A stretch of 64,000 bases of DNA, from the NCBI GenBank assembly GCA_021815315.1, contig JAKAHB010000002.1:6427-70426 (forward strand), in the 5' to 3' direction. Position numbers and translations under genes: made by a program. Positions 1 through 64,000 of this stretch are shown here, in pieces (positions within the stretch are counted from its first letter, which is position 1; the number at the start of each line of letters is the position of its first letter). Source of the stretch: a bacterium (GTDB lineage: Bacteria; Patescibacteriota; Minisyncoccia; Portnoybacterales; JAKAHB01). The notes under the pieces are model-generated. The model did not search any database. It had not been told where the DNA came from and was given only the letters and a program-made list of their open reading frames with translations.

Positions 1-1100
1 CAAATTCCTTGCAACATCGGGTTGTCCCAATCAAAATCCTTGGTAATGTTTATCGTCGGAATGGGAAAAGTGAAAACCCGGCCCTTGGCGTCGCCATTTT
101 GCATTACTTCGGCCAAGGCCTTATTCAGCAGTAAAACTTCTTCTTGAAAATCTCCGTAGGTTTCTTTCTGCGGCAAACCACCGATAATCACCGGCTGCTT
201 GGCAAAACTGCCGGAAACCTTAATATCCAGAGTGATGTTGGTGAAAGGAGTTTGAAAACCAACGCGAGTAGGAATATTGATGTTAAACATGAACTCCTGC
301 AGGGCTTGCTTGACGCCTTTATAGTCAAGACCGTCATAGCGAATAAACGGAGCCAGCAGAGTGTCAAAATTGGAAAAAGCCTGGGCGCCGGCGGCTTCAC
401 CTTGCAGCGTATAGAAAAAATTAACTATTTGCCCCAGGGCCGTTCTAAAGTGTTTGGGCGGAACAGATTCAATTTTCCCAAACACTCCGCCAAAACCGCG
501 AGTCAACAAGTCGTATAAATCCCAACCGCAACAATAAGGCGCCAGAATGTCCAAGTCGTGGATGTGGAGATCGCCGTTTTTTACCGCCTCCCTGATTTCT
601 TGCGGATAAATTCTGTTCAACCAATATTTTTTAGTAACCGAAGAAGCAATATAATTATTGAGTCCCTGCAAAGAATAAGCCATGTTACTGTTTTCGTTCA
701 CCTGCCAATCCATCTCTTTCAGATATTTGTCCACCATGCCCACCGTTTCATCAATCGCTTCGCCCACTTCGCGCATCTTGCGGCGTTGTTCGCGGTAGAG
801 GATATAGGCTTTCGCCGTTTTGGCGAAACCCTCCTCAATTAAAACCTCTTCAACAATATCTTGGATTTCTTCCACTTTCGGCTGCTCGTTTTTTTTGAAG
901 CGCAAGTTTAAAAGCTTGATTACTTTTTTAGCCAGGGCTCGGGATTGCGGCCCATCGCCTTGTTGAGTGGCGGTAATCGCTTTATGAACCGCTTCTTCAA
1001 CTTTGGTAAAATCAAAATCAACCACTCGTCCATCTCGTTTTTGGATATGAGCGATGTGGTTGGGGAAAGACTTGTCCAATTTCTTGTTGGCAGGAACCAT
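1..1100 (-). CDS. nrdD: anaerobic (class III) ribonucleoside-triphosphate reductase, N-terminal part; 3' end runs off window
   Basis: Hand translation of the minus strand from the CAT at 1098-1100 gives an N-terminal ATP-cone-like segment (HIQKRDGRVVDFDFTKVEEAVHKA) followed by class III RNR-like sequence. There is no stop before the window edge, so it is missing from the ORF track. Confidence 0.6.
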   Translation of the reverse strand, partial: MVPANKKLDKSFPNHIAHIQKRDGRVVDFDFTKVEEAVHKAITATQQGDGPQSRALAKKVIKLLNLRFKKNEQPKVEEIQDIVEEVLIEEGFAKTAKAYILYREQRRKMREVGEAIDETVGMVDKYLKEMDWQVNENSNMAYSLQGLNNYIASSVTKKYWLNRIYPQEIREAVKNGDLHIHDLDILAPYCCGWDLYDLLTRGFGGVFGKIESVPPKHFRTALGQIVNFFYTLQGEAAGAQAFSNFDTLLAPFIRYDGLDYKGVKQALQEFMFNINIPTRVGFQTPFTNITLDIKVSGSFAKQPVIIGGLPQKETYGDFQEEVLLLNKALAEVMQNGDAKGRVFTFPIPTINITKDFDWDNPMLQGI

Positions 1101-1445
1101 ATTTTTCTAGTGATGATTAATTATCTTGAGAGAGCCAACCCAAAGGGGCGTTGACCAAACAGCCGCTTAATATTCAAAAATTTGCTCCTTTTTATCCAAT
1201 CAACGCTAAACACGGCGCAAATTTCTGAATATTTTGCAACAGAACAAAACCCATTTGACCTTTTAAACAAATGGGGCAGAAAATTAAAACGTTAAAAAAT
1301 AACCCGACGCTTTCAACAAATACATTATAACTCATTTTAAAAAGCCACGCAATTTATCCCCAAAATGGGGATAACTCAGACGCTCCCAGTTTCCGAAAAG
1401 ACCACGCCTGATGAGCCAGCTGACGATTTTAAGGATTGTTCAACT

Positions 1446-1472
1446 AAAAAACCGCCCCGAGGGCGGTTTTTT
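1446..1472 (-). terminator. intrinsic terminator downstream of ftsZ
   Basis: aaaaaaccgccc-cga-gggcggtttttt GC hairpin flanked by A/T runs, readable on both strands. Confidence 0.7.
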
Positions 1473-1486
1473 AGTTGAACTTGGTT

Positions 1487-2707
1487 TCAACGATTTATTT
1501 TTTTTCTGATAAAAGCCGGAATGTCCCATTCGGAGTCTTTGTCGTCCAGCGCGCTTGCCCTGGCTTCAAAATTTTTCTTGATCGGAGCTTTGGTCGCGGC
1601 TTTCTTTCTTTGTTTTTCTTCTTCAATCCTTGTCTCTTCTCTTTCCAGGCGCTCCGCCCGTTCATCTTTTTTTACCGGCGCCGGACGTTCTTCTTCCTCA
1701 TAACTAGTGCGGCTGTAATTTAAATTGGCCAAAGGCGAATCGTCTTCGTCCTCGCCGGCAAAACCGGTGGCGATAACGGTAATTTTTATCTCGCCTTTCT
1801 TGATTTTGTCGTCGGTCACGGCGCCAAAAATAACTTTGGCATCGGGGTCAATTGATTCGGTAATGATTTTGGCCGCCTCATTGATTTCGGCCATGGTCAG
1901 ATCGCTACCGCCGGAGACATTAAACAAAACTCCTTTGGCACCATCAATGGAAATTTCAAGCAACGGAGAATTAATCGCCATCTTAGCCGCTTCGGTCGCT
2001 CGGTCTTCTCCCGTGGCCCGGCCAATGCCCATCAGGGCCGAGCCTGCTTCTTGCATGATGGCTTTTACATCGGCAAAGTCAACATTGACCATGCCTGGCT
2101 TGACAATCAAATCGGAAATGCCCTGCACGCCTTGGCGCAAAACATCATCAACAATTTTAAAACCTTCCAGCAGTGACGTGTTCTTATCAATGATGTGCAG
2201 CAGTTTGTCGTTGGGAATGGTGATTAGAGCGTCTACTTTGTCTTGGAGATAATGCAGTCCTTCTTCGGCTAATCTCCAACGCTGTCTGCCTTCAAAAGAA
2301 AAGGGTCTGGTAACAACGGCGATAGTCAGCGCGCCGGCGTCTTTGGCCGCTTCGGCCACCACTGGACCGGCGCCGGTTCCAACACCGCCACCCAGCCCAT
2401 AGGTGACAAAAACCAAATCCGCTCCTTTAACAATTTCTTGGATTTCATCTCTGTTTTCTTCCGCGGCCTGGCGACCAATATCCGGATTCATGCCAGCACC
2501 TAACCCCTTGGTCAGGTTCTTTCCGATCAGCAATTTATGTGGAGCCTGACAATGATGCAAGTCTTGAGCGTCCGCGTTAACCGCCACAAACTCCACTCCT
2601 TGAATTTTAGAGGCAACCATTCTAGAAAGCGCGTGATTCCCCCCGCCGCCAACACCAATAACTTTGATTTTAGCGAAAGTTTCAATGTCCGGTTTAACTT
2701 GAGCCAT
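1487..2707 (-). CDS. ftsZ: cell division GTPase FtsZ
   Basis: 406 aa with the tubulin/FtsZ glycine-rich signature (GLGGGVGTGAGPVVAE) and N-terminal VGGGGNHAL. Confidence 0.95.
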   Translation of the reverse strand: MAQVKPDIETFAKIKVIGVGGGGNHALSRMVASKIQGVEFVAVNADAQDLHHCQAPHKLLIGKNLTKGLGAGMNPDIGRQAAEENRDEIQEIVKGADLVFVTYGLGGGVGTGAGPVVAEAAKDAGALTIAVVTRPFSFEGRQRWRLAEEGLHYLQDKVDALITIPNDKLLHIIDKNTSLLEGFKIVDDVLRQGVQGISDLIVKPGMVNVDFADVKAIMQEAGSALMGIGRATGEDRATEAAKMAINSPLLEISIDGAKGVLFNVSGGSDLTMAEINEAAKIITESIDPDAKVIFGAVTDDKIKKGEIKITVIATGFAGEDEDDSPLANLNYSRTSYEEEERPAPVKKDERAERLEREETRIEEEKQRKKAATKAPIKKNFEARASALDDKDSEWDIPAFIRKKINR

Positions 2708-2829
2708 AAAAATGTTGAATTAATACTTGACATTTAATCTTAGTGCAGAGCGCCTTGGTTGTCAAGGACGTGGCCAGCCGGGCTGGCGCCACAAATTACT
2801 CGATGTTTACCACCTGCCACTTGCCGCAA

Positions 2830-4068
2830 TTACGGCATAAATTCCTTTAACCACTTCTTCATTTTTCCCACAGTCCCGCCAAAAGAGGGCAGGAGGGGCA
2901 AATTTAAAAGCTTATTTCTCCCCGGTTCCGTTCCTTCAGCCAGCCAAGTTATTAAACCCGCGGCCGTAGCGAAAGAAGGATCGTCAATTTTTTCCACCAC
3001 GCCGTCAAATTCCGAAGGAAAACCGATTTGTATTGGTAGTTTCAACTTATCTTTCATCAAATCGCATAATCCTGGCAATTTAGCTCCGCCTCCCACTAAG
3101 ATCACACCGGCGGGCAAAAGTCCTTCCCGGTCAATTTTTTTGAGTTCTTCGTTGATAAGTTCCGCCAATTCAGCCACTCTCGCCTCAATAATTTCGGCTA
3201 ATTCTTTCTTGGAATGCTTACCCTCGCCGCCCAATTTTTCCAAGTCAACCATGTCTTTGCGATCAATATCCCCGGGTAAACACGTGCCGAATTCAAGTTT
3301 AACTTTTTCAGCCACATCGACAGAAGTTCGTAGCAAAATAGCGATGTCGTTGGTTATGTGCGAACTGCCCACCGGCAAAATTTTTGTTTGCAAGATGTCC
3401 CCTTCTTCAAAGACAACCAGACCAGTAGTCCCGCCTCCAAAATCAACCACCAACGCTCCCAACTCTTTTTGCCTTTTGGTCAAAACAGCGGTGGCCGCCG
3501 CTAACGGACTGACAACTAGGCTAGAAACATCCAGCCCGGCTTCTTCCAAGGCTTTTTTTAGATTTTTGATATAAGGAGTGGAGCTGTCCACCAATAAAAC
3601 ATCCACTTCCAACCTTACCCCGCTCATACCCACCGGGTCTTTAATGGCTGGCTGTCCATCCACCGTAAAACGTTGCGGAATTACATGCACGATTTCTCTG
3701 TTTTGCGGCAAAGAGATGGCCGCAGCCGCTGAAACAGCCCGCTTGGTATCCTCATGAGAGATTTCCCCGTCAGCCCGAGAAACAGCAATCACGCCCTTGC
3801 TTTGGCGTGATTCAATATCGCTCCCCCCAACATTTACAATGACTTCTTCAATAGTGATCCCGCTGGTCCTTTCGGCGCTTTCCACAGCAGCAACAATATT
3901 CTTAACCGCCTCTTCAACGTCAACCACAACTCCACGGCGCAAACCAAAAGAGGGCGAGTGCCCAATGCCCATAATTTGGGGCTTACTTTTTTCGTCTTTT
4001 ATTTGGGCAACAACGCAACGGATATTGGACGTCCCAATATCAAGCCCGACAATATTTTGCTCGCGCAC
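2830..4068 (-). CDS. ftsA: cell division protein FtsA (actin-like ATPase)
   Basis: 412 aa with N-terminal GLDIGTSNIRCVV actin-fold phosphate-1 motif, lying immediately upstream of ftsZ. Confidence 0.9.
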   Translation of the reverse strand: MREQNIVGLDIGTSNIRCVVAQIKDEKSKPQIMGIGHSPSFGLRRGVVVDVEEAVKNIVAAVESAERTSGITIEEVIVNVGGSDIESRQSKGVIAVSRADGEISHEDTKRAVSAAAAISLPQNREIVHVIPQRFTVDGQPAIKDPVGMSGVRLEVDVLLVDSSTPYIKNLKKALEEAGLDVSSLVVSPLAAATAVLTKRQKELGALVVDFGGGTTGLVVFEEGDILQTKILPVGSSHITNDIAILLRTSVDVAEKVKLEFGTCLPGDIDRKDMVDLEKLGGEGKHSKKELAEIIEARVAELAELINEELKKIDREGLLPAGVILVGGGAKLPGLCDLMKDKLKLPIQIGFPSEFDGVVEKIDDPSFATAAGLITWLAEGTEPGRNKLLNLPLLPSFGGTVGKMKKWLKEFMP

Positions 4069-4077
4069 AGTTTTTCC

Positions 4078-4500
4078 TTACTTTAATTTTTTGAGCAATT
4101 GTTCTTGTTTCTCCAACATCAATTCAGCTTCCACCTTGTTTTGCTCGTGATCATATCCTAACAAGTGTAAAATACCATGAACCAATATTCTGGTCAATTC
4201 AACCTGAAAATCTTCCCGAGTCGCTTTGGCTTGACGAGCAATCTGCCGAGGGCAAATAAAGATTTCTCCGGAAACAACACCTTTTGGTTTCTTCTCCGCC
4301 CAAGAAAAAGACAAAACGTCCGTAACTTGGTCTTGTTTCCGCCATTGGTGGTTTATAGAGCGCATTCTTTGCTCTCCCACCAGCACCAGCGACAAGTCTT
4401 TTCCTTGGGCTCGAGTCAATTTGATAATTTTAGCGGCCAAAACCGCCACCTTTTTTTTCAGGCCGATTTGACGAGTAAAATTGACAATCTCAATCGCCAT
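4078..4500 (-). CDS. ybeY: endoribonuclease YbeY (rRNA maturation)
   Basis: 140 aa with the HGILHLLGYDHE metal-binding H3 motif. Confidence 0.85.
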   Translation of the reverse strand: MAIEIVNFTRQIGLKKKVAVLAAKIIKLTRAQGKDLSLVLVGEQRMRSINHQWRKQDQVTDVLSFSWAEKKPKGVVSGEIFICPRQIARQAKATREDFQVELTRILVHGILHLLGYDHEQNKVEAELMLEKQEQLLKKLK

Positions 4501-4979
4501 TAATTCTCCCCGCCGGCTAAGGCATTTTTGACCACCGTGGAAACCAAGTTGCCATCGGCCTGGCCTTTAAGTTCTTTCATCACCGCCGCCATAACTGTCC
4601 CTATGTCTTTGGCGCAAGAGGCTCCGTTTTTTGCCACCACCGACCGAACAACCTTTTTTATTTCTTCCTCGGACAGCTGCTCCGGTAAATAGGGCCAAAT
4701 GACGTCTATTTCTTCTTGCTCTTTGGCCGCCAGTTCCGGACGTCCTCCCTGTTCATATTGCTTGATTGCTTCTTTTCTTTTTTTTACTTCGCTTTGTAGC
4801 AAGGTTAAAATTTCTTCGTTAGTCAGTTGTTGTTCTTCTTCCGTTTTGCCCGCCGCTCTTTTTTCCAATTCCCTGTTTTTGACAGCGCTAAGCAGCAAAC
4901 GCAAAACGCCCACTTTTTTTTCTTCTTGGTTTTTGAAAGCGACTTTGAGCTCTTCGGCTAATTGATCTCTCAGGGACAT
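4500..4979 (-). CDS. GatB/YqeY domain protein
   Basis: 159 aa, helical and Lys/Glu-rich; its position between ybeY and rpsU is the typical yqeY neighbourhood. Confidence 0.65.
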   Translation of the reverse strand: MSLRDQLAEELKVAFKNQEEKKVGVLRLLLSAVKNRELEKRAAGKTEEEQQLTNEEILTLLQSEVKKRKEAIKQYEQGGRPELAAKEQEEIDVIWPYLPEQLSEEEIKKVVRSVVAKNGASCAKDIGTVMAAVMKELKGQADGNLVSTVVKNALAGGEN

Positions 4980-4987
4980 TTTTTTGT

Positions 4988-5263
4988 TTATAATTCTCCT
5001 CTTTGTTGCAGACGACGAATATGCTCTTTGGGCATCAGCTGTCCTTCTTCCAACAGTCCCAGTTTTGTCAATCTTTGTCTTTCTCCTCTTAACACTTCTC
5101 GGCGTTGAGCGCTGGCTCTTAATTGACGGCGATTCTTTTTCTTGCTGAAAAAACGCTTTTTCCTGGCCTCAATCAAAACACCGCTTTGCTGAACGCGTCG
5201 GGAAAAACGCCGCAATAGCGAAATAGTCGTCTCTCTTTCTTTCTTTTTCATTATTATAGGCAT
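4988..5263 (-). CDS. rpsU: 30S ribosomal protein S21
   Basis: Reads MPIIMKKKE...LLRRFSRRVQQSGVLIEARKKRFF. A strong SD (AAGGAGGTG) lies 9 nt upstream of the ATG at 5261-5263; the ORF-track start at 5272 is an upstream GTG. Confidence 0.85.
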   Translation of the reverse strand: MPIIMKKKERETTISLLRRFSRRVQQSGVLIEARKKRFFSKKKNRRQLRASAQRREVLRGERQRLTKLGLLEEGQLMPKEHIRRLQQRGEL

Positions 5264-5401
5264 ATAAAACACCTCCTTTTCAAATTACGGACTTACGGTT
5301 TGTCACAGTTCTACGGCTCATTCTTGACGATTGCCGTTTTATTCTCATCCGTGTCAATCCGTAAGCCCGGATATCTCGTGAATGAATATCCGTAATTATT
5401 T

Positions 5402-5752
5402 TTATTCTTCAAACTTTTTTCCAGCCAACAAATGCAAGTGTAAATGATCAATCATCTGCCCCCCACCACGACCAACATTGAATATCAGCTTATAACCGTC
5501 GGCGGCAATTCCCTTCTGTTCGGCCATCTTTTTGGCAACCAAAAACATTTTGCCCACCAAAGCGGAGTCTTCTTCCGCCAACTCGTTTACCGATTTAATA
5601 TGTTTACAAGGCACAATCAGCCAGTGCGTCGGGGCCTTGGGATGAAGGTCGGGGAAAACAACCAGGTCCCGGTCTTGATACAAGAAATCGGTTGGGACTT
5701 CCCGGCTGCAAATTTTACAGAAGACACAATCACTGGCGTTCATCTGGCGCAT
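5402..5752 (-). CDS. HIT-family (histidine triad) nucleotide hydrolase
   Basis: 116 aa with the HLHLHLL histidine-triad motif and a CxxC near the N-terminus. Confidence 0.85.
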   Translation of the reverse strand: MRQMNASDCVFCKICSREVPTDFLYQDRDLVVFPDLHPKAPTHWLIVPCKHIKSVNELAEEDSALVGKMFLVAKKMAEQKGIAADGYKLIFNVGRGGGQMIDHLHLHLLAGKKFEE

Positions 5753-5778
5753 TTGAATGACCTTAACTTATTTTGCTT

Positions 5779-7056
5779 TTACAATCTCTTTTTTAATTCT
5801 TTGATAACCTTGCTCAAAGGCACAATTTCTTGAACCCCGGAATCCATCTCGCGGATGATAGTGGTATCGTCCAGCGCTTCTTGTTGCCCGAAGATTAAAG
5901 CGATTTTTGCCTGAAGCTTGTCGGCCAATTTCAACTGAGCCTTGATAGAGTCCCGGGAGAAACTTTCCGCCACCGAAATTTTATTGCGCAGCAGCTCTTC
6001 ATAAAGCTTCAGTCCTTTTCTTTTCGCTAGATTGCCCAGCTGTAACAAAAAAACTTCCGGGGCCGCTCTTCCCGACACTTTTACGCCCCTTTTTTTCATC
6101 TCTCCGATAATTCTTTCAACGCCCAAGGCCAATCCAACCGCCGGTGTCTCTTTGCCTCCCAACAATTTTATCAAGCCGTCATATCTGCCGCCGCCGCCCA
6201 GGGCCAGCGATTTTTTGTCTTCTTGCTGGGGCAAAAAGAATTCAAAAACATTGCGGTTATAATAATCAAGCCCGCGGACCAAGTGGCTGTCAAGATAATA
6301 CGAGATTTCCAATTCGTCCAAATAATCCAGGGTTTCCTTAAAGTGTTCCTTGCAACCATCGCAAAGATAGTCAACCATCACCGGCGCTTGAGAGATAACA
6401 TCTTGACATTTTTCGTTTTTGCAATCAAGCACCCTCAAGGGGTTTTTCTTTAAACGAACCTTGCAATCGGGGCAAATCTTTTTAGTGTTGCGGCGATAAT
6501 AATCAAGCAAAGCTTTGCGATACAAACCGCGGCAGTCTTTGCAACCGATACTGTTAATGTGCAAGACAACTTCTTTCAATCCTATTTTTTTCAAAAACCA
6601 AAACGCGACTTGAATTATTTGGGCGTCCAACACCGCATCGGCGGAACCAAAAACTTCAAAATCAATCTGGTGCGACTGACGGTATCTCCCGGCTTGAGGC
6701 TGCTCGTAACGGAAGATCGGTCCGACGCTCCAAAGCTTTAAGGGTTGGGAGAGAGAGAATAAGCCATGTTCAATAAAGGCCCGCGCGACACCAGCCGTAA
6801 GTTCCGGACGCAAGGCAACCTTGTCTCGGCCCTTGGTGGAGAAGGAATACATTTCTTTCTCCACAATGTCCGTTCCCAGCCCGATGCCTCTGGCAAACAA
6901 TTCCTGCTCCTCAATCAGGGGCGTGTCAATTCTCAAAAAACCAAAATCAGCCGCCGTATCTTGCGCCACTTTTCTTATTTTGTCCCAATACGTTTGGTCT
7001 TGGGGCAAAATATCGTAGGTTCCTTTTGAGGCTTGGATAATTTTTTTCTTGGACAT
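5779..7056 (-). CDS. hisS: histidyl-tRNA synthetase
   Basis: 425 aa class II aaRS with HisRS-like motifs and an internal Cys-rich insertion (CPDC...CKNEKC...CDGC). Confidence 0.85.
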   Translation of the reverse strand: MSKKKIIQASKGTYDILPQDQTYWDKIRKVAQDTAADFGFLRIDTPLIEEQELFARGIGLGTDIVEKEMYSFSTKGRDKVALRPELTAGVARAFIEHGLFSLSQPLKLWSVGPIFRYEQPQAGRYRQSHQIDFEVFGSADAVLDAQIIQVAFWFLKKIGLKEVVLHINSIGCKDCRGLYRKALLDYYRRNTKKICPDCKVRLKKNPLRVLDCKNEKCQDVISQAPVMVDYLCDGCKEHFKETLDYLDELEISYYLDSHLVRGLDYYNRNVFEFFLPQQEDKKSLALGGGGRYDGLIKLLGGKETPAVGLALGVERIIGEMKKRGVKVSGRAAPEVFLLQLGNLAKRKGLKLYEELLRNKISVAESFSRDSIKAQLKLADKLQAKIALIFGQQEALDDTTIIREMDSGVQEIVPLSKVIKELKKRL

Positions 7057-7066
7057 AAGATAGTAA

Positions 7067-7618
7067 CTAGTAGCTGGGCGCCTCCATCACTTTGGCCGTA
7101 CCAAATGGCCAAGCGCGCAACCAAACTTTCCCGATAATTAACTCTTTTTTTACCGGCCCCCATTTCCTGGAGTCATAACTGGCCGAACGATTGTCACCCA
7201 TCACAAAATATTCATCAGCCGACAATTTCTGCCTGCCCTCAAACGGAGTAAAAATATCTTTGTTCAGATATTCGCTCTCGTTCAATGCTTGGCCGTCTGG
7301 GTGCTGTTGGCTATAGATAATAACTTTACCACCAGCCACTTCTACTGTTTCTCCCGGCAAACCGATGATTCTCTTAATGTAATATTGGGAAGGATCCAGC
7401 GGATATTTAAAAACAATAACATCTCCACGCTGGGGCGGAGAAAGTCTGTAACTAATCTCGTTTATCACCAAATATTGCCCATCGTCGTAATTAGGCTCCA
7501 TGGAAGCTCCTTTGACAAAAAAAGGCTTGACCAGAAAGTAGCGCACCGAGCCGAAAATAACCAGGGCAACCAAAAAAATCTTGGCTAAATCCAAAACGAA
7601 CAGAAAAAATGATTTCAT
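7067..7618 (-). CDS. lepB: signal peptidase I
   Basis: N-terminal TM segment, the GASMEP catalytic Ser box, and GDNRSASYDSR. Confidence 0.85.
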   Translation of the reverse strand: MKSFFLFVLDLAKIFLVALVIFGSVRYFLVKPFFVKGASMEPNYDDGQYLVINEISYRLSPPQRGDVIVFKYPLDPSQYYIKRIIGLPGETVEVAGGKVIIYSQQHPDGQALNESEYLNKDIFTPFEGRQKLSADEYFVMGDNRSASYDSRKWGPVKKELIIGKVWLRAWPFGTAKVMEAPSY

Positions 7619-7802
7619 ATCTTTTGCATTATACCTTAATTAAATGGACTTTGCAAGGCCTTTTTTTGCCTCAATTTATTCTTTTCTAGGCCGCCAGGCC
7701 TGTGGTCAGCGAGGAATTTTTGTCTTATAATGAACGTAAATGAACAGACAGTGCCAAAGTCTCAACAAAATACTGCGAGAAGATTTACTTTGGGTTAGCA
7801 AC

Positions 7803-8825
7803 ATGAGCCTCAAGAAAAAAGCTTGGGTTTTTGTCTGCTCAACGGTTCTGCTTCTGTCTATGGCTACGCTGGGCGCGTCTCTTTTCTGGCAAAAAATATC
7901 TGGAGTCCTGGCCAAAAGCCAGGCCAATGTGTTCACGGTAGTTAACCGACAAGAAGCCACGTCAACCCTGGCAGGCACGGCTCAAGCCGCTATCACCGAA
8001 ACCAAGAATATCTTGCTGGCAGGTATCCCGGGTGCCGGCAATAGCGCTCCTTTCCTCACCGACACTTTAATGGTTGCCTCAATTAAACCAGATGGGCGCA
8101 TCTATCTTTTTTCCCTCCCCCGCGATTTGCTTGTTTCCCCTCCAGACACGAGCTACTACACAAAAATTAACAGCATCTTCAGCCAATTTCGCGCCGAAGG
8201 AGACCAAGTGGCCGGGGAAAAATTGGCGACCAAGGCTTCCGCAATCTCCGGCTTGGAAATAAAGAACTTCGTCGTCGTTGATCTTAGCTTGCTCAAACAA
8301 GCAGTTGATTTTGTCGGCGGAATAGACGTAACAGTTAAAGAACGGATTACCGATTCTTGTTTCCCCGGCCCTCGTGATACTTGCCTGTCCTATTCCCTGG
8401 AGCCGGGCGACTATCATCTAAACGGCGAAGAAACTTTGAAGCTTGTCCGTTCGCGTCATTCCGGCCAGGGCGATTTTAGTCGTATTTCCAGGCAGCAACA
8501 AGTTTTGGAAGCTCTAAAAAAGAAAGTGGCCGAACAAAATTTTTTCACCAATTTAAACGCTTTCGCCCAAAACATTGGCGGCTTCTTTGAACAAACAAAA
8601 ACAAACCTGTCTCTGGCCGACCTTTGGAGTTTATGGCAAACCATAAAAAACACGGATTCGGAAAAAATTCATGCCTTTACCATCAGCAATCAGCCAGACA
8701 ACGGATTATTGCGCAGTGGCCACTTCACTTTCGGCAACGGGTCGGTCGGCTATGTTTTAACGCCAAAAGCAGGAGCGGAGAACTACGCAGAAATTCATAA
8801 TTTTATCGCGGAAATAATTAAGTGA
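7803..8825 (+). CDS. LytR-CpsA-Psr (LCP) family cell-envelope protein
   Basis: A TM anchor followed by NILLAGIPG...DTLMVASI...LFSLPRD, which is LCP-like. The probable start is the internal ATG at 7803; the ORF track begins at 7740. Confidence 0.7.
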   Translation: MSLKKKAWVFVCSTVLLLSMATLGASLFWQKISGVLAKSQANVFTVVNRQEATSTLAGTAQAAITETKNILLAGIPGAGNSAPFLTDTLMVASIKPDGRIYLFSLPRDLLVSPPDTSYYTKINSIFSQFRAEGDQVAGEKLATKASAISGLEIKNFVVVDLSLLKQAVDFVGGIDVTVKERITDSCFPGPRDTCLSYSLEPGDYHLNGEETLKLVRSRHSGQGDFSRISRQQQVLEALKKKVAEQNFFTNLNAFAQNIGGFFEQTKTNLSLADLWSLWQTIKNTDSEKIHAFTISNQPDNGLLRSGHFTFGNGSVGYVLTPKAGAENYAEIHNFIAEIIK

Positions 8826-8846
8826 AAAGTTTTAACTTGCGGCTTT

Positions 8847-8874
8847 CCGCCCGAGGCGAGTTCGCCTCGGGCGG
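8847..8874 (+). terminator. stem-loop downstream of the LCP gene
   Basis: Perfect inverted repeat ccgcccgaggcg-agtt-cgcctcgggcgg. There is no clear U-tract after it. Confidence 0.4.
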
Positions 8875-8904
8875 AAATTAGAGATTAAAAGTTACAAAAT
8901 TAAT

Positions 8905-9441
8905 ATGCGCGTTATAATTGGCCTGGGTAATCCCGGCAAAAAATATCAGAACAACCGACACAATCTGGGCTTTGTGATTATTGACGCCCTGACCCAAAAA
9001 CTGGGCGGCAGATTTGAATTAAATAAAAAATTCCAAGCCGAAATCGCTGAGACAACCTGGCACGGGGAAAAAATAATTCTAGCCAAACCGCAAACCTTTA
9101 TGAATAATTCCGGCCGGGCGACTCAAGCAATTTTAGATTTCTACAAAGAAACACCGAACAATCTGCTTGTGATCCACGACGACGTGGATATCCCCCTGGG
9201 AGAGATAAAACTGGTCATGGGCCAGGGTTCTGCCGGACACAACGGAGTAAATTCCATCATCCAGCGCTTAGGGACCAAAAACTTCCGACGCTTGCGAGCG
9301 GGCATTCAATCGGATAAACAAACGTCTTTTTGGGGCAATAAAAAACCGACTGATAAATTTGTCTTGCAAAATTTTTCTTCGGGAGAGAAAAAGAAATTGG
9401 CGGAAATCACAGAAAAAGCGGTTAGCCGACTAAACTCCTAA
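8905..9441 (+). CDS. pth: peptidyl-tRNA hydrolase
   Basis: Starts MRVIIGLGNPGKKYQNNRHNLGF. Confidence 0.9.
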   Translation: MRVIIGLGNPGKKYQNNRHNLGFVIIDALTQKLGGRFELNKKFQAEIAETTWHGEKIILAKPQTFMNNSGRATQAILDFYKETPNNLLVIHDDVDIPLGEIKLVMGQGSAGHNGVNSIIQRLGTKNFRRLRAGIQSDKQTSFWGNKKPTDKFVLQNFSSGEKKKLAEITEKAVSRLNS

Positions 9442-9456
9442 CTTTAATTTCAACCT

Positions 9457-9500
9457 AAAGACCCGTCCTTAACTAAAAGAGCGGGTCTTTAGGTTTTTTT
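9457..9500 (+). terminator. intrinsic terminator after pth
   Basis: aaagacccg...cgggtcttt hairpin followed by a T7 run. Confidence 0.75.
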
Positions 9501-9504
9501 ATTT

Positions 9505-9661
9505 TTTGTTTGGCAAGGCACTACCTGCAAGCCTCAGAAGGCGGTCCGACTAGCGGTTCCTTCCAAAATTAACAGCTACTGGCGAGAGAGTTAGGAGGGT
9601 TTTCTCTGCTTTGGCCACTCGCAGGTAGAGCGCTGCCAACAAAACTTTATCTTGTATTTGA
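9505..9661 (-). ncRNA. candidate small RNA, about 150 nt, with a GC-rich structured core
   Basis: Driven by the consensus promoter at 9668-9695. The core (9512-9625) is closed by an 8-bp helix CUACCUGC/GCAGGUAG and has internal hairpins. I see no convincing ORF and could not assign it to a known family. Confidence 0.3.
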
Positions 9662-9667
9662 TACTGT

Positions 9668-9695
9668 ATTATAGCAGAATAAAACATTTTGTCAA
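9668..9695 (-). promoter_or_regulatory. sigma-70-like promoter TTGACA-16-TATAAT
   Basis: Minus-strand reading gives TTGACAaaatgttttattctgcTATAAT. Confidence 0.5.
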
Positions 9696-9733
9696 GCGTA
9701 AGGCACTTCTTTGTCTTCTCTCCGAAAAACTGG

Positions 9734-9762
9734 TAAAAAAACCGCGGGCGTTGCACCCGCGG
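9734..9762 (-). terminator. intrinsic terminator of the GC-rich ORF at 9776-10195
   Basis: ccgcggg-cgttgca-cccgcgg hairpin with a U-run on the minus strand (plus-strand aaaaaaa at 9734-9741). Confidence 0.7.
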
Positions 9763-9775
9763 CACCAATTCAGGT

Positions 9776-10195
9776 TCAGGCATCAAGGCCTGAACGTTTT
9801 TTTTCCGGCTCGGCCGGTTTTGGCACCGCCGGGCAGATGATAACCCCGGCGTAGTGCCCCTCCTTGAAGAACAACTCCGGCTCCTGGAGGGGCGGGAAGT
9901 TGAACCTTTTTTCCAGCGCCTCCATGAGGAGCTGGGACTCGCTCCTCCCTTCTTTTTCTCCCCCCTCCCCCGAGAACGGGATGGCCCACTTCTTGCCCAT
10001 TTCGCCCATTTCGATTTCGTAGACGTTGTAGGCAAGAATCAACGTCTTCTTGCCGTCATTATCAAGGTGGAGCGTGATCCTCAGCTGCCCTATCGGCTCT
10101 TCACCGACCAGCTCCCCGGGGTCGGCCGAAACGAGCCCACCGCAGATCACCAGCAGGGCCAAGACGATCCCCACGACCACCAGAAACTTTTTCAT
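9776..10195 (-). CDS. hypothetical secreted/lipoprotein-like protein in a GC-rich cassette
   Basis: 139 aa with N-terminal signal peptide MKKFLVVVGIVLALLVICGG. SD GGGAGG 4 nt upstream. The segment is roughly 60% GC and uses GCC/CTG/GAC-type codons, unlike its neighbours. An alternative frame (9550-10035) is judged spurious. Confidence 0.5.
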   Translation of the reverse strand: MKKFLVVVGIVLALLVICGGLVSADPGELVGEEPIGQLRITLHLDNDGKKTLILAYNVYEIEMGEMGKKWAIPFSGEGGEKEGRSESQLLMEALEKRFNFPPLQEPELFFKEGHYAGVIICPAVPKPAEPEKKRSGLDA

Positions 10196-10315
10196 GACTC
10201 CCTCCCTTTACCAGTTCCAGCTGCACCGCAGGTCCCGCTCTTGGCGCCCACGATGCCTCCTCGCGATAGTCGCCCGGTTTTCCAGCCAATGTTTTTTCAG
10301 CAAAAGTTTGCTTCT

Positions 10316-10344
10316 ATTAAAAACTTTATCCTTGATTTTGTCAA
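10316..10344 (-). promoter_or_regulatory. sigma-70-like promoter TTGACA-17-TTTAAT for the 9776-10195 ORF
   Basis: Minus-strand reading gives TTGACAaaatcaaggataaagttTTTAAT, followed by a GC-rich leader of about 110 nt. Confidence 0.45.
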
Positions 10345-10384
10345 CGGCTTTGTGCTAGGATAGCTTAGCGTTGATCTTTTTTAA

Positions 10385-12322
10385 GTGAAAAGCAATCCAA
10401 ATAAAAATCTGCTTGTTGCCGCCATTACCCCCCAATTTTTGGAGCGGGACGTTTTGTGGTTTCAAAAAAACGAAAAGGGCCTGCGTCAAGAAATAGCCGC
10501 GAGCACTTTTCTGGGCCGCGGTTTGATCAGCCTGGAAATAAATCAACAGGTTAATCTCTTTGAGCTTCTAAAAAAACTAACCGACTTTGGCTACGAGCGC
10601 GTCCAGACCTTAAGCGGCCCCGGAGAATTTTTACAACAAGGCGGCAGCCTGCAAATTTTCCCCGTTAACCAGGAACAACCCTGGCAAATAGAATTTAAGG
10701 GTAAAGAAATTGAAACCCTCGCGCCTCTTGGGCTTGAACGCCTCAAAGAAACGAAAACCTTCAAGCTCAAGTCAATCAAAACCGAGGGCCTGGCGCGGAT
10801 CCTCAAAGAAAACGACTACGCCGTGCATCTGGATCATGGCATCGGCATTTATAAGGGAGTGATTGAAAGAAACCGGGAAAAATATTTTTTGCTGGCCTAC
10901 GCCAGAAACGACAAATTACTTGTGCCGCTGAAACTGGAAGAAAAAATCTCGCCCTATGTCGGGCTGGAAAAACCGATTGTGCACCGGCTCGGCGGCAGTC
11001 TGTGGCGCAACACCAAGCGCAAAGCCAAAGAAGACACCGTTAAATTCGCCCAGCAGTTGCTCGAACTCTATGCCGCTCGCGAACAAAGCCAAGGACACGC
11101 TTTTCCTAAAGAAACTTGGATGGAGAAAGAACTGGCCGCCGATTTTCCTTATCAAGAGACGCCCGACCAAGAGAAAGCCATCGCCGAAGTTTTTTGCGAT
11201 ATGGAAAAAGAAGCAGCTATGGATCATTTGGTTTGCGGCGATGTCGGCTTTGGCAAGACCGAAGTCGCTTTACGCGCCGCTTTTAAAGCGGTCCTGGCTG
11301 GGAAACAAGCGGCCATTCTGGCTCCAACCACAATTCTGGCCAAACAACATTGGGAAACTTTTAAAGCTCGGCTGGAAAAATTCAGCGTCCGCGCCGCTTT
11401 GCTCTCTCGCCTTACTCCCCAAAAAGAGCAGCCGCGAATTATTGAAGATTTAAACGCGGGCAAAATTGATATAGTCATTGGCACCCATCGCTTAATCCAA
11501 AAAGATGTCTCCTTTAAAGACTTGGGACTGTTGGTTATAGACGAAGAACAGCGATTTGGAGTCAAACAAAAAGAAAAACTTAAAACCCTGAAAGCCAGTG
11601 TTGATGTTTTGAGTCTCTCGGCCACTCCCATTCCCCGGACCCTGCACTTGGCGCTGGCCGGTTTGCGCCGCATTTCGCAAATTACCACTCCGCCGCTGGG
11701 ACGCCGAGCTATCAAAACTTTCGTTCTGCCCTCCAACCAAAAAATCGTCGCTCAAGCAATTAATTTTGAACTGCAGAGAGGGGGTCAGGTTTATTTTTTG
11801 CACAACCGCGTCGCCACCATTGAGGCGCAAGCGCGGCAACTCAAAAAACTTTTTCCTCAAGCGAAAATCGCCCGTATCCACGGGAGGCTCAACGAGCGGG
11901 AAATGACAAGGATTATTGACGATTTCAAAAATAAGAAAATTGATATTTTGGTGGCCACCACCATTATAGAAAACGGTCTTGATTTTCCCGCTGTTAACAC
12001 CTTGCTTGTCGCCGATGCGAGCCGTTTGGGACTAGCCCAGAGCTATCAGCTCCGCGGCCGCGTCGGCCGCTCTGATCTTCAAGCCTTTGCCTATTTTCTC
12101 TATCCGGCCAAACGTTTGACCCAAAAAGCGACCCAGCGCCTGGACGCCCTGCGGGAAGCCCAAAGTTTGGGTTCGGGTTACAATCTGGCGTTGCGCGATT
12201 TGGAAATTCGCGGCGCTGGCAACATCCTGGGCCGCGAACAATCGGGGGCTCTCAATACCGTGGGGCTAAATTTGTATTATCAAATGTTAAGCGAAACGAT
12301 TGAAGAATTGAGGGGGAAATAG
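10385..12322 (+). CDS. mfd: transcription-repair coupling factor Mfd, short form
   Basis: Helicase motif I (LVCGDVGFGKTEVALRAAF) and the TRG motif (QLRGRVGRS) match Mfd. At 645 aa it appears to lack the UvrB-homology N-terminal domains and the C-terminal D7. Confidence 0.8.
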   Translation: MKSNPNKNLLVAAITPQFLERDVLWFQKNEKGLRQEIAASTFLGRGLISLEINQQVNLFELLKKLTDFGYERVQTLSGPGEFLQQGGSLQIFPVNQEQPWQIEFKGKEIETLAPLGLERLKETKTFKLKSIKTEGLARILKENDYAVHLDHGIGIYKGVIERNREKYFLLAYARNDKLLVPLKLEEKISPYVGLEKPIVHRLGGSLWRNTKRKAKEDTVKFAQQLLELYAAREQSQGHAFPKETWMEKELAADFPYQETPDQEKAIAEVFCDMEKEAAMDHLVCGDVGFGKTEVALRAAFKAVLAGKQAAILAPTTILAKQHWETFKARLEKFSVRAALLSRLTPQKEQPRIIEDLNAGKIDIVIGTHRLIQKDVSFKDLGLLVIDEEQRFGVKQKEKLKTLKASVDVLSLSATPIPRTLHLALAGLRRISQITTPPLGRRAIKTFVLPSNQKIVAQAINFELQRGGQVYFLHNRVATIEAQARQLKKLFPQAKIARIHGRLNEREMTRIIDDFKNKKIDILVATTIIENGLDFPAVNTLLVADASRLGLAQSYQLRGRVGRSDLQAFAYFLYPAKRLTQKATQRLDALREAQSLGSGYNLALRDLEIRGAGNILGREQSGALNTVGLNLYYQMLSETIEELRGK

Positions 12323-12345
12323 CATCTCAGCCAATTTCTCTGACG

Positions 12346-13332
12346 TCAAAAAGCCTCGTTTCTTGAGACAAGTCTTAGTTTTGTTCCTTCTATCCGGCCC
12401 GTGTTTAAAAAGGTGTTTAAATGTTCCCTAGAATTAAGCGTGTTGTTTGGCACCAACCCTAAAATTATTGCGATAATTTGGTCTGTTGTTTGAATAAACA
12501 TTTTCATTTCAGGAGTTTTTACAGCGGTACTCATTTTCCCAAAGTGTACCAACCTATTTCGAGCGTTTACCAACAACCGAACATTATTCCTTTGTTTATT
12601 ATTAAGACTGATGCCTAAATATTTATATAAAACATAGGATATTTTAACTTCCGATTTTGTATCTTTAAGATCTTTATCCGAAAGCCACTCTCTATTTTCA
12701 ATAGAGAATAATGACTCCCAAATTGTCCATGCGGTAAGGAAAGATTTTTCTATAATCTGCCATCGGATCATGTCCCTATATAAAATAAGAAAATATCCGT
12801 CATCGTATATATCCCTCCATTTGTTGGTTGAAACATGCTCTATCACCTTTTCAATTGCTGCATCAAATCCGGAAGAAACCCATTCCATGTCCCAAATAGG
12901 AATTCCGTTGGCAGTTTCCGGGTCAATAATTTCACCAGTGGCCTTGACCTTAAATTTTGAATTTAAATTTATAGACAACCTCAACTGACCGCCAAAAGCC
13001 GTATGCGGACGATAATCTTCTATTATTGGTTCCTCTCCGTTCCAGTCCTTAGCAAAAACATTTCTGCCAGTAAAAATAGAAAGAAAAAATAGAATGTCGT
13101 GAAGCTTTGTAAGAGCGGCATTTTCAAAGATCAAGGTTGCTTTTGCCTCTGTATCTGGGATACTCACTGTTGCGGTTATTTGATGGCTGCCTGTTATTTG
13201 GGTGACACTGTAATTAGGCATTAACCCGTACGCTTCGTCATAATTTGAAACTGCGTCAAAGACGTAATTACAAATATTTAACTGACGTACACCAGTAGGA
13301 AATTCTAAATTGTAAATAGATTTGTTCTCCAT
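12346..13332 (-). CDS. hypothetical two-domain protein with a C-terminal HEPN-like motif (Rx4-6H)
   Basis: 328 aa in an AT-rich segment. The C-terminal helical region contains NARNRLVHFG, which fits 'RNxxxH'. No other recognisable motifs. Confidence 0.45.
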   Translation of the reverse strand: MENKSIYNLEFPTGVRQLNICNYVFDAVSNYDEAYGLMPNYSVTQITGSHQITATVSIPDTEAKATLIFENAALTKLHDILFFLSIFTGRNVFAKDWNGEEPIIEDYRPHTAFGGQLRLSINLNSKFKVKATGEIIDPETANGIPIWDMEWVSSGFDAAIEKVIEHVSTNKWRDIYDDGYFLILYRDMIRWQIIEKSFLTAWTIWESLFSIENREWLSDKDLKDTKSEVKISYVLYKYLGISLNNKQRNNVRLLVNARNRLVHFGKMSTAVKTPEMKMFIQTTDQIIAIILGLVPNNTLNSREHLNTFLNTGRIEGTKLRLVSRNEAF

Positions 13333-13446
13333 AATTAATAAATTTTAATTCCATACCTCTCTATGGTGGGCTATTAATCTAGCCATACTTTATAAAACTT
13401 TTTTATCATTCTGCTAATTTCATCTTATCACTTTTATCCAGCAAAC

Positions 13447-13480
13447 AAAAAGTGCGAAAAGCAGCCCAAGCCTTGGGCTC
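13447..13480 (-). terminator. putative terminator after the anti-sigma-like gene
   Basis: gcccaag-cc-ttgggc hairpin followed by a U-rich tract on the minus strand. Confidence 0.45.
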
Positions 13481-13516
13481 GGACTGTTAAAAACACCCCT
13501 TTTTGAACAACTGCTT

Positions 13517-14275
13517 TTAATTGGGCAGGGTCATCACCTCGTGACACGCGCCCTGCGGGCATTCTTCTTCCATCATCATCCGCTGGCAAGCCCGCTGTAA
13601 AATTCTGACTCTTTGCACTATAAACCTGTCGGCCTGCTTGTTCCCTCGAATTTTTAGGCGCAGTCCCGGCCGCAGAGGCGGCAAATCCAAGGACTGGCTG
13701 GCCCGTTGAACTGGCCAGGAAACATTGTCGGAGTCTCGCAAAACAAAAGAGTCGCTATTTTTCATTTCTATAATTTGTCCCAGCAGAAGACCTTTGTTGG
13801 GTTGTTGCCAAAGATGTCTTTCCGGAAAAGTCAGATCGCAATATTGAGGAATACTGCGAGCCAAAATATCGTCCACCTTTTGCCCCAAGCCGGCGTAGAA
13901 AAACACGGCTCCCAAAGCAAAACTGGCTGCGACACTGCCGCTAAAAATAATCCAAGAACGATAACGGTAGCCGCCTTCGGTGTGCCGGAAATTATATGAA
14001 CTCAACAGCCAAAAAAGTCCCAAACAAACCAGCCAGATATAGGGGAGATTAACCAGCAATAAATTCCAAAAGCTTCTGTCCACGTACAAATAGAGATCCC
14101 AATCGTTATCGGCTAACATAAAAACCACCACCGAAAAAGCCAGACTGCCAATCACCACCAAGACCCCAAAGCCCAACCACAACAAAGAGTCTTTAAGCAA
14201 AAATTGCCAGCGCGGTTTTGGCTCCAGATGCTTCTTTTTTATTTCCTTAAAAATTTTCTCGCTGATGTTGTCCAT
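13517..14275 (-). CDS. membrane protein co-transcribed with the ECF sigma factor (candidate anti-sigma factor)
   Basis: 252 aa with about 4 predicted TM helices. It sits 4 nt downstream of the sigma gene on the same strand. Confidence 0.4.
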   Translation of the reverse strand: MDNISEKIFKEIKKKHLEPKPRWQFLLKDSLLWLGFGVLVVIGSLAFSVVVFMLADNDWDLYLYVDRSFWNLLLVNLPYIWLVCLGLFWLLSSYNFRHTEGGYRYRSWIIFSGSVAASFALGAVFFYAGLGQKVDDILARSIPQYCDLTFPERHLWQQPNKGLLLGQIIEMKNSDSFVLRDSDNVSWPVQRASQSLDLPPLRPGLRLKIRGNKQADRFIVQRVRILQRACQRMMMEEECPQGACHEVMTLPN

Positions 14276-14279
14276 AACT

Positions 14280-14867
14280 TTAAAAATCCAAATTTAGTTT
14301 TTGGGCCTCTTCTTTGAATTTCTTTTTGGCCCGGCTTATCAAGGTAGCGACCGTTCCCATCGGTTTTTTCAAAATGTCGGAAATTTCCGTATAGTTTTTA
14401 TCTTCCAAAAATTTCAGCACCAATACTTCGCGATATTTTCCGTCCAAGCGGGATAAAACTCTTTTAATTTCTCCCGTTTTTTCTTTCCAGTGTATTTCTT
14501 TGTTTAAGTCCAAGTCGGAAGCCAATCTGCTTAGCAGCTCGTCGTTGTCGCTCAAATTATCCGCCTGGGGCCGAGCCTTTTGGCGGCGAAAAGCGCTGAT
14601 AACTTCGTTATGGGTAATACGATAGATCCAGGATGAAAATTTCAACGAAGGGTCAAAATTATTAAGATTCAAATAAGCTTTCAAAAAAACATCCTGCAAA
14701 ATATCTTCGGCGTCCTGCTCGTTGGACTGGGAAATTCGGTGGATGTATCTTTTGAGCTTGGCTTCGTATCTTTGCATCAAGCACAGGTAAAAATCCTCTT
14801 CCCGCAAGGAAAGAGTTGCCAGCTCTTCGTCGGTCTTTTGTCGCAAATAATCATTATTGATTCGCAT
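14280..14867 (-). CDS. ECF-type RNA polymerase sigma-70 family factor
   Basis: About 195 aa from the internal ATG at 14865-14867, with region 2 (DILQDVFLKAYLNLNNF) and a region-4 HTH (YTEISDILKKPMGTVATLISRA). The upstream part of the ORF-track ORF is Arg/Gly-rich read-through of the GC-rich cassette. Confidence 0.85.
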   Translation of the reverse strand: MRINNDYLRQKTDEELATLSLREEDFYLCLMQRYEAKLKRYIHRISQSNEQDAEDILQDVFLKAYLNLNNFDPSLKFSSWIYRITHNEVISAFRRQKARPQADNLSDNDELLSRLASDLDLNKEIHWKEKTGEIKRVLSRLDGKYREVLVLKFLEDKNYTEISDILKKPMGTVATLISRAKKKFKEEAQKLNLDF

Positions 14868-15061
14868 GACTATACCTTGTTTTATACGCGTTTCCCCTTC
14901 TTTTCTTTCTTTATTATATAATGCCGGCCTTGCCCGTTGTAAAGACCCGACCTTATGGCGGTTCGGACGGAAGACAATTTCCGCCTTGGTGAACTTTGGC
15001 CCGGTATTTGTTTCTTGCCGCTTGTCTGTCCGTCCCAGCGAACGGCTTGTGGGGAATAAAT

Positions 15062-15093
15062 AAAAAAAGCGGGGGCCGCGTGTGCGACCCCCT
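15062..15093 (-). terminator. intrinsic terminator of the small Cys-containing ORF
   Basis: gggggtcgcacacgcggccccc hairpin followed by a U7 run on the minus strand. Confidence 0.65.
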
Positions 15094-15148
15094 TGGGTTG
15101 TTCCTCCAGAAGCGCGAGGCCTGTGGCGCTCCACCAGGCCAGGGGGGC

Positions 15149-15376
15149 CTAGGTGGTGGCGATGCTGGCCAGGACGTTGGCCAAAAGCTCCTGCTTGATG
15201 CGCACGGCGCCCTCGCCGTGCCCGATCTTGCCTTCCAACTCCGTGGCGGCGCCCACGATGATGAGGTCGCCGGTGGCCTCGTCCTTGAACACGGCCGGGC
15301 AGCAGGAGCTGCCGCCGCACCTCTGATGCAGCGGGGTTAAGTTGGTCAGGCTGACTTTCTTCTTAACGGCGCTCAT
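15149..15376 (-). CDS. small hypothetical Cys-containing protein (75 aa) in a GC-rich cassette
   Basis: Reads MSAVKKKVSLTNLTPLHQRCGGSSCCPAVFKDEATGDLIIVGAATELEGKIGHGEGAVRIKQ.... A strong SD (GAGGAGG) sits immediately upstream, with a 7-bp hairpin abutting it. The segment is about 65% GC. Confidence 0.45.
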   Translation of the reverse strand: MSAVKKKVSLTNLTPLHQRCGGSSCCPAVFKDEATGDLIIVGAATELEGKIGHGEGAVRIKQELLANVLASIATT

Positions 15377-15428
15377 AGAAACCTCCTCGCGGACCCTGCA
15401 AAGGTCCGCCGTTTTGGGTTGATTTTTT

Positions 15429-15457
15429 CATTATAGGCATTATCCCAAACTTGTCAA
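15429..15457 (-). promoter_or_regulatory. sigma-70-like promoter TTGACA-17-TATAAT for the small Cys ORF
   Basis: Minus-strand reading gives TTGACAagtttgggataatgccTATAAT. Confidence 0.5.
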
Positions 15458-15488
15458 GGGCCCACTCCAAAAAACAGTTCCGCTCTTT

Positions 15489-15527
15489 CATTTGTATCTT
15501 CCACACCTAGGCGTGGAAGATACAAAT
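15489..15527. repeat. near-perfect palindrome, copy 1 of 2
   Basis: catttgtatcttccacacctaggcgtggaagatacaaatg in a divergent promoter region. It is a paralogue of the palindrome at 51666-51702. Confidence 0.6.
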
Positions 15528-15562
15528 GAATAGAAAAATAAATAATGTGTTAAAATATTTTT

Positions 15563-16657
15563 ATGCACCCATCCGCTCAATATTTTCATGCTTTTAATTC
15601 CTTCAATGAAAAAATAGGCCCGGTTAGATTCAAAAAAATAAAAACTTATTTTGGCGACCTGCCCACCGCCTGGAAGGGTTCGGCGGAAGACTTTGTCGCC
15701 GCCGGACTGGAAGAAAGCTTGGCTCAAGAAATCGTCTTGCGCCGCCAGAATTTTGACCCCGAGACGGAACTGCAAAAAGTTTTGGACCAAAACATTGATG
15801 TTTTAACCGTTGAAGACGACGCTTATCCCCTCTTACTAAAAGAAATTCACCAGCCTCCTTTTATCCTCTACAAACAAGGCGGTTTTGAGCTACAAGACGA
15901 ATTTGCTTTGGCCATTGTCGGCTCCAGAAAATTAACAGCCTATGGCCAGCAAGCCGCTACTAAACTGGCCCGAGAATTGGCGCAGGCGGGGCTGACCATT
16001 GTTTCCGGTCTGGCTCAAGGAATTGACACTTTGGCTCATCGCCAAGCGCTTGAGGTTGGCAGCCGGACTCTGGCGGTCATCGGTTCGGGCCTTGACCAGC
16101 CCAGCATTTTCCCGCCCGGTAACCGGCATTTGGCCCAAGAGATAGCGGCCAAAGGCTGTTTGCTTTCCGAATACCCACCTAAAAGTTTGGCCTTGCCGCA
16201 TCATTTTCCGGCGCGCAACCGTATTATAAGCGGACTGGCCCTGGGAACCTTGATCGTTGAAGCCTCAATAAAGTCCGGCGCGCTGATCACCGCCCGCCAC
16301 GCCCTGGAGCAAAACCGCGAAGTCTTTGCCGTCCCCGGGCCCATCACCTCCCCCAATTCCCTTGGCCCCAACAACCTGATTAAACTAGGCGCCAAAGCGG
16401 TTACTTGCGCCCAAGACATTTTGGACGAATTAAACCTGCAATCGCTCAAACAAAACATCCAAGCGCGAGAAATTTTGCCCGACACCAAAGAAGAGGCTCT
16501 AATTCTGGAAGTTCTTATTGACGAACCCGTTCATGTTGACAAAATAATTGAGTTGACTAAACTTGACACAGCCACGATCAACTCCGTTTTGTCAATGATG
16601 GAAATAAAAGGCAAAATTAAAAACTTGGGAGGGATGAATTATATTAAGAATTTTTAA
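15563..16657 (+). CDS. dprA: DNA processing protein DprA (Smf)
   Basis: Rossmann-like DprA core (LAVIGSGLD...PARNRIISGL...ALITAR). Confidence 0.9.
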   Translation: MHPSAQYFHAFNSFNEKIGPVRFKKIKTYFGDLPTAWKGSAEDFVAAGLEESLAQEIVLRRQNFDPETELQKVLDQNIDVLTVEDDAYPLLLKEIHQPPFILYKQGGFELQDEFALAIVGSRKLTAYGQQAATKLARELAQAGLTIVSGLAQGIDTLAHRQALEVGSRTLAVIGSGLDQPSIFPPGNRHLAQEIAAKGCLLSEYPPKSLALPHHFPARNRIISGLALGTLIVEASIKSGALITARHALEQNREVFAVPGPITSPNSLGPNNLIKLGAKAVTCAQDILDELNLQSLKQNIQAREILPDTKEEALILEVLIDEPVHVDKIIELTKLDTATINSVLSMMEIKGKIKNLGGMNYIKNF

Positions 16658-16665
16658 TTAGAGTT

Positions 16666-18834
16666 ATGAAACTTGTTATCGTTGAGTCGCCGACCAAAGC
16701 CAAAACTATCCAAAAATTTCTGTCCAAAGGCTACACCGTTAAGTCCAGTTTTGGTCATGTTCGCGACTTGCCGCAAAAGGTTCTGGGCGTGGATATTGAA
16801 AAAAATTTCCAGCCAAAATACGTAGTCCCGCCCAAAGCCAAAAAGGTTGTCGCCCAGCTAAAAAAAGAAGCCGAAAAAAAAGAAGTCATCCTGGCCACCG
16901 ATGAAGACCGCGAGGGAGAAGCCATCGCTTGGCACCTGGCTGAAGCCTTAAAACTTGATTCCGCCAAAACCCAACGTATTGTTTTTCACGAAATCACCAA
17001 GTCCGCCATAGAAAACGCTCTTTTAAACCCCCGATTTATTGATTTTAACCTGGTGGACGCCCAACAAGCGCGCCGCGTTTTGGACCGGCTTGTTGGTTAT
17101 AAACTGTCCCCGCTGTTGTGGAAAAAAATTAAACGCGGGCTTTCAGCCGGTCGCGTTCAATCGGTCGCTTTGCGCTTGATTGTTGAACGCGAACGAGAAA
17201 TTGAGAAATTCAAGCCGGAAGAATATTGGACCATTGAAGCGGAGCTAAAAAAAGAACAAGCCGAACAAACTTTTTTGGCCAAATTAGTCGCTAAAAACGG
17301 CAAAAAAATTCCCAAACTGGGGCTCAAGCAAGAAAAGGAAGCCAAAAATATCTTGCGCGAACTCAAGGAGCAGCAATACCAAGTAAAAAACATTGAGACA
17401 AAAAAAGTTTTCAGCCAACCTCCCGCTCCGCTCGCCACTAGTTCCCTGCAACAAGAAGCGGCCCGGCGATTTGGCTTTTCCGCCAAACAAACCATGATGC
17501 TGGCCCAACAACTCTACGAGGGCGTGGAAGCCGGTCGAGACAGTTCCGGTTTAATTACTTACATGAGAACCGATTCGCTTAATTTGGCGCCGCAATTTTT
17601 GGATCAAACCCAACACTATCTTAAAGAAAAATTCGGCCCGCGATATTCGTTACCAAAGCCCAGATTTTTCAAAACCAAAAGTAAGGGCGCCCAAGAAGCT
17701 CACGAGGCCATTCGCCCAACCGATATCAGCCGCGACCCCGAAAGCCTGAAAAGTTATCTGGACCCCAGACAATTGAAACTCTACCGCCTCATTTGGCAAA
17801 GAACCCTGGCCTGCCAAATGCCACCAGCCGAATTTGAAAGCCAAAATATCGCCATTGAAGCCGGCCCCTACGGTTTTCAAGCCAGCGGCAGTCGCCTTAC
17901 TTTTGACGGCTTTTTAAAAGTTTACGCGCAAAAACTGGAAGACAAAATTCTGCCGCCCCTAACCGTAAAAGAAATTCTACAACTCGTTGAGCTCTTACCC
18001 AAACAACATTTCACCAAGCCGCCGGCCCGATATTCGGAAGCCATGCTCATCAAAACTTTGGAAGAAAACGGCATTGGCCGACCGTCCACCTATGCCCCCA
18101 CCATCTCCGTTATCCAAGAACGCGACTACGTCGTTAAAAACGAAGACAAAAGATTCCAACCCACGGAAATTGGCCTGCTGGTCAATGATCTCTTGGTGGA
18201 ACATTTTCCCAATATTGTTGATATAAAATTTACCGCCCAAATGGAAGAAAAACTAGACGAAGTTGCCGAGGGCAAAAAAAAGTGGGCGCCGCTAATCAAA
18301 GAGTTTTACGGGCCATTTGAGATAAATTTAAAATTAAAAGACAAGGAGATAAAAAAACACCAAGAGTTAACTGGGCGTTTCTGTCCGGAATGCGGGAAGG
18401 AGCTAGTGATAAAGTTCGGTCGTTTCGGCAAATTTTACGCTTGTTCCGGTTTCCCTGAATGTAAATATACCGAGCAAAACGACGCGGAGAAAAAGTTACA
18501 ACAAGAATTTTCTCACGAAACCTGCGAAGTTTGCGGCGCGCCGATGACGGTCAAAACCAGCCGTTTCGGCTCTTTTCTGGGTTGCTCAAAATATCCAGAA
18601 TGCAAGAACATCAAAAAGATAGAAAAAACTATCGGCGTTGCCTGCCCCCAATGCGACCAGGGGCAACTGGTGCAAAAAACCACCAAACGACGACGAACTT
18701 TCTATGGCTGTAGCCAATACCCCAAGTGCGATTTTGCTCTTTGGGACAAACCGCTGAATGAAAAATGTCCTCACTGCGGCAGCTTGATGGTGGAAAAAAA
18801 CGGCCAAAAAATCTGTTCCAAGAGTTGCCAATAA
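16666..18834 (+). CDS. topA: DNA topoisomerase I with C-terminal zinc ribbons
   Basis: 722 aa with an N-terminal Toprim (MKLVIVESPTKAKTI), the catalytic region, and at least three C4 zinc-ribbon repeats. Confidence 0.95.
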   Translation: MKLVIVESPTKAKTIQKFLSKGYTVKSSFGHVRDLPQKVLGVDIEKNFQPKYVVPPKAKKVVAQLKKEAEKKEVILATDEDREGEAIAWHLAEALKLDSAKTQRIVFHEITKSAIENALLNPRFIDFNLVDAQQARRVLDRLVGYKLSPLLWKKIKRGLSAGRVQSVALRLIVEREREIEKFKPEEYWTIEAELKKEQAEQTFLAKLVAKNGKKIPKLGLKQEKEAKNILRELKEQQYQVKNIETKKVFSQPPAPLATSSLQQEAARRFGFSAKQTMMLAQQLYEGVEAGRDSSGLITYMRTDSLNLAPQFLDQTQHYLKEKFGPRYSLPKPRFFKTKSKGAQEAHEAIRPTDISRDPESLKSYLDPRQLKLYRLIWQRTLACQMPPAEFESQNIAIEAGPYGFQASGSRLTFDGFLKVYAQKLEDKILPPLTVKEILQLVELLPKQHFTKPPARYSEAMLIKTLEENGIGRPSTYAPTISVIQERDYVVKNEDKRFQPTEIGLLVNDLLVEHFPNIVDIKFTAQMEEKLDEVAEGKKKWAPLIKEFYGPFEINLKLKDKEIKKHQELTGRFCPECGKELVIKFGRFGKFYACSGFPECKYTEQNDAEKKLQQEFSHETCEVCGAPMTVKTSRFGSFLGCSKYPECKNIKKIEKTIGVACPQCDQGQLVQKTTKRRRTFYGCSQYPKCDFALWDKPLNEKCPHCGSLMVEKNGQKICSKSCQ

Positions 18835-18849
18835 AAAAATTTAGGTTCT

Positions 18850-20613
18850 ATGTTAAAGGAACTCACCTATTCTCAATTAGAGGATAAAATCAGGCAGGTT
18901 AACCCCAGCGCCAATTTTGAATTACTCAAGAAAGCATACAGCTACGCCGAAGAGGCTCACCGGGGACAAAAAAGAAAATCCGGCGAACCTTACATTCAGC
19001 ATTGTCTTTGGACCGCTTGGTATTTAGCGGAAATGCGACTGGACTCAAGCACTATCGCCACCGGGCTCTTGCATGACGTTATTGACGATACCCCCAGAAC
19101 CAACGAGGACATCAAAAAAGAGTTTGGCAAAGAAATCGCCAAATTGGTTGAAGGCATCACCAAACTGGGAAAAATAAAATACCGGGGCATTGAAAGGCAC
19201 ATTGAAAATTTGCGCAAAATGTTCATGGCCATGGCCGAAGACATCCGAGTAATTTTGGTTAAGCTGGCCGATCGCTTGCATAATATGCAAACCCTGAATA
19301 TTTTGCCTCCGGAAAAAGCCCAACGCATCGCCTTGGAAACCGTTGAAATTTTTACTCCCATCGCCTACCGTCTGGGCATCTGGGAAATGAAGGGACGGCT
19401 GGAAGACCTGGCCTTTCCCTATATCCACCCCAAAGAGTATCAGTGGCTAGTCAGCCAAGTTAAAGATAAATATGAACGCCGGCAAAAATATCTGGAACGA
19501 GTCAAGCCGATTATTTTAAAAGAATTGCGAACCGAAAAAATAGATCCGGTTGAAGTCCTCTATCGCGCCAAGCACTACTACGGCTTATTCAAAAAACTGA
19601 AACGCTATGAAATGAACTTGAACAAAGTTTATGATCTGGTAGCTTTGCGTATTATCGTGAACACGGTTGAAGAATGTTATATGGTGCTGGGGCTTGTTCA
19701 TAAACTTTGGAAGCCTCTGCCCGGGAGAATAAAAGATTATATCGCCCTCCCCAAGCCCAATGGCTATCAATCTTTGCATACTACCGTCTTTTGCGAAGAA
19801 GGAAAAATCACCGAAATCCAGATTCGCACCAAAAAAATGAACGAAGAAGCCGAACGCGGTATCGCCGCTCATTGGTATTATTCTGAACAAAAAGGACTCA
19901 AAGCCTATATCAAAAAAATTGTTACTTTGCCGCCGGAGAAAAAATTTGCCTGGATTCAACAGCTGCGTGACTGGCAGAAAGAACTTGATTCCGCTTCGCC
20001 CAATGAATTTTTGGAATCTCTTAAAATTGATTTTTTCAAGGATCGCATTTTTGTCTTTACCCCCAAGGGTGATGTAATTGATTTGCCGGAAAACGCCACC
20101 CCGATTGATTTTGCTTATCACATTCACACCGACGTTGGCGATCGCACCGTGGCCGCGAAGGTTGATGGCAAAATCATCGCGCTGGACCAAAATTTAAAAA
20201 ACGGCCAAGTGGTGGAAATAATTACCCGCAAAGAAAAAAATGTTAATCGCCGCTGGCTGGACCTGGCTAAAACCAGCCTAGCCAAATCAAAAATCAAGTC
20301 CTCCTTAAGAAGACAGCTTAATCCGGAAGAAGAAAAGAAACCGCCCAGCGCGGGACCGACGCCAGAAAAAACCAAATCTACGATTAGCCCTGGGAAGAAA
20401 AAGGTCAAGATAGTTCTGGGCAAGCCGGAAGTGGTAGGGCAAAAGCAAATCAAACTCAAGCTCGCCAAGTGTTGCCAGCCCAGACTGGGTGATGATATCA
20501 TTGGCCTCGTTACCCGCGCCGAAGGAGTTTCGGTTCACAAAAAAAGTTGCGAAAACTTTCAAAGACTTTCTAAAAAATCGCCGCAAAAAGTAGTGCCGGT
20601 GGAGTGGCGGTAA
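18850..20613 (+). CDS. rel: bifunctional (p)ppGpp synthetase/hydrolase (RelA/SpoT family)
   Basis: HD hydrolase domain (HRGQKRKSGEPYIQH...LLHDVID), a synthetase domain, a TGS domain, and a conserved-Cys C-terminus. At 587 aa it is a short form. Confidence 0.9.
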   Translation: MLKELTYSQLEDKIRQVNPSANFELLKKAYSYAEEAHRGQKRKSGEPYIQHCLWTAWYLAEMRLDSSTIATGLLHDVIDDTPRTNEDIKKEFGKEIAKLVEGITKLGKIKYRGIERHIENLRKMFMAMAEDIRVILVKLADRLHNMQTLNILPPEKAQRIALETVEIFTPIAYRLGIWEMKGRLEDLAFPYIHPKEYQWLVSQVKDKYERRQKYLERVKPIILKELRTEKIDPVEVLYRAKHYYGLFKKLKRYEMNLNKVYDLVALRIIVNTVEECYMVLGLVHKLWKPLPGRIKDYIALPKPNGYQSLHTTVFCEEGKITEIQIRTKKMNEEAERGIAAHWYYSEQKGLKAYIKKIVTLPPEKKFAWIQQLRDWQKELDSASPNEFLESLKIDFFKDRIFVFTPKGDVIDLPENATPIDFAYHIHTDVGDRTVAAKVDGKIIALDQNLKNGQVVEIITRKEKNVNRRWLDLAKTSLAKSKIKSSLRRQLNPEEEKKPPSAGPTPEKTKSTISPGKKKVKIVLGKPEVVGQKQIKLKLAKCCQPRLGDDIIGLVTRAEGVSVHKKSCENFQRLSKKSPQKVVPVEWR

Positions 20614-20626
20614 AATAAAATCATTT

Positions 20627-20661
20627 TAAAACCCGCTCTTGATTAAAAGGGCGGGTTTTTT
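20627..20661. terminator. bidirectional intrinsic terminator between rel and parB
   Basis: aaaacccgctc...gggcgggtttttt. Confidence 0.7.
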
Positions 20662-20681
20662 GCTGGTGGGTCTTTTTGATC

Positions 20682-21674
20682 TTATCTGGTGATTCTTTTG
20701 ATAATCGTGTCTAGCTCTTCTTTGTCTTTAAAAGGAATGACAACATTGCCGCCAATGCCTCTTTTGGAAATCCTTACCGGACGTCCTAAAAATCCGGTCA
20801 GGTTGTCCATGTATTCTTTCACTTCGCTCAAAAAGGCCGATCTCCTGACGTGCTCCTTGACCGTTACCTGCTTGGCGCGTTCTTCCACTTCGCGCACCGT
20901 CATGCTGGAGTTCAGCATCTCTTTAAAGATTCTCATTATTTCCGCCTTGTCTTTGATGCCGGCCAGTCCGCGCGCGTGTCCTTCACTGATCTTGCCTTCA
21001 ATTACGGCTCTTTGCACCTCGCCGGGCAAATTTAACAGACGGATAGTGTTGGTTACCAGCTCGCGACTCTTGCCGATTTTTTTGCCGATAGCTTCGTGAG
21101 TCAGCCCGAACTCTTGATGCAGTTTTGAAAAGGCCCTAGCCTTTTCTATAGCGTTGAGATCGGCGCGTTGAATATTTTCGATCAAGGCCAGCTCCAGTTT
21201 CTGCTGGTCGGTCGTATTGCGCACCACTACCGGCACGTGGGGCAGTCCCGCCATTTTGGCCGCTTCCAACCTGCGATGCCCGGCAATCAAATAATATTCA
21301 ATGTCTTGCCCTCGTTCGTTTTCTTTGATTTTTTTGCTGACCACCAGGGGCTGAATAATGCCGTACTCTTTAATCGAGAGCGCCAATTCCAACAGTTGCC
21401 CTCGGTCTAGTTCAACGCGGGGCTGATAGGGGTTGGGAGAAATTTTATCTACCTCTACTAAAAAAACGCTCGCGTTTCTTGGCAGTTCATCCACGCCAGC
21501 CTCGGCCAAAGCCTTTTTAGATTCGGCTTGTACTTTGATTTTTATCTTCTCGTTAATCGGCCCTGACTGAACAACCGGGACAGATGACTCTTCTTTTGGC
21601 TGTTTAATCGGAATTAACGATTGTAATCCTTTGCCCAAAACTCCCATAGAAATAAACAAAAACTCAAAACTCAA
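20682..21674 (-). CDS. parB: chromosome partitioning protein ParB/Spo0J
   Basis: ParB N-terminal box (GIIQPLVV...YYLIAGHRRLEAAKMAGL) and an HTH. Confidence 0.9.
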   Translation of the reverse strand: MSFEFLFISMGVLGKGLQSLIPIKQPKEESSVPVVQSGPINEKIKIKVQAESKKALAEAGVDELPRNASVFLVEVDKISPNPYQPRVELDRGQLLELALSIKEYGIIQPLVVSKKIKENERGQDIEYYLIAGHRRLEAAKMAGLPHVPVVVRNTTDQQKLELALIENIQRADLNAIEKARAFSKLHQEFGLTHEAIGKKIGKSRELVTNTIRLLNLPGEVQRAVIEGKISEGHARGLAGIKDKAEIMRIFKEMLNSSMTVREVEERAKQVTVKEHVRRSAFLSEVKEYMDNLTGFLGRPVRISKRGIGGNVVIPFKDKEELDTIIKRITR

Positions 21675-21714
21675 AACTGACTAACAAATTCAATCCGGAA
21701 TTTTGAAATTGTTC

Positions 21715-22482
21715 TTATACCAAATCCATTTTAATGATTTCCTCGGCTAAATCTTTGTAGGCTCGGGCCCCTTTTGACCGCGGATGATATTCTGAAATTA
21801 TTTTACCATGACTTGGCGCTTCCGCCAACTTAACGCATCTTGGGATAACCGCTTCAAAAACCGGTGCCGGAAAATGTTGCTGTACTTCCTTGGCTACTTG
21901 ACGCGATAACCGATTGCGTCGGTCATACATTGTCAAAAGCGCCCCTTTTATTTTAAGGTCCGTCGCTAAATTCTCGTTTATTAAAGTGACTGTCTTAAAA
22001 AGCTGACCCAAACCTTCCAGCGCGTAGTATTCCGTTTGCACCGGAATAATCAATTCTTCCGAAGCTAAAAGTCCGTTCAGGGTCAAAATTCCCAAACTGG
22101 GCGGGCAATCAATGAGAATATAATCGTAACTGGTGCGAATGCGGCTCAAGGCTTTTTTTAGCACAAACTCTCTTTCCGGTTCGTTGACCAGCTCCACGGC
22201 CGCTCCGGCAAGATCGGGGGTAGCTGGCAAAAGTTCGTAACCGGAAATTCTCGTTCTTAAAATCGTTTCTTCCGGTTTTTTCAAGCCGGCCATAACCTGA
22301 TAAAGTCCGTGGTTTAATTCATCCTGGTTCACTCCCAGACCGGAAGTGGCATTGCCTTGCGGGTCCAAATCCACCAGCAAAACATGGCGTCCCAGATGCG
22401 CCAAATAACCGGCTAAATTAACCGAAGTGGTGGTTTTGCCGGTGCCTCCTTTTTGATTGACAATGCCTACAATTCTCGCCAT
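21715..22482 (-). CDS. parA: chromosome partitioning ATPase ParA/Soj
   Basis: Deviant Walker A (KGGTGKTTTSVNLA) starting at MARIVGIVNQ. Start taken as the internal ATG at 22480-22482; the ORF-track extension upstream overlaps the tRNA fragment and is considered read-through. Confidence 0.9.
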   Translation of the reverse strand: MARIVGIVNQKGGTGKTTTSVNLAGYLAHLGRHVLLVDLDPQGNATSGLGVNQDELNHGLYQVMAGLKKPEETILRTRISGYELLPATPDLAGAAVELVNEPEREFVLKKALSRIRTSYDYILIDCPPSLGILTLNGLLASEELIIPVQTEYYALEGLGQLFKTVTLINENLATDLKIKGALLTMYDRRNRLSRQVAKEVQQHFPAPVFEAVIPRCVKLAEAPSHGKIISEYHPRSKGARAYKDLAEEIIKMDLV

Positions 22483-22564
22483 ATATCCGTTATTATAGCA
22501 AATTAAACAAATTGACAAAAGGCCCCAATTAAGGCTAAAATGGAGCAATAGTAAGCCGCGGTGG

Positions 22565-22648
22565 CGGCAAAGAATAAAAACGTTATTGCGAAAATGGAGG
22601 GCGAGTGGCGAAACCGGCAGACCTGCCTGCCGGCAGGCAGGCGCGCAC
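22565..22648 (+). pseudogene. partial duplicate of the tRNA-Leu 5' flank plus 5' half, carrying a 20-nt palindromic insertion
   Basis: About 70 nt (ggcaaagaataaaaacgtta...gggcgagtggcgaaaccggcagac) nearly identical to 22912-22969. The palindrome cctgcctgccggcaggcagg (22622-22641) interrupts the D-stem region. Confidence 0.6.
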
Positions 22649-22651
22649 AAA

Positions 22652-22897
22652 ATGAAAATGCATTATTTCACCTATGCGATTAAAAGCCTGGAGAAAAATT
22701 ATATCTATGTTGGGTTAACAAATAATCCTAAAAGAAGATTTTTTCAGCACCAAAACGGCAAAGAAAAAACGACTTCGCCTTATAGACCGTTCCAAATAAT
22801 TTTGTTAGAAAAATTTAGCACCAGGATTGAAGCAAGAAAGAGAGAAAAATATTTAAAATCAGGTTTTGGGAAAGAATTTTTGAAAACCTTGAGTTAA
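22652..22897 (+). CDS. small GIY-YIG nuclease family protein (YhbQ/UPF0213-like)
   Basis: About 81 aa reading MKMHYFTYAIKS...YIYVGLTNNPKRRFFQH...G, i.e. GIY-YIG motifs. Embedded between duplicated tRNA-Leu segments. Confidence 0.75.
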   Translation: MKMHYFTYAIKSLEKNYIYVGLTNNPKRRFFQHQNGKEKTTSPYRPFQIILLEKFSTRIEARKREKYLKSGFGKEFLKTLS

Positions 22898-22944
22898 TTT
22901 GCCACCACCACGGCAAAGAATAAAAACGTTATCGCGAAAATGGT

Positions 22945-23029
22945 GGGCGAGTGGCGAAACCGGCAGACGCGCACGACTCAAAATCGTGTGAGGCAACTCA
23001 TGAGGGTTCAAGTCCCTCCTCGCCCACCA
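22945..23029 (+). tRNA. tRNA-Leu (anticodon CAA), class II with a long variable arm and encoded CCA
   Basis: Hand-folded cloverleaf. Acceptor GGGCGAG/CTCGCCC, D-arm GCG-AAACCGGCAGA-CGC, anticodon stem CACGA/TCGTG with loop CTCAAAA, variable hairpin TGAG-GCAA-CTCA, T-arm GAGGG-TTCAAGT-CCCTC, then A-CCA. The acceptor helix is extended by an additional ~14-bp flanking inverted repeat (ttatcgcgaaaatggt / accattttcgcgata). Confidence 0.85.
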
Positions 23030-23043
23030 TTTTCGCGATAGCA

Positions 23044-23122
23044 CGCGCACGCCTGCCCGCCTTTGGCGGGACTCAAAATCGTGTGAGGCAACTCGTGAGG
23101 GTTCAACTCCCTCCCGCGGCGC
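23044..23122 (+). pseudogene. tRNA-Leu 3' pseudo-fragment with a hairpin insertion
   Basis: actcaaaatcgtgtgaggcaactcgtgagggttcaactccctcc copies the anticodon-loop-to-T-arm segment with 2 mismatches. A 20-nt hairpin (gcctgcccgcctttggcggg) is inserted in the anticodon stem. The acceptor 3' strand is replaced by cgcggcg. Confidence 0.6.
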
Positions 23123-23162
23123 CAAATATAGTCTAGAACCAACGGCCACTCTTGTTTAAACT

Positions 23163-23187
23163 AAAAACCCCGCGAAGCGGGGTTTTT
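23163..23187. terminator. bidirectional intrinsic terminator
   Basis: aaaaaccccgc-gaag-cggggttttt. Confidence 0.75.
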
Positions 23188-23189
23188 AG

Positions 23190-24350
23190 TTAAGTTCCTT
23201 CCGCTACCCGCCTAAATCCTCCCTTCCCATAGGTGGCCTCAAGTAACCGAGCTAGTTCTAAAAGTTTACCCGAAAGAGCGGCCTTGGCAAAGACCCTAAA
23301 GACATCTTCTTTGGTAGAAAACTTGCCAGGAAATCTTTCGTAGACGGACTTGATAATCATTTGCAAAGTTCTCCTGGCCTCTTTATAACTTCTCGGCAAT
23401 TCTTTTTCTACCTCTTCTCCTCGCGAATTTTTCTTCTCAAATATTAAACAAATTTCGTTTATTTTTTCCGGCCATTGACTTGGTTGGTATTTTCCCGCTA
23501 TGTAACGATTTCTTTTTTCCAGTTCCGGTTGCAATTCCGAAACGTCATAAAAACAAAAATCCTCAAATCTTCTGGTTAGCTCTTCGGTAATCGCTTCGTT
23601 TAAGCTGTCTAAAAATCGCTTTCCCCATTTTTTGGAATGAATGCCCAAGCCAACTCTTCTGATTTCCGCCGGCTCATTTCGCCTTGTTTCCACTGCTTGA
23701 AAAGCATGAAAATGAATTAGCTCGTGAGTAGTTATGCCCGCCTGGAACAACAGGTTATCTTTGAGTCTCTCCAGAGGCAAATTTTGTTTCAGTCCCACTC
23801 TTTGCAAAGATGGCCTATAAAAACCTTTGCTGCGAAGGGCCGATAGGGCTGAAAAATCCGACGCCTGTGCCCCTTCTTTGCTTAAATCAACAAGATGAAA
23901 GTGCTCCGGCTTTATCTCCCCCACTGGTTGCCCTCCGTAGGCGCGGATAAATTCTGGCATTTTTTTGATTATTGTTTCCAACACTCTTGTCCGCTCCGGA
24001 GTTTTTTCTATCTCAAAGCTTTCCGGAGTCTGATCAACAAATTTCTGCTGATAATGAAGATCGGCAGCTTTTACTTCGGCGGGATCGGGGCCAATAATCC
24101 TAGAAATGCCGTGCTGTCTGAAGCCCTCGTTATTGATTTGATGACGCGCCATATCCGCCAATAGCGCCTTCTTTCTTTCTTGAATCTCGTTTTGTAATTC
24201 TTGATACCTAGGTCTTTCCAGCGGGGTTATTTCCTCTTGACCTGCTCCAAGACCAAAGATAGAATCAAGAATTTCCTGGGCGCTAATTCCGCCCTTGGGT
24301 TTTTTGTCCTTTTCATTAACTGGGGAGATGTCGCCTGGTTCCTTTTCCAT
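23190..24350 (-). CDS. hypothetical protein with an HExxH zinc-metallopeptidase-like motif
   Basis: 386 aa containing ITTHELIHFHAF with acidic residues downstream. No family assigned. Confidence 0.4.
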   Translation of the reverse strand: MEKEPGDISPVNEKDKKPKGGISAQEILDSIFGLGAGQEEITPLERPRYQELQNEIQERKKALLADMARHQINNEGFRQHGISRIIGPDPAEVKAADLHYQQKFVDQTPESFEIEKTPERTRVLETIIKKMPEFIRAYGGQPVGEIKPEHFHLVDLSKEGAQASDFSALSALRSKGFYRPSLQRVGLKQNLPLERLKDNLLFQAGITTHELIHFHAFQAVETRRNEPAEIRRVGLGIHSKKWGKRFLDSLNEAITEELTRRFEDFCFYDVSELQPELEKRNRYIAGKYQPSQWPEKINEICLIFEKKNSRGEEVEKELPRSYKEARRTLQMIIKSVYERFPGKFSTKEDVFRVFAKAALSGKLLELARLLEATYGKGGFRRVAEGT

Positions 24351-24371
24351 AAAGTCATTCTTAAAAAAAAA

Positions 24372-25178
24372 TTATCTTGAAAAATAAACCACCAAGATTA
24401 CCAGCGCTAACAAAATCCGATACCAAACAAAAATTGAGTAACTTCTTTTTTGCACCAATTTTAATAAAAACCAAATAGCGATAAAGCCAGAAACAGCGGC
24501 GCTTATAACTCCCAAAAGAAGCGGAGCGCTAATTCCCTCTTTCAAAAGATGCGGGACTTTCAAAATGCTGGCACCCAAGATAATCGGCGCGGATAAAAGA
24601 AAAGAAAACTTAGCCGCGCTTTCCTTGCGCAGTCCCAAGAAAAGTCCAGCCGCGATGGTAGAACCGGAACGAGAAACGCCAGGAATAACCGCCAAGGCCT
24701 GGGACAGGCCAATCCAGACTGACTGTTTCAGACTCACGTCTTTGGTGTGAACTTTTTCTTTACCATTGCGATCGGCCCACCAAAGAATCAAGCCAAAAAC
24801 AAACATATTCAAAGCGATTAACAACGGATTGCGAAACGCCGCTTCGGCCGGATTCTCCAAAAAATATCCAAAAATAGCGCCCGGAATTGTGGCCACCACC
24901 AAAAATACCAACAGCTTGGCCTCTTTGTTCTCTTTCCAGGCTTTGGTGCCGCTAAGCATTTTAGCAAAACCGACAAACAGCTCCAACCACTGCCGCCAAA
25001 AAAAGACTAAAACGGCGAGCAGAGTTCCGGTGTGCAAAGCGACATCAAAAGACAAGCCGGGATCGGGCCAATGAAAAAACCAAGGGGCCAAGATTAAATG
25101 GGCCGAGGAGGAAATAGGCAAAAACTCGCCCAGCCCTTGGATAATACCCAGAACTATCGATTGGAAAGCAGTAAGCAT
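24372..25178 (-). CDS. uppP: undecaprenyl-diphosphate phosphatase
   Basis: 8-TM protein with a GLGEFLPISSSAHLIL N-terminus, characteristic of BacA/UppP. Confidence 0.9.
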   Translation of the reverse strand: MLTAFQSIVLGIIQGLGEFLPISSSAHLILAPWFFHWPDPGLSFDVALHTGTLLAVLVFFWRQWLELFVGFAKMLSGTKAWKENKEAKLLVFLVVATIPGAIFGYFLENPAEAAFRNPLLIALNMFVFGLILWWADRNGKEKVHTKDVSLKQSVWIGLSQALAVIPGVSRSGSTIAAGLFLGLRKESAAKFSFLLSAPIILGASILKVPHLLKEGISAPLLLGVISAAVSGFIAIWFLLKLVQKRSYSIFVWYRILLALVILVVYFSR

Positions 25179-25202
25179 AGTAATTTATTTTTAATTTTAA
25201 TT

Positions 25203-25847
25203 TTAAATATTTAATATCTCCATCAACTTTTTTTTATTCACTGGTCCGATCCGAACAATTTTTGGTTCCTGACCGGTCAAATCAAGCACGGTTGAAGGCT
25301 GGGTGCATTTAAGTTCTCCGGCATCTAAAATCAAATCTGGTTTTAGATATTCATTTTCAAATTGCCCAATCACTTCCTCAATTTTTCGCGCCGGTTGTAA
25401 GCCGGTGATATTGGCCGAAGTGGCCGTTATCGGGCGGCCCAGAAGTTCTACCAAATATTGATTCAATTTATAATCGGGAATGCGCACTCCGATTGTCTGC
25501 CGGCCGTCGGTCAAATTGGGAGGCAGACGAAATCTGCTTTTTAAAATCACCGTCAGGGGACCCGGCCAAAGCAAGCCCGCGGCCCGCTCCAACCGCCGAT
25601 CAATCATTGCTATCTTCTTCGCCATTTCCAAGTCGCGCACTATCACCGAAATAGCTTTTTCTTTGGGTCGTTTTTTAAGCTTGAATAAACGATCAACGGT
25701 GATGTCGCGCGTCGCGTCCACCGCTAAACTATAAACCGTATCCGTGGGAATTACCACCGAACCGCCTTGATAGATTGTCTTGGCCGCTTCCAACAAAGCT
25801 GTTTCTGAATCGCGCAAATTTTCCGGATTAATTTTTAAAATCTTCAT
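25203..25847 (-). CDS. tsaC: L-threonylcarbamoyladenylate synthase (YrdC/Sua5 family)
   Basis: YrdC fold motifs (VVIPTDTVYSLAVDA...KKRPKEKAISVIV). Start taken at the internal ATG at 25845-25847. Confidence 0.8.
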   Translation of the reverse strand: MKILKINPENLRDSETALLEAAKTIYQGGSVVIPTDTVYSLAVDATRDITVDRLFKLKKRPKEKAISVIVRDLEMAKKIAMIDRRLERAAGLLWPGPLTVILKSRFRLPPNLTDGRQTIGVRIPDYKLNQYLVELLGRPITATSANITGLQPARKIEEVIGQFENEYLKPDLILDAGELKCTQPSTVLDLTGQEPKIVRIGPVNKKKLMEILNI

Positions 25848-25861
25848 AACTGGTGACAAGA

Positions 25862-28340
25862 CTAAACAAGAATATTCACAGCTCTGCCCTTGATATAGAT
25901 GAATTTTTGGGGTTCTTGGCCGGCCAGCCATTTTTTAACTTTTATTTTGGCCAAAGCAAGTTTTTTTATTTCTTCTTCGGCAATTTCCGGCGCCACTTTC
26001 AGGGTATCGCGCAACTTACCATTAATCATAATCGGTATCTCAAGCTCTTCATCGGCGACCAAGGCTTGGTCATAGCGCGGCCACTCTTCCTCAAAAATGC
26101 TTTCTTGGTGCCCCGGTTTTTCCCAAAGTTCTTCGGCCAAGTGCGGAGCAAAAGGAGCCAAAAGTTTGACCAGGGACTCATATAAATTATTTGAGATTTT
26201 TTCAGCTTGGCCTAACTCGTTAACCAAAATCATCAAAGAGCTCACGGCCGTATTCAGCTTGAAATCAGCAATGTCCTGGCCAACCTTTTTTATCGTTTTT
26301 TGACCCAACGCCAGAAGAGCTCGGCTGTCCCGGTAGTCGCTGGCTACTTTTTCATTTAACCGCCAAAGTTTATCCAGAAATTTTCTGGCTCCAATTAAAC
26401 CATTGGTATTCCAAGCCACCGCCTGTGAAAAAGGCCCCATGAACATTTCGTAAATCCTCAAAGCATCCGCTCCGTACTTATCAATAATTTCGTCGGGATT
26501 GATGACATTACCCCAACGCTTACTCATTTTTCTTCCGTCTTCGGCCAAAATCAAACCCACGTGCTGGAGACGAGTAAACGGTTCTTTGTGATTAACCGCT
26601 CCAAGATCATAAAGAAATTTGTGCCAAAAGCGGGCATAGATCAAGTGCCGAGTCGCATGTTCGGCTCCACCCACGTAAAAATCGACTGGCGACCAATATT
26701 TATCCTTTTCTTCGCCCACTAGAGACTGCTCGTTGTTTGGGTCAATAAAACGCAAATAATACCAACTGGACCCGGCCCATTGGGGCATGGTGTTGGTTTC
26801 CCTTTTGGCCGCCGCGCCGCAAACAGGGCAGGGAACATTAACCCATTCCGCAATGCCAGCCAGCGGCGATTCGCCGGTGCCGGTCGGTTCGTATTTCTCC
26901 ACTTCTGGCAGAAGCACTGGCAAATCTTTTTCGGGCACCGGCACTGTCCCGCATTTTTCACAATGAATAATCGGGATTGGTTCGCCCCAATAGCGCTGGC
27001 GGGAAAAAACCCAATCTTGCAATTTATAATTTATTTTTTTTCCGCCCAATTTTTCTTTATCCAGCCATTCAACTAATTTTTCTTTGGCCTGTTCCGAGGT
27101 TAAATTGTCATATTCTCCGGAGTTAACCAGCCCGCCATAATCCACATAGCAAACCTGTCCGGCTTTTATCTGCTCGTAAATTTTTTTTGCCTGGTCGTCT
27201 TGCTCTCCCAAAAAACCGTCTTTTTGCCAAGGAACGATAACGCATTTTATGGGTAGATTATATTTTTTGGCAAATTCAAAATCGCGTTGATCATGCGCCG
27301 GCACGGCCATCACCGCGCCGGTGCCATAATGCGCCAAGACGTAGTCGGCCACAAAAAGCGGCAGTTCTTCTTGATTAAACGGATTAATAACTTTTACGCC
27401 CTCTAGTTCCACGCCGGTTTTTTCTTTGGCTTCCATCCGGTCCAGGTCGGTTTTTTTCTTTGATTCTTCAACATATCTTTCTACCTCTTCCCGGTTTTTG
27501 CATTCTCTCTCCAAGCTCCAAGAGCAAGGGATGTTCCGGGGCGACAACACAATAAGTACAGCCGTAGATCGTATCAAGCCTAGTGGTGAATACTTCCAAA
27601 TATTTTTGGTCGTTTGGATTTTTTGAATCAGAAATTGGAAATTTTATCGTTGCCCCTTCCGATTTGCCAATCCAGTTTTTTTGCATTTCCTTTATTGATT
27701 CTTCCCAATCTGGCAATTCTTGCAGATCTGCCAACAATCTGTCGGCGTAATCGGTAATCTTCAGTACCCACTGCCGCATCGGCTTGCGTTCAATTTCGCT
27801 ACCACATCTTTCGCACTTGCCGCCCTCCAAATCTTCATTGGCCAAGCCTGTTTTGCAACTCGGACACCAATTTATCGGCTCCTTTGATTGATAAGCCAAA
27901 CCCTGCTTAAAAAGCTGCAGAAAAATCCACTGCGTCCACCGATAAAAACGGGGCTCGGAAGTGTTTATTTCCCGATCCCAGTCATAAGTAAATCCAAACT
28001 TTTCCAGTTGCGACTTGAAAGCGGCTATATTTTGTTCAACCGCAATTCTTGGGTGGATTTTATTTTTGATGGCGTAATTTTCGGCCGGCAAACCAAAAGC
28101 GTCCCAACCCATGGGGTGAAGAACGTTAAAACCCTGCATCATTTTCATCCGGGCAAAAACGTCGGTAGCGATATAACCCTTGGGATGGCCCACGTGCAAA
28201 CCGGCTCCGGAAGGATAAGGAAACATGTCCAAAACATAGTATTTGGGCTTTTCTTGGCTTTCCGTTGCCCGATAGATGTTTGTTTCCGCCCATTTTTTTT
28301 GCCACTTTTTTTCAATTTCTCCGTGATTATATTTTTCCAT
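25862..28340 (-). CDS. leuS: leucyl-tRNA synthetase, reading frame interrupted (apparent +/-1 frameshift near 27500-27515)
   Basis: An N-terminal ORF (27468-28340; HVGHPKGY... ending [15 protein letters not shown]) and a C-terminal ORF (25862-27577; ...[17 protein letters not shown]..., KMSKRWGN) together make a roughly 820-aa LeuRS. The frames switch within a GAGAGAGA run. Confidence 0.85.
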
Positions 28341-28441
28341 AGTGATTTTTGGGCTTTAAAAAGAAAAACCAGCGCTTATCACGTCGACAGACAAGGCAAA
28401 ACGCTATACCTAATCTAGCCTATTTTTGGTTTTTTTTCAAA

Positions 28442-28700
28442 TAAAAAAGGGGCCCCGGGGGGCCCGCCAGTTCAGCGCCTATAGCTCTCGTTGCACCTGT
28501 CCGCCTCTTCGGGCGTCGTTACCCGATAGTGGCCCCGGGGCTGCAAACTGCAGTCCAGATACCACCGACCTCAGGTCATGCCAAAGTGGAGCGTTCCTTT
28601 GCATCCCGCCTCGGGACACGGGTCGCCTTCTTTGGCGGCTTTCCACTGGGGTGAATCCTTGCTCGGCATACACCTTCCTCCGTAAAAGTTAACTTTCCCC
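28442..28700 (-). other. GC-rich structured transcript with a short ORF, immediately upstream of leuS (function unknown)
   Basis: Bounded by a promoter at 28701-28729 and the terminator GGGCCCCCCGGGGCCCC-U6 (28442-28468). It contains SD GGAGGAAGG and then either an ATG 31-aa ORF (MPSKDSPQWKAAKEGDPCPEAGCKGTLHFGMT) or a GTG 64-aa ORF. About 65% GC with many hairpins. I did not find T-box, RNase P or SRP signatures. Confidence 0.3.
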
Positions 28701-28729
28701 AGACTACCATTTTAATTTTGGATGTCAAG
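28701..28729 (-). promoter_or_regulatory. sigma-70-like promoter TTGACA-17-TAGTCT
   Basis: Minus-strand reading gives TTGACAtccaaaattaaaatggtTAGTCT. Confidence 0.45.
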
Positions 28730-28764
28730 CCATTCCTCTTTCATTTTTCCCTGCTTGTGCTAGA

Positions 28765-29602
28765 ATTAGGCTTAATGAAAAAATTGGTTCTTCAATCATT
28801 GTTGGTTTCGGCCGTCGTCTCGGGGCTTTTTTTGTTTCCCGCCAAATTGGTTTTAGCCCAAGCTCAAAAAAATTGTGATACTCCCACCTGCGACAAAATT
28901 ATTGAGTTTCCCGACGCTTGGAAAAATAATTTAACTTTGGTGGGCGTGGCCGGGGGCGCCTTGGTGGACGCCATCAACCCTTGCGCTTTTGCCGTCTTTA
29001 TCCTGCTTTTTGCCAATCTCTTAACGGCCGAGGGGAAAAAGAGGGCTCTTTTTGGCGGCCTGGCTTTCAGTTTAGCGGTTTTTTTGACCTACATCGCCAT
29101 GGGTTTTGGCTTACTGCAAATCTTGGAAAGATTTCATATTTCTCTGGCGGTTCTTCGCTTTGTGGGCATTTTTTCCATTATTTTTGGTTTGCTTAATATT
29201 AAAGATTACATCGGCTATGGCGCTTGGGGCTTTGTGATGGAAGTGCCCCAAAAATGGCGCCCCAAGATGAAGTCGGTCATTCGCGGCGCTACCACCGTTT
29301 GGGGGGCTTTTATCGCCGGGCTGATTGTCAGTTTGTTTTTATTACCCTGCACTTCCGGACCTTACGTGGTTATTTTAAGCTTACTGGCCAAACAAAGCTC
29401 CTACCTAATAAAAACTGGCTATATTCTTTTTTACAATGTCGTTTTTTCTTTACCGTTTGTGCTGATTACTTTCGCTATGTATTTTGGCTTTTCGGCTATC
29501 CGAGCCGAAGATTTGCGTAAAAAGAAAATCCGCCTACTTCATCTTATCGCCGGCATAATTATGGTCCTGCTGGGAATCGCCATCTTGACCGGCTGGCTGT
29601 AA
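28765..29602 (+). CDS. ccdA: cytochrome c-type biogenesis / thiol:disulfide interchange membrane protein (CcdA/DsbD family)
   Basis: Multi-TM protein with the conserved DAINPCAF motif and a second Cys in LLPCTSGP. Start taken at ATG 28765. Confidence 0.75.
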
Positions 29603-29628
29603 TCTCCCCGTTTGACAACAACGAAATG

Positions 29629-29671
29629 AAAATCCCCCGTTCCCGCGTTACGCGGAGACGGGGGATTTTTT
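29629..29671 (+). terminator. intrinsic terminator after ccdA
   Basis: atcccccgt...acgggggat hairpin followed by a T6 run. Confidence 0.75.
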
Positions 29672-29685
29672 ATTGGTTTACTTCT

Positions 29686-30162
29686 TTAAGACTTTTTTAG
29701 CGATTTTTTTAATTTTAACCTCAAGAGCAAACCTAGTCTGTCAATCATCATCTTGCCATCCAGGTGGTCAATCTCGTGTTGAAAAACCCGGGCCGGCAAA
29801 CCGCTAGCCTTAATTTGGCATTTCTTTCCTTGGCGATCTAAAAACTCAATTTCTATTTTATCAGGCCTTTCCAAAAAAATAAAAACGCCGGGCAGACTCA
29901 AACAACCCTCTTCCATTTCCACTTTTTTGCGACTTTTTTTGGTGATTTTGGGATTGAACAGGACGCGCAAGTCGCCGTCAACTTCAGCCACGAAAAATCT
30001 TTTCTTTACGCCAACCTGGGGAGCGGCCAGTCCCGCGCCCTTGTTTGCTCTCATTGTTTTTATCATTTCCTCAACCAACCCATCCAAAGTCAAAAGTTCC
30101 TCTTTGGCAACAGGAACACATTTCTGCTTTAAAATTTTATCACCATATCTCTTGATTATCAT
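29686..30162 (-). CDS. def: peptide deformylase
   Basis: Carries the GLAAPQVG, EGCLSLPG and QHEIDHLDG motifs. Start taken at ATG 30160-30162. Confidence 0.9.
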   Translation of the reverse strand: MIIKRYGDKILKQKCVPVAKEELLTLDGLVEEMIKTMRANKGAGLAAPQVGVKKRFFVAEVDGDLRVLFNPKITKKSRKKVEMEEGCLSLPGVFIFLERPDKIEIEFLDRQGKKCQIKASGLPARVFQHEIDHLDGKMMIDRLGLLLRLKLKKSLKKS

Positions 30163-30239
30163 GCGAAATCTAACTAATGCTAAAAATGCGAAATGCAAAA
30201 AATAAAAATTTTGCGAAATCTAACTAATGCTAAATACAA
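30161..30239. repeat. tandem pair of about 30-bp repeats (left inverted-repeat arm) flanking the GxxExxY gene
   Basis: tgcgaaatctaactaatgctaaa occurs twice (30161-30183 and 30210-30232). It is the inverse complement of the repeats at 30661-30744. Confidence 0.6.
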
Positions 30240-30242
30240 AAC

Positions 30243-30641
30243 CTACTCTTTAGCGGCGGAATTCAAAATTCTCTTTGGCTGTACAAATTTCTGATGAAAA
30301 TTAACAATAATTCCTAACTTTTTGTTAAGACAAACTAAATAACGTTTAATCTGATAATAATCGCTCCTTGCCAAAAATCTTTTTGTTTTTACTTCCAAGA
30401 CAATTTTATCCTCAATTAAAAAATCTACTCTATTTCTATTTTTTTCTCCTTCAAAAGAAGGGGGCAAGATTTTTTCTCTTTCATAGATAACTTTGGCGTT
30501 TTTCAGTTTTTGCTCAATACAATCGCAATATTGCTTTTCGTTCAAATAGTCACCCAGCTCCATTTTAGCCTGAAACAAAATGCCGTTTATTTGATAAGAA
30601 AGTGCTGGATATATAACTTTAGTAAAATTACTACCCTCCAT
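30243..30641 (-). CDS. GxxExxY family protein (PD-(D/E)XK nuclease-like)
   Basis: 132 aa with the NGILFQAKMELGDYLNEKQY...VDFLIEDKIVLEVK...GIIVNF pattern typical of the GxxExxY family. Confidence 0.7.
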   Translation of the reverse strand: MEGSNFTKVIYPALSYQINGILFQAKMELGDYLNEKQYCDCIEQKLKNAKVIYEREKILPPSFEGEKNRNRVDFLIEDKIVLEVKTKRFLARSDYYQIKRYLVCLNKKLGIIVNFHQKFVQPKRILNSAAKE

Positions 30642-30660
30642 AAATTATTCTTTCATTTTA

Positions 30661-30744
30661 TTTTTGCATTTTTAGCATTATCACAAAGGTTTCGCCAAAT
30701 TATTATTTTATTTTCGCATTTTTAGCATTATTACAAAGGTTTCG
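30661..30744. repeat. tandem pair of about 35-bp repeats (right inverted-repeat arm)
   Basis: tttgcatttttagcattatcacaaaggtttcgc and tttcgcatttttagcattattacaaaggtttcgc. Both share aatgctaaaaatgcgaaa with the left arm in inverted orientation. Confidence 0.6.
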
Positions 30745-30746
30745 CT

Positions 30747-31568
30747 TTAGATGTTAAACAATTCTCTCGCGTTCTCAAACGTAGCTTCCGAAATCTTTTC
30801 AACCGGCAAATTTTTTATCTCCGCCAATTTTTCCACCACATATTTTACATACAAAGGCTCGTTTCTTTTACCACGAAATGGTACTGGCGTCAAATAGGGG
30901 CAGTCTGTTTCGGTCAACAGATTACCAAGGTCAACATTGCTTATAACTTTATCATAATCGCGAGCAAAAGTGATAATCCCGTTAAAGCCCAGGTAAAAAC
31001 CCAGCTTCACATACCTCTCGGCTTGAGCCAGCCGACCGGAGAAAGAATGGACCACGCCTCTTAGTCTGTTCCCGTATTCCTTTTGTTTTTCTTCTAAAAT
31101 TTCCAGCACGTCATTATGCGCGTCGCGACAGTGAACAATTATCGGTTTTTGATGTTCCGCCGCGAGGTTTATCTGCTCCAAAAACAATTTTTTCTGTTGT
31201 TCTTTGTTGCTGATGTTGTGATAATAATCCAAGCCAATTTCTCCCACGGCAACCGTTTTGGGATGCGAAATCAACGCCTCATATTTTTCTCGGCTAAATT
31301 CCTCTTCTCTGGTTTCAAATTCAACTTCTTCGTTTTTATCAACGCTCGTTTGGAACTTTTCCGAGCCCAGATGGATCGGGTGCATCCCGATAGCTGCATA
31401 GACTCCCCGTTCGCGTTGTTGGGCGATCTTGACCGCCCGCGCGCTGGTTGAATATTGCGAGCCAACATTAACCAGCCAAACATTATCGGCCAGGGCTCTT
31501 TTTATTACTTCTTCGCCATCATTTTTGAAGGCGTTGAAATTAACATGGGCGTGAGTGTCAATTAGCAT
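30747..31568 (-). CDS. tatD: TatD family metal-dependent DNase/hydrolase
   Basis: Starts MLIDTHAHVNF, with the HPIH and GEIGLDY TatD motifs. Confidence 0.9.
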   Translation of the reverse strand: MLIDTHAHVNFNAFKNDGEEVIKRALADNVWLVNVGSQYSTSARAVKIAQQRERGVYAAIGMHPIHLGSEKFQTSVDKNEEVEFETREEEFSREKYEALISHPKTVAVGEIGLDYYHNISNKEQQKKLFLEQINLAAEHQKPIIVHCRDAHNDVLEILEEKQKEYGNRLRGVVHSFSGRLAQAERYVKLGFYLGFNGIITFARDYDKVISNVDLGNLLTETDCPYLTPVPFRGKRNEPLYVKYVVEKLAEIKNLPVEKISEATFENARELFNI

Positions 31569-31596
31569 GGGCTAAAGTAAAAAGTTGGCGAAAAAT

Positions 31597-33012
31597 CTAT
31601 TTCACTCGCGGAAACAAAATTTCCGCTTTGTTTGTTCTCAAAATTTCGCTGATTTTTTTAGCGGTTTCTGGCATTACCGGCGTCAATAGAGCGGCTGTTT
31701 GGGACAGAAACCAGAGGATTTCTTTTAGAACATCTTTTGCTTTTGTTTTATTTTCTTTGGTCAGTTCCCAAAGCCTTTCTTCTTCAATCTTCTTGTTCGC
31801 CTGCCCTACTTTTTGCCAAATCTCCGCCAAAAAACTATCGGGGCTGTAATTAACCGTCAATTTGTCCAGGCCGCTTTGGCCGGCTTCACTACCCCCGATT
31901 TCCACTTTTAGACTCTCGTTCAGTTTGACAACTCGGCTGACTAAATTCCCCAGCCCGTTGGCCAAGTCGGCATTATATTTTTCAACTAATCTTTCCATCG
32001 TCATATCCACGTCCTCGCCAAAAGTCCCTGCCGACAGCAGCAGATAACGCGTGCCGTCAACTCCGAATTTTTCCAGCAGCTCGTCAACCAAAATAACATT
32101 GCCCAGCGTCTTGCTCATCTTTTTGCCACCGGAAAGAATGTGGCCGTGAACCACCAATTTTTTAGGGAGTTCCATTCCCAAATACATTAGCAATATCGGC
32201 CAAATAGTGGCGTGTACCCGCAAAATGTCTTTGCCAATCAGTTGAACGTCGGCCGGCCACATTTCCAGAACCTGCCCCGAGCCAGTTGAGGCGCCCCAGC
32301 CAAGCGTGGTCAGATAATTCAAGAAGGCGTCCACCCAAACGTAAGTCGTGTGTTTCTCATCAAAAGGCAACGGGATGCCCCAGGCCACATTTTTTCTAGA
32401 GATAGAAACATCTTCCAATTTTTGGCTTCTCAAGAAAGATAGAATTTCTTTTTCGTATCTTTCCGGTAGAATATGGAATTTTCTACTCTCTATTTTTTTA
32501 ATCAATTCCGCCTGCTTATCCGTCATTTTCAACAAATAACTTTCTTCTTCGACAACTTCCGGCTCCAGGCCGTGATCGGGGCACTTGCCCTCAACCAAAT
32601 CTTTTTCGTGCAAAAACTGCTCGCAACCGACGCAATACAGCCCCTTATAGGTTCCTTTGTAAATCGCTCCTTGGTCAAACAAAATTTGTAGCGCGTCTTG
32701 TACCGCCTTAACGTGTCTTGGCGAAGTAGTGCGAACAAACGAATTATATTCTATGCCCAATTTGTCCCAAAGCTCTTTAAATTGGCCGGCTATTTCATCA
32801 GCAAACTCTTGCGGCCCTTTTCCGGCTTCTTGCGCTTTTTGCTGGATTTTTAAACCGTGCTCGTCCGTCCCCACTGACAAAAAAACCTCCTTGCCCCGCA
32901 ACTTATGCGCGCGCGCTAAAACATCCGCCACCACGGTGGTGTAGGCGTGGCCCAAATGCGGACTGCCGTTGACGTAATAGATGGGAGTAGTGATATAAAA
33001 TTTGTTGTCCAT
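31597..33012 (-). CDS. metG: methionyl-tRNA synthetase
   Basis: HIGH-type PHLGHAYTTV, KMSKTLGN, and zinc-knuckle cysteines. Confidence 0.95.
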   Translation of the reverse strand: MDNKFYITTPIYYVNGSPHLGHAYTTVVADVLARAHKLRGKEVFLSVGTDEHGLKIQQKAQEAGKGPQEFADEIAGQFKELWDKLGIEYNSFVRTTSPRHVKAVQDALQILFDQGAIYKGTYKGLYCVGCEQFLHEKDLVEGKCPDHGLEPEVVEEESYLLKMTDKQAELIKKIESRKFHILPERYEKEILSFLRSQKLEDVSISRKNVAWGIPLPFDEKHTTYVWVDAFLNYLTTLGWGASTGSGQVLEMWPADVQLIGKDILRVHATIWPILLMYLGMELPKKLVVHGHILSGGKKMSKTLGNVILVDELLEKFGVDGTRYLLLSAGTFGEDVDMTMERLVEKYNADLANGLGNLVSRVVKLNESLKVEIGGSEAGQSGLDKLTVNYSPDSFLAEIWQKVGQANKKIEEERLWELTKENKTKAKDVLKEILWFLSQTAALLTPVMPETAKKISEILRTNKAEILFPRVK

Positions 33013-33013
33013 A

Positions 33014-33706
33014 TTATTTTTTGATCAAAATCGCAAACTCGCCTTTCAGATTATTGGCGTCTTTTCCCAAAATTTCTTTTACTTCCCCGGAGGTTCCCCG
33101 ATAAATCGTTTCAAACATTTTTGTCAGTTCTCTGCCAACCACCAAGTTCGCTTCGGGCGCCAGTTCCGCTAAAGATTCCAGAGCTTTTAAAATTCGGTGC
33201 GAAGATTCATAAATTATCACCGGATATTTTGTTTGCGTTATTTCCTCAAAAAATTTATTGCGCCGCTTTTTGTGGGGTGGAAAACCCAAGAACAAGAACT
33301 TGCCGCCATATTCCCCCGCCACGCAAAGCAATGTCGCCAAGGCGCTCGGACCAGGAATGGGAGAAATCTTCACACCTTCTTTAACCGCCGCTTCCACCAA
33401 TTGCGAACCCGGGTCGGAAATCCCCGGCGTGCCGGCGTCCGTCACCAAAGCGCAAGTTTCTCCTCGCAAAATCCTGCCAATAATATAGTCTACTTTTTGC
33501 AGTTGACTGTGCTGGTGGAAGCTGACCATTTCCTTGGGAATTTTGAAAGCAAACAATATTTTTTTTGTAACTCGCGTATCTTCGCAAGCGATAAAATCGG
33601 CCTCGCCCAACGCGCTCAAGACTCGAGTTGAAACGTCATCCAAATTGCCGATAGGCGTGGCGACCACCAAAAGATTGCCCGAAATTTTGTTTTCCAGTGA
33701 CTTCAT
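33014..33706 (-). CDS. rsmI: 16S rRNA (cytidine1402-2'-O)-methyltransferase
   Basis: Tetrapyrrole-methylase fold (LLVVATPIGNLDDVSTRVL...FIACEDTRV). Confidence 0.9.
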   Translation of the reverse strand: MKSLENKISGNLLVVATPIGNLDDVSTRVLSALGEADFIACEDTRVTKKILFAFKIPKEMVSFHQHSQLQKVDYIIGRILRGETCALVTDAGTPGISDPGSQLVEAAVKEGVKISPIPGPSALATLLCVAGEYGGKFLFLGFPPHKKRRNKFFEEITQTKYPVIIYESSHRILKALESLAELAPEANLVVGRELTKMFETIYRGTSGEVKEILGKDANNLKGEFAILIKK

Positions 33707-33776
33707 TCTATAATAAGAAAAGCTCTTAATTTAATACTTTCAGCATAATACATTTAACCCAGTCAAGGCAAGAAAG

Positions 33777-34232
33777 ATGATTTTAACTCCTCATTTGCTT
33801 ATCGGCGCCGCTATCGGCTCCAGACTCCCAAGCTACGGAGGCGTTTTTGCTTTAAGCATTATTTTGCACTATCTTCTGGACGCCCTACCGCACCGCGAAT
33901 ATCAAATTGAAAATCTAAAAAACGGGCTGAACAAAAAATTCGTCATTGACGGCTTAAAAGTGGCTGTTGACTTTTTCTTCGGCTTGGGCCTGGTTATTTG
34001 GCTGACCCACAACCGGCCTGATTTTTCTTTTGTGATGACAGGGGCTTTGTCCGCCGCTTTGCCCGATTTTTTGATTTTTCTTTTTTGGCGCTTTGACGGA
34101 AAACTTCTCCGCGCGCTTGATAGATTCCATCATCAGGTCCATCGCCCTAAAAACAAAAAAACTCCCCTGTGGTTGGGAATTTTGACTCAAATAACCGCCG
34201 GGTTAATCGCTCTTTTTATTCTTTATCTCTAA
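33777..34232 (+). CDS. membrane-bound metal-dependent hydrolase-like protein (DUF457-like)
   Basis: 151 aa with 4 TM helices and conserved His/Asp (HYLLDALPH). Confidence 0.45.
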   Translation: MILTPHLLIGAAIGSRLPSYGGVFALSIILHYLLDALPHREYQIENLKNGLNKKFVIDGLKVAVDFFFGLGLVIWLTHNRPDFSFVMTGALSAALPDFLIFLFWRFDGKLLRALDRFHHQVHRPKNKKTPLWLGILTQITAGLIALFILYL

Positions 34233-35217
34233 ACAGGTCGCCAAAAAACACTCCCAGCGTGGCCGCGACCGGAACCGCGACTAGCATTCCTAAAACACCA
34301 TCCAGCTTGGCGCCAATCAGCAAGGCGACGATAACCACAATCGGATTAAGTCCGAGCGCTTTTTTCATTATCTGCGGAACCAAGATATAGTTTTCCAGTT
34401 GGTGAATGGCATAGTAAAGGATTGTCACAAACAAAGCCAACAGCGGCGCTTGCAAGAAAGCCAAGGCAATCGCCGGCACGGCCGAGATAATCGGACCAAT
34501 GAAAGGAACAACCTCCAGCAGCCCCGCCAATAACGCCAAAATCAAAGCGTATTTTACTTTAAGCAGGACCAAGCCGATGAAGGTAAAGGCCGCGATTGAA
34601 AACATTAAAAGCAACTCGCCTCGCAACCAGGCCCCAAGCTTGGTTTCAATTCGGCTGACCAGACTGTCAACATATTCGCGATGAGCGGCCGGAGTCACCG
34701 AAAACAAAAATTTCCTTGTTCCTTTTTCCTGCGCCGCCAAGTAAAGAGAAATGACCAAAACCATGATGGCGGAAAAAAGGCCGCCAAAAAAAGTAAACGT
34801 GGTCTGAAAAATATTTGAAGCCGCTCCGCTTAACTTGCTATTCAGGCCGTCAACAAAATTTGAAAAATAAACGCTATGATACTGCTGCAATGAACCTTGG
34901 CTAAAGCCAAATTTGTTTAAAATCTCGGGTAAACCCAACGCCAGAGTTTTAATCTGGACAGCCAGAGGCGGAATAATCAGATAAACAACCCCGACAAAAA
35001 CCGACAAAATGGCCACGTAAACAAACGCGACCGCCAAGACCCTGTTCACGCCTCTTTTTTGGATCCAGCTGATCGGCCCATTGACTCCGGCCGCGATAAT
35101 GACCGAGAAAAAAAGCAAAATCAAAACATCGCTGACCAGATATAAAAATATCAACCCCAAAACAATAATAACGAAACGAAACAAGGTGGAAGTGGAGATG
35201 TCAATTTTTCGCGTCAT
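34216..35217 (-). CDS. AI-2E family transporter (PerM/UPF0118)
   Basis: 333 aa with about 8 TM helices, of AI-2E-like overall topology. Confidence 0.7.
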   Translation of the reverse strand: MTRKIDISTSTLFRFVIIVLGLIFLYLVSDVLILLFFSVIIAAGVNGPISWIQKRGVNRVLAVAFVYVAILSVFVGVVYLIIPPLAVQIKTLALGLPEILNKFGFSQGSLQQYHSVYFSNFVDGLNSKLSGAASNIFQTTFTFFGGLFSAIMVLVISLYLAAQEKGTRKFLFSVTPAAHREYVDSLVSRIETKLGAWLRGELLLMFSIAAFTFIGLVLLKVKYALILALLAGLLEVVPFIGPIISAVPAIALAFLQAPLLALFVTILYYAIHQLENYILVPQIMKKALGLNPIVVIVALLIGAKLDGVLGMLVAVPVAATLGVFFGDLFRDKE

Positions 35218-35220
35218 AAA

Positions 35221-36501
35221 TTAGATTTTTAAAATTTTTTCAAACGCTTTTTTGTCTTGATGCGGACCAATCAAGGCCAAGTTCAGCCCCCTGTTCACAA
35301 AATACTTTTTGGCTACCCGCTTGATGTCATTGACGCCCACTGCCTTTATTTTGTCAAACATTTGTTCCGGTGTCAAAATTTTATTCTCCAAAAGTTCCTG
35401 TTTACCCAAAAAACTGGCGGTAGCGCTTGAGCCTTCCAACGCGAGCGCCGAGCTTCCGATGAAATTGCTTTTTGCGGTCTCAACCTCTTTTTTTGAAAAT
35501 TTGCCGTCTTTTATTTTTTTAAACTCGTTTAAGATTATCTTCACCACTTCGGGTGTCTTATCGTTCATGATTCCGGCTTGAGCCCCGATTGAGCCGCAGT
35601 CGGTGTCAAAATCAACAAAAGAGTGGATGTAATAAGCCCAACCTCTTTTTTCTCTGATTTCCTGAAAAAAGCGTGAACTCATATACCCGCCCAAAAGTCC
35701 GCCCAGAACAGCCAGGGCGAATCTGTCTTTTTCTTCTTCGGGCCTTAGGCCAACCCCGCGAAAACCGACCAACAAGTGGGTCTGGTCCGTTTCTTTAAAA
35801 CCCAAGAGAAGCTCCGGCTTTTGCTGCCCGTTTTTCACTGGCAATTTATTTTTGGCTTGCCCGCTTCCCAGCTGGCCGAATAATTTTTCCAGCTCCGCCA
35901 TGATGTTTTTTGCTTGCGAAAAGTTTCCCGCCACGACAACCAAACTACTTTTTGCCTTATACTGGGAATTTCTATAGTCCAAAATTTCTTTTCTGGAAAT
36001 ACTTTTTATCACCTTTTTCTCTCCTAAAATAGTTCGGCCGGCCGGCTGATCCCCGTGCACAATTTCATTCCAAAGATTAGTGACTTTTTCCATGGGCAAA
36101 TCTTCATACATGTTTATCTCTTCCAAAATTACGCCTCTTTCTTTTTCAATTTCTTTTTCCGGCAACAAAGAATGAATAGCAATGTCGGAAACAACGTCCA
36201 GGGCCAGCAATAAATTTTGATAGTTGCTTTTGACATAATAGCCGGTGTATTCCTCGCCGGTAAAAGCGTTTATCTGGCCGCCAATGGCATCAATTTCCGC
36301 CGTGATGTCTTTGGGATTGGGCCTTTTCTTTGTTCCCTTAAAGGCCAGGTGCTCCAGAAAATGCGACACCCCATTTATTTTCTTTGTCTCATACTTTGAA
36401 CCAGTGCCAATCAAAAAAAGCACCGTGACCGTCTCGATGTTTTCCACGGGCGCCAAAATGACCCGCAAACCGTTTTTTAAAACGTGTTTTTCAAATTTCA
36501 T
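35221..36501 (-). CDS. M16 family zinc peptidase (insulinase-like)
   Basis: Inverted zinc motif HFLEHLAFKGT (HxxEH). Confidence 0.85.
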   Translation of the reverse strand: MKFEKHVLKNGLRVILAPVENIETVTVLFLIGTGSKYETKKINGVSHFLEHLAFKGTKKRPNPKDITAEIDAIGGQINAFTGEEYTGYYVKSNYQNLLLALDVVSDIAIHSLLPEKEIEKERGVILEEINMYEDLPMEKVTNLWNEIVHGDQPAGRTILGEKKVIKSISRKEILDYRNSQYKAKSSLVVVAGNFSQAKNIMAELEKLFGQLGSGQAKNKLPVKNGQQKPELLLGFKETDQTHLLVGFRGVGLRPEEEKDRFALAVLGGLLGGYMSSRFFQEIREKRGWAYYIHSFVDFDTDCGSIGAQAGIMNDKTPEVVKIILNEFKKIKDGKFSKKEVETAKSNFIGSSALALEGSSATASFLGKQELLENKILTPEQMFDKIKAVGVNDIKRVAKKYFVNRGLNLALIGPHQDKKAFEKILKI

Positions 36502-36561
36502 AAAATGCTAAAATAAATGTAGACACTATGCCAAACGCACAAAAGGCGAAAGAGTTTCGCC

Positions 36562-36768
36562 TTATTTTTCCTCCCAGCGATAAGCGATTTTGGCGTCAAC
36601 ACGAAATTCATTAATCTGACCGTCTTTAACATCAACTGTCTGATTGACAACGTGTGCCCCGCTAACTTTTTTTCCGGCTCTTATTTCTCTCTCAATGATT
36701 TGACGCAAGGCGTCTTCAAAAGAAGTTTCTGACGTTCCAACTACTTCGCGAATTTTTATGATCGCCAT
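36562..36768 (-). CDS. dodecin family flavin-binding protein
   Basis: 68 aa reading IIKIREVVGTSETSFEDAL...VKDGQINEFRVDAKIAYRWE, which is dodecin-like. Confidence 0.65.
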   Translation of the reverse strand: MAIIKIREVVGTSETSFEDALRQIIEREIRAGKKVSGAHVVNQTVDVKDGQINEFRVDAKIAYRWEEK

Positions 36769-36871
36769 AGGGCAAAATTTTTAATTTCCAATTTTTAATT
36801 TCCGAACAACGGCCAAGCAACGCCGTGTTTCAAGCCTTAAAAATTAAGAAATCGTTTGAAAAAATTAAAAA

Positions 36872-38191
36872 TTATCGCAATTTTTCTTCCAAATATTTCT
36901 TTAATTCTCCAACCTTCACTCGCTCTTGTTTCATCGTGTCTCTGTCTCGCACCGTCACGTCGTTGTCCTCCAGACTTTCAAAATCAACCGTCACGCAAAA
37001 CGGCGTGCCGATCTCATCCTGCCGACGATAACGTTTGCCGACGTTGCCATTGTCGTCAAATTCGGTCGCATAGTTTTCCTTCAGCAGGGTAAAAATCTCT
37101 TTGGCCTTGGCTACCAGTTCCGGCTTATTTTTTAGCAAAGGGAACACCGCCACTTTGTAAGGAGCGATGTTCGGCTGAAATTTTAAAACGACTCTCGTCT
37201 CTCCGTTTTCCAGTTTCTCTTCGTTATACGCGGTGGCCAGAATCGCCAAAACAGTTCGGTCCACGCCAAAAGTCGGTTCAATCACGTGGGGAATAAATCG
37301 GCGATTGGCGCTGTCGTCAAAATATTCTAGATTTTCTCCCGACATTTCTTGGTGGCGCGACAAATCGTAATCGGTGCGATAGGCAATAGCCCAAAGCTCA
37401 TCCAGCCCCCAGGGAAATTGATATTCAATGTCAATGGTTCGCTTGGAATAGAAAGCGCGATCTTGGTCATCGATTTCGTGATTATAAAAGTTTTCTTTGG
37501 GCAAACCGATTTTTTCGGCAAAGCCATAAATATAATCCACCCACCCGTTAAATATTTTATTCCAGTCGCTATCCGGGTTGATAAAATATTCAATCTCCAT
37601 TTGTTCAAATTCCAACATCCTGAAAATAAACTGGCCGGCGGTGATTTCATTACGAAAGGCCTTACCCATTTGTCCGATGCCAAAGGGAATTTTTTTATTG
37701 GTTGAATTTAAAACGTTTTTATAGTTTATAAAAATCGCTCCCGCGGTTTCGGGCCGCAAATAAGCTTCCAGCGCGTCTTTTTCCACCGGGCCGATAGCGG
37801 TTTTAAACATTCCCGAAAACATTTTTTGCTCGGTAAACTCACCGCCGCAATCGGGGCACTTGGACGGGTCTTTCAGCTTGTCGGGCCGAAACCTTTGGTG
37901 GCATTCCTTGCACTCCACCAAAGCGTCTTTAAAATTGCTGACATGGCCGGAAGCCTCCCAAACTTTGGGATTTAAGATAATATTGCCGTCAATGCCGGTC
38001 ATATCTTCGCGATCGCGCACAAAATATTTCCACCAAAGTTGTTTGATGTTGTTTTTCAGCTCCGCGCCCAAGGGACCGTAGTCGTAGGAATTGGCCAATC
38101 CGCCATAGATTTCCGAACCCGGAAAAACAAAACCGCGACGCTTGGCCAAAGAAACAATTTTTTCCATTTGATTTTGGTTTTTTTCACTCAT
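36872..38191 (-). CDS. glyQS: glycyl-tRNA synthetase (dimeric class II form)
   Basis: 439 aa GlyRS. A T-box leader lies upstream. Confidence 0.95.
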   Translation of the reverse strand: MSEKNQNQMEKIVSLAKRRGFVFPGSEIYGGLANSYDYGPLGAELKNNIKQLWWKYFVRDREDMTGIDGNIILNPKVWEASGHVSNFKDALVECKECHQRFRPDKLKDPSKCPDCGGEFTEQKMFSGMFKTAIGPVEKDALEAYLRPETAGAIFINYKNVLNSTNKKIPFGIGQMGKAFRNEITAGQFIFRMLEFEQMEIEYFINPDSDWNKIFNGWVDYIYGFAEKIGLPKENFYNHEIDDQDRAFYSKRTIDIEYQFPWGLDELWAIAYRTDYDLSRHQEMSGENLEYFDDSANRRFIPHVIEPTFGVDRTVLAILATAYNEEKLENGETRVVLKFQPNIAPYKVAVFPLLKNKPELVAKAKEIFTLLKENYATEFDDNGNVGKRYRRQDEIGTPFCVTVDFESLEDNDVTVRDRDTMKQERVKVGELKKYLEEKLR

Positions 38192-38194
38192 ATC

Positions 38195-38360
38195 TTCTAA
38201 TTTTTGGGACTAAAAAGCTCGTCCCAAACACACAATCAAAAATTATCTGTTCGGGACGAGCTTTCCAACCCGCGGTTCCACCCGAATTCCCTGCCTTATA
38301 AAAGACAGGGCTCTCTTAAAATTTTTCCCGAAGGAGCCAATCCCTTCAGACATCCACCGC
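38195..38360 (-). ncRNA. T-box riboswitch leader of glyQS
   Basis: Minus-strand sequence AAUUCGGGUGGAACCGCGGG matches the T-box consensus AAUUAGGGUGGUACCGCGG (plus-strand coordinates 38269-38288). It is followed by the terminator hairpin aaagctcgtccc...gggacgagcttttt (38204-38263). The UGGA bulge would pair with a U73 discriminator, as in tRNA-Gly. Confidence 0.8.
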
Positions 38361-38363
38361 CTT

Positions 38364-38393
38364 TATTTTAGGCCAAAAGGAATCTTGAGTCAA
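38364..38393 (-). promoter_or_regulatory. sigma-70 promoter TTGACT-17-TAAAAT for the glyQS T-box leader
   Basis: Minus-strand reading gives TTGACTcaagattccttttggccTAAAAT. Confidence 0.55.
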
Positions 38394-38481
38394 CTTTTGT
38401 TTGATAAAGACTAAAAAAGAACGAGTTCTATAAAGGCCCGTCCTTGGGCTAGTCTTAGTCTTTTTTTTCTCCAGCCTTACT

Positions 38482-39678
38482 TCAGGGCTCCAAAGCCTTC
38501 ATCAAATCCAAATAAAACTTAAGGTTATGGAGTGTTCCCAGGCGCAAAGCCAGGGGTTCTTTAACCGCAAAAAGATGCCGAAGATAAGCCCGGGAATAAT
38601 TCCGACAAAGCGGGCAATCGCACAGCGGATCAACCGGCAAAAAATCTTCCCTATATTTTTCATTATTAATATTTATCGTAGAATAAAAAAGATCTTTGTT
38701 ATTGGAAATTTCAGCCAAAGACTGATCCGCCTGGGGCGGAGTTTGGAAATTTGAAATTAGAAATTCGAAATTGTTCTTCCGCAGGAAAAGCCGCCCGTGC
38801 CTTCCTTCGCGCGTCGGAATGACGCAGTCAAACATATCCACGCCCAGCTTGACCGCTTTGACAATTTCTTCCGGCCGACCCAGCCCCATCAAGTATCGCG
38901 GTTTATCTTCGGGTAAAAGCGGCAACACCCATTTTAGAACTTCCCAAAAATGTTTTCGCGGTTCGCCCACCGCCACTCCACCGATGGCGTAACCATCCAA
39001 ATCAATATTCAAAATCTGCCGAGCCGACTCTTCCCGCAAGTCTTTATAAATTGACCCCTGAATAATGCCGAATAGAAGAGGTCTTTTTTCTTTTGGCAAT
39101 TTTTTTGTTTTTTGGTCAAAGTATTTTTTGCAACGCTCCGCCCACCTGGTCGTCAGTTCCAGTGACTTTTTGGCATAATCATGGCTGCAAGGATAGCCCG
39201 GACATTCGTCCAAACACATGATAATGTCGGACCCCAAATCCAGTTGAACTTGGATTGACTTTTCCGGCGTTAAAAAATGTTTGCTCCCGTCAATCGGATC
39301 GGAGAACTCAACCCCTTCTTCGCTCAATTTAACTTTGCTCCTCTTATTGCCTTCTTTGATATTTTTTCTTTGTCGGTCACCCAGCGAAAAAACCTGGAAA
39401 CCGCCGGAGTCGGTTAGAATCGGTCCGGGCCAATTCATAAATTTGTGCAAACCGCCCGCTTTTTTTATCAAGTCGTTCCCCGGCCGCAACCACAGGTGGT
39501 AGGTGTTGCCCAACACTATTTGCGCTCCCAAATTTCGCAATTCCTCCGGGTTCAAACTTTTTACCGCTCCTTTGGTGGCGATGGGCATAAAAAACGGGGC
39601 TTTAATTTCCCCGTGTGGTGTCTGCAATATTTTAGATTTTTTCTGCTTCTTTTTGCCGGCAGTCATAAAACTATTCAC
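38482..39678 (-). CDS. tgt: queuine tRNA-ribosyltransferase
   Basis: TGT motifs (LDGYAIGGVAVGE) and C-terminal zinc cysteines (CDCPLC). Confidence 0.9.
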   Translation of the reverse strand: MNSFMTAGKKKQKKSKILQTPHGEIKAPFFMPIATKGAVKSLNPEELRNLGAQIVLGNTYHLWLRPGNDLIKKAGGLHKFMNWPGPILTDSGGFQVFSLGDRQRKNIKEGNKRSKVKLSEEGVEFSDPIDGSKHFLTPEKSIQVQLDLGSDIIMCLDECPGYPCSHDYAKKSLELTTRWAERCKKYFDQKTKKLPKEKRPLLFGIIQGSIYKDLREESARQILNIDLDGYAIGGVAVGEPRKHFWEVLKWVLPLLPEDKPRYLMGLGRPEEIVKAVKLGVDMFDCVIPTREGRHGRLFLRKNNFEFLISNFQTPPQADQSLAEISNNKDLFYSTININNEKYREDFLPVDPLCDCPLCRNYSRAYLRHLFAVKEPLALRLGTLHNLKFYLDLMKALEP

Positions 39679-41566
39679 TTATATTATAAGCGCTTCTGTC
39701 CATTTTGGTATCATTAAAAAGCTCCGTCGTCAAGGCATCGTTTTGGCTACTCAAAGAGGCTCCGGTAAAAGTATCTTTGGCAGAGAAGCTTGATTTTTGC
39801 AGCAATTCAGCCGGCCGACCCGCCTGGATGATGGATGGGGTTAAAGCCACCTGAAAAATTGCTTGCCTGGCCGGCGTCAGAAAACCGGTGCCGGCATTAA
39901 GGCCGCCCACCTGCCAAGTGATTTTTCTGGTAGAAGAATCAAAAGATATTTTTTCGCTACCGGGAGAGGTTGCGCTCTGCCAAGCGACATTGCCCGGCAA
40001 AAATGCTTCCACCTTGGTGTCAGACAAATTATTGGAAGCGTTGGTTAGGCTCCAGTAAATCGTGTAGGTGGTCGTCTGCCCGACTTTGGGCGGCAAAGGG
40101 CCGGAGTTGGCGAAAGTCTGATCATAAAAATATCCTCTGGTTTTTAACTCATAAAAAGAATTCAATCTCACTTCTAAAATATTTTCACTGCCCAGTTGCG
40201 TCCCCAATAAAGAAAGAGGGACGTTGGGAGAAGTGATTTTTGCGTCCGTTTTAATCGTCAATTTACTGTCTTTGGAGCTATTTATAACCGGTTTGTTCTT
40301 GACCAACACTCTGAAAGTAACGGTCCCCTCCTGTTCTTTGTCCAAAGAACCCAGGGCGTTTACCCCTTCGTTGGTCCAGGTGACCGTATTGGTATTGCTG
40401 TTAAAAGATCCTTTATCAACGTTAAGCGATTTTAAATCCAAAACCGCGGAATCAAGCTGAACGCTCACGGTTACCCCGTTAATCAACTCCTTGCTGGTAT
40501 TTTTGAAAGTCAGATCATATTTTAGTTGCTCTCCCCAGTTGGCCGTATAGCTTGATGACTCATTAACTTTTTGCGTGATAGAGAGCGGTGCTTGGGCGAT
40601 TTGGCTTGACTTTAAAGTCCTGGTCAATTCCGTGAATTGCCCGTTTCTTTCCACTCCCAAGATTGCTTCAAAAGACTTGACTTCTCCGCCATCGCCGTTT
40701 AAAACACCGGAAATTTTTATCTCCCCGCTTTCTCCGGCTGAAATTTGGTCAAATTTCCAAATAATTTTTTCCTCGCTGGGATCGGGCAGCGCCTCTTGAA
40801 AGGTAAAGCCGTTGGGATATTTAACAATCAATTTCAAGTCTTTGAAAGCGATGGATGAATCGTTTAGATAGTTCAAGCTCAAATTAACTTTTTGGCCGCT
40901 CACAATGTTCTCCGGCAAGTTAAGACTCAAAATCAACGGCACGGCCACAATAGCCGTTTCCGCGCTGGCTTCCGCTTCGTAAAGAGAGTTGATGTTTTGA
41001 GGGCGGAAAGAAAGTCGGGCCTTGATTTCTTTGGTGTCCCCCTTCAAGCCCGTTAACTGAACTTTGAATTCTTCCTGCTTTTCTTCGCCCACTTTGATTG
41101 TTCCGAGGGTTTTTTCCACAAAAAGATTTTTTTGTTCTTGTTCCCCTTCAACGATTGACCCTTGTGGAAAGTAGAAGGTCAATTTCACGTCCTGTAAGTC
41201 AACTTTATTTTTGTTACGATAGCGCACCACGTAATTAACCGTTTCGCCGCTGACAATCTTTTCGGGTCCATACACGTTTAATTCCAGATTTTTTTTGGCA
41301 AAAGAAAAATAGCCATAGAAAAAAACCGCGGCCGCGGCCAAAAGCAAAACTCCCGCCGTCAGCAAACCGTAGAGACGGAATTTTTTATTGCCAAGCAGAG
41401 CGAGCAACTTGTTGCTTTTGGGGGTGGCAATGCTTTCTTCCCGCCATTGCTCGGCACTGATTTTTTCGCTGATCTTGCCGGGCTGGTATTCACCGGGAGC
41501 TTGCGGTCTTTCTTCAAAGGTGGCTCCTTCTTTATAAAGCCGCTTGCGCAGTTCTTCTAGGTCCAT
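39671..41566 (-). CDS. membrane-anchored surface protein with repeated beta-sandwich (DUF11/CARDB-like) domains
   Basis: 631 aa with a cytoplasmic N-terminus, a single TM helix, then repetitive Ig-like segments. It overlaps the tgt start by 8 nt. Confidence 0.45.
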   Translation of the reverse strand: MDLEELRKRLYKEGATFEERPQAPGEYQPGKISEKISAEQWREESIATPKSNKLLALLGNKKFRLYGLLTAGVLLLAAAAVFFYGYFSFAKKNLELNVYGPEKIVSGETVNYVVRYRNKNKVDLQDVKLTFYFPQGSIVEGEQEQKNLFVEKTLGTIKVGEEKQEEFKVQLTGLKGDTKEIKARLSFRPQNINSLYEAEASAETAIVAVPLILSLNLPENIVSGQKVNLSLNYLNDSSIAFKDLKLIVKYPNGFTFQEALPDPSEEKIIWKFDQISAGESGEIKISGVLNGDGGEVKSFEAILGVERNGQFTELTRTLKSSQIAQAPLSITQKVNESSSYTANWGEQLKYDLTFKNTSKELINGVTVSVQLDSAVLDLKSLNVDKGSFNSNTNTVTWTNEGVNALGSLDKEQEGTVTFRVLVKNKPVINSSKDSKLTIKTDAKITSPNVPLSLLGTQLGSENILEVRLNSFYELKTRGYFYDQTFANSGPLPPKVGQTTTYTIYWSLTNASNNLSDTKVEAFLPGNVAWQSATSPGSEKISFDSSTRKITWQVGGLNAGTGFLTPARQAIFQVALTPSIIQAGRPAELLQKSSFSAKDTFTGASLSSQNDALTTELFNDTKMDRSAYNISE

Positions 41567-41770
41567 AAAATATCAAGACTAGTGAGTTATTTCTTATATT
41601 TTATAATACTTTGGCCTAATAGTCCACTTCAAGCCAGGCTTGATCTTTAATTCAGGATTTCAAATGTTTGAAAATTAAAAATTAGAAACAGAGGAATTTC
41701 CGCCGATTATTGCCAAGGGCGCCCTTTTTCCTCTATACTAACTAAAAATACCCTTAATGATCCTTGTCTT

Positions 41771-43012
41771 ATGCGTCAATCCCAACTTTTCACCAAAACT
41801 CAAAAACAGGCTCCCAAAGACGAAGTTTCCCTAAACGCCCAGCTGCTCATTCGGGGCGGTTTTGTGGATAAAGAAATGGCCGGGGTCTATTCTTTTTTGC
41901 CGCTGGGTTGGCGGGTTCTCAATAAAATTATCGCCATCATCCGCCAAGAGATGAACGCTATCGGCGGGCAAGAGCTTTTTTTAACCGCCTTGCAGAATCC
42001 GGAGCTTTGGAAAAAAACCAAGCGCTGGGACGATGAAGTGGTGGACGACTGGTTTAAAACCAAACTTAAAAACGACAACGAGCTGGGGCTTTCTTTCACT
42101 CACGAAGAACCGCTGACCAACCTGGCGGTCAAACACGTTGGCTCATACAAAGACCTGCCCAAATACGTCTATCAATTCCAAACCAAATTCCGCAACGAAT
42201 TGCGCGCCAAATCCGGCATTTTGCGCGGCCGCGAATTCATTATGAAAGACCTCTATTCTTTCAACGCCGACCAAGCGGGATTGGACGCCTTTTACGAACA
42301 AGCCAAAGCGGCCTATAAAAAAATCTTTGACCGTTGCGGCATCGGCGAAAAAACTTTTTTGACCTTCGCTTCGGGCGGGTCATTTTCCAAATACAGCCAC
42401 GAATTTCAAGCCGTCTGCGAGGCCGGAGAAGATTTAATCTACATCAGCCAGAAAAAAAATATCGCCATCAACAAAGAAGTCCACAACGACGAGGTTTTGG
42501 CGGACTTGGGGCTGGAAAAAGAAGCCTTGACCGAAGCCAAAGCCATTGAAGTCGGCAACATCTTCAAACTGGGCACTAAATTTTCCCAAGCCTTGGGACT
42601 CAAGTATAAAGACGAAGAAGGCCAAGAGCAAAACGTGGTAATGGGTAGTTACGGCATCGGCCCGGGTCGCTTAATGGGCACGGTGGTTGAATTAAACAAT
42701 GACGAACGCGGCATTGTTTGGCCCGAAGCGGTCGCCCCTTTCCGAGTCCACCTGCTTCAGCTCGGCGACACGCAAAAAGAAGCCGAGAAAATTTATCATG
42801 ATCTCCAAGCGCAAAACATTGAGGCCCTTTTTGATGACCGCGATACCACCCCCGGCCAAAAATTCGCCGATGCCGATTTGATCGGTATTCCTTATCGCCT
42901 GGTTGTTTCCTCAAAGACCTTAGAAAAAAATTCCGTTGAACTCAAAAAGCGGAGCGAAGAAAAAACAGAGCTGGTTAAAATTCCAGATGTTGTTAAATAT
43001 TTTGAGTGCTAG
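41771..43012 (+). CDS. proS: prolyl-tRNA synthetase (short form without editing domain)
   Basis: Class II motifs with a ProRS-like core; 413 aa. Confidence 0.9.
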   Translation: MRQSQLFTKTQKQAPKDEVSLNAQLLIRGGFVDKEMAGVYSFLPLGWRVLNKIIAIIRQEMNAIGGQELFLTALQNPELWKKTKRWDDEVVDDWFKTKLKNDNELGLSFTHEEPLTNLAVKHVGSYKDLPKYVYQFQTKFRNELRAKSGILRGREFIMKDLYSFNADQAGLDAFYEQAKAAYKKIFDRCGIGEKTFLTFASGGSFSKYSHEFQAVCEAGEDLIYISQKKNIAINKEVHNDEVLADLGLEKEALTEAKAIEVGNIFKLGTKFSQALGLKYKDEEGQEQNVVMGSYGIGPGRLMGTVVELNNDERGIVWPEAVAPFRVHLLQLGDTQKEAEKIYHDLQAQNIEALFDDRDTTPGQKFADADLIGIPYRLVVSSKTLEKNSVELKKRSEEKTELVKIPDVVKYFEC

Positions 43013-43098
43013 AGCTTTTGCCTAATACGCGGGGTTGGGTAAACAATACGAAAGTACTTCGCGTATAAACAAGTTAGGTAGAAATTCAAAAATTCCCC

Positions 43099-43608
43099 AT
43101 GAACATTGAACAAGACTGGGTAAATCCCAAAGTTGGGGTAAAAGACAGCCCAATCAGCGGAAAGGGTATTTTTGCTGATGCCAATATTAAACGAGGTGAA
43201 AAAATCATCGTCTGGGGTGGTGGATACACTAATTCAATTGGCGCAGAAGAAGCAAGAAAAAAAGGCAAACTAGTAATGCAATGGGACGATGATCTTTACA
43301 GCATTGAAGACTCAGGAAACGACAACGGATATTTCGTTAATCATTCCTGCGACCCAAATGTGTGGCTGCTAGACGCATATACTCTAAGCACAAAAAGAGA
43401 TGTTGAGGCGGGCGAAGAGCTTACAGCTGATTATGCAACGTGGGAAGCGAACGAAAATTATTTATCAAAATGGAATTGCAAATGCCACTCGCCCTTATGC
43501 CGGGCCAAAGTCACCGGAAAGGACTGGAGAGACCCAATACTGCAAGAACGCTATAAAGAACATTTTTCACCTCTCTTGAATAAACGTATTCAAAGATCGA
43601 AAAAATAG
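43099..43608 (+). CDS. SET-domain protein (putative protein lysine methyltransferase)
   Basis: 169 aa with GYFVNHSCDPN and ELTADY SET signatures, plus a Cys-rich post-SET (CKCHSPLC). Confidence 0.8.
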   Translation: MNIEQDWVNPKVGVKDSPISGKGIFADANIKRGEKIIVWGGGYTNSIGAEEARKKGKLVMQWDDDLYSIEDSGNDNGYFVNHSCDPNVWLLDAYTLSTKRDVEAGEELTADYATWEANENYLSKWNCKCHSPLCRAKVTGKDWRDPILQERYKEHFSPLLNKRIQRSKK

Positions 43609-43920
43609 TAAATATGCCGCGGTGGGAATTTTTTGAACATCGCACAACACGGCATATCTGGTTCGCAAGCTAAATAAAAAAACGTCGCCTTGCTTTAGAA
43701 GCTTGACGACGACGAGGTCGAAACATCAGGGCCGCTATAGATACGGCCGCCGGGTGGACCCGCAGCGCCACCGGGCATACGGACTTCGTCCGTATAGAAC
43801 TGCATCGACCTTCGTATTACTTATACTAGCGGAGAAAAATAGCATCTGTCAATGCGAATCCCGGGAGTTTCGCGCAAAGCTTGGCCTTTTGTGAAATCAT
43901 GCAACGTTAGTTAAACTATA

Positions 43921-43941
43921 AAACCGCCCAGAGGCGGTTTT
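43921..43941. terminator. bidirectional terminator hairpin
   Basis: aaaccgccc-aga-ggcggtttt. Confidence 0.6.
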
Positions 43942-43977
43942 ATAGTTTAACCCAAAGCTCGCGTCTTTTGTTTAACC

Positions 43978-44865
43978 CTACCAGCCTCCGCTTGAACCTC
44001 CGCCGCCCGAGCCGCCTCCGCCAAAACCGCCAAAGCCCCCGCCCGAGCCGCCTCCAAACCCGCCGCCGCCAATCCACCAGGGATAACTGCGACCGGACGC
44101 TTTGGCCTTTGAATAACTGCGCGAAACGATAAAGTCAAACAAGAACCCAAAAGGAATTAAAATAGCGATGGAAATAAGCCCGAAGAAAACAAAGCCCTTA
44201 ATCAGCCCGATAATCACCCCCGCGATTCCACCGATAACTCCTCCGGCCCACCAAGTTTTGCTCCGCCCTAAAAGACTGCCCAGCCAAACAAAACCGAAAA
44301 CGACCAGCCAAATTACCCACTCAATCGTTTTTAGGCTCGTCTTGCCGGGACTAGTTGTTTTTTCTTCGGGGACATATTCGCCTTTAGTGGCGGCAATAAT
44401 TTTGTCCGCCGCGCCGTTAACGCCGGCATAATAGTCGCCTTGTTGGAAAGCCGGCTTCATTTCGTTGTTAATAATCCAAGAACTTTGGGCATCCGTCAAT
44501 GCACCCTCCAAGCCATAGCCGACTTCAATCCGCATTTTTTTATCCTCCAGCGCCACCAGCACCAAAATGCCGTTATCTTTTCCTTTTTTGCCAATGCCCC
44601 ACTGCTTAAAAAGCTCTACCGCAAAATTATCAATGGTATCGCCGTTGAGGCTCTTAATCGTCACAACGGAAATTTCGTTGCTGGAGTCCTTCTCAAAAGC
44701 AGCCAGCTTTTGTTCTAGTTTATTTTTCTGATCGGCGCTAAAAACTCCGGCGAAATCATTGACAAAACCGCTCGGAGAACCGGGGCTATAATAAGCCAAG
44801 GCTAAAGAAGCGGGCGCTAGCAAGATAAATGCCGCCAGAATTATTTTTTTGAGAAAATTAAACAC
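43978..44865 (-). CDS. TPM-domain protein (YgcG-like) with a Gly-rich C-terminus
   Basis: Signal peptide, TPM phosphatase-like core (ISVVTIKSL...GILVLVALEDKKMRIEVGYGLEG), a TM helix and a GGGFGGGSGGG tail. Confidence 0.75.
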   Translation of the reverse strand: MFNFLKKIILAAFILLAPASLALAYYSPGSPSGFVNDFAGVFSADQKNKLEQKLAAFEKDSSNEISVVTIKSLNGDTIDNFAVELFKQWGIGKKGKDNGILVLVALEDKKMRIEVGYGLEGALTDAQSSWIINNEMKPAFQQGDYYAGVNGAADKIIAATKGEYVPEEKTTSPGKTSLKTIEWVIWLVVFGFVWLGSLLGRSKTWWAGGVIGGIAGVIIGLIKGFVFFGLISIAILIPFGFLFDFIVSRSYSKAKASGRSYPWWIGGGGFGGGSGGGFGGFGGGGSGGGGSSGGW

Positions 44866-44982
44866 AGAGCCCAGTTTTTAATTTTAAATCAATTTTAAAT
44901 GACTTAATTTCCAACAATGCCGTTTCGGACCTGACTAATCGTTTTTCATTTAAAATTTAAAATTGGAAATTTAAAATTTTTG

Positions 44983-45537
44983 TTAGAATTTCACACTCGG
45001 CGCATTCTCCGCTCCTCCAGCCGCTTGAAAATATTTTTTCTCCGAGAAACCGAACATGGAAGCCAACCACTTGGCCGGCACTCTTTTAATCATCACATTA
45101 AAGTCTTTAGCCGTGTCGTTGAACCTTTTTCTCTCAACCGAAATCCTGTTTTCAGTTCCTTCCAGTTGCGCCATCAAAGTTTGCACGTTTTCAGCCGACT
45201 TTAACTGCGGGTAGTTTTCCATCACCACCAAGAGCCGGGAAAGGGCGGTTTCAACTTGCGTGGCCGCTTGCGCTTTGTCGTTCACGGTGGCGGCACCGGC
45301 GTATCTGGTTCTGGCTTCCGCCAAATTGTTAAAAATTGTTTGCTCCTGTTTCATTACCCCCTTAACCGATTCCACCAGATTAGGGATTAGATCCAAGCGC
45401 CTTTGGTATTGCGTTTGCACCTGCGCCCAGGCGTTATCCACGGTTTCGCTTCCCGTCACCATGCGGTTATAGGTCATCCAGGTGTATCCTCCCAGCACCA
45501 CGACGACGATTAAAACGGCTAACAAAATTTTGTTCAT
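44983..45537 (-). CDS. LemA family protein
   Basis: N-terminal TM helix and a LemA-like core (AWAQVQTQYQRRLDLIPNLVESVKG). LemA is commonly paired with a TPM protein. Confidence 0.85.
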   Translation of the reverse strand: MNKILLAVLIVVVVLGGYTWMTYNRMVTGSETVDNAWAQVQTQYQRRLDLIPNLVESVKGVMKQEQTIFNNLAEARTRYAGAATVNDKAQAATQVETALSRLLVVMENYPQLKSAENVQTLMAQLEGTENRISVERKRFNDTAKDFNVMIKRVPAKWLASMFGFSEKKYFQAAGGAENAPSVKF

Positions 45538-45623
45538 ACTTTTGTTTTTTCGCCCGAAGGCGATTTTAATTAATTATTAGTGTTAATTATTAACGATATT
45601 TAATTTTAGCACAAGGCGGTTTG

Positions 45624-46172
45624 TCAAGTAAGCACCTCTTGCAAAAATTTATGGCTTTTGATTTCTTCCCCAGCTAATTCATTGATTTGTCTTAACAAAT
45701 TCTTGCCGGATGAATCATAACCCAAAACTTCCAAAATTCTTTTTTCAAAAGCAACCTTGATTTTCTCCGGCGCGTAATTTTTGTTGTTAAGCGTTTGAAA
45801 AACTTTGACGATAAATTGCCACGCCTCTTCGTCTCTTTCGGGAGCAACGATTGTTTTATCCAGCGTCTCGGCGATAAAAAAGGCCAGAGCCAGCCGGCGC
45901 ACATCCTCAAAAACGGTCGCGAAATACTCAATGGTTTCCGCTCCGGCCAGAACATCGGCCCAGGTTCTGCTCCGCACCAGCAAAAAACTGTTATGCGAAA
46001 AAGGCTCCAAAAACCCTTTCAGCTTTGATTCTTTTTTGCGTACCCCTTTGGCCTTGACATAGATTTTGCCACGGTTGCGCGTATAGACGGTCAAAATGGC
46101 GTCAACGTCGTTTGACTGCTCTTTATTCAAAACAATGCCTTCGGTTTTATAGAGAAGTTCTTTGCTAAACAT
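45624..46172 (-). CDS. recO: DNA repair protein RecO
   Basis: 182 aa with an N-terminal OB fold (TEGIVLNKEQSNDVDAILTVYTRNRGKIYVKAKG). Confidence 0.65.
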   Translation of the reverse strand: MFSKELLYKTEGIVLNKEQSNDVDAILTVYTRNRGKIYVKAKGVRKKESKLKGFLEPFSHNSFLLVRSRTWADVLAGAETIEYFATVFEDVRRLALAFFIAETLDKTIVAPERDEEAWQFIVKVFQTLNNKNYAPEKIKVAFEKRILEVLGYDSSGKNLLRQINELAGEEIKSHKFLQEVLT

Positions 46173-46229
46173 AGACCAACTTAGGCGGAAAAACTGAAAA
46201 ATAAAAGCTAAAAAGTAACAGGAGAAAGA

Positions 46230-49200
46230 CTACTTTTTAATCCCGACTTTAATCACGCCGCTGTTAACCTTAACCTCGCTCACGACATCATATTGGCCTG
46301 TCTCTTCAAACGCACCCGTTTGTTTAGCTCGCCAAACGGAACTTTGTTCATCGGCAAAAATAGATTTGTCGCTCAAGGCCAAAATGCTCACCGTGTCTTC
46401 GGGCTTAAGCCCCAGCTCTTTTCTCATTTGGGCGTAGTGGCGCTCCACTTCTCTTTTTGTCCCCTCCTTTTTTAACTCGTCGGTTATCTCCAAGTCCAAA
46501 TCAAAATTCTCGCCTGTTTTAACTTCTTTGACATTAATCTCGTCAGCAACCAGGGCCAGCAATTTTTCACTTAATTTTACTTCAACGGTCAAACCGGCCA
46601 AGGGCTGACGAATTTTAATGCCAGCTTCGGCGCGTTTGGCCAAGGCCCTAGCCACGACTTCTCGCGCCAGAATCATTTCTTTTTCCAAGTCTTCGTCAAT
46701 TAAGTTTCTATCGGCCACGGGGTAATCAGCCAAATGCACCGACTCTTGGTCTTTTTTCGCTCTCAAATTTTGATATATTTCCTCGGTGATAAACGGAGCA
46801 AACGGCGCCAGCAGTTTGACTAACCCCAGCAAAATAAAATGCAGAGTTTGGGTCGCTTCTTCTTTTTCTTTTGCGTCTTTGGGCCTTTGAAAACGTTCTC
46901 GCGAACGGCGAATATACCAATTGGAAAGCTCGTCAATAAAGTCTTCAATCAAGCGCGCCGCGCTGACAACGTCGTATCTCTCCAGGTGATCCGTTACAGT
47001 CGCCGTCAAAGAATTAAACCTGGAAACAATCCAACGATCAAGCAAATTCTTGGATTTTGTTTCGCTCGATTTGAAGTTTTTATTTTGGTAGGTTCGCAAA
47101 AACATAAAAGAGTTCAGCAGCGTTCCAAAAATTCTCCTGTTTTTGTCCAACACGTCTTTGGTATCAAACCGCTTGGAACCGCCTGCCTGATTAACCGTGT
47201 ATAAATACCAACGCAACGTGTCGGCGCCGAATTTTTCGCACATCTCCCACGGGTCAACCACGTTGCCTTTGGACTTGGACATTTTTTTGCCTTGAGCGTC
47301 CAACACGTGCCCCAAACAAATTACGTTCCGATAAGGCGCGCCGTCTTCCACCACCCCGCAATGTTCCATCAAGGTAGCAACGGCCAGCAGGGTATAAAAC
47401 CAACCGCGGGTTTGGTCTATGGCTTCACAAATATAGTCGGCCGGATAGTGATTTTTAAACTTGACCGCGCTGTCTTCTTTTTGCGGATAACCCCATTGCG
47501 AAAAAGGCATGGAACCCGAATCAAACCAAACATCCAAAACGTCTTTTTCTCTTTGCATCTGCCCGCCGCACTTGCAAGCAAGCTTTAAATCGTCAAGATA
47601 GGGGCGGTGCAAGTCCAGTTCATAATTTTGATTATGCGGCAGGGGCGCAAAGTCAATCTCTTTAAACTCGGCGTTTTCCAAAAAGTTTTCTTCGCCGTTT
47701 TCCAGGTGGACTAAGGCAACAGCCTCTTTGGGGTTAAAGCCTTGCGACCCAGATTCCATCAGCCAAAGAGGAAAGTTGTGGCTGACCACCAGAATATTCC
47801 GGTTTTTATATTTTTGCTCCAGCTCATAGATAAATTCGGTCACCCGATTCTTGACCCGGTTTAACGTCTCTCCGTTTTCCGGCGCCAAATTGAATCTTTC
47901 TTCCAGACTGGTAAAATTTCTGTATTCCTCGTCACTTTGGCCGTCCAATACTCCGGTAAAAATTTCTCTTAGTCTTTCGTCAAAAACAATTTTATTTTTA
48001 TCCATCCCCAACGCTTCAGCCGCCATTTCGGCTGTTTGTTTGGTCCGCAAGAAATCTGAGGCGAAAATTAAATCTATTTTTTCTTTAGTCAGTTTGGCCA
48101 CGGCTTGTTTCACTTGTTCTTGCCCCGTCTCGGTTAAAGCCAGATGATTGGTCTTAATGTTGCCGTTTAGAACATTTTTAATGTTGTTTTCAGCTTGTCC
48201 GTGACGCATCAAAAAATATTTGTTACCCGAAGACACGACTTGTTTTTTCAGTTCTTCCGGAGAACCGATCATTTCCTGCCAGCCACATTGTTCGCATTGC
48301 CAAACCGGCAAAGGAGTTCCCCAATATCGTTCCCGCGACAAGGCCCAGTCCTTGGCTTCTTTGATAAACTCGCCGAAGCGCCCATCTTTGATGTGGGCCG
48401 GTTCCCAATTAATTTTTTGGTTGTTGGCTACTAGCTCCTTTCGTAATTGAGACATCCTGATAAACCAAGATTCTTTGGCGTAATAGAGCAGGGGACTGTC
48501 GCAACGCCAGCAAAAAGGATAGTCGTGCTCATATGGCTCTTCTTCCAAAAGCAAATTTCTTTTTTTCAGATCTTCAATAATGTCCTCATCTGCTTCTTTA
48601 ACAAATTTGCCCTCGCCCGGGATGCCAAAGCCCGACATAATAATGCCTTCCTTATCAACCGTATGAATGACCGATAATCCCTCTTTCACGCCCACCGCCA
48701 TATCGTCTTCGCCGTAAGCAGGAGCCAAATGCACAATGCCGGTGCCATCTTGCGTGGAAACAAAATCCCCGGCCACAACCTCCAGATCGGTTTCTTTTTG
48801 GTCGGGGTTTTTGAAAAGAGGTTCGTATTTTAAATTAAGGAGTCCTTCGCCTTTCAGCTCTTTGATTATTTCGCCTTCAGGGCTTATCGCCTCAAGCCTG
48901 TCTTTGGCTAAAATAAAAAATTCCCCTGACTTCTTATCTTTGACTTGGCAGTAAACTACTTTTGAGTTCACCGCTAACCCCACGTTCGCCGGTAAAGTCC
49001 AGGGCGTGGTCGTCCAAACCAGAAAATAGGTATTTGGTTCCCCCACTACCGGGAATTTCACGTAAATGGAGTTTTCCTTGACTTTCTTATAACCCTGCGC
49101 CACCTCGTGGCTGGAAAGGCTGGTGCCGCAACGCGGACAGTGCGGCACAATTTTAAATCCCTTATAAATTAATTCTTTGTCCCAAACTTTTTTCAGAATT

Positions 49201-49658
49201 TGCCAAATGCTGGTTATAAAATAGTTTTCGTAAGTGACATAGGGATCTTCCAAGTCCACCCAGTAAGCGATTCTTTGCGTCAACTTTTCCCATTCATCCT
49301 TATAACGCCAGACGCTTTCTTTGCACTTTTGATTAAATTTCTCAATGCCGTATTTTTCAATGTCTTTTTTGTTTTTCAGTCCCAACTCTTTTTCCACTTG
49401 CAATTCCACCGGCAAACCGTGAGTGTCCCAACCGGCTTTGCGGTCAACAAAAAAGCCCTGCATTGTTTTAAAACGTGGGATAATGTCCTTGAACGCCCGA
49501 GCTTCCACGTGATGAATCCCCGGCCGACCGTTGGCTGTCGGCGGCCCCTCAAAAAAAACAAAGTTCTTCGCCCCCCTGTTTTTTTCCAGACTCTTTCGGA
49601 AAATATTTTTCTCTTGCCAGAATTTTAAGATTTTTTCTTCAATTTGAGCGAAATTCAT
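46230..49658 (-). CDS. ileS: isoleucyl-tRNA synthetase (type 2) with an inserted histidine-phosphatase domain
   Basis: 1142 aa. HIGH-like PTANGRPGIHH, CWRC and CEQC zinc knuckles, and KMSKSKGN. Residues 476 to 675 (DNA about 47634-49233) form a complete PGAM-like histidine-phosphatase module (LMRHGQAEN...RTKQTAE...VVSHNFP) not normally present in IleRS. Confidence 0.9.
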   Translation of the reverse strand: MNFAQIEEKILKFWQEKNIFRKSLEKNRGAKNFVFFEGPPTANGRPGIHHVEARAFKDIIPRFKTMQGFFVDRKAGWDTHGLPVELQVEKELGLKNKKDIEKYGIEKFNQKCKESVWRYKDEWEKLTQRIAYWVDLEDPYVTYENYFITSIWQILKKVWDKELIYKGFKIVPHCPRCGTSLSSHEVAQGYKKVKENSIYVKFPVVGEPNTYFLVWTTTPWTLPANVGLAVNSKVVYCQVKDKKSGEFFILAKDRLEAISPEGEIIKELKGEGLLNLKYEPLFKNPDQKETDLEVVAGDFVSTQDGTGIVHLAPAYGEDDMAVGVKEGLSVIHTVDKEGIIMSGFGIPGEGKFVKEADEDIIEDLKKRNLLLEEEPYEHDYPFCWRCDSPLLYYAKESWFIRMSQLRKELVANNQKINWEPAHIKDGRFGEFIKEAKDWALSRERYWGTPLPVWQCEQCGWQEMIGSPEELKKQVVSSGNKYFLMRHGQAENNIKNVLNGNIKTNHLALTETGQEQVKQAVAKLTKEKIDLIFASDFLRTKQTAEMAAEALGMDKNKIVFDERLREIFTGVLDGQSDEEYRNFTSLEERFNLAPENGETLNRVKNRVTEFIYELEQKYKNRNILVVSHNFPLWLMESGSQGFNPKEAVALVHLENGEENFLENAEFKEIDFAPLPHNQNYELDLHRPYLDDLKLACKCGGQMQREKDVLDVWFDSGSMPFSQWGYPQKEDSAVKFKNHYPADYICEAIDQTRGWFYTLLAVATLMEHCGVVEDGAPYRNVICLGHVLDAQGKKMSKSKGNVVDPWEMCEKFGADTLRWYLYTVNQAGGSKRFDTKDVLDKNRRIFGTLLNSFMFLRTYQNKNFKSSETKSKNLLDRWIVSRFNSLTATVTDHLERYDVVSAARLIEDFIDELSNWYIRRSRERFQRPKDAKEKEEATQTLHFILLGLVKLLAPFAPFITEEIYQNLRAKKDQESVHLADYPVADRNLIDEDLEKEMILAREVVARALAKRAEAGIKIRQPLAGLTVEVKLSEKLLALVADEINVKEVKTGENFDLDLEITDELKKEGTKREVERHYAQMRKELGLKPEDTVSILALSDKSIFADEQSSVWRAKQTGAFEETGQYDVVSEVKVNSGVIKVGIKK

Positions 49659-49784
49659 TAATTTGCGGTTTGGTTAGATTGCTTATTTCACCCTCAAATA
49701 ATAGCTTAAAACAGGGCCTAAAGTCAAAGAGCGGCTATCGGTTTGGACCGCCAAAAAATAATATCGTCATGGTATAATCATAAT

Positions 49785-50816
49785 ATGAAAGAATCAATTC
49801 TCTATAAAAAATTGCCTCGTCAAAATACGCAGTGCCAAACCTGCGCCCATTATTGTATTTTAAAACCCGGCCAGCGCGGTCTCTGTGGCGCGCGAGAAAA
49901 CATCGGCGGCCGACTCTATTTCCTGCCGTACGAAACGGTCGTGGCCCATGCGGTTGACCCGATGCGCAAAAAGCCATTCTATCATTTCATGCCCGGGACC
50001 GTCACTTATTCTTTCGCCACTGTAGGCTGTAATTTTCACTGCCAAAACTGCCAGAACTTCACAATTTCCCAGGCTCCCAAAAATTCGGGACTGCGCCGCG
50101 AGCAAATAGCGGATTTTGGAGAAAAAATGACGCCCCAAGACATTGTCCGCGAAGCCAAGGCTTTTGGCTGCCCCAGTATTTCCTACACCTATACCGAACC
50201 GGCCGTCTTTTTAGAGTTGGCCCTAGACACCATGAAGCTGGCGCGCCAAGAAGGACTGAAAAATGTTTGGATTTCCAACGGGTTTTTAAGTTCGGAGACA
50301 AGGAAGAAAATAAGAAAATACGTTGATGCGGTTAATATTGACATCAAGTCCTTCAACGACAAGTTCTATAAAGAAAGTTGCGGCGGCCGACTCGCGCCCG
50401 TGCTTGAAACTTGCCGCGAATTTAAAGAATGGAATATCTGGACGGAAATCACCACCTTGATAATCCCCGGGCTTAACGACAGCAAAGACGAGCTGAAACA
50501 AATTGCTCATTTTGTCGCCGATAAACTCGGAGCGGAAACTCCTTGGCACATTTCTCGTTTCTCGCCGGAAATTTCCTGGCAATTAAAAGAGCTCAAAGCA
50601 ACGCCGATTAAAAAATTGAAAGAGGCCTATGAAATCGGCAAGGGCGCCGGTTTAATGTATGTCTATGTCGGCAACGTTCCGGGCACGAAATTTCAAGATA
50701 CTTTTTGTCCCAAATGCAAAACCAAAAACATTGATCGCAGCGGTTTTCGCGCCCATCGTTTGGACAAAAAAGGCCAGTGCCACAACTGCGGTTTTGATTT
50801 GAATATTCATGAATAA
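49785..50816 (+). CDS. AmmeMemoRadiSam system radical SAM enzyme (AmrS-like)
   Basis: CNFHCQNCQN radical-SAM cluster motif preceded by LYKKL...CQTCAHYC...GLCGAREN, which is AmrS-like. Start taken at ATG 49785. Confidence 0.8.
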   Translation: MKESILYKKLPRQNTQCQTCAHYCILKPGQRGLCGARENIGGRLYFLPYETVVAHAVDPMRKKPFYHFMPGTVTYSFATVGCNFHCQNCQNFTISQAPKNSGLRREQIADFGEKMTPQDIVREAKAFGCPSISYTYTEPAVFLELALDTMKLARQEGLKNVWISNGFLSSETRKKIRKYVDAVNIDIKSFNDKFYKESCGGRLAPVLETCREFKEWNIWTEITTLIIPGLNDSKDELKQIAHFVADKLGAETPWHISRFSPEISWQLKELKATPIKKLKEAYEIGKGAGLMYVYVGNVPGTKFQDTFCPKCKTKNIDRSGFRAHRLDKKGQCHNCGFDLNIHE

Positions 50817-51606
50817 TTTTGCCGCTATCACTCCCCATCCGCCAATCGCGGTTTCGGGAATAGGCCGGGGAGAAATTAAAAAAATTCCAAAGACCATCCA
50901 GGCTTTCCGAGCGCTGGGAGAGAAGTTTGCCGTCTCTCAAATTGAAACGACTGTTATTATCTCTCCCCACGGCCAATCAAGCTTTGATGCCTTCAACTTG
51001 GGCGGCTCCTTGGCCATGTCCGGCGATTTTGAAAATTTCGGCCACGGGGAAATTAGTTTCAGCTTTTCCGGCGATCCGAAACTAGCCCGACAAATCGCGG
51101 GAAAAGCCGCCCAAGAAAAAATCCCCTGCCGGCTTATTGATTACCCCTCTTTGGATCACGGCCTGCTGGTGCCACTTTATTTTTTGACCAGCCAACAAGA
51201 AGCGACTACCAAGCTTTTGCCGGTATTTTTTTCCGGGTTATCGTTGCAACAACATTTTTCTTTCGGCCAAGCGTTGGGCCAAGTCATAAAAGCCAGCGAT
51301 CAAAAAATCGCCCTGGTGGCTTCGGGCGATTTGTCGCATTGTTTGTCCCCCAACGCCCCCGGCGGATTTTCATCGCAAGGCAAAATTTTTGACGAGACGT
51401 TGATTAACCTGATTCAAGAAAAAAGATGGGCGGAGATTGTAAATCTGGACTCGGAACTTATTGCGGGGGCAGGTGAGTGCGGTTTACGTTCAATTATCAT
51501 TTTGCTTGGCGCCTTAGCCGAGATTAACAAAAATTTCTCGCTGGACATCCGCTCCTACGAAGCACCTTTTGGCGTGGGCTATTTAACCGCCGAAGCGAAA
51601 TTTTGA
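50809..51606 (+). CDS. LigB/Memo-superfamily protein (probable AmmeMemoRadiSam system protein B)
   Basis: 265 aa. ITPHPP...VIISPHGQS resembles class III extradiol dioxygenase/Memo folds. It overlaps the AmrS stop by 8 nt. Confidence 0.55.
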   Translation: MNNFAAITPHPPIAVSGIGRGEIKKIPKTIQAFRALGEKFAVSQIETTVIISPHGQSSFDAFNLGGSLAMSGDFENFGHGEISFSFSGDPKLARQIAGKAAQEKIPCRLIDYPSLDHGLLVPLYFLTSQQEATTKLLPVFFSGLSLQQHFSFGQALGQVIKASDQKIALVASGDLSHCLSPNAPGGFSSQGKIFDETLINLIQEKRWAEIVNLDSELIAGAGECGLRSIIILLGALAEINKNFSLDIRSYEAPFGVGYLTAEAKF

Positions 51607-51665
51607 GTTAAAGTAAAAAGACGATAAACACTAAAATTATTAGAGGAGGAGAATATTTCGCCCCG

Positions 51666-51702
51666 TTTGTATTTTCCACGCATATGCGTGGAAAATACAA
51701 AT
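51666..51702. repeat. near-perfect palindrome, copy 2 of 2
   Basis: tttgtattttccacgcatatgcgtggaaaatacaaa between two convergent genes. It shares the arms TTTGTATnTTCCAC / GTGGAAnATACAAA with the 15489-15527 site, with a compensatory change. Confidence 0.6.
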
Positions 51703-51775
51703 AAGCTGTTTAACGAAGAAATAAAACCTTTAACCCCCGCCCAGACCCAACCTTACTCGCTTCTTTGGCTTCGCC

Positions 51776-53368
51776 CTACATTTTCTCTGGCGCAGAAATG
51801 CCTAGGATTCCCTCCAGTGAATCTTGCAAAACAATTTTAGTTGCCTTCACCAGTTGCAATCTGGCGTTTTGCAGGTTTTTATCTTCACCCAATACCCGGC
51901 AATTTTCATAAAACTTATGAAACGCCGTCACCAGGCCCAAAACATACTGTGGAACACGCTGAACTTGATAATCCACCGCCGTATCCGCGATAATTTCGGG
52001 GTATTTTACAAGCTGCCGAATCAAGTTTAATTCTTCCTTGGCCTCAAGCAGTTTCAAATTTTCCGTTTCTTCTTTTTTGTTCTCGTCTTTTGTTTTAGTC
52101 AAAATACTTTCTATTCTGGCGTGCCCGTACTGCGCGTAATAAACCGGGTTTTTTTGCGATTGTTCTTTGGCCAGCGCCAAATCAAAATCCATATGCGTGT
52201 TGGCTGAATACATGGCCATAAAAAATCGGAAAGCGTCGCGCCCCACTTCTGCCAGCACTTCATCCACCGTCACATAAACTCCTTTTCTCTTGGACATCCT
52301 GACTTCCCGGCCCTCTTGCACTAAGCGCACAAACTGCATCAATAAAATTTCAAAAGAGGTTTTATCAAGTCCCAAAGAGGCCACAAATCCCTTCACGCGC
52401 GCCACATCGCCGTGATGATCGGCTCCCCAAACATTGATTACCCTATTAAATTTTCTTTCAATAAATTTATTGTAATGATAGGCGCAATCAACGCCAAAGT
52501 AAGTCGGCTCGCCATCGCTTTTTTTAAGCGGCCGGTCTTTTTCATCGCCGAATTTCTCGGCCATAAACCACAAAGCGCCGTCTTTTTCGTAAGCTAAATT
52601 TTGTTTTCTTAAGAGGTTAAAAACGTCTTCAACTTTTCCGGAATCGCGCAGTTCTTTTTGTTCGGAGAACCAAACGTCCAGCTTGATGCCCATGGCCGCC
52701 ACCGTCTTTTTAATCTGTTCTGCAATAATGGCCTGCGCTTTTTGGCCGACGATTTTTGGGTCGGTGCTCTCTATTTGCGAGGCCAGTTCGTCAATATAGC
52801 CCCCTTTGTATTCGGCTTCTTCATCTTTCAAAATTGAATGGCCCAGTTTTTCAATTTGTCCACCCGCATCGTTGACGTAGTATTCTTTGGTAACGTCGTA
52901 GCCCGATTTTTTCAAAATATTTCCCAACACGTCGCCATAAACCCCGCCCCGACCATTGCCCAGCGTTAAGGGGCCAGTGGGGTTGGCAGAAATAAATTCC
53001 ACTTGAGCCTTTTTGTTTTGGCCTGAATTATTTTCCCCGTATTCCTCCCCTTGGGCCAAAATTTTCCCGACTTGATTTTGCAAAAATTCATCGGACAAAT
53101 AAAAATTAACAAAGCCGGGACTGACCGCTTCAATTTTGGAAAAAAATTGTTCTTTGTTTTGGTTCACGATGCTTTCGGCCATCTGCTGGGCAATTTCAAG
53201 CGGCGATTTTTTTGTTGTCTTGGCCAAAACAAAAGCCATGGAGCTAGAAAAGTCTCCTAAAGCGGAATTTTTAGGGCGTTCGGTTAAAATTTCTGATTCT
53301 TCAATTTTTGTCCCAAAAAGATTTCCGATCTCCCGAGCCAATATTTTTTGGATCTCTTCGCGCATCAT
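51776..53368 (-). CDS. argS: arginyl-tRNA synthetase
   Basis: 530 aa with the class I HIGH region (ANPTGPLTLGNGRG) and a DALR anticodon-binding C-terminus. Confidence 0.9.
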   Translation of the reverse strand: MMREEIQKILAREIGNLFGTKIEESEILTERPKNSALGDFSSSMAFVLAKTTKKSPLEIAQQMAESIVNQNKEQFFSKIEAVSPGFVNFYLSDEFLQNQVGKILAQGEEYGENNSGQNKKAQVEFISANPTGPLTLGNGRGGVYGDVLGNILKKSGYDVTKEYYVNDAGGQIEKLGHSILKDEEAEYKGGYIDELASQIESTDPKIVGQKAQAIIAEQIKKTVAAMGIKLDVWFSEQKELRDSGKVEDVFNLLRKQNLAYEKDGALWFMAEKFGDEKDRPLKKSDGEPTYFGVDCAYHYNKFIERKFNRVINVWGADHHGDVARVKGFVASLGLDKTSFEILLMQFVRLVQEGREVRMSKRKGVYVTVDEVLAEVGRDAFRFFMAMYSANTHMDFDLALAKEQSQKNPVYYAQYGHARIESILTKTKDENKKEETENLKLLEAKEELNLIRQLVKYPEIIADTAVDYQVQRVPQYVLGLVTAFHKFYENCRVLGEDKNLQNARLQLVKATKIVLQDSLEGILGISAPEKM

Positions 53369-53414
53369 AATACTTTGATTTTAGCCCAAATAAACAAATT
53401 TTAGCAAGCCGTTT

Positions 53415-53465
53415 TGTAAAGGCCGGGTCTTTACAAGTTATCCAGTAAAGACCCGGCCTTTACAA
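53415..53465. repeat. 20-bp perfect inverted repeat in the argS/smpB divergent region
   Basis: ttgtaaaggccgggtctttacaa ... gtaaagacccggcctttacaa. Each arm is itself hairpin-capable. Confidence 0.55.
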
Positions 53466-53544
53466 AACAAAAAACCGCTCTTGTCAATAGCGAGCTTCTA
53501 TGTTATGCTTTGCTATAAATAAACAGTCGGATCCGCGAGACAGT

Positions 53545-53994
53545 ATGAAAACGATTTCTGAAAATAAAAAAGCCCGTTTTGATTTTGAATTCCTGGAAAA
53601 TTTTGAGGCCGGTTTGGCGTTGTTTGGATTTGAGGTTAAAGCGATAAAAACAGGGCATATAAACCTGACCGGCTCCCACATTATTATTCGCGACGAAGAA
53701 GCGCTTTTGGTGGGCGTTAGCATCCCCCCCTATCAACCTAAAAACACTCCAGCGGGATATGATCTCCAACGCACTCGCAAGCTTTTATTGCGCAAACAAG
53801 AGATAAAAAGACTGGTTGGCCGCACTCAAGAAAAAGGCTTGACTTTGGTGCCAATTCGTGTGTATACTAAACAAAGTAAAATCAAGTTAGAGTTTGCTCT
53901 GGCTCGCGGTCGCGGTAAAGCCGACAAGAGGCAAAAAATCGCCAAACGTGACGCCCGGCGCAAGATTGAACTTGCCTTAAGGGGCAAATTTTGA
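53545..53994 (+). CDS. smpB: SsrA-binding protein
   Basis: Starts MKTISENKKARFDFEFLE...GLALFGFEVKAIK, which is SmpB-like. Start at the internal ATG 53545. tmRNA follows. Confidence 0.9.
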   Translation: MKTISENKKARFDFEFLENFEAGLALFGFEVKAIKTGHINLTGSHIIIRDEEALLVGVSIPPYQPKNTPAGYDLQRTRKLLLRKQEIKRLVGRTQEKGLTLVPIRVYTKQSKIKLEFALARGRGKADKRQKIAKRDARRKIELALRGKF

Positions 53995-54054
53995 TTTTTA
54001 CCGTAGTGTTTCCAGTTCTGCCATGTCGCTGGTTAGCCGCCAAATGCCAGACCC

Positions 54055-54435
54055 GGGGACGCTAGGCTTCGACAGTCTGTCTAGCTTAGTATTCAAGCCG
54101 AGTACGCAGGAATCTCGCAAAACTTCTTGCAGTCTCACAAATGCCAACTTTATGGCTAGAGTGAAGAGCGCTTTCAGCGTCCCTTCATTCGCTACCGCTT
54201 TAGCTTAAAAACCTAGAGCCATCCGACTTACGGATACTCAATAAGTAAGATCCGGGTGTCATTTCATTGAGTTAGGCTAGGTCACGCTGTGGGATTTAGC
54301 CAAAACCAAAACAGCTACGGTTAAAAGATTTTGGTCCGCTTATATCTTCTAACCCGAACAAATTAAGCGGAATAAGCTTGTAAAATTACTAAGTAATGCC
54401 TGACTGGACAGGGGTTCAATTCCCCTCGTCTCCAC
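54055..54435 (+). ncRNA. ssrA: tmRNA (transfer-messenger RNA)
   Basis: 5' GGGGACGCUAGGCUUCGACAG resembles the tmRNA 5' end. 3' GGACAGGGGUUCAAUUCCCCUCGUCUCCACC gives a tRNA-Ala-like T-arm and acceptor with a G3-U70 pair. An internal tag ORF reads ...ARVKSAFSVPSFATALA-stop (about 54150-54208). Sits directly after smpB. Confidence 0.85.
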
Positions 54436-54517
54436 CGCGTTCGGGTTTAATGTTCTGCTTGAACGCGAATTAAAGACCAAGAACCCCCATTAAAGTCCAC
54501 CATTAAATTAACCATTC

Positions 54518-55087
54518 TTGTTCAGAAGACCACACCGACGAAATTTCAGCCGAAATTTCAACAAATTTAATAGTTTCAATAAAGATAGAAAAAGAATCAA
54601 CGAATGGATTCGAGTTCCCGAAGTGCGCGTAATCGGCGCTGACGGTTCACAAGCCGGCATAATGCCCACCGCCCAAGCTTTGGCCATGGCCAAAGAGCAG
54701 GGCCTGGACTTGATTGAAGTTTCCGCCCAAGCTAAACCGCCAGTTTGCCGGATTATGAATTACGGCAAGTTTCAATATCAGCAAGAAAAAAAGTCCAAGG
54801 AAACCAAAGGAAAACTCACCAAGATTGAAGTCAAAGGCATCCGGTTAAAAATGAAAACCGCCCTTAACGATCTGAAAGTTAAGTCCAAACAAGCTGAAAA
54901 ATTTCTAAGCAAGGGGCACAAGGTTAAAGTGGAAATTATACTGCGCGGCCGAGAAAAAGCTTTCTTCGGCCTAGCCAAGCAGAAGATGCTCGATTTTATG
55001 CAAACGCTGGAGACCGAGACCATGATTGAACAACCGATAAAGCAAAGTCCGCGAGGCTTTAATATGATAATCTCTAAAAAGAAATAG
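54518..55087 (+). CDS. infC: translation initiation factor IF-3
   Basis: INEWIRVPEVRVIGADGSQ...EQGLDLIEVSAQAKPPVCRIMNYGKF is IF-3-like. The true start may be a non-ATG codon downstream of 54518. Confidence 0.85.
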   Translation: MFRRPHRRNFSRNFNKFNSFNKDRKRINEWIRVPEVRVIGADGSQAGIMPTAQALAMAKEQGLDLIEVSAQAKPPVCRIMNYGKFQYQQEKKSKETKGKLTKIEVKGIRLKMKTALNDLKVKSKQAEKFLSKGHKVKVEIILRGREKAFFGLAKQKMLDFMQTLETETMIEQPIKQSPRGFNMIISKKK

Positions 55088-55088
55088 T

Positions 55089-55286
55089 ATGCCAAAATTA
55101 AAAACCAGAAAAGCGGTTTTAAAAAGATTAAAAGTAACTGGCACCAAAAAATTACTGCGTCGCAAATGCGGGCAAAACCATTTCAACGCCAAAGAATCAA
55201 GCCAAGTAACCAAGAGCAAAAAGGCGACGGTTGAGCTTGGAAAAAGCCAGCAAAAAATCTTCAGAAAAGAACTGCCGTATATTTAA
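55089..55286 (+). CDS. rpmI: 50S ribosomal protein L35
   Basis: Reads MPKLKTRKAVLKRLKVTGTKKLLRRK. Confidence 0.9.
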   Translation: MPKLKTRKAVLKRLKVTGTKKLLRRKCGQNHFNAKESSQVTKSKKATVELGKSQQKIFRKELPYI

Positions 55287-55362
55287 TTTTACAGATTTAC
55301 TGATAACTACGGATTTACAGATAAATTCGCAAGTCCGCCTAGATTATTAAATTAGTAATTTC

Positions 55363-55818
55363 ATGCCCAGAGTAAAAAGATCTGCCAGCGCCAATAAAAA
55401 AAGAAAAAGCACCCTCAAGCAAACCAAGGGTTTTATGTGGGGTCGCAAAAATAAATATAAAGCGGCTAAAGATGCTTTGCGCCACGCTCTGTCTTACGCC
55501 TATCGCGATCGCAAAAACAAAAAAAGGACTAACCGCGGCCTTTGGCAAATCAAGATTAACGCCGCCACGCGCCAACAAGGCTTAACCTACAGCAAATTTA
55601 TTGCCGGCCTGAAAGCGACGCAAATTGAACTGGACCGGAAAATCTTGGCCGACTTGGCCGAAAACAATCCCACCGTCTTTGCCCAAATTGTAGAGTTGGT
55701 TAAAGCGGGAAATGATGCCCCAAAAGCAAAAGAAAAGACCGCCCCCAAGGCTTCCTCCAAAACAACAAAAAAACCGGCGGCCAAAGCGACTAAAAAAGAA
55801 GCCACCTCAAAAAAATAA
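55363..55818 (+). CDS. rplT: 50S ribosomal protein L20 with a Lys/Ala-rich C-terminal extension
   Basis: Starts MPRVKRSASANKKRKS...; conserved L20 core through residue about 118, then a KAKEKTAPKASSK tail. Confidence 0.9.
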   Translation: MPRVKRSASANKKRKSTLKQTKGFMWGRKNKYKAAKDALRHALSYAYRDRKNKKRTNRGLWQIKINAATRQQGLTYSKFIAGLKATQIELDRKILADLAENNPTVFAQIVELVKAGNDAPKAKEKTAPKASSKTTKKPAAKATKKEATSKK

Positions 55819-55844
55819 CCGAAAAGTTATTCCAAATGTCAAAA

Positions 55845-55880
55845 AGCCCGCTCCTCAAAAAGGGGCGGGCTTTGTTTTTG
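55845..55880. terminator. bidirectional intrinsic terminator
   Basis: aaagcccgctcc...gggcgggcttt followed by a T5 run. Confidence 0.75.
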
Positions 55881-55896
55881 ACGGATTAAGATTGTT

Positions 55897-56268
55897 TTAT
55901 TTGAAAAATCTTACTTTTAACCAATAAACAGCCGCCAAAATCCCCACCAAGTCAATTCCCACGTCTCTTGGGTTCCCATTTCTTTGCCGCACGAAAGTTT
56001 GGTGCCACTCGTCAGAAAGCGCGAAGACAAAGGCTAGAACCAGAGTCCAAACCAAGGCTTGTTTCTTTCCTGCGCTCAAACTCAAGGCCCGGTAGAGCAA
56101 CCAAGCTAAGATAAAATATTCGGTCAGGTGCGCCAGTTTACGCAAGATGAAGTCAACGATCGGCTCAAAAGAAGATTTTAAGCCCGGCTGGTTGGAAAGA
56201 AAAAACATAAAGGCCATCCAGGCCAGGACGAAAAACCAACGCGTAACTTTGTCTTTTGCCGAAACCAT
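55897..56268 (-). CDS. VanZ-like family membrane protein
   Basis: 123 aa with 4 TM helices and a VanZ-like pattern (HLTEYFILAWL...DEWHQ). Confidence 0.65.
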   Translation of the reverse strand: MVSAKDKVTRWFFVLAWMAFMFFLSNQPGLKSSFEPIVDFILRKLAHLTEYFILAWLLYRALSLSAGKKQALVWTLVLAFVFALSDEWHQTFVRQRNGNPRDVGIDLVGILAAVYWLKVRFFK

Positions 56269-56326
56269 AGCTTATTATTTTTGCTTATAGATCAAAACCC
56301 GCCCTCGAACGAGTTTGGCGACCACT

Positions 56327-56779
56327 TTATAAACTTTTTGCGAGAAATTCATCAGCCTTTTTTAAAACCTCTCGATTATTTCCTTTCAATTTCCGCCACG
56401 CCTGCTCAAAGGGCAGCCAAGCGAAGTCTTCGTGTTCAAAAGATAACTTAATCTTCTTGTTTTTTGCCTCGGCTAAAAAATAGGTAACAAATTTTATCAC
56501 CGTTTCCCCTATTTTCAAACCACGCTCCAGCTGATAATCAAATTTCGCCTTCATAAAAAATCTAATTGTTTCCTTAAATCCGCTCAACAAAAAAATATTC
56601 CCCAGTCCCGCTTCTTCTTCGGCTTCCCGCCGAGCCGTTTCTTCCAATTTTTCTCCAACCTCAATCAGGCCTTTGGGAAAAGACCAAAAATCAGCTCTGG
56701 TATGTTTGAGTAACAAATATTCAACTTGTTCGCCAGCGCGATAAAAAACTATCACTCCGGCTGATTTTTCAACGGGCAT
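56327..56779 (-). CDS. NUDIX hydrolase
   Basis: Nudix box GLIEVGEKLEETARREAEEEAGL. Start at the internal ATG 56777-56779, which leaves room for the divergent promoter at 56848-56875. Confidence 0.8.
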   Translation of the reverse strand: MPVEKSAGVIVFYRAGEQVEYLLLKHTRADFWSFPKGLIEVGEKLEETARREAEEEAGLGNIFLLSGFKETIRFFMKAKFDYQLERGLKIGETVIKFVTYFLAEAKNKKIKLSFEHEDFAWLPFEQAWRKLKGNNREVLKKADEFLAKSL

Positions 56780-56847
56780 CTTGGAACAGCGTGTCAAGTA
56801 GCGGATAGCCATTGGTATGGCCAATCGCCAGCCACGGGCTTTGCCTC

Positions 56848-56875
56848 TTGACAAAAACATTCTTTATGATATAAT
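56848..56875 (+). promoter_or_regulatory. consensus sigma-70 promoter TTGACA-16-TATAAT
   Basis: ttgacaaaaacattctttatgatataat; perfect hexamers. Confidence 0.55.
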
Positions 56876-56902
56876 ATAAGCAACTTTAACAGGAGGAAAG
56901 CC

Positions 56903-57094
56903 ATGGCCCCGAGAGCCTGTGTCGTCCTTCTGGAGCGGGGATGGACGCTGGAGGCGCCCTCTCCGGTCGTTCTTGGACCGAACGGCCGGCCCGCTACGCC
57001 CACTACCGGAACCTTGGTCCCGGTGACAACGGCAGAGAAGACTGCCGGAAAGGAGATCAACGTTGTTGTCCTCCCCGTTCTCCCCCACCGCTAA
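56903..57094 (+). CDS. small hypothetical protein (63 aa) in a GC-rich cassette
   Basis: SD AGGAGG 6 nt upstream of ATG. About 63% GC. Followed by the terminator at 57106-57131. Confidence 0.4.
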   Translation: MAPRACVVLLERGWTLEAPSPVVLGPNGRPATPTTGTLVPVTTAEKTAGKEINVVVLPVLPHR

Positions 57095-57105
57095 ACTCCC
57101 TCCCT

Positions 57106-57131
57106 CGGAGCCCCCACGGGCTCCTTTTTGA
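57106..57131 (+). terminator. intrinsic terminator of the 56903-57094 ORF
   Basis: ggagccc-ccac-gggctcc followed by a T5 run. Confidence 0.7.
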
Positions 57132-57176
57132 TTCTCCAGAAAGTTTTATAAACCAAAACAAGCGCGACCAAATTTA

Positions 57177-57872
57177 TTATTTTGAAAAGTTCGCCAATTT
57201 TTTTCCCAGTTTGCTTCCCTTAAAATAAAATCTGAAAAAAACTCCGGTAAACAAATAGAACGCCCAATGAACGATATAGCTGTAAACAACACCGGCATTA
57301 AAATAATAAATCAGGGCGGGAAAAATCAGGCCCGCCAAAATGGAAGCGCCGATAAAATATTCGCCGAAAGCGAAACCAAAGAAAATTAAAATAGGCACAT
57401 GCACAAAGGCAAAAATCAAGGCGAAAGAAGCGATCAAGCGACCATCACCCAGTCCTTGGCGAACCAACCAGGAAACCAGCAACAAGACCATCACCTGCTG
57501 AAAAAATATCTCAACAGACCTTGAAAAAATCTGGCGATAATCCATTTTCAAAAAAGTAAGACTATGGTTGTCGCTCGTTAATTTTTCCACGACCCGGGGC
57601 ATCTGTTTGGACCGGTTAGCTAGCCAGTGAATTATAATGTTAACCACAAAAAATCCTCCCAAAACAACCAGGGAAACGACGTTAATTTGTCGGACAAAGT
57701 CAAAAAAATAATTTTTAAAAACATAGATGACACCCAGCGAAGCCGCCAGAAAATAAATTGAAGTAACCAAGAAATTATTAATATAATCTATTCCTCGCTT
57801 GACAAAAAAGATGTAGAAAATACCCAAGACCAGAAACCAAATAAAAATCCACGTGAATAAGTTTAGGGCCAT
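57177..57872 (-). CDS. hypothetical polytopic membrane protein
   Basis: 231 aa with about 7 TM helices and FxxxH / HxxxN-like motifs, but not in canonical CPBP order. Confidence 0.35.
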   Translation of the reverse strand: MALNLFTWIFIWFLVLGIFYIFFVKRGIDYINNFLVTSIYFLAASLGVIYVFKNYFFDFVRQINVVSLVVLGGFFVVNIIIHWLANRSKQMPRVVEKLTSDNHSLTFLKMDYRQIFSRSVEIFFQQVMVLLLVSWLVRQGLGDGRLIASFALIFAFVHVPILIFFGFAFGEYFIGASILAGLIFPALIYYFNAGVVYSYIVHWAFYLFTGVFFRFYFKGSKLGKKLANFSK

Positions 57873-57876
57873 AGTT

Positions 57877-59619
57877 TTATTTTTTGAAATGTTTTAATAA
57901 GTCTTTCCAACCAAGTGTGTTTAAGACATCGCTTTTTTTGGCCCAGCCGCGACGGGCAACGGCCACGCCCAATTCCAAAAATTCTAAGTGCTGGGCAGAA
58001 TGGGCATCCGTGCCGATGGTCAATTTGACGCCCAAGCTCACCGCCTTTTTGACGTTCTGCCAAGACAAATCCAGCCTTTCCGGATAGGCGTTGATTTCAA
58101 TGGCCGTGCCAGTGGCCACCGCCTTTTTAAAAACCTGGTCCCAATTGACCTCGTAACCCTCGCGGCGCAACAACAATCTTCCGCTCGGATGCGCCCAGAC
58201 GTCCAGGTGCGGGTTTTCCATCGCCCGGCAAACGCGTTCCGTCATCGCCTCTTTGCTCATTTTGAAATTATCATGAATAGAGCCTAGGCAAATATCCAGC
58301 TTGGCCAAGACCTCGTCTTTGATATGCAACTGCCCATCTTTGTCGATGTCCACTTCCGCGCCTTTTAAAATTTTGATGCCCGCCATCTTTCTATCAACCG
58401 CGCCAATTTCCTCCATTTGTTTTAACAATTCTTTTTCTTTCATGCTGCCGGCGATCGCCAGTCTCCCCGCGTGATCGGTTATGGCGATGTATTCATGCCC
58501 CAGCTTTTTGGCGGCTTTGGCCATCTCTTCAATGGAATAGGCGCCATCGCTCCAAGTTGAATGCATCTGCAAGTCGCCCAAAACGTCTTGGCGCTCAACC
58601 AGTTTGGGAAATTTTCCTTTTTTAGCCAGCTCTATCTCTCCGGTATTTTCCCTGGCCTCGGGGGGGATTGCTTGCAGGCCCAAAAATTTATAGATGCCTT
58701 CTTCTTGCTCGCCGGCAACCAAGTTTTTTTCGTTTTTTGTTTTTGGTTTTTGGTTTAATTTAAAGATCCCATATTCATTTAATTTATATCCTTGGTCAGT
58801 CGCTATTTTTCGCAATTCCACGTTGTGCTCTTTATTGCCGGTAAAATATTGCCAGGCTGCGCCAAAACTTTCCCCGGGGATAACCCGCAAGTCCGCGTCA
58901 ATCCCCCAGTCCAGTCGTACTTTAGCCTTGGTATCCCCTTGCCCATAGATTTTAACCACGCTCGGCAAAGAAACAAAAAATTCAATGACTCTTTGGGGGC
59001 TACTAGATACGGCCAGAATATCTATATCGCCGATTGTTTCCTTCAGGCGCCGCAACGAACCGGCAATCTCAATTTTTTCAACTTCCTTCAGTTTGGCCAG
59101 TTTGTTTTTCAACTCTCGCACCGGTGGTAAGATATAACCCAATAAAAAACGGCCTTGGTCTTGTTTGGCAAAATCAATGGCCGATAAAATATTTTCTTCG
59201 GATTTAATCCCGAAATGTTCCAACTGGCTAATTTTGCCGGCCTTGGCCGCCTTTTCCAGGTCGGCCAAGTTTCTTATCTTCAGCTGCTGATAGAAAGTTT
59301 TAATCGTTTTGGGCCCCACGCCTTCTAATCGCGAAAGCCCCTCAAGGTCAACAGGTATTTTTTTCTTTAAGGCTTCCAACTCTTTTATCTTTCCGGCTTT
59401 AATAAACTCTTCAATTTTGTCGGCAATCCCTTCGCCAATGCCGGAAATTTTTTTTAAGCCTTGTCTGCCGCCAAGCCGATAGATCTCCCCCAAGTCTTCT
59501 TCCATCGCCTCAATCTCTTGGGCCACGCGTTCATAGGCCCGGGGCTTAAATTGCACCTCGTCCATTTCCAAGTAAATGGCTAACTGATAAAAGAGATGGG
59601 CCAGTTTTTGGTTAATCAT
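57877..59619 (-). CDS. polX: DNA polymerase X family protein with a C-terminal PHP phosphoesterase domain
   Basis: N-terminal Pol-beta-like HhH/palm, and a C-terminal PHP (LQMHSTWSDGAYSIEEM...ITDHAGRL). Confidence 0.85.
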   Translation of the reverse strand: MINQKLAHLFYQLAIYLEMDEVQFKPRAYERVAQEIEAMEEDLGEIYRLGGRQGLKKISGIGEGIADKIEEFIKAGKIKELEALKKKIPVDLEGLSRLEGVGPKTIKTFYQQLKIRNLADLEKAAKAGKISQLEHFGIKSEENILSAIDFAKQDQGRFLLGYILPPVRELKNKLAKLKEVEKIEIAGSLRRLKETIGDIDILAVSSSPQRVIEFFVSLPSVVKIYGQGDTKAKVRLDWGIDADLRVIPGESFGAAWQYFTGNKEHNVELRKIATDQGYKLNEYGIFKLNQKPKTKNEKNLVAGEQEEGIYKFLGLQAIPPEARENTGEIELAKKGKFPKLVERQDVLGDLQMHSTWSDGAYSIEEMAKAAKKLGHEYIAITDHAGRLAIAGSMKEKELLKQMEEIGAVDRKMAGIKILKGAEVDIDKDGQLHIKDEVLAKLDICLGSIHDNFKMSKEAMTERVCRAMENPHLDVWAHPSGRLLLRREGYEVNWDQVFKKAVATGTAIEINAYPERLDLSWQNVKKAVSLGVKLTIGTDAHSAQHLEFLELGVAVARRGWAKKSDVLNTLGWKDLLKHFKK

Positions 59620-59634
59620 AAATAGAATTAAAAA

Positions 59635-60576
59635 TTAGCCAGAGAGCCATTCAACCTTCACCTCTCTGTCTCGCGCCTTACTATTATATTTTACCAAATA
59701 TTCCTTGATTTGGCTCTCTATCCCCATCCTGTCCGGCTTTTTCCCTCGGTAGCTTCTGACCAAAACAGTCGGCCCGGGCACATTCTTGGCCCGAGCCAAA
59801 AGATCTCCTGCTCGCGCTAATTTTTCCAGAGTCAGATTTTCTTGGTGGTCGCGACCAACAACAAATTTAATGTCGCCTTGCCAAAGCTGCCGTCCCTGCT
59901 TAAGCAACAAAGCATCATCGCTGGTGGCTTGCGGGTATTTGTCCAGAAGCTCTTTCAGTTTTTGAGAAAATTCAGCCACCGTCAAAAGGCAGCCACCCGA
60001 AGGCGTCGGGTAGTTTTTTATCCCATATTTTTTGGCTAGTTCCATTTGCGGCGTTCTTTGCCGCCCAGAAATCGCCAAGAGTCTATTTCTGTCAACTAGG
60101 CCTTCTTGCTCCGAGATGGTCGGCGCCAACAATTTGGCGGAAAGCGGCCGCAATAAATAACCCGCCAATCCTGATTCTTTTTCTATCAATCCCAGAGATT
60201 GTTTGTTCTGGCTCATCGGCCGCTCGCCCAAAACTTCGCCGGTCGCCACTAGGTCAAACTTTTCTTGGCGCATAATTTCTCCGGCTAGCCGGAACATCAA
60301 GGCGTGGCAATCAATGCACGGGTTCATATTTTTGCCATAACCATGCGGCGGGTTTTTGACCAGTTCCAGGTGCTTTTTTGAAAAGTCCTCAATGAGCAAA
60401 TCAACGCCCAGGGTTTTAGCCGCCTCTTGCGCCTGTCGCGCGTCAAAAAAACAGCTGGAAAAAACCAGGCCGGTTACTCCAATCCCCTGCTCTTGCAAAA
60501 CCTTGACCGCCAGCATGGAATCCAGTCCGCCGGAGAGAAGCGCTAGGGCTTTTATTTTTCTCTTTGTGTTTTCCAT
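59635..60576 (-). CDS. PP-loop ATPase, ThiI-like (tRNA sulfurtransferase family) lacking a THUMP domain
   Basis: SGGLDS PP-loop, NPCIDCH and GEVLGERPMSQNK, resembling ThiI GESLGQVASQT. The ORF continues upstream to 60789, but the start is taken at the internal ATG (MENTKRK). Confidence 0.55.
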   Translation of the reverse strand: MENTKRKIKALALLSGGLDSMLAVKVLQEQGIGVTGLVFSSCFFDARQAQEAAKTLGVDLLIEDFSKKHLELVKNPPHGYGKNMNPCIDCHALMFRLAGEIMRQEKFDLVATGEVLGERPMSQNKQSLGLIEKESGLAGYLLRPLSAKLLAPTISEQEGLVDRNRLLAISGRQRTPQMELAKKYGIKNYPTPSGGCLLTVAEFSQKLKELLDKYPQATSDDALLLKQGRQLWQGDIKFVVGRDHQENLTLEKLARAGDLLARAKNVPGPTVLVRSYRGKKPDRMGIESQIKEYLVKYNSKARDREVKVEWLSG

Positions 60577-60993
60577 CTTCAAATTATGGCTGGCCACCGA
60601 AAATAAAAGGGCCCTCGGTTTTTCACCCGAGAGCCGTTTTCCAGTCGGGAGGTCATTTTGCTCCTCGTCTCCGCCGGAGGCCAAGTTTTTCAATTGCCTG
60701 GAGCGCCGCCCCAAGGCGCGGAGAAGGGTTTCAATCATAAGGCTCAAGCCGTCCGCCCAAGCCTTCACAAAGTCCCAAATTCTGTTCATGGCACCTTCCT
60801 CCCTTTTTGTTGCTTTTACTTAACCACGAACAGCTGTTCCGCGCAAGTCTACATCCTTTCTCTTTTTCTCGCCAGGCCATGTCCATTGCCGTGTTTTAGT
60901 TGGTCCAGGCATGATAGCGAGAAATCGTAATCGCTCGCATATCCACCTATGTTATAGATTCCTGTCAAATCATAATCCCAAACAACCCCAAAC

Positions 60994-61018
60994 CAAAAAC
61001 CCCCTCGCGGGGGCCTTT
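60994..61018 (-). terminator. intrinsic terminator after the zinc-ribbon gene
   Basis: ccccctcgcggggg hairpin with a U-run on the minus strand. Confidence 0.65.
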
Positions 61019-61039
61019 GACTTTGGTTGCAAAAATTTA

Positions 61040-61372
61040 TTAGGCAGCTCTTCTTTGTGAATAGCAATCTCTGCAATAAACATCGCTACCGTCTTTTGGC
61101 TCAAACGGAAGCTCGTGGATGCTTGTTCCACAACCGGCGCATTTCCAGTTTCCAGAAACCATCCGACGAGGACCGCCGAAGTTGCCGCGAGGACCGCCGA
61201 AGCGGTTGCTCGGACGAGATTCTCTTTGAGAACGATGACATTCTTTGCAAAGAATGTCTTTGCCTTCTGTCGGCTCAAATGGTAATTCGGTTATTTCCGC
61301 TCCGCACTTAGAGCAAGTCCAATTGCCCTGAAACATTTGACGGGGTTGGAAATTGTCGTTGTTATAGGCCAT
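61040..61372 (-). CDS. tandem zinc-ribbon protein (two CxxC-x17-CxxC repeats)
   Basis: Repeats are NWTCSKCGAEITELPFEPTEGKDILCKEC and NWKCAGCGTSIHELPFEPKDGSDVYCRDC. SD AGAGGTGA upstream. Confidence 0.55.
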   Translation of the reverse strand: MAYNNDNFQPRQMFQGNWTCSKCGAEITELPFEPTEGKDILCKECHRSQRESRPSNRFGGPRGNFGGPRRMVSGNWKCAGCGTSIHELPFEPKDGSDVYCRDCYSQRRAA

Positions 61373-61535
61373 GGTTAATCACCTCTTTTCTGAACTCTAG
61401 TTAACTTATAACCTTGGCCTTTGATTACGACTAACGAATCTCTGACTACGGTTGACAATTAACTAACTAAACAAGTTATGTGCGAATTATAGCTTGTTGG
61501 CTTTTGTCTGTCAAGCAGCGCTTTCAAGCAGAAGT

Positions 61536-62228
61536 CTATATTTTTGTCGCCACGCAATGAAGGTTGTATTCCTTTTCTCCTCTTTTCAAAAATCCGCCTT
61601 TTTCAATCTTAAAGCCGGCTTGCCGAATTTCCTTCTCCAGCTCTTGCTGTTTGAAAAAATGAATAAATCTTGGAATTTGCTCATCCCCCCAAGGCAATAA
61701 AACATCGTTAAAATCCATTCGGGAAAAACCAAAAATCTTTTTCAGATTTTGCCGCCATAAAAAATTTTTGGCGCGCGGATAATTTTTTGCCGACCAAACT
61801 GTCAGGATTAATCGGGCTCCCGGACGCAAAACCCGATAAGCTTGTCTTAAAAAATCTTTTCTTGTTTTTTTGCCGGGGATATGGTGCAATACAGCCAGAC
61901 AAAAAACCTGATCAAACTCGCCGTCTTTGAGGGGAATAGTTTTCCCATCAAAATAAATAAACTTTTTTTTGGGGTTGATTTTTCGCGCAATGTCTAGCAG
62001 GGCTTGGGAATTATCAAGACCCAAATAATCAACTTTCTCCCCCAGCATCCCAGCCAAGCGCCCGTTGCCACAACCCAAGTCCAGCACCCGGTCGCCCGGC
62101 TCAACCTCCTTGACTAGCCCTTCAATTTCCGGCCAGTTATAATTTCTGGTAGCGGAAAAATCGGCGGCAATTTGGTCATAGGTCTGCCGGACTTGGTTTA
62201 ATATTTGATTAGCTGTTTTTTGATTCAT
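61536..62228 (-). CDS. class I SAM-dependent methyltransferase
   Basis: Motif I VLDLGCGNGRL and a post-I acidic residue. Start at the internal ATG 62226-62228. Confidence 0.8.
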   Translation of the reverse strand: MNQKTANQILNQVRQTYDQIAADFSATRNYNWPEIEGLVKEVEPGDRVLDLGCGNGRLAGMLGEKVDYLGLDNSQALLDIARKINPKKKFIYFDGKTIPLKDGEFDQVFCLAVLHHIPGKKTRKDFLRQAYRVLRPGARLILTVWSAKNYPRAKNFLWRQNLKKIFGFSRMDFNDVLLPWGDEQIPRFIHFFKQQELEKEIRQAGFKIEKGGFLKRGEKEYNLHCVATKI

Positions 62229-63873
62229 GAGAATGCTGGAACAAATTATCAAAAATTTAATAAAAGAAAAAAGTCTTTCCGAGAAAAAGCTGTCCAAGCT
62301 TAAACGACAGCTGGCCTCAAAAAACAAAGAGTTGGCCATGGCCAAAACCAGCGCCTTGCTTGAAGAGTATCACAAGCTGGTTGCGCTTGGCAAAATTAAG
62401 CCTTCTTCCAAATTGGAAGCTTTTTTGCGCACTCGCCGGGTACGCACACTGTCGGGTGTGGCCGTGGTTACCGTTTTAACCAAGCCTTTTAAATGCCCGG
62501 GTCGGTGCCTTTATTGTCCCGACGAGAAAGGAATGCCCAAAAGCTATTTAAAAAACGAACCGGCGGCAGCCCGAGCTTTTATGCTAAAATTTGACCCTTA
62601 CAATCAGGTGCAAACTCGCCTGCGCGCGTTGCGCTTTACCGGCCATAAAACCGACAAGATAGAATTGATTGTCTTGGGCGGCACTTGGAGCAGTTACCCG
62701 ATAAAATATAAATACTGGTTTATTAGGGAATGTTTTCGGGGGGTAAACGATTTTTTAAAAAATTTAGAGTTAAAAACTAAAAACGAAAAACCGCAACTAA
62801 AAATTCGTAATTTTGGACAACTACGAGACTCTTTAAAACAAGAACAAAAAAAGAACGAGAGAGCCAAAAATCGAGTTGTCGGTTTAACCCTGGAAACCCG
62901 GCCGGATTTTGTGGATAAGAAAGAAATTTTGCAAATGCGCGATCTGGGTTGCACCAGAATTGAGCTGGGAGTACAGACGCTTGACGATAAAATTTTGAAA
63001 CTCAATCGCCGCGGACACAATGTCAAACAAACAATCAAAGCTACTCTACTTTTAAAAAACACCGGGTTCAAAGTTAACTATCACCTGATGGTAAACTTGC
63101 CGGGTTCAACTCCGGTCAAAGATTTGGCGCAATTTAGGAAGCTTTTTTCCGATCAAAATTTCCAGCCCGACCTTCTTAAAATCTATCCCTGCTCCGTGCT
63201 GGAAACCGCGCCGCTTTATGGGTGGTGGAAACAAAAAAAATATAAGCCCTATTCCCAAAAACAATTGCAGGAATTACTGATAAAGATCAAACAGGTTCTT
63301 CCGCCTTACGTGCGCGCGCAAAGAGTAATCAGGGACATTCCCAAAGAATCAATCGCGGCTGGTTCAAAAATCTCCAACCTGCGCCAATTACTGCAGCAAG
63401 AAATGGCAAAAAGGAGTTTGAGGTGCCAATGCATTCGTTGTCGCGAGATTAAAGATGCCGCGCCGGACGAAAAAATTGAACTGGTTCGCCGGGAATATCG
63501 GGCATCCGACGGAAAAGAGATATTTTTATCATTTGAAGACAAAAGCAGGGAGAGGCTTTACGCCTTACTGCGCTTGCGCCTGCCCGGTCAAAAAGAAACT
63601 CCTGTTTTGCCGATTTTAAAAGATAGCGCCTTTATCCGTGAACTTCACACTTACGGCGCGCTCGTCCCTCTTGCCGGCCATAAGTCGTCGCTGGCAATCC
63701 AACACCGGGGCCTAGGGAAAAAATTGATGAGCGAGGCCGAAAAAATCGTCCGCAGGGAAACTTCTTTTAAAAAAATCGCCGTGATTTCCGGCGTAGGCGT
63801 GCGCGATTATTATCGCCGACTTGGTTATCGCTTGCAAGACGAGTATCTGGTGAAAAAATTAAGGGCCCATTGA
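62227..63873 (+). CDS. elp3: Elp3-family radical SAM + GNAT protein (tRNA wobble-uridine modification)
   Basis: CPGRCLYCP (Cx3Cx2C) radical-SAM motif and a C-terminal GNAT fold (GLGKKLMSEAEKI...GVGVRDYYRRLGYR). Confidence 0.8.
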   Translation: MRMLEQIIKNLIKEKSLSEKKLSKLKRQLASKNKELAMAKTSALLEEYHKLVALGKIKPSSKLEAFLRTRRVRTLSGVAVVTVLTKPFKCPGRCLYCPDEKGMPKSYLKNEPAAARAFMLKFDPYNQVQTRLRALRFTGHKTDKIELIVLGGTWSSYPIKYKYWFIRECFRGVNDFLKNLELKTKNEKPQLKIRNFGQLRDSLKQEQKKNERAKNRVVGLTLETRPDFVDKKEILQMRDLGCTRIELGVQTLDDKILKLNRRGHNVKQTIKATLLLKNTGFKVNYHLMVNLPGSTPVKDLAQFRKLFSDQNFQPDLLKIYPCSVLETAPLYGWWKQKKYKPYSQKQLQELLIKIKQVLPPYVRAQRVIRDIPKESIAAGSKISNLRQLLQQEMAKRSLRCQCIRCREIKDAAPDEKIELVRREYRASDGKEIFLSFEDKSRERLYALLRLRLPGQKETPVLPILKDSAFIRELHTYGALVPLAGHKSSLAIQHRGLGKKLMSEAEKIVRRETSFKKIAVISGVGVRDYYRRLGYRLQDEYLVKKLRAH

Positions 63874-64000
63874 AGCGCAAGATCCGTCTTTGATGTCATT
63901 AAAAGACGGCCCTGCCGAGCCCTTCCTAAGTTAAAAAATCAACCGCCCCGTCCAAGTATTGCTCCGTCATATCCGGCCGTTGCAAATCGTGGTCGCCACC

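Follow-up and report, generated by a model that had tools for sequence, protein, structure and literature searches.

The window, that is the whole 64,000-nt stretch of DNA that was analysed, carries between positions 9734 and 10344 a GC-rich cassette on the minus strand around a coding sequence of 139 codons, referred to here as ORF139. The preliminary description had listed a promoter of the form TTGACA-17-TTTAAT, a Shine-Dalgarno sequence, the 139-aa ORF and a terminator, all of which are present as sequence features, and its statement of a long GC-rich leader was confirmed with regard to length and base composition. The cassette consists of the following features:

10316..10344, minus strand: promoter-like site read from the sequence, with TTGACA at 10344-10339, a 17-nt spacer and TTTAAT at 10321-10316
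10196..10309, minus strand: presumed 5' untranslated region of ~114 nt with 57% GC
10198..10206, minus strand: strong Shine-Dalgarno sequence GGGAGGGAG, 2 nt ahead of the ATG at 10195
9776..10195, minus strand: ORF139 coding sequence for 139 aa, taken from the ORF list, with the predicted signal peptide at 10195-10124 and the mature part of 115 aa at 10123-9779
9735..9763, minus strand: intrinsic terminator called by a scanner, GCCGCGGGTG-CAA-CGCCCGCGGT followed by T7

By sigma-70 criteria, the promoter-like site features a -35 box with six of six matching positions, a 17-nt spacer and a -10 box (TTTAAT) with five of six matches and T for A at position 2, which is why a consensus scanner did not call it. 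The -35 box and the AT-rich -10 region are kept in both sister contigs described below (L086 and L087), in which the Shine-Dalgarno sequence is conserved as GGGGAGGGAAG and the same hairpin with a T-run follows the gene. In the window, this terminator is formed by a 10-bp stem with 8 GC pairs at 9763-9741 and the adjoining T7, starting 12 nt past the ORF139 stop. Besides, a plus-strand hairpin followed by T8 lies within the last ORF139 codons (9774-9795) and resembles a terminator for antisense transcription; it is missing from the orthologues, whose C-termini differ.

With 56.0% GC, the 611-nt interval from 9734 to 10344 stands out against the 45.1 +/- 3.4% of all segments of this length in the 64 kb, only 0.5% of which, at two places, reach such a value. 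The atypical coding composition that had been proposed for the ORF was borne out by quantitative codon analysis. The coding sequence has 58.1% GC and a GC3 of 0.77, as compared to 0.498 +/- 0.046 in 49 long ORFs (z +5.9), with a normal GC2 of 0.35 and an enrichment of G/C-ending codons across nearly all amino acids (GGG, GAG, AAG, CAG, CTC, ATC, TTC, TAC). The synonymous-codon likelihood differs from that of the host ORFs with a z of -2.6, and the resulting fit to host codons is the third lowest among 49 ORFs, the lowest being that of ORF139's own antisense shadow. As the genes for IF3, L35 and L20 show a GC3 of 0.41-0.50, which is ordinary for the window, the bias does not reflect the host's high-expression codon usage.

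Homologues were sought in 5.8 and 1.84 billion clustered proteins, by word-indexed as well as exhaustive HMMER searching. Among 15 billion proteins, the only relatives of ORF139 that were found are P0002 (E 2e-24) and P0004, which align over the full length with 42-43% identity and are encoded at the identical syntenic position in the two sister Parcubacteria contigs. These share the order mfd, ORF139 orthologue (on the opposite strand), small-RNA gene, pth, lytR, lepB and hisS. The database models of both proteins carry a spurious N-terminal extension of 23-25 residues; according to the conserved Shine-Dalgarno sequence and ATG, the true start lies at Met24 or Met26, which gives a length of 139 aa. 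Within the window species, the contigs do not differ over the ORF139 region. Between the two sister orthologues, dN/dS amounts to 0.24 and a placement test revealed a deficit of nonsynonymous changes in the ORF139 frame (P 0.008), selection analyses which lean on the thin sample of three orthologues. A deficit of this kind recurs in just one other frame, an antisense frame that shares the third positions and contains 3-6 stops. This frame-specific deficit and the GC excess at codon position 3 establish ORF139 as a real protein-coding gene, restricted to one lineage. The antisense ORF of 169 aa at 9854-10363 on the plus strand was discarded as a shadow, since a GC1 of 0.75 mirrors the sense GC3 and nonsynonymous changes are in excess in this frame. 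ORF139 is the fastest-evolving protein of its neighbourhood, a clear outlier among 13 with 43% identity to its orthologue versus 67-91% for the 12 neighbouring proteins, and yet it is under purifying selection between close relatives.

The classical signal peptide suggested in the preliminary description was examined by rule-based checks on the three orthologues, and its n-, h- and c-regions could be assigned. In the window protein, the predicted signal peptide of 24 residues comprises the n-region MKK, an h-region of 15 residues (F4-C18) and the c-region GGLVSA. In all three orthologues, the basic n-region (MKK, MRK and MKK) precedes 15-21 uncharged residues, and hydrophobicity by the Kyte-Doolittle(11) measure peaks with values of 2.5-3.5 at residues 6-7; none contains a second hydrophobic segment. 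The position of the predicted SPase I site is likewise conserved, with VSA|DP in the window and VFA|DA in both sisters, so that the motif V-x-A|D recurs in 3/3 orthologues in agreement with the rule-based criteria for Sec export and SPase I processing. Gly occupies position -6 in all three, and in the window protein also position -5. ORF139 thereby shares with Sec-dependent, SPase I-processed secreted proteins the tripartite signal peptide and the small residues at -3/-1 throughout the three orthologues. A Sec signal peptide with SPase I cleavage after Ala24 is the most likely interpretation of these residues.

The predicted mature protein has 115 aa, ~12.8 kDa, a pI of ~4.9, a Pro/Lys-rich tail and one conserved Cys (C121). 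An AlphaFold model built on a shallow alignment contains a beta3-alpha-beta2 core (pLDDT 77-87), with residues 1-29 unstructured and residues 30-125 folded. Foldseek searches with this model gave no meaningful match, the best E values being 0.058 in the PDB and 0.029 in BFVD. In addition, searches of Pfam, NCBIfam, PHROGs and PADLOC as well as a PDB sequence profile returned no match. The search for homologues and genomic context that had been recommended was thus successful for two syntenic orthologues and returned neither a domain nor a fold.

Surface proteins of the CPR are often membrane-tethered. The N-terminal segment could accordingly be an uncleaved signal anchor, making ORF139 a type II membrane protein whose 115-aa domain is tethered on the outer membrane face, and in the window protein the uncharged stretch of 19-21 residues, 21 when counted from F4 to A24, can span a membrane. 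Nevertheless, this run is just 15 residues long in the orthologues, and a helix-breaking Gly at -6 combined with V-x-A|D at the same place in 3/3 proteins is the pattern of cleaved signal peptides. The anchor is accordingly regarded as unlikely, albeit as a reading with an appreciable chance of being correct.

Downstream of ORF139 and outside the cassette, the minus strand carries a small-RNA gene:

9452-9695, minus strand: small-RNA gene with its own promoter, core and terminator
9668..9695, minus strand: small-RNA promoter, 12/12 consensus positions (TTGACA-16-TATAAT, with TG), conserved in L086 and L087
9505..9646, minus strand: small-RNA core of ~142 nt with a 25-bp closing helix, two internal hairpins and the loop CCCUCCU
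9452-9495: bidirectional terminator of the small RNA

The RNA folds with a z of -3.4 and contains the invariant pair CUGCGA...UCGCAG, and its loop CCCUCCU resembles an anti-Shine-Dalgarno sequence. Copies in the sister contigs were located at 2739-2978 (L086) and ~4874-5113 (L087). Other Parcubacteria were recovered via Mfd (best identity 46-55%), and in these pth immediately precedes mfd in the same orientation, usually with a gap of 11-320 nt. Covariance-model matches were obtained in the pth-mfd spacer of six of these distant genomes, at the following positions:

L010: 2-176
L011: 3836-3955
L014: 3777-3911
L015: 3832-3958
L016: 3814-3952
L021: 3729-3868

In 6/6 of them, the CCCUCCU-bearing match runs in the opposite direction to pth and mfd, and the small RNA abuts the mfd start; a promoter resembling TTGAC.-17-TATAAT precedes it in L010, L011, L015, L016 and L021. 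Double changes affect 28/41 pairs of the proposed structure, in which 87% of the cells are paired versus 41-51% in slid controls. A search of Rfam (Rfam 15) yielded no family for the small RNA in the window or at five other loci, so that SRP RNA, 6S RNA, Y RNA or similar known RNAs failed as candidates. Regulatory sRNAs with C-rich loops, e.g., RsaE/RoxS of Firmicutes, pair with Shine-Dalgarno regions. The small RNA is like these in that it is encoded on its own between a separate promoter and terminator and exposes CCCUCCU in a hairpin loop, but differs in its architecture with the 25-bp closing helix and two internal hairpins, in its restriction to the pth-mfd spacer of some Parcubacteria, and in having no Rfam match. 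As a family supported by covariation, present in several Parcubacteria and without match in Rfam, it is more novel and of more lasting interest than the ORF139 cassette itself.

Since the spacer between pth and mfd holds only the small-RNA gene in the six distant Parcubacteria, the small-RNA gene ancestrally stood between pth and mfd. The ~650 bp that extend from the terminator of ORF139 to its promoter are thus an insert that is specific to the lineage of the window, L086 and L087, with the small-RNA promoter marking its pth-proximal (lower-coordinate) edge. The insert is not recent, as the sister neighbours are only 67-91% identical and GC3 is still raised in the orthologues (0.61-0.62). The only flanking repeat is the 10-mer TTGACAAAAT, which occurs at both insert edges, at 9686-9695 and at 10335-10344 on the minus strand. 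It was set aside as a target-site duplication: it consists of the -35 box and four further bases, and a one-base variant, TTGACAAAAA, opens an unrelated 12/12 promoter at 56848. Stretches of 19 nt downstream of the two copies (9641-9659 and 10320-10338) are 84% identical. The pair is probably due to an extended -35 preference and chance, while copying of the small-RNA promoter at the time of the insertion may also have produced it. No part of the stretch 9440-10400 recurs in the 64-kb window, and a diversity-generating retroelement or another repeat origin was rejected on this ground.

The preliminary description had regarded the cassette as compositionally foreign DNA that could carry an acquired protein gene. 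Of this proposal, the atypical composition and the absence of the insert from distant relatives stood, whereas a recent transfer did not. The idea that a foreign gene, for instance a mobile or phage-derived effector, arrived lately draws on the GC3 excess and poor codon fit, on the ordinary GC3 of the ribosomal-protein and IF3 genes, which takes high-expression usage out of consideration, and on the lack of the cassette between pth and mfd in Parcubacteria that are more distant. However, ORF139 occupies the same site in both sister genomes at hand, so that a patchy presence is not seen, and its GC3 is still raised there despite the divergence of the flanking proteins. Moreover, neither an integrase nor a transposase was found near ORF139, scans of phage DNA and of viral contigs with protein alignment were empty, and so was a scan of JGI metagenome contigs with the small-RNA pattern and a LytR alignment; a plasmid-like relative did not turn up either. 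At least two other small stand-alone genes of the window also share the bias, one of them with a GC3 of 0.86-0.91 in both lineages. A recent transfer is therefore considered improbable. Horizontally acquired genomic islets (ORFans) resemble the insert in their atypical GC content and codon usage and in their absence at the locus in distant relatives. The insert lacks mobility genes, flanking repeats and donor homologues, and unlike such islets it is shared by species with clearly diverged neighbouring proteins without its composition having drifted to the host level. Accordingly, the oddity in composition is old and common to other small genes, and should not be taken for fresh horizontal transfer.

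These other small genes are located in two further cassettes:

15060-15457, minus strand: second GC-rich cassette with a 12/12 promoter at 15457-15430, a conserved short leader and a terminator near 15090-15062
56848-57130, plus strand: third, small GC-rich cassette with a 12/12 promoter at 56848-56875, a Shine-Dalgarno sequence, an ORF and a downstream hairpin with a T-run

The second one encodes a Cys-rich protein of 75 aa (15149-15376, minus strand; 64% GC, GC3 0.91), whose orthologue in L087 is 69% identical and has a GC3 of 0.86; Pfam and PADLOC contained no match to it. The third includes an ORF of 63 aa (56903-57094, plus strand; 65% GC, GC3 0.70), and its search against Rfam and PADLOC gave no match. 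Both ORFs lie behind a 12/12 consensus promoter and before a terminator-like hairpin with a T-run. Each of the four 12/12 promoters in the window serves a small stand-alone gene or the small RNA. The fourth of them (61514-61486, minus strand) is situated upstream of a zinc-ribbon-like CxxC protein of 110 aa (61372-61040). It is conceivable that ORF139 belongs to a distinct class of small stand-alone genes which are kept at a GC3 of 0.70-0.92 in a genome with 45% GC over long divergence. Such a class would imply an unusual mutational or selective regime, e.g., hot spots of recombination or gene conversion or repeated replacement from a GC-rich partner, and ORF139 would then be a secreted factor that co-evolves rapidly and that the episymbiont deploys on its host; as a whole, this scenario is rather speculative and improbable.

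The leader of ORF139 had been described as long, structured and possibly regulatory, a view that had to be abandoned. Its predicted minimum free energy does not differ from that of shuffled sequence (z -0.76), and a search of Rfam gave no relevant match at E<=10. Its ends align to the sister contigs, where the middle is missing or unalignable. The matching interval there is ~310 nt long and contains an ORF of 87 or 89 codons led by a Shine-Dalgarno sequence. The corresponding features are:

L086 1965-2228 and L087 4094-4363: intact upstream Arg-rich ORF, the first cistron before the ORF139 orthologues
10208..10303 of the window, minus strand: remnant of this ORF, identified by translation and alignment, with its last ~29-31 codons ending in WNW-stop

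The product of the Arg-rich ORF is very basic (pI ~12) and ends in WNW, and in the sisters its stop abuts the Shine-Dalgarno sequence of ORF139. Between L086 and L087, 55 substitutions and one in-frame indel of 6 nt were counted, with a dN/dS of 0.21 and a frame-specific nonsynonymous deficit (P=0.004). Its dS of 0.71, as compared to 0.13-0.15 in flanking genes, marks a local divergence hot spot. The ORF has zero homologues in protein databases, where it is also not called as a gene, and matches nothing in Pfam, NCBIfam, PHROGs or PADLOC. When the window is aligned to the sisters, the promoter and the first few transcribed bases correspond, followed by a clean gap of ~210 nt and again by correspondence over the last ~29 codons. 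The remnant agrees with the C-terminus of the L086 ORF in 11/29 identical and 19/29 similar residues, in the same frame and with the same WNW-stop, and its TAA (10210-10208) lies immediately 5' of the ORF139 Shine-Dalgarno sequence. Neither a Shine-Dalgarno sequence nor an ATG precedes it; an in-frame TTG at 10303 is only ~6 nt away from the expected transcription start. Thus, the leader is what is left of the 3' end of an upstream Arg-rich ORF, which both sister genomes have in intact form. The ~210-nt indel is most simply read as a 5' deletion of the upstream cistron in the window lineage, its polarity being presumed.

In view of this history, the ancestral Arg-rich protein of 87 aa and the exported protein might have formed a toxin/immunity or bacteriocin-like pair, of which the window keeps the exported half only. 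The bicistronic arrangement with overlapping stop and Shine-Dalgarno sequence would be in line with such a pair, as would the fact that both cistrons are orphan and fast-evolving, including the high dS of the upstream one. Still, neither protein matches PADLOC, Pfam or PHROG, the Arg-rich ORF is without homologues, and the survival of the exported protein on its own in the window fits poorly with a toxin that needs a partner, which makes this pairing quite improbable.

In genomes richer in AT, long intergenic stretches of high GC content are a known mark of structured RNAs (PMC8723152). The GC-rich interval might on this basis be a structured non-coding RNA or a riboswitch-type leader in which the ORF is incidental, the more so as a real structured RNA lies immediately downstream of ORF139. 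The low folding score of the leader, the empty Rfam search and the GC excess at codon position 3 contradict this, as does conservation, which acts at the protein level and in one frame while the leader and ORF DNA are largely unalignable between the lineages; an RNA origin is consequently very improbable. With riboswitches and structured 5' leaders of the Rfam cis-regulatory families, the ORF139 leader has in common the GC-rich stretch of ~114 nt from promoter to Shine-Dalgarno sequence, but it differs by the lack of a family, of excess folding energy and of a conserved middle, and by its homology to a coding 3' end. Least credible is a lipoprotein anchored via Cys18, the possible lipobox of the preliminary description: a Cys does follow the hydrophobic stretch (LLVIC18GG), but with Ile at -1 LVIC lies outside the pattern [LVI][ASTVI][GAS]C, which is unmatched in 3/3 orthologues, and Cys18 is replaced by Tyr in P0002 and P0004. 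The reassignment of the leader to a gene remnant instead of a riboswitch and the dismissal of Cys18 as a lipobox are of corrective value for the annotation of this locus.

Taken together, ORF139 is reasonably probably a lineage-restricted gene of Parcubacteria (CPR) whose Sec-exported and SPase I-cleaved product has a surface or extracellular role, and which resides on an old GC-rich insert behind a leader that is the relic of an upstream cistron. According to this favoured reading, the ~650-bp GC-rich insert carrying ORF139 separates the ancestral small-RNA gene and mfd. In the sister genomes, ORF139 is the latter of two genes in an operon headed by the Arg-rich ORF of 87-89 aa. The window genome lacks ~210 nt of the upstream ORF, the 3' remnant presumably being untranslated and ORF139 depending on its own strong Shine-Dalgarno sequence. 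The signal peptide would direct the protein to the Sec translocon, and SPase I would cut after Ala24 and release an acidic alpha/beta domain of ~12.8 kDa with its Pro/Lys-rich tail outside the cytoplasmic membrane. There, ORF139 may act at the cell surface or in the medium and contact host or partner cells or phage. Fast evolution together with purifying selection between close relatives suggests a surface or extracellular rather than a housekeeping role, and in combination with the export signals it points to a possible effector function. Alternatively, the protein could be dispensable and its fast evolution a consequence of relaxed constraint.

Much of the genomes of CPR/Patescibacteria is made up of genes for small, lineage-specific hypothetical proteins that are secreted or located at the surface. 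ORF139 is like them in being small, orphan, predicted to be exported, confined to a narrow clade and placed among core genes. Compared to them, it adds a strong GC3 excess, the fastest divergence in its neighbourhood and a documented history, i.e., the insertion beside an ancestral small-RNA gene and the loss of the upstream partner ORF. CPR bacteria probably live in attachment to other cells, and hardly any of the exported proteins that mediate this are known. As a predicted exported protein that evolves faster than its neighbours, ORF139 is a reasonable candidate for this cell-contact interface.

Some further features of the window deviate in composition in the opposite direction. A gene of 328 aa at 12346-13332 on the minus strand has only 36% GC and a GC3 of 0.35, lies between mfd and a membrane-protein/ECF-sigma pair and has only weak, sub-threshold HEPN-like matches in Pfam; as it is missing from the syntenic L087 contig, it represents a variable islet. 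An ORF of 132 aa (30243-30641, minus strand) with 31% GC and a GC3 of 0.29 is located in the window's lowest-GC kilobase (33.6%). In addition, the window contains a tmRNA at 54055-54437 on the plus strand with the tag ANFMARVKSAFSVPSFATALA and a tRNA-Leu(CAA) at 22945-23029, also on the plus strand, which are its only Rfam matches at the gathering threshold.

What the first reader, a model, noticed from the sequence alone, without database searches (positions are those of the whole stretch)
12346..13516. AT-rich single-gene island encoding a HEPN-motif (RNxxxH) protein: candidate stand-alone abortive-infection/defence RNase
The 12.35-13.5 kb segment is much more AT-rich than its flanks (mfd on one side, the sigma/anti-sigma pair on the other). 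That shift usually marks accessory, horizontally acquired DNA. Its only gene encodes a 328-aa protein with two parts: an N-terminal mixed beta-rich region and a C-terminal helical region. The C-terminal part contains '...LLVNARNRLVHFGK...', which fits the Rx4-6H HEPN catalytic motif in its common 'R-N-x-x-x-H' form. HEPN RNases fused to variable N-terminal sensor domains are the basis of many Abi/defence and toxin systems, including the Abi_2/AbiD-F, ApeA-like, Swt1-like and Cas13/Csm6 HEPN families. No partner antitoxin, methylase or ATPase is adjacent, so this would be a one-protein system. I could not place it in a named family by eye, so it may be undescribed.
Basis: partly seen in the sequence, partly recalled or inferred. 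Interest (0 to 1): 0.75.

Follow-up and report, generated by a model that had tools for sequence, protein, structure and literature searches.

The report
Orphan-sensor HEPN RNase defence candidate
An AT-rich, horizontally acquired gene in a candidate-phyla-radiation bacterium encodes a 328-aa protein with a predicted RNA-cutting HEPN domain fused to an unrecognisable N-terminal domain, and its relatives sit in anti-phage defence islands, so it is most likely an uncharacterised single-protein phage-defence RNase.

Summary
ORF 12346-13332 (-) encodes 328 aa and has the lowest GC of 51 long ORFs in the window (0.365, z = -3.0). It lies in a 3.2-kb insertion that breaks a pth-mfd-dprA-topA backbone conserved in related Parcubacteria.

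It is not canonical ApeA. It is half the length, gives no hit to PADLOC's ApeA model, and aligns to ApeA only over 24 non-significant columns on the catalytic helix. The N-terminal 155 residues have no sequence or fold relative.

The family is small (246 clusters at 50% identity), patchy across at least 7 lineages, and under purifying selection (dN/dS 0.105). In 8 of 10 other contexts it sits beside restriction-modification, Abi, SIR2, Shedu or recombinase genes, with no conserved partner.

The best reading is a stand-alone, infection-activated HEPN RNase: a new variant of a known kind. RNase activity, trigger and defence are all inferred, not shown.

The parts
12346..13332 (-). Complete CDS of a 328-aa two-domain protein (orphan N-terminal domain plus HEPN domain)
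   Evidence: ORF list. The identical protein and DNA occur in 6 independently assembled contigs. dN/dS is 0.105 against the 77%-identical homologue. AlphaFold2 gives pLDDT 89.8 and pTM 0.87.
12868..13332 (-). N-terminal alpha/beta domain (residues 1 to about 155), the putative sensor or regulatory domain. Invariant residues are G48, T53, D79, F93, D106, R108 and S120. Conserved motifs are YNLEFP, TGSHQITA and ADHRxH.
12400..12867 (-). C-terminal HEPN-fold helical domain (residues about 156-311), the putative RNase effector
12544..12561 (-). Codons for R258-N259-R-L-V-H263, the Rx4H (RNxxxH) HEPN catalytic motif at the C-terminal end of helix 245-264
   Evidence: Invariant in 43 of 43 aligned homologues. 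123 of 124 full-length family members keep Rx4H. hhalign places it on Ec1ApeA R521-N522-x3-H526, but the alignment is non-significant. The Ec1ApeA motif RNKITH and loss of defence in R521A are reported in 10.64898/2026.03.20.713152.
13333..13516 (-). AT-rich upstream intergenic region (GC 0.342), the presumed promoter region of the HEPN gene. No convincing sigma-70-type promoter was found.
   Evidence: Composition. The promoter scan gave only 9-of-12 matches, and the count (7 sites) was within about 1.5 sd of the shuffle mean of 3.3.
13462..13486 (-). Terminator-like hairpin (11-bp GC-rich stem, U-rich tail) after the anti-sigma gene. It separates the HEPN gene from the sigma/anti-sigma operon.
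   Evidence: RNA fold: dG -24.3 kcal/mol, z = -2.85 against shuffles.
12353..12369 (-). Weak terminator-like hairpin at the 3' end of the HEPN gene, in the 23-bp gap to the convergent mfd
   Evidence: Consensus scan. The stem is only 5 bp, so this is weak.
12323..15562 (.). The full 3.2-kb insertion into the conserved mfd-dprA junction: HEPN gene, anti-sigma gene (13517-14275), ECF-type sigma gene (14280-14867) and a GC-rich spacer (14868-15562)
   Evidence: In related Parcubacteria dprA starts 28-60 bp after mfd (L025, L028, L033, L034, L035). None of the 80 loci has a homologue of the HEPN, sigma or anti-sigma genes. No flanking att-like repeats were found.

Best explanation
The gene encodes a stand-alone defence RNase that is normally held inactive.

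Proposed mechanism:
1. The C-terminal HEPN domain dimerises, as HEPN RNases do, and forms a composite metal-independent active site from the invariant R258, N259 and H263 of two subunits.
2. The family-specific N-terminal alpha/beta domain packs against the HEPN domain and keeps the enzyme off. Its invariant D79, D106, R108 and S120 cluster is probably at this interface.
3. An infection-associated cue, either a small nucleotide-like ligand or a phage nucleic acid or protein, is sensed.
4. The activated enzyme cleaves RNA. By analogy the targets are tRNA anticodon loops and/or phage RNA. This stops translation and phage replication, either abortively or directly.

The gene travels horizontally as a one-gene cassette between defence islands of uncultivated bacteria. 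In this Parcubacteria-like genome it landed in a variable spot between mfd and dprA.

Shown here: the HEPN fold, the invariant motif, purifying selection, the insertion and patchy distribution, and the defence-island neighbourhoods.
Inferred: RNase activity, dimerisation, regulation by the N-domain, the trigger, the RNA target, and the defence phenotype.
For: - Motif: RNx3H is invariant in 43 of 43 homologues, and 123 of 124 full-length members keep Rx4H. It has the same form as Ec1ApeA's RNKITH, whose R521A mutant loses defence.
- Sequence family: HEPN_Apea is the best Pfam model. 28 of 43 members hit it, and UniRef labels two homologues accordingly.
- The gene is functional: dN/dS is 0.105, and the gene is nucleotide-identical in 6 contigs.
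- The gene is accessory:
  - It has the lowest GC of 51 ORFs.
  - It is absent from 80 related mfd loci, several of which show an empty site.
  - Homologues of 32-77% identity occur in Patescibacteria, WS6, WOR-3, Chloroflexi, Nitrospirota, Omnitrophica and Deltaproteobacteria.
  - Homologues are AT-rich relative to their hosts in 6 of 7 cases.
- Neighbourhoods: 8 of 10 non-window contexts carry defence or mobile-element genes within 8 kb.
  - MmeI-type RM, Shedu SduA_C and DUF3800.
  - Integrase and serine recombinase.
  - Type I RM with Abi_C, a C5-methylase/MutH pair, and PIN.
  - PemK, Schlafen-AlbA, and PLD-SNF2 with an MmeI-type methylase.
  - A type III RM operon with Fic/RhuM.
  - AbiEii.
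  - AbiTii and a Dpd cluster.
  - SIR2_2.
- Stand-alone: no neighbour is shared across these contexts.
- Fixed architecture: about 110 full-length representatives match end to end at 300-340 aa.
- Interdomain coupling: the D106/R108 loop has pLDDT 83-87 in the full-length model but below 50 when the N-domain is modelled alone.
- Precedent: single-protein HEPN defence RNases activated through a non-catalytic domain are ApeA and DARNA.
Against: - No experiment exists for any member of the family.
- The window protein's own Pfam HEPN_Apea score (18.8 bits) is below the gathering cut-off of 24.4.
- No PADLOC, NCBIfam or PHROG model recognises the protein.
- In this genome it is not in a defence island. 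Its neighbours are housekeeping genes and a sigma/anti-sigma pair.
- Two homologue contexts are among metabolic genes.
- The defence-island association is a tally of 10 hand-inspected contexts without a matched background rate.
- Dimerisation and the geometry of the R/H site were not tested.
- No promoter was identified.
Confidence: 0.6

Rival explanations
1. It is a selfish toxin or addiction-type HEPN RNase. Examples would be an orphan or intramolecularly neutralised toxin-antitoxin module, or an effector of inter-bacterial or host-symbiont conflict. Under this reading it persists by post-segregational killing or by stress-induced growth arrest, and not by sensing phage.
For: [quoted passage not shown] Some homologues neighbour toxin-antitoxin genes: PemK and ParE. 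The gene is mobile and AT-rich. CPR bacteria are episymbionts, for which conflict effectors are plausible (established knowledge).
Against: No MNT or other conserved small partner gene lies next to it in any of 11 contexts. It has no signal peptide or secretion-associated neighbours. The most frequent neighbours are RM, Abi, SIR2 and Shedu genes, which are typical of anti-phage islands. The boundary between toxin-antitoxin and abortive-infection systems is also blurred, so this is partly a difference of emphasis.
Confidence: 0.17
2. It is a HEPN-fold protein that is not a nuclease, for example a nucleotide- or ligand-binding or adaptor protein like the KNTase C-terminal domain or the sacsin HEPN domain, or a regulator tied to the adjacent ECF sigma/anti-sigma pair.
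Against: The R-N-x3-H motif that characterises catalytic HEPN RNases is invariant across the family. A terminator-like hairpin separates the gene from the anti-sigma gene. None of the 10 other contexts has an adjacent sigma/anti-sigma pair. Composition differs sharply between the HEPN gene (GC 0.365) and the anti-sigma gene (0.470).
Confidence: 0.1
3. It is a housekeeping RNA-processing enzyme of CPR bacteria, for example a Las1-like or tRNA/rRNA maturation RNase. Under this reading the AT-richness is incidental.
Against: The gene is absent from all 80 related mfd loci, several with an intact empty site. The family has only 246 clusters at 50% identity among 1.84 billion representatives. Its distribution across unrelated phyla is patchy and in non-syntenic, defence-rich contexts. 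It is the strongest compositional outlier in the window.
Confidence: 0.03

Closest known systems
ApeA (Gao_Ape; Ec1ApeA WP_000706972.1 and homologues), a single-protein HEPN anti-phage system
   Same: - Both are single-gene systems with no partner.
- Both have a C-terminal HEPN domain with the same R-N-x3-H form of the catalytic motif (RNRLVH here, RNKITH in Ec1ApeA).
- Both have an N-terminal region with no recognisable homology.
- The best Pfam model for this family is HEPN_Apea.
- Both have mobile, island-associated distributions.
[quoted passage not shown]
   Different: - Size: 328 aa against about 600 aa.
- Architecture: two domains (alpha/beta N-domain plus HEPN) against three mostly helical domains (N, Mid, and a split HEPN with insertions).
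- PADLOC: none of 43 members hits the ApeA model, which scores 1386 bits on Ec1ApeA.
- hhalign, family against an ApeA alignment: only 24-25 columns align, on the catalytic helix, at E 0.03-0.04 and probability 1-2%. For the N-domain the probability is 0.2%.
- The ring oligomers (doughnut-shaped decamers or dodecamers) and the deoxydinucleotide pocket of ApeA cannot be assumed here.
HepT/MntA-type minimal HEPN toxins (for example PDB 7AE2, 5YEP, 8XDJ)
   Different: HepT proteins are single-domain proteins of about 130-145 aa. They are neutralised by an adjacent MNT nucleotidyltransferase antitoxin through AMPylation. Here no MNT gene is present in any context, and a covalently attached 155-aa N-domain is fixed in the family.
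DARNA (single-protein HEPN tRNase activated by phage-SSB-bound ssDNA)
   Same: It is a stand-alone HEPN defence RNase whose non-catalytic domain senses the infection cue. Its active site is occluded until activation, and it cleaves tRNA.
   Different: The domain order is reversed: DARNA has an N-terminal HEPN domain (1-159) and a C-terminal all-helical Pds5-like domain (160-456), and it forms a dodecamer. No sequence relationship to the window protein was seen.
Other HEPN abortive-infection and CRISPR-ancillary RNases (AbiA C-terminal HEPN, AbiV, Csm6/Csx1, RnlA/LsoA, PrrC/RloC)
   Different: Their sensor or partner modules are different: a reverse transcriptase or polymerase in AbiA, CARF in Csm6/Csx1, an ABC ATPase in PrrC, and the Dmd or RnlB antitoxins for LsoA and RnlA. 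PADLOC models for these give only scattered weak hits to a few family members.

Membership tests
HEPN superfamily (fold level) | Four-helix up-and-down HEPN core | tested here: met
HEPN superfamily (catalytic RNase subset) | Conserved Rx4-6H motif on the catalytic helix | tested here: met
   R258-N-R-L-V-H263 lies at the end of helix 245-264. It is invariant in 43 of 43 homologues, and 123 of 124 full-length members keep Rx4H. The motif alone occurs in 59% of shuffles, so conservation is the evidence.
HEPN superfamily (catalytic RNase subset) | Dimerisation that forms a composite active site with R and H of two subunits juxtaposed | not testable with these tools
   No multimer prediction and no access to model coordinates were available.
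Pfam PF18739 HEPN_Apea (ApeA-like HEPN clade) | Score at or above the gathering threshold (24.4 bits) against the family HMM | tested here: inconclusive
   The window protein scores 18.8 bits, E = 0.0023, below the cut-off. 28 of 43 homologues hit at E <= 0.01, best 2.4e-6. Four homologues carry precomputed PF18739 hits. UniRef names P0033 and P0034 'Apea-like HEPN domain-containing protein'. Ec1ApeA itself does not hit this model at E <= 0.01, so the model is a loose umbrella.
ApeA anti-phage system (Gao_Ape; Ec1ApeA-like) | Full-length homology to the ApeA protein of about 600 aa (PADLOC model PDLC02157) | tested here: not met
   Positive control: Ec1ApeA hits PDLC02157 at 1386 bits over positions 1-601. 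None of the 43 family members hits it at E <= 1. In hhalign, A1 against ApeA alignment A4 aligns only 24 columns, E 0.043, probability 1.2%.
ApeA anti-phage system (Gao_Ape; Ec1ApeA-like) | ApeA N-terminal and Mid domains, which with the HEPN domain form the conserved ligand pocket | tested here: not met
   No Pfam hit, including ApeA_NTD1, for 25 N-domain sequences at E <= 10. hhalign of N-domain A2 against A4 gives probability 0.2%. The predicted N-domain is a 155-aa alpha/beta fold, against helical N (1-198) plus Mid (199-309) domains in Ec2ApeA.
ApeA anti-phage system (Gao_Ape; Ec1ApeA-like) | Single-gene system with an R-N-x3-H HEPN motif that is required for defence | tested here: inconclusive
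   The single-gene organisation and the same motif form are met. The requirement for defence cannot be tested computationally.
ApeA anti-phage system (Gao_Ape; Ec1ApeA-like) | Decameric or dodecameric doughnut assembly and tRNA anticodon-loop cleavage | not testable with these tools
   This needs biochemistry or cryo-EM. The features are described for ApeA in 10.64898/2026.01.26.701840.
HepT/MntA (HEPN/MNT) type II toxin-antitoxin | Adjacent MNT nucleotidyltransferase antitoxin gene | tested here: not met
   No nucleotidyltransferase or conserved small partner lies next to the gene in the window or in 10 other contexts.
Defence-island resident (guilt by association) | Recurrent co-location with known defence genes in unrelated genomes | tested here: met
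   8 of 10 non-window contexts have RM, Abi, SIR2, Shedu, toxin-antitoxin or recombinase genes within 8 kb. Two do not. No matched background rate was computed. The window copy itself is not in a defence island.

The most novel reading that the evidence does not exclude
The family is a previously unrecognised, minimal single-protein anti-phage system, about half the size of ApeA. Its orphan 155-aa N-terminal alpha/beta domain is a new sensor module. Through the invariant D79, D106, R108 and S120 cluster at the interface with the HEPN domain, it binds an infection-derived ligand or nucleic acid not yet known as an immune trigger and allosterically opens the RNase site. The family is concentrated in CPR/Patescibacteria and other uncultivated lineages, where few defence systems have been characterised.
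Probability: 0.3. Interest if true: 0.65.

Novelty: new variant of a known kind. Interest (0 to 1): 0.45.

Why it matters
Single-protein HEPN RNases such as ApeA and DARNA are current models for how one polypeptide both senses infection and executes immunity. Their triggers, deoxydinucleotides and SSB-presented ssDNA, were unexpected.

This family offers a much smaller scaffold of about 320 aa, with a sensor domain that has no relative in Pfam or the PDB. It could therefore reveal a new trigger and a compact allosteric switch.

It also adds a candidate immune gene to CPR/Patescibacteria. These are tiny-genome episymbionts whose antiviral repertoire is poorly known, and current defence-annotation models miss the gene.

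If the protein proves to be an ordinary HEPN toxin, the result is still a useful annotation for about 250 orphan protein clusters.

Tried and rejected
1. Single-sequence and profile searches of the PDB by sequence found nothing for the whole protein. For the N-domain they gave only noise.
3. NCBIfam, PADLOC and PHROGs gave no usable hits. The PADLOC Csm3 hit (E = 0.028) is treated as noise from a ferredoxin-like segment.
4. tblastn against the phage and plasmid collections found no match, so no vector was identified.
5. The HEPN-only profile search, meant to reach canonical ApeA, recovered only the same family. Canonical ApeA was obtained instead from a preprint supplement plus the E. coli genome collection.
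6. DARNA was considered as a closer relative and rejected because its domain order is reversed.
7. The search for att-like or terminal repeats around the insertion gave only short chance-level matches.
8. The attempt to trace the anti-sigma gene in metagenomes, to date the insertion steps, found no relatives.
9. No convincing sigma-70-type promoter was found upstream.
10. Rfam found no RNA element in or near the locus.
11. A functional link to the neighbouring sigma/anti-sigma pair was rejected. A terminator-like hairpin lies between them, composition differs, and no other context has such a pair (and the context calls).
12. The family members of about 260 aa were examined as a possible distinct architecture. 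They merely start at residue 47 or so and may be split or mis-called genes.
Full report
1. THE OBSERVATION

The ORF exists as described: 12346-13332 on the - strand, 328 aa, containing LLVNARNRLVHFGK.

Its AT-richness is real. In 400-bp windows, GC falls to 0.33-0.40 across the ORF against 0.46-0.53 on either side. Among 51 non-overlapping ORFs of at least 150 aa in the window (mean GC 0.455, sd 0.030), this ORF is the lowest: GC 0.365 (z = -3.0) and GC3 0.347 (z = -3.3). The 184-bp spacer upstream has GC 0.342.

The motif argument on its own is weak. An Rx4-6H motif appears in 59% of shuffles of this protein, and the narrower RNxxxH in 2.2%. What matters is conservation and structural context, covered next.

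2. WHAT THE PROTEIN IS

Family and conservation
- A search of 5.8 billion proteins found 43 homologues of 32-77% identity, nearly all 300-340 aa and matching over the full length.
- In their alignment, R258, N259 and H263 are invariant. So are G48, T53, D79, F93, D106, R108 and S120 in the N-terminal half, and F198, W202, E206 and K230 in the C-terminal half.
- An exhaustive profile search of 1.84 billion cluster representatives found only 246 clusters at E <= 1e-3. About 110 are full length and match end to end, and one carries an N-terminal extension. The family is therefore small and its two-domain architecture is fixed.

Structure
- AlphaFold2 with the family alignment gives a confident model: pLDDT 89.8, pTM 0.87. 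Residues 1 to about 155 form an alpha/beta domain and residues 156-311 are helical. The motif lies at the end of helix 245-264.
- Foldseek against the PDB found nothing significant.

Sequence models
- Three Pfam HEPN models converge on the same region of the window protein. HEPN_Apea is the best at E = 0.0023, which is 18.8 bits against a cut-off of 24.4.
- 28 of 43 homologues hit HEPN_Apea, best 2.4e-6.
- UniRef labels two homologues 'Apea-like HEPN domain-containing protein'.

The N-terminal domain is an orphan
- It has no Pfam family, including ApeA_NTD1, and no PDB sequence relative.
- The loop that carries the invariant D106 and R108 (residues 105-114) is confident in the full-length model (block means 83-87) but falls below 50 when the domain is modelled alone. 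This suggests that it packs against the HEPN domain.

3. IS IT ApeA?

No. Published work describes canonical ApeA as follows.
- It is about 600 aa, predominantly helical, with N-terminal, Mid and split-HEPN domains.
- It assembles into decamers or dodecamers.
- It cleaves tRNA anticodon loops.
- A second preprint shows that Ec1ApeA also cleaves ssRNA-phage genomes without killing the cell. Its motif is RNKITH, and R521A abolishes defence (10.64898/2026.03.20.713152).

I recovered Ec1ApeA (WP_000706972.1) from an E. coli genome, using the first 160 nt printed in that preprint's supplement. I then used it in direct tests.
- PADLOC's ApeA model scores 1386 bits on Ec1ApeA, yet none of the 43 family members hits it at E <= 1.
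- A profile-profile comparison of the family with a 17-sequence ApeA alignment aligns only 24-25 columns. These fall exactly on the catalytic helix (RNRLVH against RNKIAH), at E 0.03-0.04 and probability 1-2%.
- The N-domain shows nothing, with probability 0.2%.
- Ec1ApeA itself does not reach Pfam HEPN_Apea at E <= 0.01, so that Pfam model is a loose umbrella and not a test of ApeA membership.

DARNA, another single-protein HEPN tRNase, has the opposite domain order.

The protein therefore belongs to the HEPN superfamily, is nearest to the ApeA-like clade, and shares the RNx3H motif form. It is a distinct family with its own N-terminal domain.

4. IS IT ACCESSORY AND MOBILE?

Yes.
- The identical gene (0 nucleotide differences) occurs in six independently assembled contigs, always between mfd and the sigma/anti-sigma pair. 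All of these represent the same organism.
- The 80 nearest mfd loci among 185,579 species genomes are 43-57% identical and are mostly Parcubacteria, Paceibacterota and related CPR lineages.
- A tblastn survey of those loci shows a conserved pth-mfd-dprA-topA backbone. dprA starts 28-60 bp after mfd in L025, L028, L033, L034 and L035. None of the 80 loci has a homologue of the HEPN, sigma or anti-sigma genes.
- In the window, mfd ends at 12322 and dprA starts at 15563, so 3.2 kb is inserted. The insertion is compositionally mosaic: HEPN gene 0.365, anti-sigma 0.470, sigma 0.408, spacer 0.537. No flanking repeats were found.
- Other relatives carry different cargo at the same junction, so the junction is a variable spot.
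- A terminator-like hairpin follows the anti-sigma gene: 11-bp stem, U tract, dG -24.3 kcal/mol, z = -2.85. This argues that the HEPN gene is its own transcription unit.
- The gene is under purifying selection: dN/dS is 0.105 against the 77% homologue.
- Homologues are AT-rich relative to their hosts in 6 of 7 cases, by up to -0.147.
- Homologues occur in Patescibacteria, WS6, WOR-3, Chloroflexi, Thermodesulfovibrionia, Omnitrophica and Deltaproteobacteria.

5. GENOMIC COMPANY

Ten non-window contexts were inspected.
- P0003 (77% identical): between an MmeI-type RM gene and a small PycTM-like gene, Shedu SduA_C, DUF3800 and a recombinase.
- P0015: near an integrase and a serine recombinase.
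- P0042: next to a type I RM system with an embedded Abi_C gene, a C5-methylase/MutH pair, and AAA and PIN genes. Two alternative left flanks were seen in two contigs.
- P0034: between PemK and Schlafen-AlbA genes and a PLD-SNF2 helicase with an MmeI-type methylase.
- P0020: at the end of a type III RM operon with Fic/RhuM and a Cas4-like nuclease, followed by a recombinase.
- P0198: near two AbiEii genes.
- P0233: followed by AbiTii and a Dpd (DndB/TGT/QueC) cluster.
- P0023: just downstream of a SIR2_2 gene.
- P0033 and P0039: among metabolic genes. P0039 has an OLD-TOPRIM gene and ParE 4-7 kb away.

No neighbour recurs across these contexts, and spot checks of adjacent unknown genes gave no shared family. 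That makes 8 of 10 contexts with defence or mobile-element company and no conserved partner. I did not compute a matched background rate.

No member was found in the phage or plasmid collections or in PHROGs.

6. MECHANISM

The best-supported model is a stand-alone HEPN RNase that is normally held inactive.
- Shown: the fold, the catalytic-type motif and its invariance, selection, mobility and defence-island association.
- Inferred from established HEPN biology and from ApeA and DARNA:
  - dimerisation to form a composite active site;
  - autoinhibition or sensing by the N-domain, with the invariant D79, D106, R108 and S120 residues as pocket candidates;
  - activation by an infection cue;
  - cleavage of tRNA and/or phage RNA.

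Rivals:
- A selfish or toxin-antitoxin-like toxin, at confidence about 0.17. No antitoxin partner is seen.
- A non-catalytic HEPN protein or a sigma-linked regulator, at about 0.10. The invariant RNx3H, the terminator-like hairpin and the absence of sigma neighbours elsewhere argue against it.
- A housekeeping RNase, at about 0.03. The empty sites and the patchy distribution argue against it.

7. NOVELTY AND VERDICT

The effector domain and the overall logic (variable N-terminal domain plus HEPN, single gene, defence islands) are a known kind, anticipated by Anantharaman et al. 2013 (PMC3710099) and exemplified by ApeA.

What is new:
- A compact, sharply bounded family that none of the four libraries scanned here (Pfam, NCBIfam, PADLOC, PHROGs) captures as its own model or system.
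- An N-terminal domain without sequence or fold relatives.
- A concentration in CPR and other uncultivated lineages.

I rate it a new variant of a known kind with interest 0.45. It is a solid candidate that can be tested experimentally, but it is not conceptually surprising unless the N-domain turns out to sense a new kind of trigger.

Noticed in passing
window 12323-15562: The whole 3.2-kb stretch between mfd and dprA is an insertion relative to the pth-mfd-dprA-topA backbone of related Parcubacteria. Besides the HEPN gene it holds an ECF-type sigma factor (14280-14867), a 252-aa membrane anti-sigma-like protein with no Pfam hit and no relatives found in a metagenome scan (13517-14275), and a GC-rich spacer with small ORFs (14868-15562, GC 0.537). 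Whether these arrived together with the HEPN gene is unknown.
   Followed up: partly
window 15487-15530: A near-perfect palindrome (22-nt arms, 95% complementary, no loop) lies immediately upstream of dprA, at the right edge of the insertion. Its function is unknown; it could be an operator, a terminator or a recombination site.
   Followed up: no
window 30243-30641 (-): A 132-aa PD-(D/E)xK nuclease-superfamily ORF (Pfam PDDEXK_3, E = 1.5e-20) sits in the other strongly AT-rich kilobase of the window (30001-31000, GC 0.336), between a deformylase-like ORF and a TatD-like ORF. It is possibly another small acquired gene.
   Followed up: partly
window 9600-10400: A GC-rich patch (up to 0.585 in a 0.45 genome) upstream of mfd holds a 139-aa ORF with an N-terminal hydrophobic segment (9776-10195, -) and several overlapping ORFs on both strands. 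It has no Rfam hit.
   Followed up: no
window 57177-57872 (-): A 231-aa ORF with the second-lowest GC in the window (0.382, z = -2.4) and no Pfam hit. It is another possible accessory gene.
   Followed up: partly
L007 8938-9411, also L008-L010: In the closest homologue's loci (77% identity) a 157-aa gene overlaps the HEPN gene's stop codon by 8 nt. It carries a weak precomputed PycTM (Pycsar transmembrane effector) hit, but my own Pfam scan at E <= 0.01 found nothing. The gene is absent from the window and from the other contexts. It could be a lineage-specific partner.
   Followed up: partly
L103 377-1150; L104 7846-8795: Family members of about 257-273 aa start at the conserved TGSHQITA strand and lack the first 46 or so residues. 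In L104 a 52-aa ORF abuts the start. These may be frameshifted or mis-called genes and not a shorter architecture.
   Followed up: partly
L047 7992-11767; L023 2005-3273: The mfd-dprA junction carries other cargo in some relatives. L047 has about 3.8 kb with small secreted or membrane proteins and, judged by eye only, a BrnT/BrnA-like toxin-antitoxin pair. L023 has a YchF-like GTPase. This suggests a recurrently variable site in Parcubacteria.
   Followed up: partly
L107 3001-4806 (E. coli NZ_CP025892.1): Ec1ApeA, the founding ApeA protein, gives no hit to any Pfam model at E <= 0.01, including PF18739 HEPN_Apea, and none to NCBIfam, although PGAP names it 'HEPN family anti-phage protein ApeA'. 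In this genome it lies between an IS2 transposase and a MobQ relaxase.
   Followed up: yes
window 10385-12322 (+): The Mfd homologue is only 645 aa, whereas my recollection is that typical bacterial Mfd is about 1,100-1,200 aa. Its close relatives in Parcubacteria are similarly short (the full query length is matched), so this is a lineage-wide reduced form.
   Followed up: no

What the first reader, a model, noticed from the sequence alone, without database searches (positions are those of the whole stretch)
15062..15457. GC-rich mini-cassette: consensus promoter, 5'-UTR hairpin abutting a strong SD, 75-aa Cys-containing ORF, terminator
A roughly 330-bp segment at about 65% GC sits in a roughly 47% GC neighbourhood. 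Read on the minus strand it contains TTGACA-17-TATAAT, a 7-bp hairpin (gcggacc/ggtccgc) directly fused to GAGGAGG, an ATG, a 75-aa ORF (…HQRCGGSSCCPAVF…GDLIIVGAATELEGKIGHGEGAVRIKQ…) and a GC hairpin with a U7 run. Native genes around it mostly lack strong SD sequences; rpsU is an exception. So the expression signals and the composition both stand out. I could not assign the protein to a family. The hairpin-plus-SD arrangement suggests translational regulation. This is one of at least four similar GC-rich cassettes in the window; the others are at 9776-10195, 28442-28729 and 56848-57131.
Basis: seen in the sequence. Interest (0 to 1): 0.6.

Follow-up and report, generated by a model that had tools for sequence, protein, structure and literature searches.

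The report
GC-rich stand-alone small-protein gene
A self-contained, probably horizontally acquired mini-gene in a candidate-phyla-radiation (Patescibacteria) chromosome encodes a 75-residue member of an unannotated two-cysteine protein family often carried by mobile elements. The gene is real, its function is unknown, and its extreme G/C codon bias has been oddly preserved.

Summary
On the minus strand, 15457..15062 carries TTGACA-16-TATAAT (the spacer is 16, not 17). It also carries a 7-9 bp leader hairpin abutting GAGGAGG, a 75-aa ORF (15376..15149), and a 9-bp GC terminator with T7. It is the most GC-rich stretch of the 64-kb window. GC3 is 0.92, against 0.50 +/- 0.05 for native genes.

A syntenic relative, L001, keeps the promoter hexamers, spacer length, hairpin (one compensatory pair), SD, frame, stop and terminator.

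More distant relatives have mfd next to dprA, or a different gene in the gap. The cassette is therefore a lineage-specific insertion in a variable gap and works like a phage 'moron' outside a phage.

The hairpin leaves the SD free. That favours mRNA stabilisation or insulation over SD-sequestering translational control.

GC3 is held in both lineages (S<->W turnover 12% vs 47% in neighbours, p=1e-5) while the protein evolves fast (dN/dS 0.59). This is unexplained.

The 'four similar cassettes' claim is only partly true.

The parts
15430..15457 (-). sigma-70-type promoter TTGACA-16 nt-TATAAT (12/12 match)
   Evidence: one of 4 perfect sites in 64 kb, 0 expected. In L001 both hexamers and the 16-nt spacing are conserved while the spacer sequence has diverged.
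15410..15424 (-). Predicted unpaired 5' leader (TSS inferred about 6-8 nt after the -10, not mapped). Contains CAACCCAA.
   Evidence: Inferred from the promoter position. The leader is nearly identical in L001. CAACCCAA recurs at 15100..15093, just before the terminator.
15389..15409 (-). Leader stem-loop GCGGACC(UU)/(AG)GGUCCGC, 7-9 bp, ending at the base before the SD
   Evidence: forms in the MFE and the centroid structure in both window and L001. L001 keeps it through one A-U to G-C double change and one C-G to U-G change, with an unrelated loop.
15382..15388 (-). Shine-Dalgarno GAGGAGG, 5 nt before the ATG
   Evidence: Unpaired in the local fold. L001 has AAGGAG at the same place. Strong SDs are rare in this window.
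15149..15376 (-). 75-aa ORF (stop included). Member of an unannotated C-x5-6-C-P small-protein family.
   Evidence: about 105 homologues; invariant C20, C26, P27, G42, E55. GC by codon position 0.55/0.46/0.92. Indels against L001 are 6, 3 and 15 nt, all in frame.
15093..15148 (-). GC-rich 3' UTR, partly conserved in L001
   Evidence: alignment. Contributes to the unusually stable whole-transcript fold (z -3.7 in window, -3.2 in L001).
15062..15092 (-). Intrinsic terminator: 9-bp stem (8 GC), loop ACAC, then GC + T7
   Evidence: L001 has a 7-bp stem with different arm and loop sequences but the same T7 tract.

Best explanation
This is a monocistronic, self-sufficient accessory gene.

Expression. 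A consensus sigma-70 promoter drives a short leader. The leader's stem-loop sits flush against, but does not cover, a strong SD. A 75-codon ORF follows, and an intrinsic terminator insulates the unit from the ECF-type sigma-factor gene downstream. The promoter, SD and terminator are shown at sequence level and are conserved in a relative whose flanks have diverged to dS about 1. Their activity is inferred.

Origin. The unit lies in a variable gap between mfd and dprA in a Patescibacteria (CPR) chromosome. It is present only in the window lineage and its sister L001. Its composition (GC3 0.92 against 0.50) marks it as foreign. I therefore read it as a horizontal acquisition that predates the split of these two lineages. 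It is functionally a 'moron'-type add-on, but located in a chromosome (inferred).

Product. The protein is a small cytoplasmic beta-rich domain with a C-terminal helix. It belongs to a discrete, unannotated family of about 105 clusters. The family occurs in CPR bacteria, DPANN archaea, other bacteria, phage-like contigs and conjugative-element-like contigs. The family hallmark is a loop C-x5-6-C-P-A-[VI] inside an ~18-aa module, 'ITPxxxxCxxxxxCPA[VI][FY]E', present in 1-5 tandem copies. This is followed by G..[VI]I[IV]G and G-x-G-E.

Most likely workings (inferred, low confidence).
- The cysteine pair(s) bind a metal or form a redox-sensitive site. Single-module proteins would complete the site by dimerising.
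- The protein serves a mobile-element/host-interaction role rather than core metabolism.
- The leader hairpin plus bound ribosome most likely protect the mRNA 5' end and keep the SD exposed whatever the upstream context. It is not a switch on translation.
- The G/C-ending codons are actively kept, most plausibly through selection on a compact, stable mRNA.
For: Anatomy.

Coding status.
- 33 HMMER hits, then 87 profile hits, all small proteins.
- The invariant residues hold in alignments of 25 and of 72 sequences.
- Period-3 GC. Indels are in frame, and ATG and TAG are conserved in L001.

Conservation of signals in L001: (hexamers, 16-nt spacing, compensatory hairpin and terminator changes).

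Foreignness.
- GC and GC3 are outliers.
- Other family members match the GC of their own hosts.

Insertion.
- Relatives have mfd->dprA->topA.
- The mfd-dprA gap is 98 nt in L065.
- It holds one unrelated ~245-aa membrane-protein gene in L013 and L066.
- It holds cassette + sigma + TM gene in L001.
- The window has those plus an AT-rich HEPN-like gene.
- No family member lies near dprA in any of 79 other DprA loci.

Mobile-element association.
- L009: terminase small subunit and SSB.
- L011: replication initiator, DnaB and DNA methyltransferase, with an 8-nt overlap with the family gene.
- L006: ArdC-like anti-restriction gene immediately upstream, relaxase and primase nearby.
- L010: TraG/TrwB-type coupling protein.

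Fold: pLDDT 87.4.

SD accessibility: SD free in both species.

GC3 maintenance.
- S<->W third-position differences at conserved codons are 5/40, against 376/807 in the four neighbours (Fisher p=1.2e-5).
- Transcript folding z-scores are -3.7 and -3.2.

Literature.
- Moron definition: PMC3594210.
- 5' stem-loop + RBS stabilisers: papers listed in the references of PMC3997798.
Against: - No expression data. The TSS is only inferred. If it is right, about 14 nt precede the hairpin, which is longer than classical 5'-terminal stabilisers tolerate.
- Only two orthologous sequences exist, so the hairpin covariation rests on a single double substitution.
- No donor was found, and the closest non-orthologous homologues are only 48-51% identical.
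- The gene is as diverged as its flanks (78% nt identity) yet has not ameliorated. A simple 'old HGT' story does not predict that.
- No conserved gene neighbour exists across the family.
- No structural neighbour exists, and no hit in Pfam, NCBIfam, PHROGs, PADLOC or PDB sequences.
- The metal-binding and mobile-element-interaction roles are therefore guesses.
- No family member was recovered from IMG/VR, cultured phages or PLSDB plasmids with the searches possible here.
Confidence: 0.6

Rival explanations
1. The leader hairpin is a genuine translational control element. It could be an operator for a protein (possibly the 75-aa product itself) or an sRNA, or a thermosensor or standby site. On this reading expression is switched, not constitutive.
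For: The hairpin is conserved by structure, with a compensatory change, and sits directly against the SD in both species. The leader 5' of it is almost invariant. In the whole-transcript MFE of the window sequence, the SD/AUG region pairs with a GGAGG-containing 3'-UTR segment.
Against: The SD and AUG are unpaired in the local MFE and centroid structures of both sequences. The long-range 5'/3' pairing is not reproduced in L001. There is no Rfam hit. The local-fold z-scores are unremarkable (-0.7 and -1.9).
Confidence: 0.2
2. The high GC is a passive relic. The gene entered recently from a high-GC donor, or was recently swapped between the two co-occurring lineages by recombination through the conserved flanks. 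It is simply not yet ameliorated, and nothing selects on the synonymous sites.
For: dS of the gene (0.39) is lower than that of its flanks (0.8-1.2). Both variants occur in the same sample, SRR13240876. Each lineage already carries 3-4 private A/T third positions.
Against: Amino-acid divergence is 30%, with dN 0.23. That is 2-4 times the flanks, which is hard to fit with a younger coalescence. The upstream region and the region downstream of the terminator are also diverged, with indels. With GC3 0.92, the observed pS of 0.31 is close to what saturation allows. No donor-like sequence was found.
Confidence: 0.2
3. The protein is an establishment or anti-defence factor for incoming DNA. It would act on ssDNA or on a restriction/defence component, and the CPR lineage captured it beside dprA.
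For: Immediate neighbours in independent contexts are an ArdC-like anti-restriction protein (L006), SSB one gene away (L009), a DNA methyltransferase with overlapping stop/start (L011), and DprA (window, L001). The protein evolves fast (dN/dS 0.59). A window-specific HEPN-like gene lies in the same gap.
Against: - The adjacency to dprA is divergent and arises from insertion into a variable gap.
- Other contexts show no such neighbours (L007, L008, L063, L064).
- No PADLOC or PHROG match.
- Family pI is mixed (median 5.35).
Confidence: 0.15
4. The region is a structured non-coding or dual-function RNA, and the ORF is incidental to high GC.
For: The whole transcript folds more stably than shuffles (z -3.7 and -3.2). 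Synonymous sites are unusually conserved. High-GC DNA carries long ORFs in several frames, including the antisense ORFs at 14996-15340 and 15153-15326.
Against: About 105 protein homologues come from hosts of 29-60% GC, so they share protein sequence but not nucleotide composition. GC3 far exceeds GC1 and GC2 in this frame only. Indels are in frame. No Rfam family matches at E<=10 beyond noise. The antisense ORFs are the expected by-product of GC3-rich coding.
Confidence: 0.04
5. The region is an assembly chimera or contaminant.
For: There is an abrupt composition change over about 400 nt.
Against: The identical locus is present in three separate assemblies or read sets, and a diverged orthologue lies in the same synteny in two more.
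Confidence: 0.01

Closest known systems
Phage 'morons' (independent add-on transcription units in prophages; Juhala/Hendrix concept, reviewed in PMC3594210)
   Same: A single extra gene with its own promoter and terminator. Its GC content differs from the neighbours. It is inserted between genes that are adjacent in related genomes. The family also occurs on phage-like and ICE-like contigs.
   Different: Here it sits between core chromosomal genes (mfd/sigma and dprA/topA) of a CPR bacterium. No phage genes lie within +/-10 kb. It has been inherited vertically across a speciation event.
5' stem-loop plus ribosome-binding-site mRNA stabilisers (B. subtilis aprE leader, E. coli ompA/papA 5' hairpins; listed in the references of PMC3997798)
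   Same: A stable GC stem-loop in a short leader is immediately followed by a strong SD that stays accessible.
   Different: The predicted TSS leaves about 14 unpaired nt 5' of the stem. No half-life data exist. The RNase repertoire of this organism was not examined.
Ferredoxin-type 4Fe-4S motif C-x2-C-x2-C-x3-C-P-[VA] (recalled from general knowledge)
   Same: The family motif ends in C-P-A-[VI]. The L001 orthologue reads C-C-x2-C-x2-C-P. Tandem modules supply cysteines in pairs.
   Different: The family invariantly has only two Cys, with C-x5-6-C spacing. No Fer4 Pfam model matches any of 25 members even at E<=1. The predicted fold is beta-rich with one helix and has no PDB neighbour.
Lineage-specific hypothetical small proteins of CPR/DPANN genomes
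   Same: A short, unannotated protein, patchily distributed, found in Patescibacteria and Pacearchaeota MAGs.
   Different: This one belongs to a recognisable cross-domain family with five invariant residues and a confident predicted fold. In this host it carries a strong foreign-composition signature.

Membership tests
Phage moron | Own promoter and own terminator flanking a single gene | tested here: met
   Perfect -35/-10 and an intrinsic terminator, both conserved in L001. Sequence-level only; no transcript data.
Phage moron | GC content different from the surrounding genes | tested here: met
   ORF GC is 64.5% against 45% for the window. GC3 is 0.92 against 0.50 +/- 0.05.
Phage moron | Extra DNA relative to related genomes at the same position | tested here: met
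   mfd and dprA are adjacent in L065. A different single gene fills the gap in L013 and L066. The cassette occurs only in the window and L001.
Phage moron | Located within a phage or prophage genome | tested here: not met
   The neighbours are mfd, an ECF-type sigma factor, dprA, topA, relA, parAB, pth and hisS. No phage genes were seen. So it works like a moron but is not one in the strict sense.
Unannotated C-x5-6-C-P small-protein family (defined here) | Full-length HMM-level similarity to other members | tested here: met
   phmmer E-values from 2e-9 to 1e-3 for 29 small proteins. Profile search gave 87 proteins down to 1e-6. The profile scores the window ORF at 3e-26.
Unannotated C-x5-6-C-P small-protein family (defined here) | Invariant Cys-Cys-Pro loop, Gly of the [VI]I[IV]G strand, and Glu of G-x-G-E | tested here: met
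   C20, C26, P27, G42 and E55 are invariant in 25-sequence and 72-sequence alignments.
SD-sequestering riboswitch / RNA thermometer / leader attenuator | SD or start codon base-paired in the leader structure, or a terminator-like leader | tested here: not met
   SD and AUG are unpaired in the MFE and centroid structures of both orthologous leaders. No U-tract follows the hairpin.
SD-sequestering riboswitch / RNA thermometer / leader attenuator | Match to a curated cis-regulatory RNA family | tested here: not met
   Rfam 15 scan of 14850-15570 at E<=10 gave only sub-threshold noise.
5' stem-loop + RBS mRNA stabiliser | Stable stem-loop at or very near the mRNA 5' end | tested here: inconclusive
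   The stem is stable and conserved. The inferred TSS leaves about 14 unpaired nt, and the TSS is not mapped.
5' stem-loop + RBS mRNA stabiliser | Increases mRNA half-life | not testable with these tools
   Needs rifampicin-chase or reporter experiments.
4Fe-4S ferredoxin-type domain | Fer4-type HMM match and C-x2-C-x2-C-x3-C-P spacing | tested here: not met
   No Pfam hit for the query at E<=10, or for 25 members at E<=1. The window protein has C-x4-C-C-P.
PC4 / Pur-alpha / YdbC 'whirly-like' ssDNA-binding fold | Significant structural superposition | tested here: not met
Known anti-phage defence or phage protein families | PADLOC or PHROGs profile match | tested here: not met
   No hits.

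The most novel reading that the evidence does not exclude
The C-x5-6-C-P proteins are a new class of mobile-element 'establishment' factor with two properties. First, a metal- or redox-dependent small protein that acts on incoming DNA or on host defence; its neighbours include ArdC, SSB, DNA methylase and DprA. Second, in this case a copy has been domesticated by a CPR bacterium beside its competence gene dprA. In addition, the extreme GC3 would be held by selection on the mRNA itself. That would make this a rare clear case of long-term synonymous-site selection on a foreign gene in a reduced genome.
Probability: 0.12. Interest if true: 0.6.

Novelty: new member of a known kind. Interest (0 to 1): 0.35.

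Why it matters
It shows that this small ORF is a true gene. It defines a cross-domain, unannotated protein family of about 105 clusters, with five invariant residues, a repeatable Cys module and no structural neighbour. That family is a candidate for a new DUF and for structural and biochemical study.

It gives a clean example of a moron-like insertion in a CPR chromosome, at a gap (mfd-dprA) that repeatedly gains genes.

The preserved GC3 of 0.92 in a genome with GC3 of 0.50, alongside fast protein evolution, is a small but testable puzzle about synonymous-site selection or biased conversion in reduced genomes.

None of this overturns current understanding.

Tried and rejected
- **Structured ncRNA.** Rejected: protein homologues from hosts of very different GC, period-3 GC and in-frame indels. 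Rfam found nothing.
- **PC4/Pur-alpha-like ssDNA-binding fold.** Not reproduced with the deeper-alignment model. BFVD also gave nothing. afdb50 was unavailable.
- **Pfam, NCBIfam, PHROGs, PADLOC and PDB sequence searches.** No hits.
- **Conserved partner gene.**
  - A small class-I SAM methyltransferase lies within two genes downstream in 3 of the contexts examined (L006, L007, L010).
  - The three methyltransferases are not specifically related, and none is present in the window.
  - A divergent ~320-aa HTH_24 gene is shared only by the two DPANN loci.
- **RiPP precursor idea** (Cys, tandem N-terminal modules, methyltransferases). Rejected: conservation and a confident fold span the whole length, and no maturation enzymes are nearby.
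- **Expression-linked codon bias.** Rejected: L35, L20 and other native genes have GC3 of 0.41-0.57.
- **Donor search and presence in curated mobile elements.**
  - Nothing in INPHARED phages or PLSDB plasmids.
  - Nothing in IMG/VR, by peptide patterns, exact conserved DNA blocks or a degenerate GACPAIFE motif.
  - The single motif hit was a chance match.
- **CAACCCAA at both transcript ends.** Not enriched in the window, so chance cannot be excluded.
- **Integron cassette.** Rejected on inspection: it has its own promoter, no integrase nearby, and no attC-like site was looked for beyond the terminator.
- **Chimera.** Rejected because of independent assemblies.
Full report
**1. Observation**

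- -35 TTGACA lies at 15457..15452 and -10 TATAAT at 15435..15430. They are separated by 16 nt, not 17.
- A stem GCGGACC/GGTCCGC lies at 15409..15389. RNAfold extends it to 9 bp.
- GAGGAGG lies at 15388..15382, flush against the 3' arm of the stem. Five nt further on is the ATG at 15376.
- The 75-codon ORF ends at 15149.
- A 9-bp, 8-GC hairpin at 15092..15071 is followed by GC and seven T.

Perfect TTGACA-N16-18-TATAAT sites are rare: four in 64 kb, against 0.00 in shuffles.

The segment is the compositional extreme of the window.
- The highest 200-nt GC (0.705) and the highest 396-nt GC (0.646) both fall here. The window mean is 0.452.
- GC by codon position is 0.55/0.46/0.92.
- Forty-two native genes have GC3 of 0.50 +/- 0.05.
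- No native 75-codon window exceeds 0.747, giving z = 6.1.

Strong SD sequences are uncommon upstream of native genes.

**2. It is a protein-coding gene**

The word-indexed protein search found only the gene itself and one 67%-identical relative. Exhaustive HMMER against 1.8 billion representatives found 33 hits. About 29 of them are 65-140-aa proteins aligned over the full length. A profile search then raised this to 87 clusters.

Alignments of 25 and of 72 sequences share invariant C20, C26, P27, G42 and E55, with near-invariant T14 and A28/V29. The consensus is L.EITP...RC..GACPAVF....G.YVIIG...L.GRVG.GE.A.EIP.ELL.

The N-terminal module (ITP....C.....CPA[VI][FY]E) occurs once in 77 members, twice in 21 and three or four times in 7. 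One member carries five module-like repeats, the last degenerate.

Members come from hosts with 29-60% GC and match the composition of those hosts. What is conserved is therefore the protein, not an RNA.

No Pfam, NCBIfam, PHROGs, PADLOC or PDB-sequence match exists for the query or for 25 members. Source annotations say only 'hypothetical protein', including Candidatus Pacearchaeota records.

**3. Orthologue and conservation of the signals**

L001 comes from a different assembly and from the same sample series. It carries the gene in the same place, between dprA and an ECF-type sigma-factor gene. The gene caller over-extended it to 87 aa. The aligned ATG gives 69 aa.

In the intergenic alignment:
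- both promoter hexamers and the 16-nt spacing are conserved, while the spacer sequence has diverged;
- the leader 5' of the hairpin is almost identical;
- the hairpin is kept through an A-U to G-C double change and a C-G to U-G change, with an unrelated loop;
- the SD (AAGGAG), ATG and TAG are in register;
- coding indels are 6, 3 and 15 nt;
- the terminator keeps its stem through different arm sequences, and keeps T7.

This is the pattern expected for a functional promoter-leader-ORF-terminator unit.

**4. Where it came from**

The best DprA matches among GTDB species representatives are about 50% identical and come mostly from Patescibacteria/Saccharibacteria-type MAGs. The host is therefore a CPR bacterium without a close representative in that collection.

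Relatives share the order mfd -> dprA -> topA. The mfd-dprA gap varies:

| Locus | Content of the mfd-dprA gap |
|---|---|
| L065 (DprA 64% identical) | 98 nt, no gene |
| L013, L066 | One unrelated ~245-aa membrane-protein gene |
| L001 | Cassette + sigma + 250-aa membrane protein |
| Window | The same three genes plus an AT-rich (36% GC) 328-aa gene |

The 328-aa gene has a sub-threshold Apea-like HEPN hit and an R-x4-H motif.

A family HMM run on six-frame translations of all 79 other DprA loci found no member.

The gap is therefore a variable insertion site, and the cassette is a gain specific to the window/L001 lineage. Together with the foreign composition, this supports horizontal acquisition before the two lineages split. 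No donor could be identified.

**5. Family contexts**

Eleven independent contexts were read.

Several are mobile-element-like.
- L009 has a terminase small subunit and SSB.
- L011 has a replication initiator, DnaB and a DNA methyltransferase whose stop overlaps the family gene's start.
- L006 has an ArdC-like anti-restriction gene directly upstream, plus a relaxase-family protein and a primase.
- L010 has a TraG/TrwB coupling protein.
- The P0015 contigs are runs of small ORFans.

Others are chromosomal: two DPANN loci with a divergent HTH_24 gene, L064, and the window.

No partner gene is conserved. Class-I methyltransferases lie downstream in three loci but are unrelated to one another.

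**6. Structure**

With 72 sequences, AlphaFold2 gives pLDDT 87.4 and pTM 0.69. The model has short beta-strands at residues 10-12, 28-32, 38-45 and 57-59 and a helix at 62-74, with the Cys pair in the loop before strand 2.

**7. How the RNA part most likely works**

In both orthologues the hairpin forms in the MFE and centroid structures while the SD and AUG stay single-stranded. It therefore does not sequester the ribosome-binding site. It is not followed by a U-tract, and no Rfam leader or riboswitch matches.

The nearest known arrangement is a 5' stem-loop plus strong RBS acting as an mRNA stabiliser or insulator. Examples are the aprE leader and the ompA/papA hairpins, listed in the references of PMC3997798.

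The caveat is that the inferred TSS leaves about 14 unpaired nt before the stem. Translational control through a factor that binds the hairpin remains possible.

**8. The unexplained part**

Against L001:

| | Flanking genes | Small gene |
|---|---|---|
| dS | 0.8-1.2 | 0.39 |
| dN/dS | 0.05-0.13 | 0.59 |
| dN | 0.06-0.15 | 0.23 |

GC3 is 0.92 in the window and 0.93 in L001.

At codons with the same amino acid, third positions that are G/C in at least one genome differ as S<->W in 5/40 cases. In the neighbours the figure is 376/807 (Fisher p=1.2e-5).

G/C-ending codons are thus retained about four times better than in native genes, while the protein changes faster.

Genome-wide expression-linked codon bias does not explain this, because ribosomal-protein genes have GC3 of 0.41-0.50.

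The whole transcript folds more stably than dinucleotide shuffles in both species (z -3.7 and -3.2). I therefore favour selection on mRNA compactness or stability. Biased gene conversion, or a later lateral swap between the two co-occurring lineages, cannot be excluded.

**9. The other 'cassettes'**

- 9776-10195 (-) is a real 139-aa signal-peptide protein gene. GC3 is 0.77. It is about 45% identical to its L001 counterpart and has its own terminator but no consensus promoter.
- 56848-57131 (+) has a perfect promoter, AGGAGG and a terminator. Its 63-aa ORF has no homologue and no period-3 signal.
- 28442-28729 (-) has a promoter-like site, an SD, a 32-aa ORF, a 130-nt GC-rich tail and a terminator. 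It shows no coding signal, no Rfam match and no unusual fold.

The four are alike in being GC-rich stand-alone units. They are not related to one another, and only two are validated genes.

**10. Verdict**

It is best filed as a horizontally acquired, moron-like accessory gene in a CPR chromosome. It encodes a member of an unannotated, partly mobile-element-borne two-cysteine protein family of unknown function.

The translational-regulation reading is not supported. Interest is moderate. It rests on a new DUF-grade family with no structural neighbour and on the small puzzle of conserved GC3.

Noticed in passing
window 9455-9695 (-): A second perfect TTGACA-16-TATAAT (with TG) lies at 9695..9668, just after the terminator of the 139-aa gene. 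It drives about 170-200 nt with no convincing ORF, ending at a hairpin GACCCGC...GACGGGTC near 9485..9455. This is a candidate small RNA. No Rfam hit reaches threshold.
   Followed up: partly
window 15487-15530: A 44-nt near-perfect palindrome (22-nt arms, 95% complementary, no spacer) lies between the dprA start and the cassette promoter. It is unique in the window and is not conserved in L001, which has a different hairpin (AAGGCCGG...CCGGCCTT) at that place. It could be an operator or an insertion scar.
   Followed up: partly
window 12346-13332 (-): An AT-rich (36% GC) 328-aa gene in the same mfd-dprA gap, absent from L001. It has a sub-threshold Pfam HEPN_Apea hit (E=0.002) and an R-x4-H motif (RNRLVH). 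It may be a HEPN RNase or defence/toxin gene, and it marks the gap as a small variable island.
   Followed up: partly
window 9776-10195 (-): A GC-rich (GC3 0.77) 139-aa protein with an N-terminal signal or anchor sequence, a strong SD and its own terminator. It is conserved but fast-evolving (about 45% identity) in L001 8879-9193. No Pfam or PADLOC match.
   Followed up: partly
window 56848-57131 (+): A perfect promoter, AGGAGG, a 63-aa Pro/Thr/Val-rich ORF (56903-57094) and a terminator. The ORF has no homologue among 5.8 billion proteins and no period-3 GC. Whether it codes for protein is unresolved.
   Followed up: partly
window 28442-28729 (-): A GC-rich unit with a TTGACA...TAGTCT promoter-like site, a GGAGGAAGG SD, a 32-aa ORF (MPSKDSPQWKAAKEGDPCPEAGCKGTLHFGMT), a 130-nt GC-rich tail and a GGGCCCC/GGGGCCC terminator. 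No Rfam match and no unusual fold stability.
   Followed up: partly
window 61040-61514 (-): The fourth perfect promoter (61514..61486) precedes a 110-aa protein made of two treble-clef zinc-finger repeats (Pfam zf_Tbcl_2, E=1e-22), with an 8-nt SD match.
   Followed up: partly
window 25862-28340 (-): Leucyl-tRNA synthetase is split into two overlapping ORFs in different frames (27468-28340 and 25862-27577). The break falls inside the editing domain. This could be an assembly frameshift, a pseudogene or a real split or recoding.
   Followed up: partly
window 15414-15421 and 15093-15100 (-): The octamer CAACCCAA occurs in the 5' leader and again just before the terminator. Both copies are conserved in L001. 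It is not enriched in the window, so it may be chance.
   Followed up: partly
L006 4539-6252; L011 5283-6387; L009 6001-7275: Family members on mobile-element-like contigs sit next to an ArdC-like anti-restriction gene, overlap a DNA methyltransferase gene by 8 nt, or lie one gene from SSB. These positions look like early or leading-region positions.
   Followed up: partly
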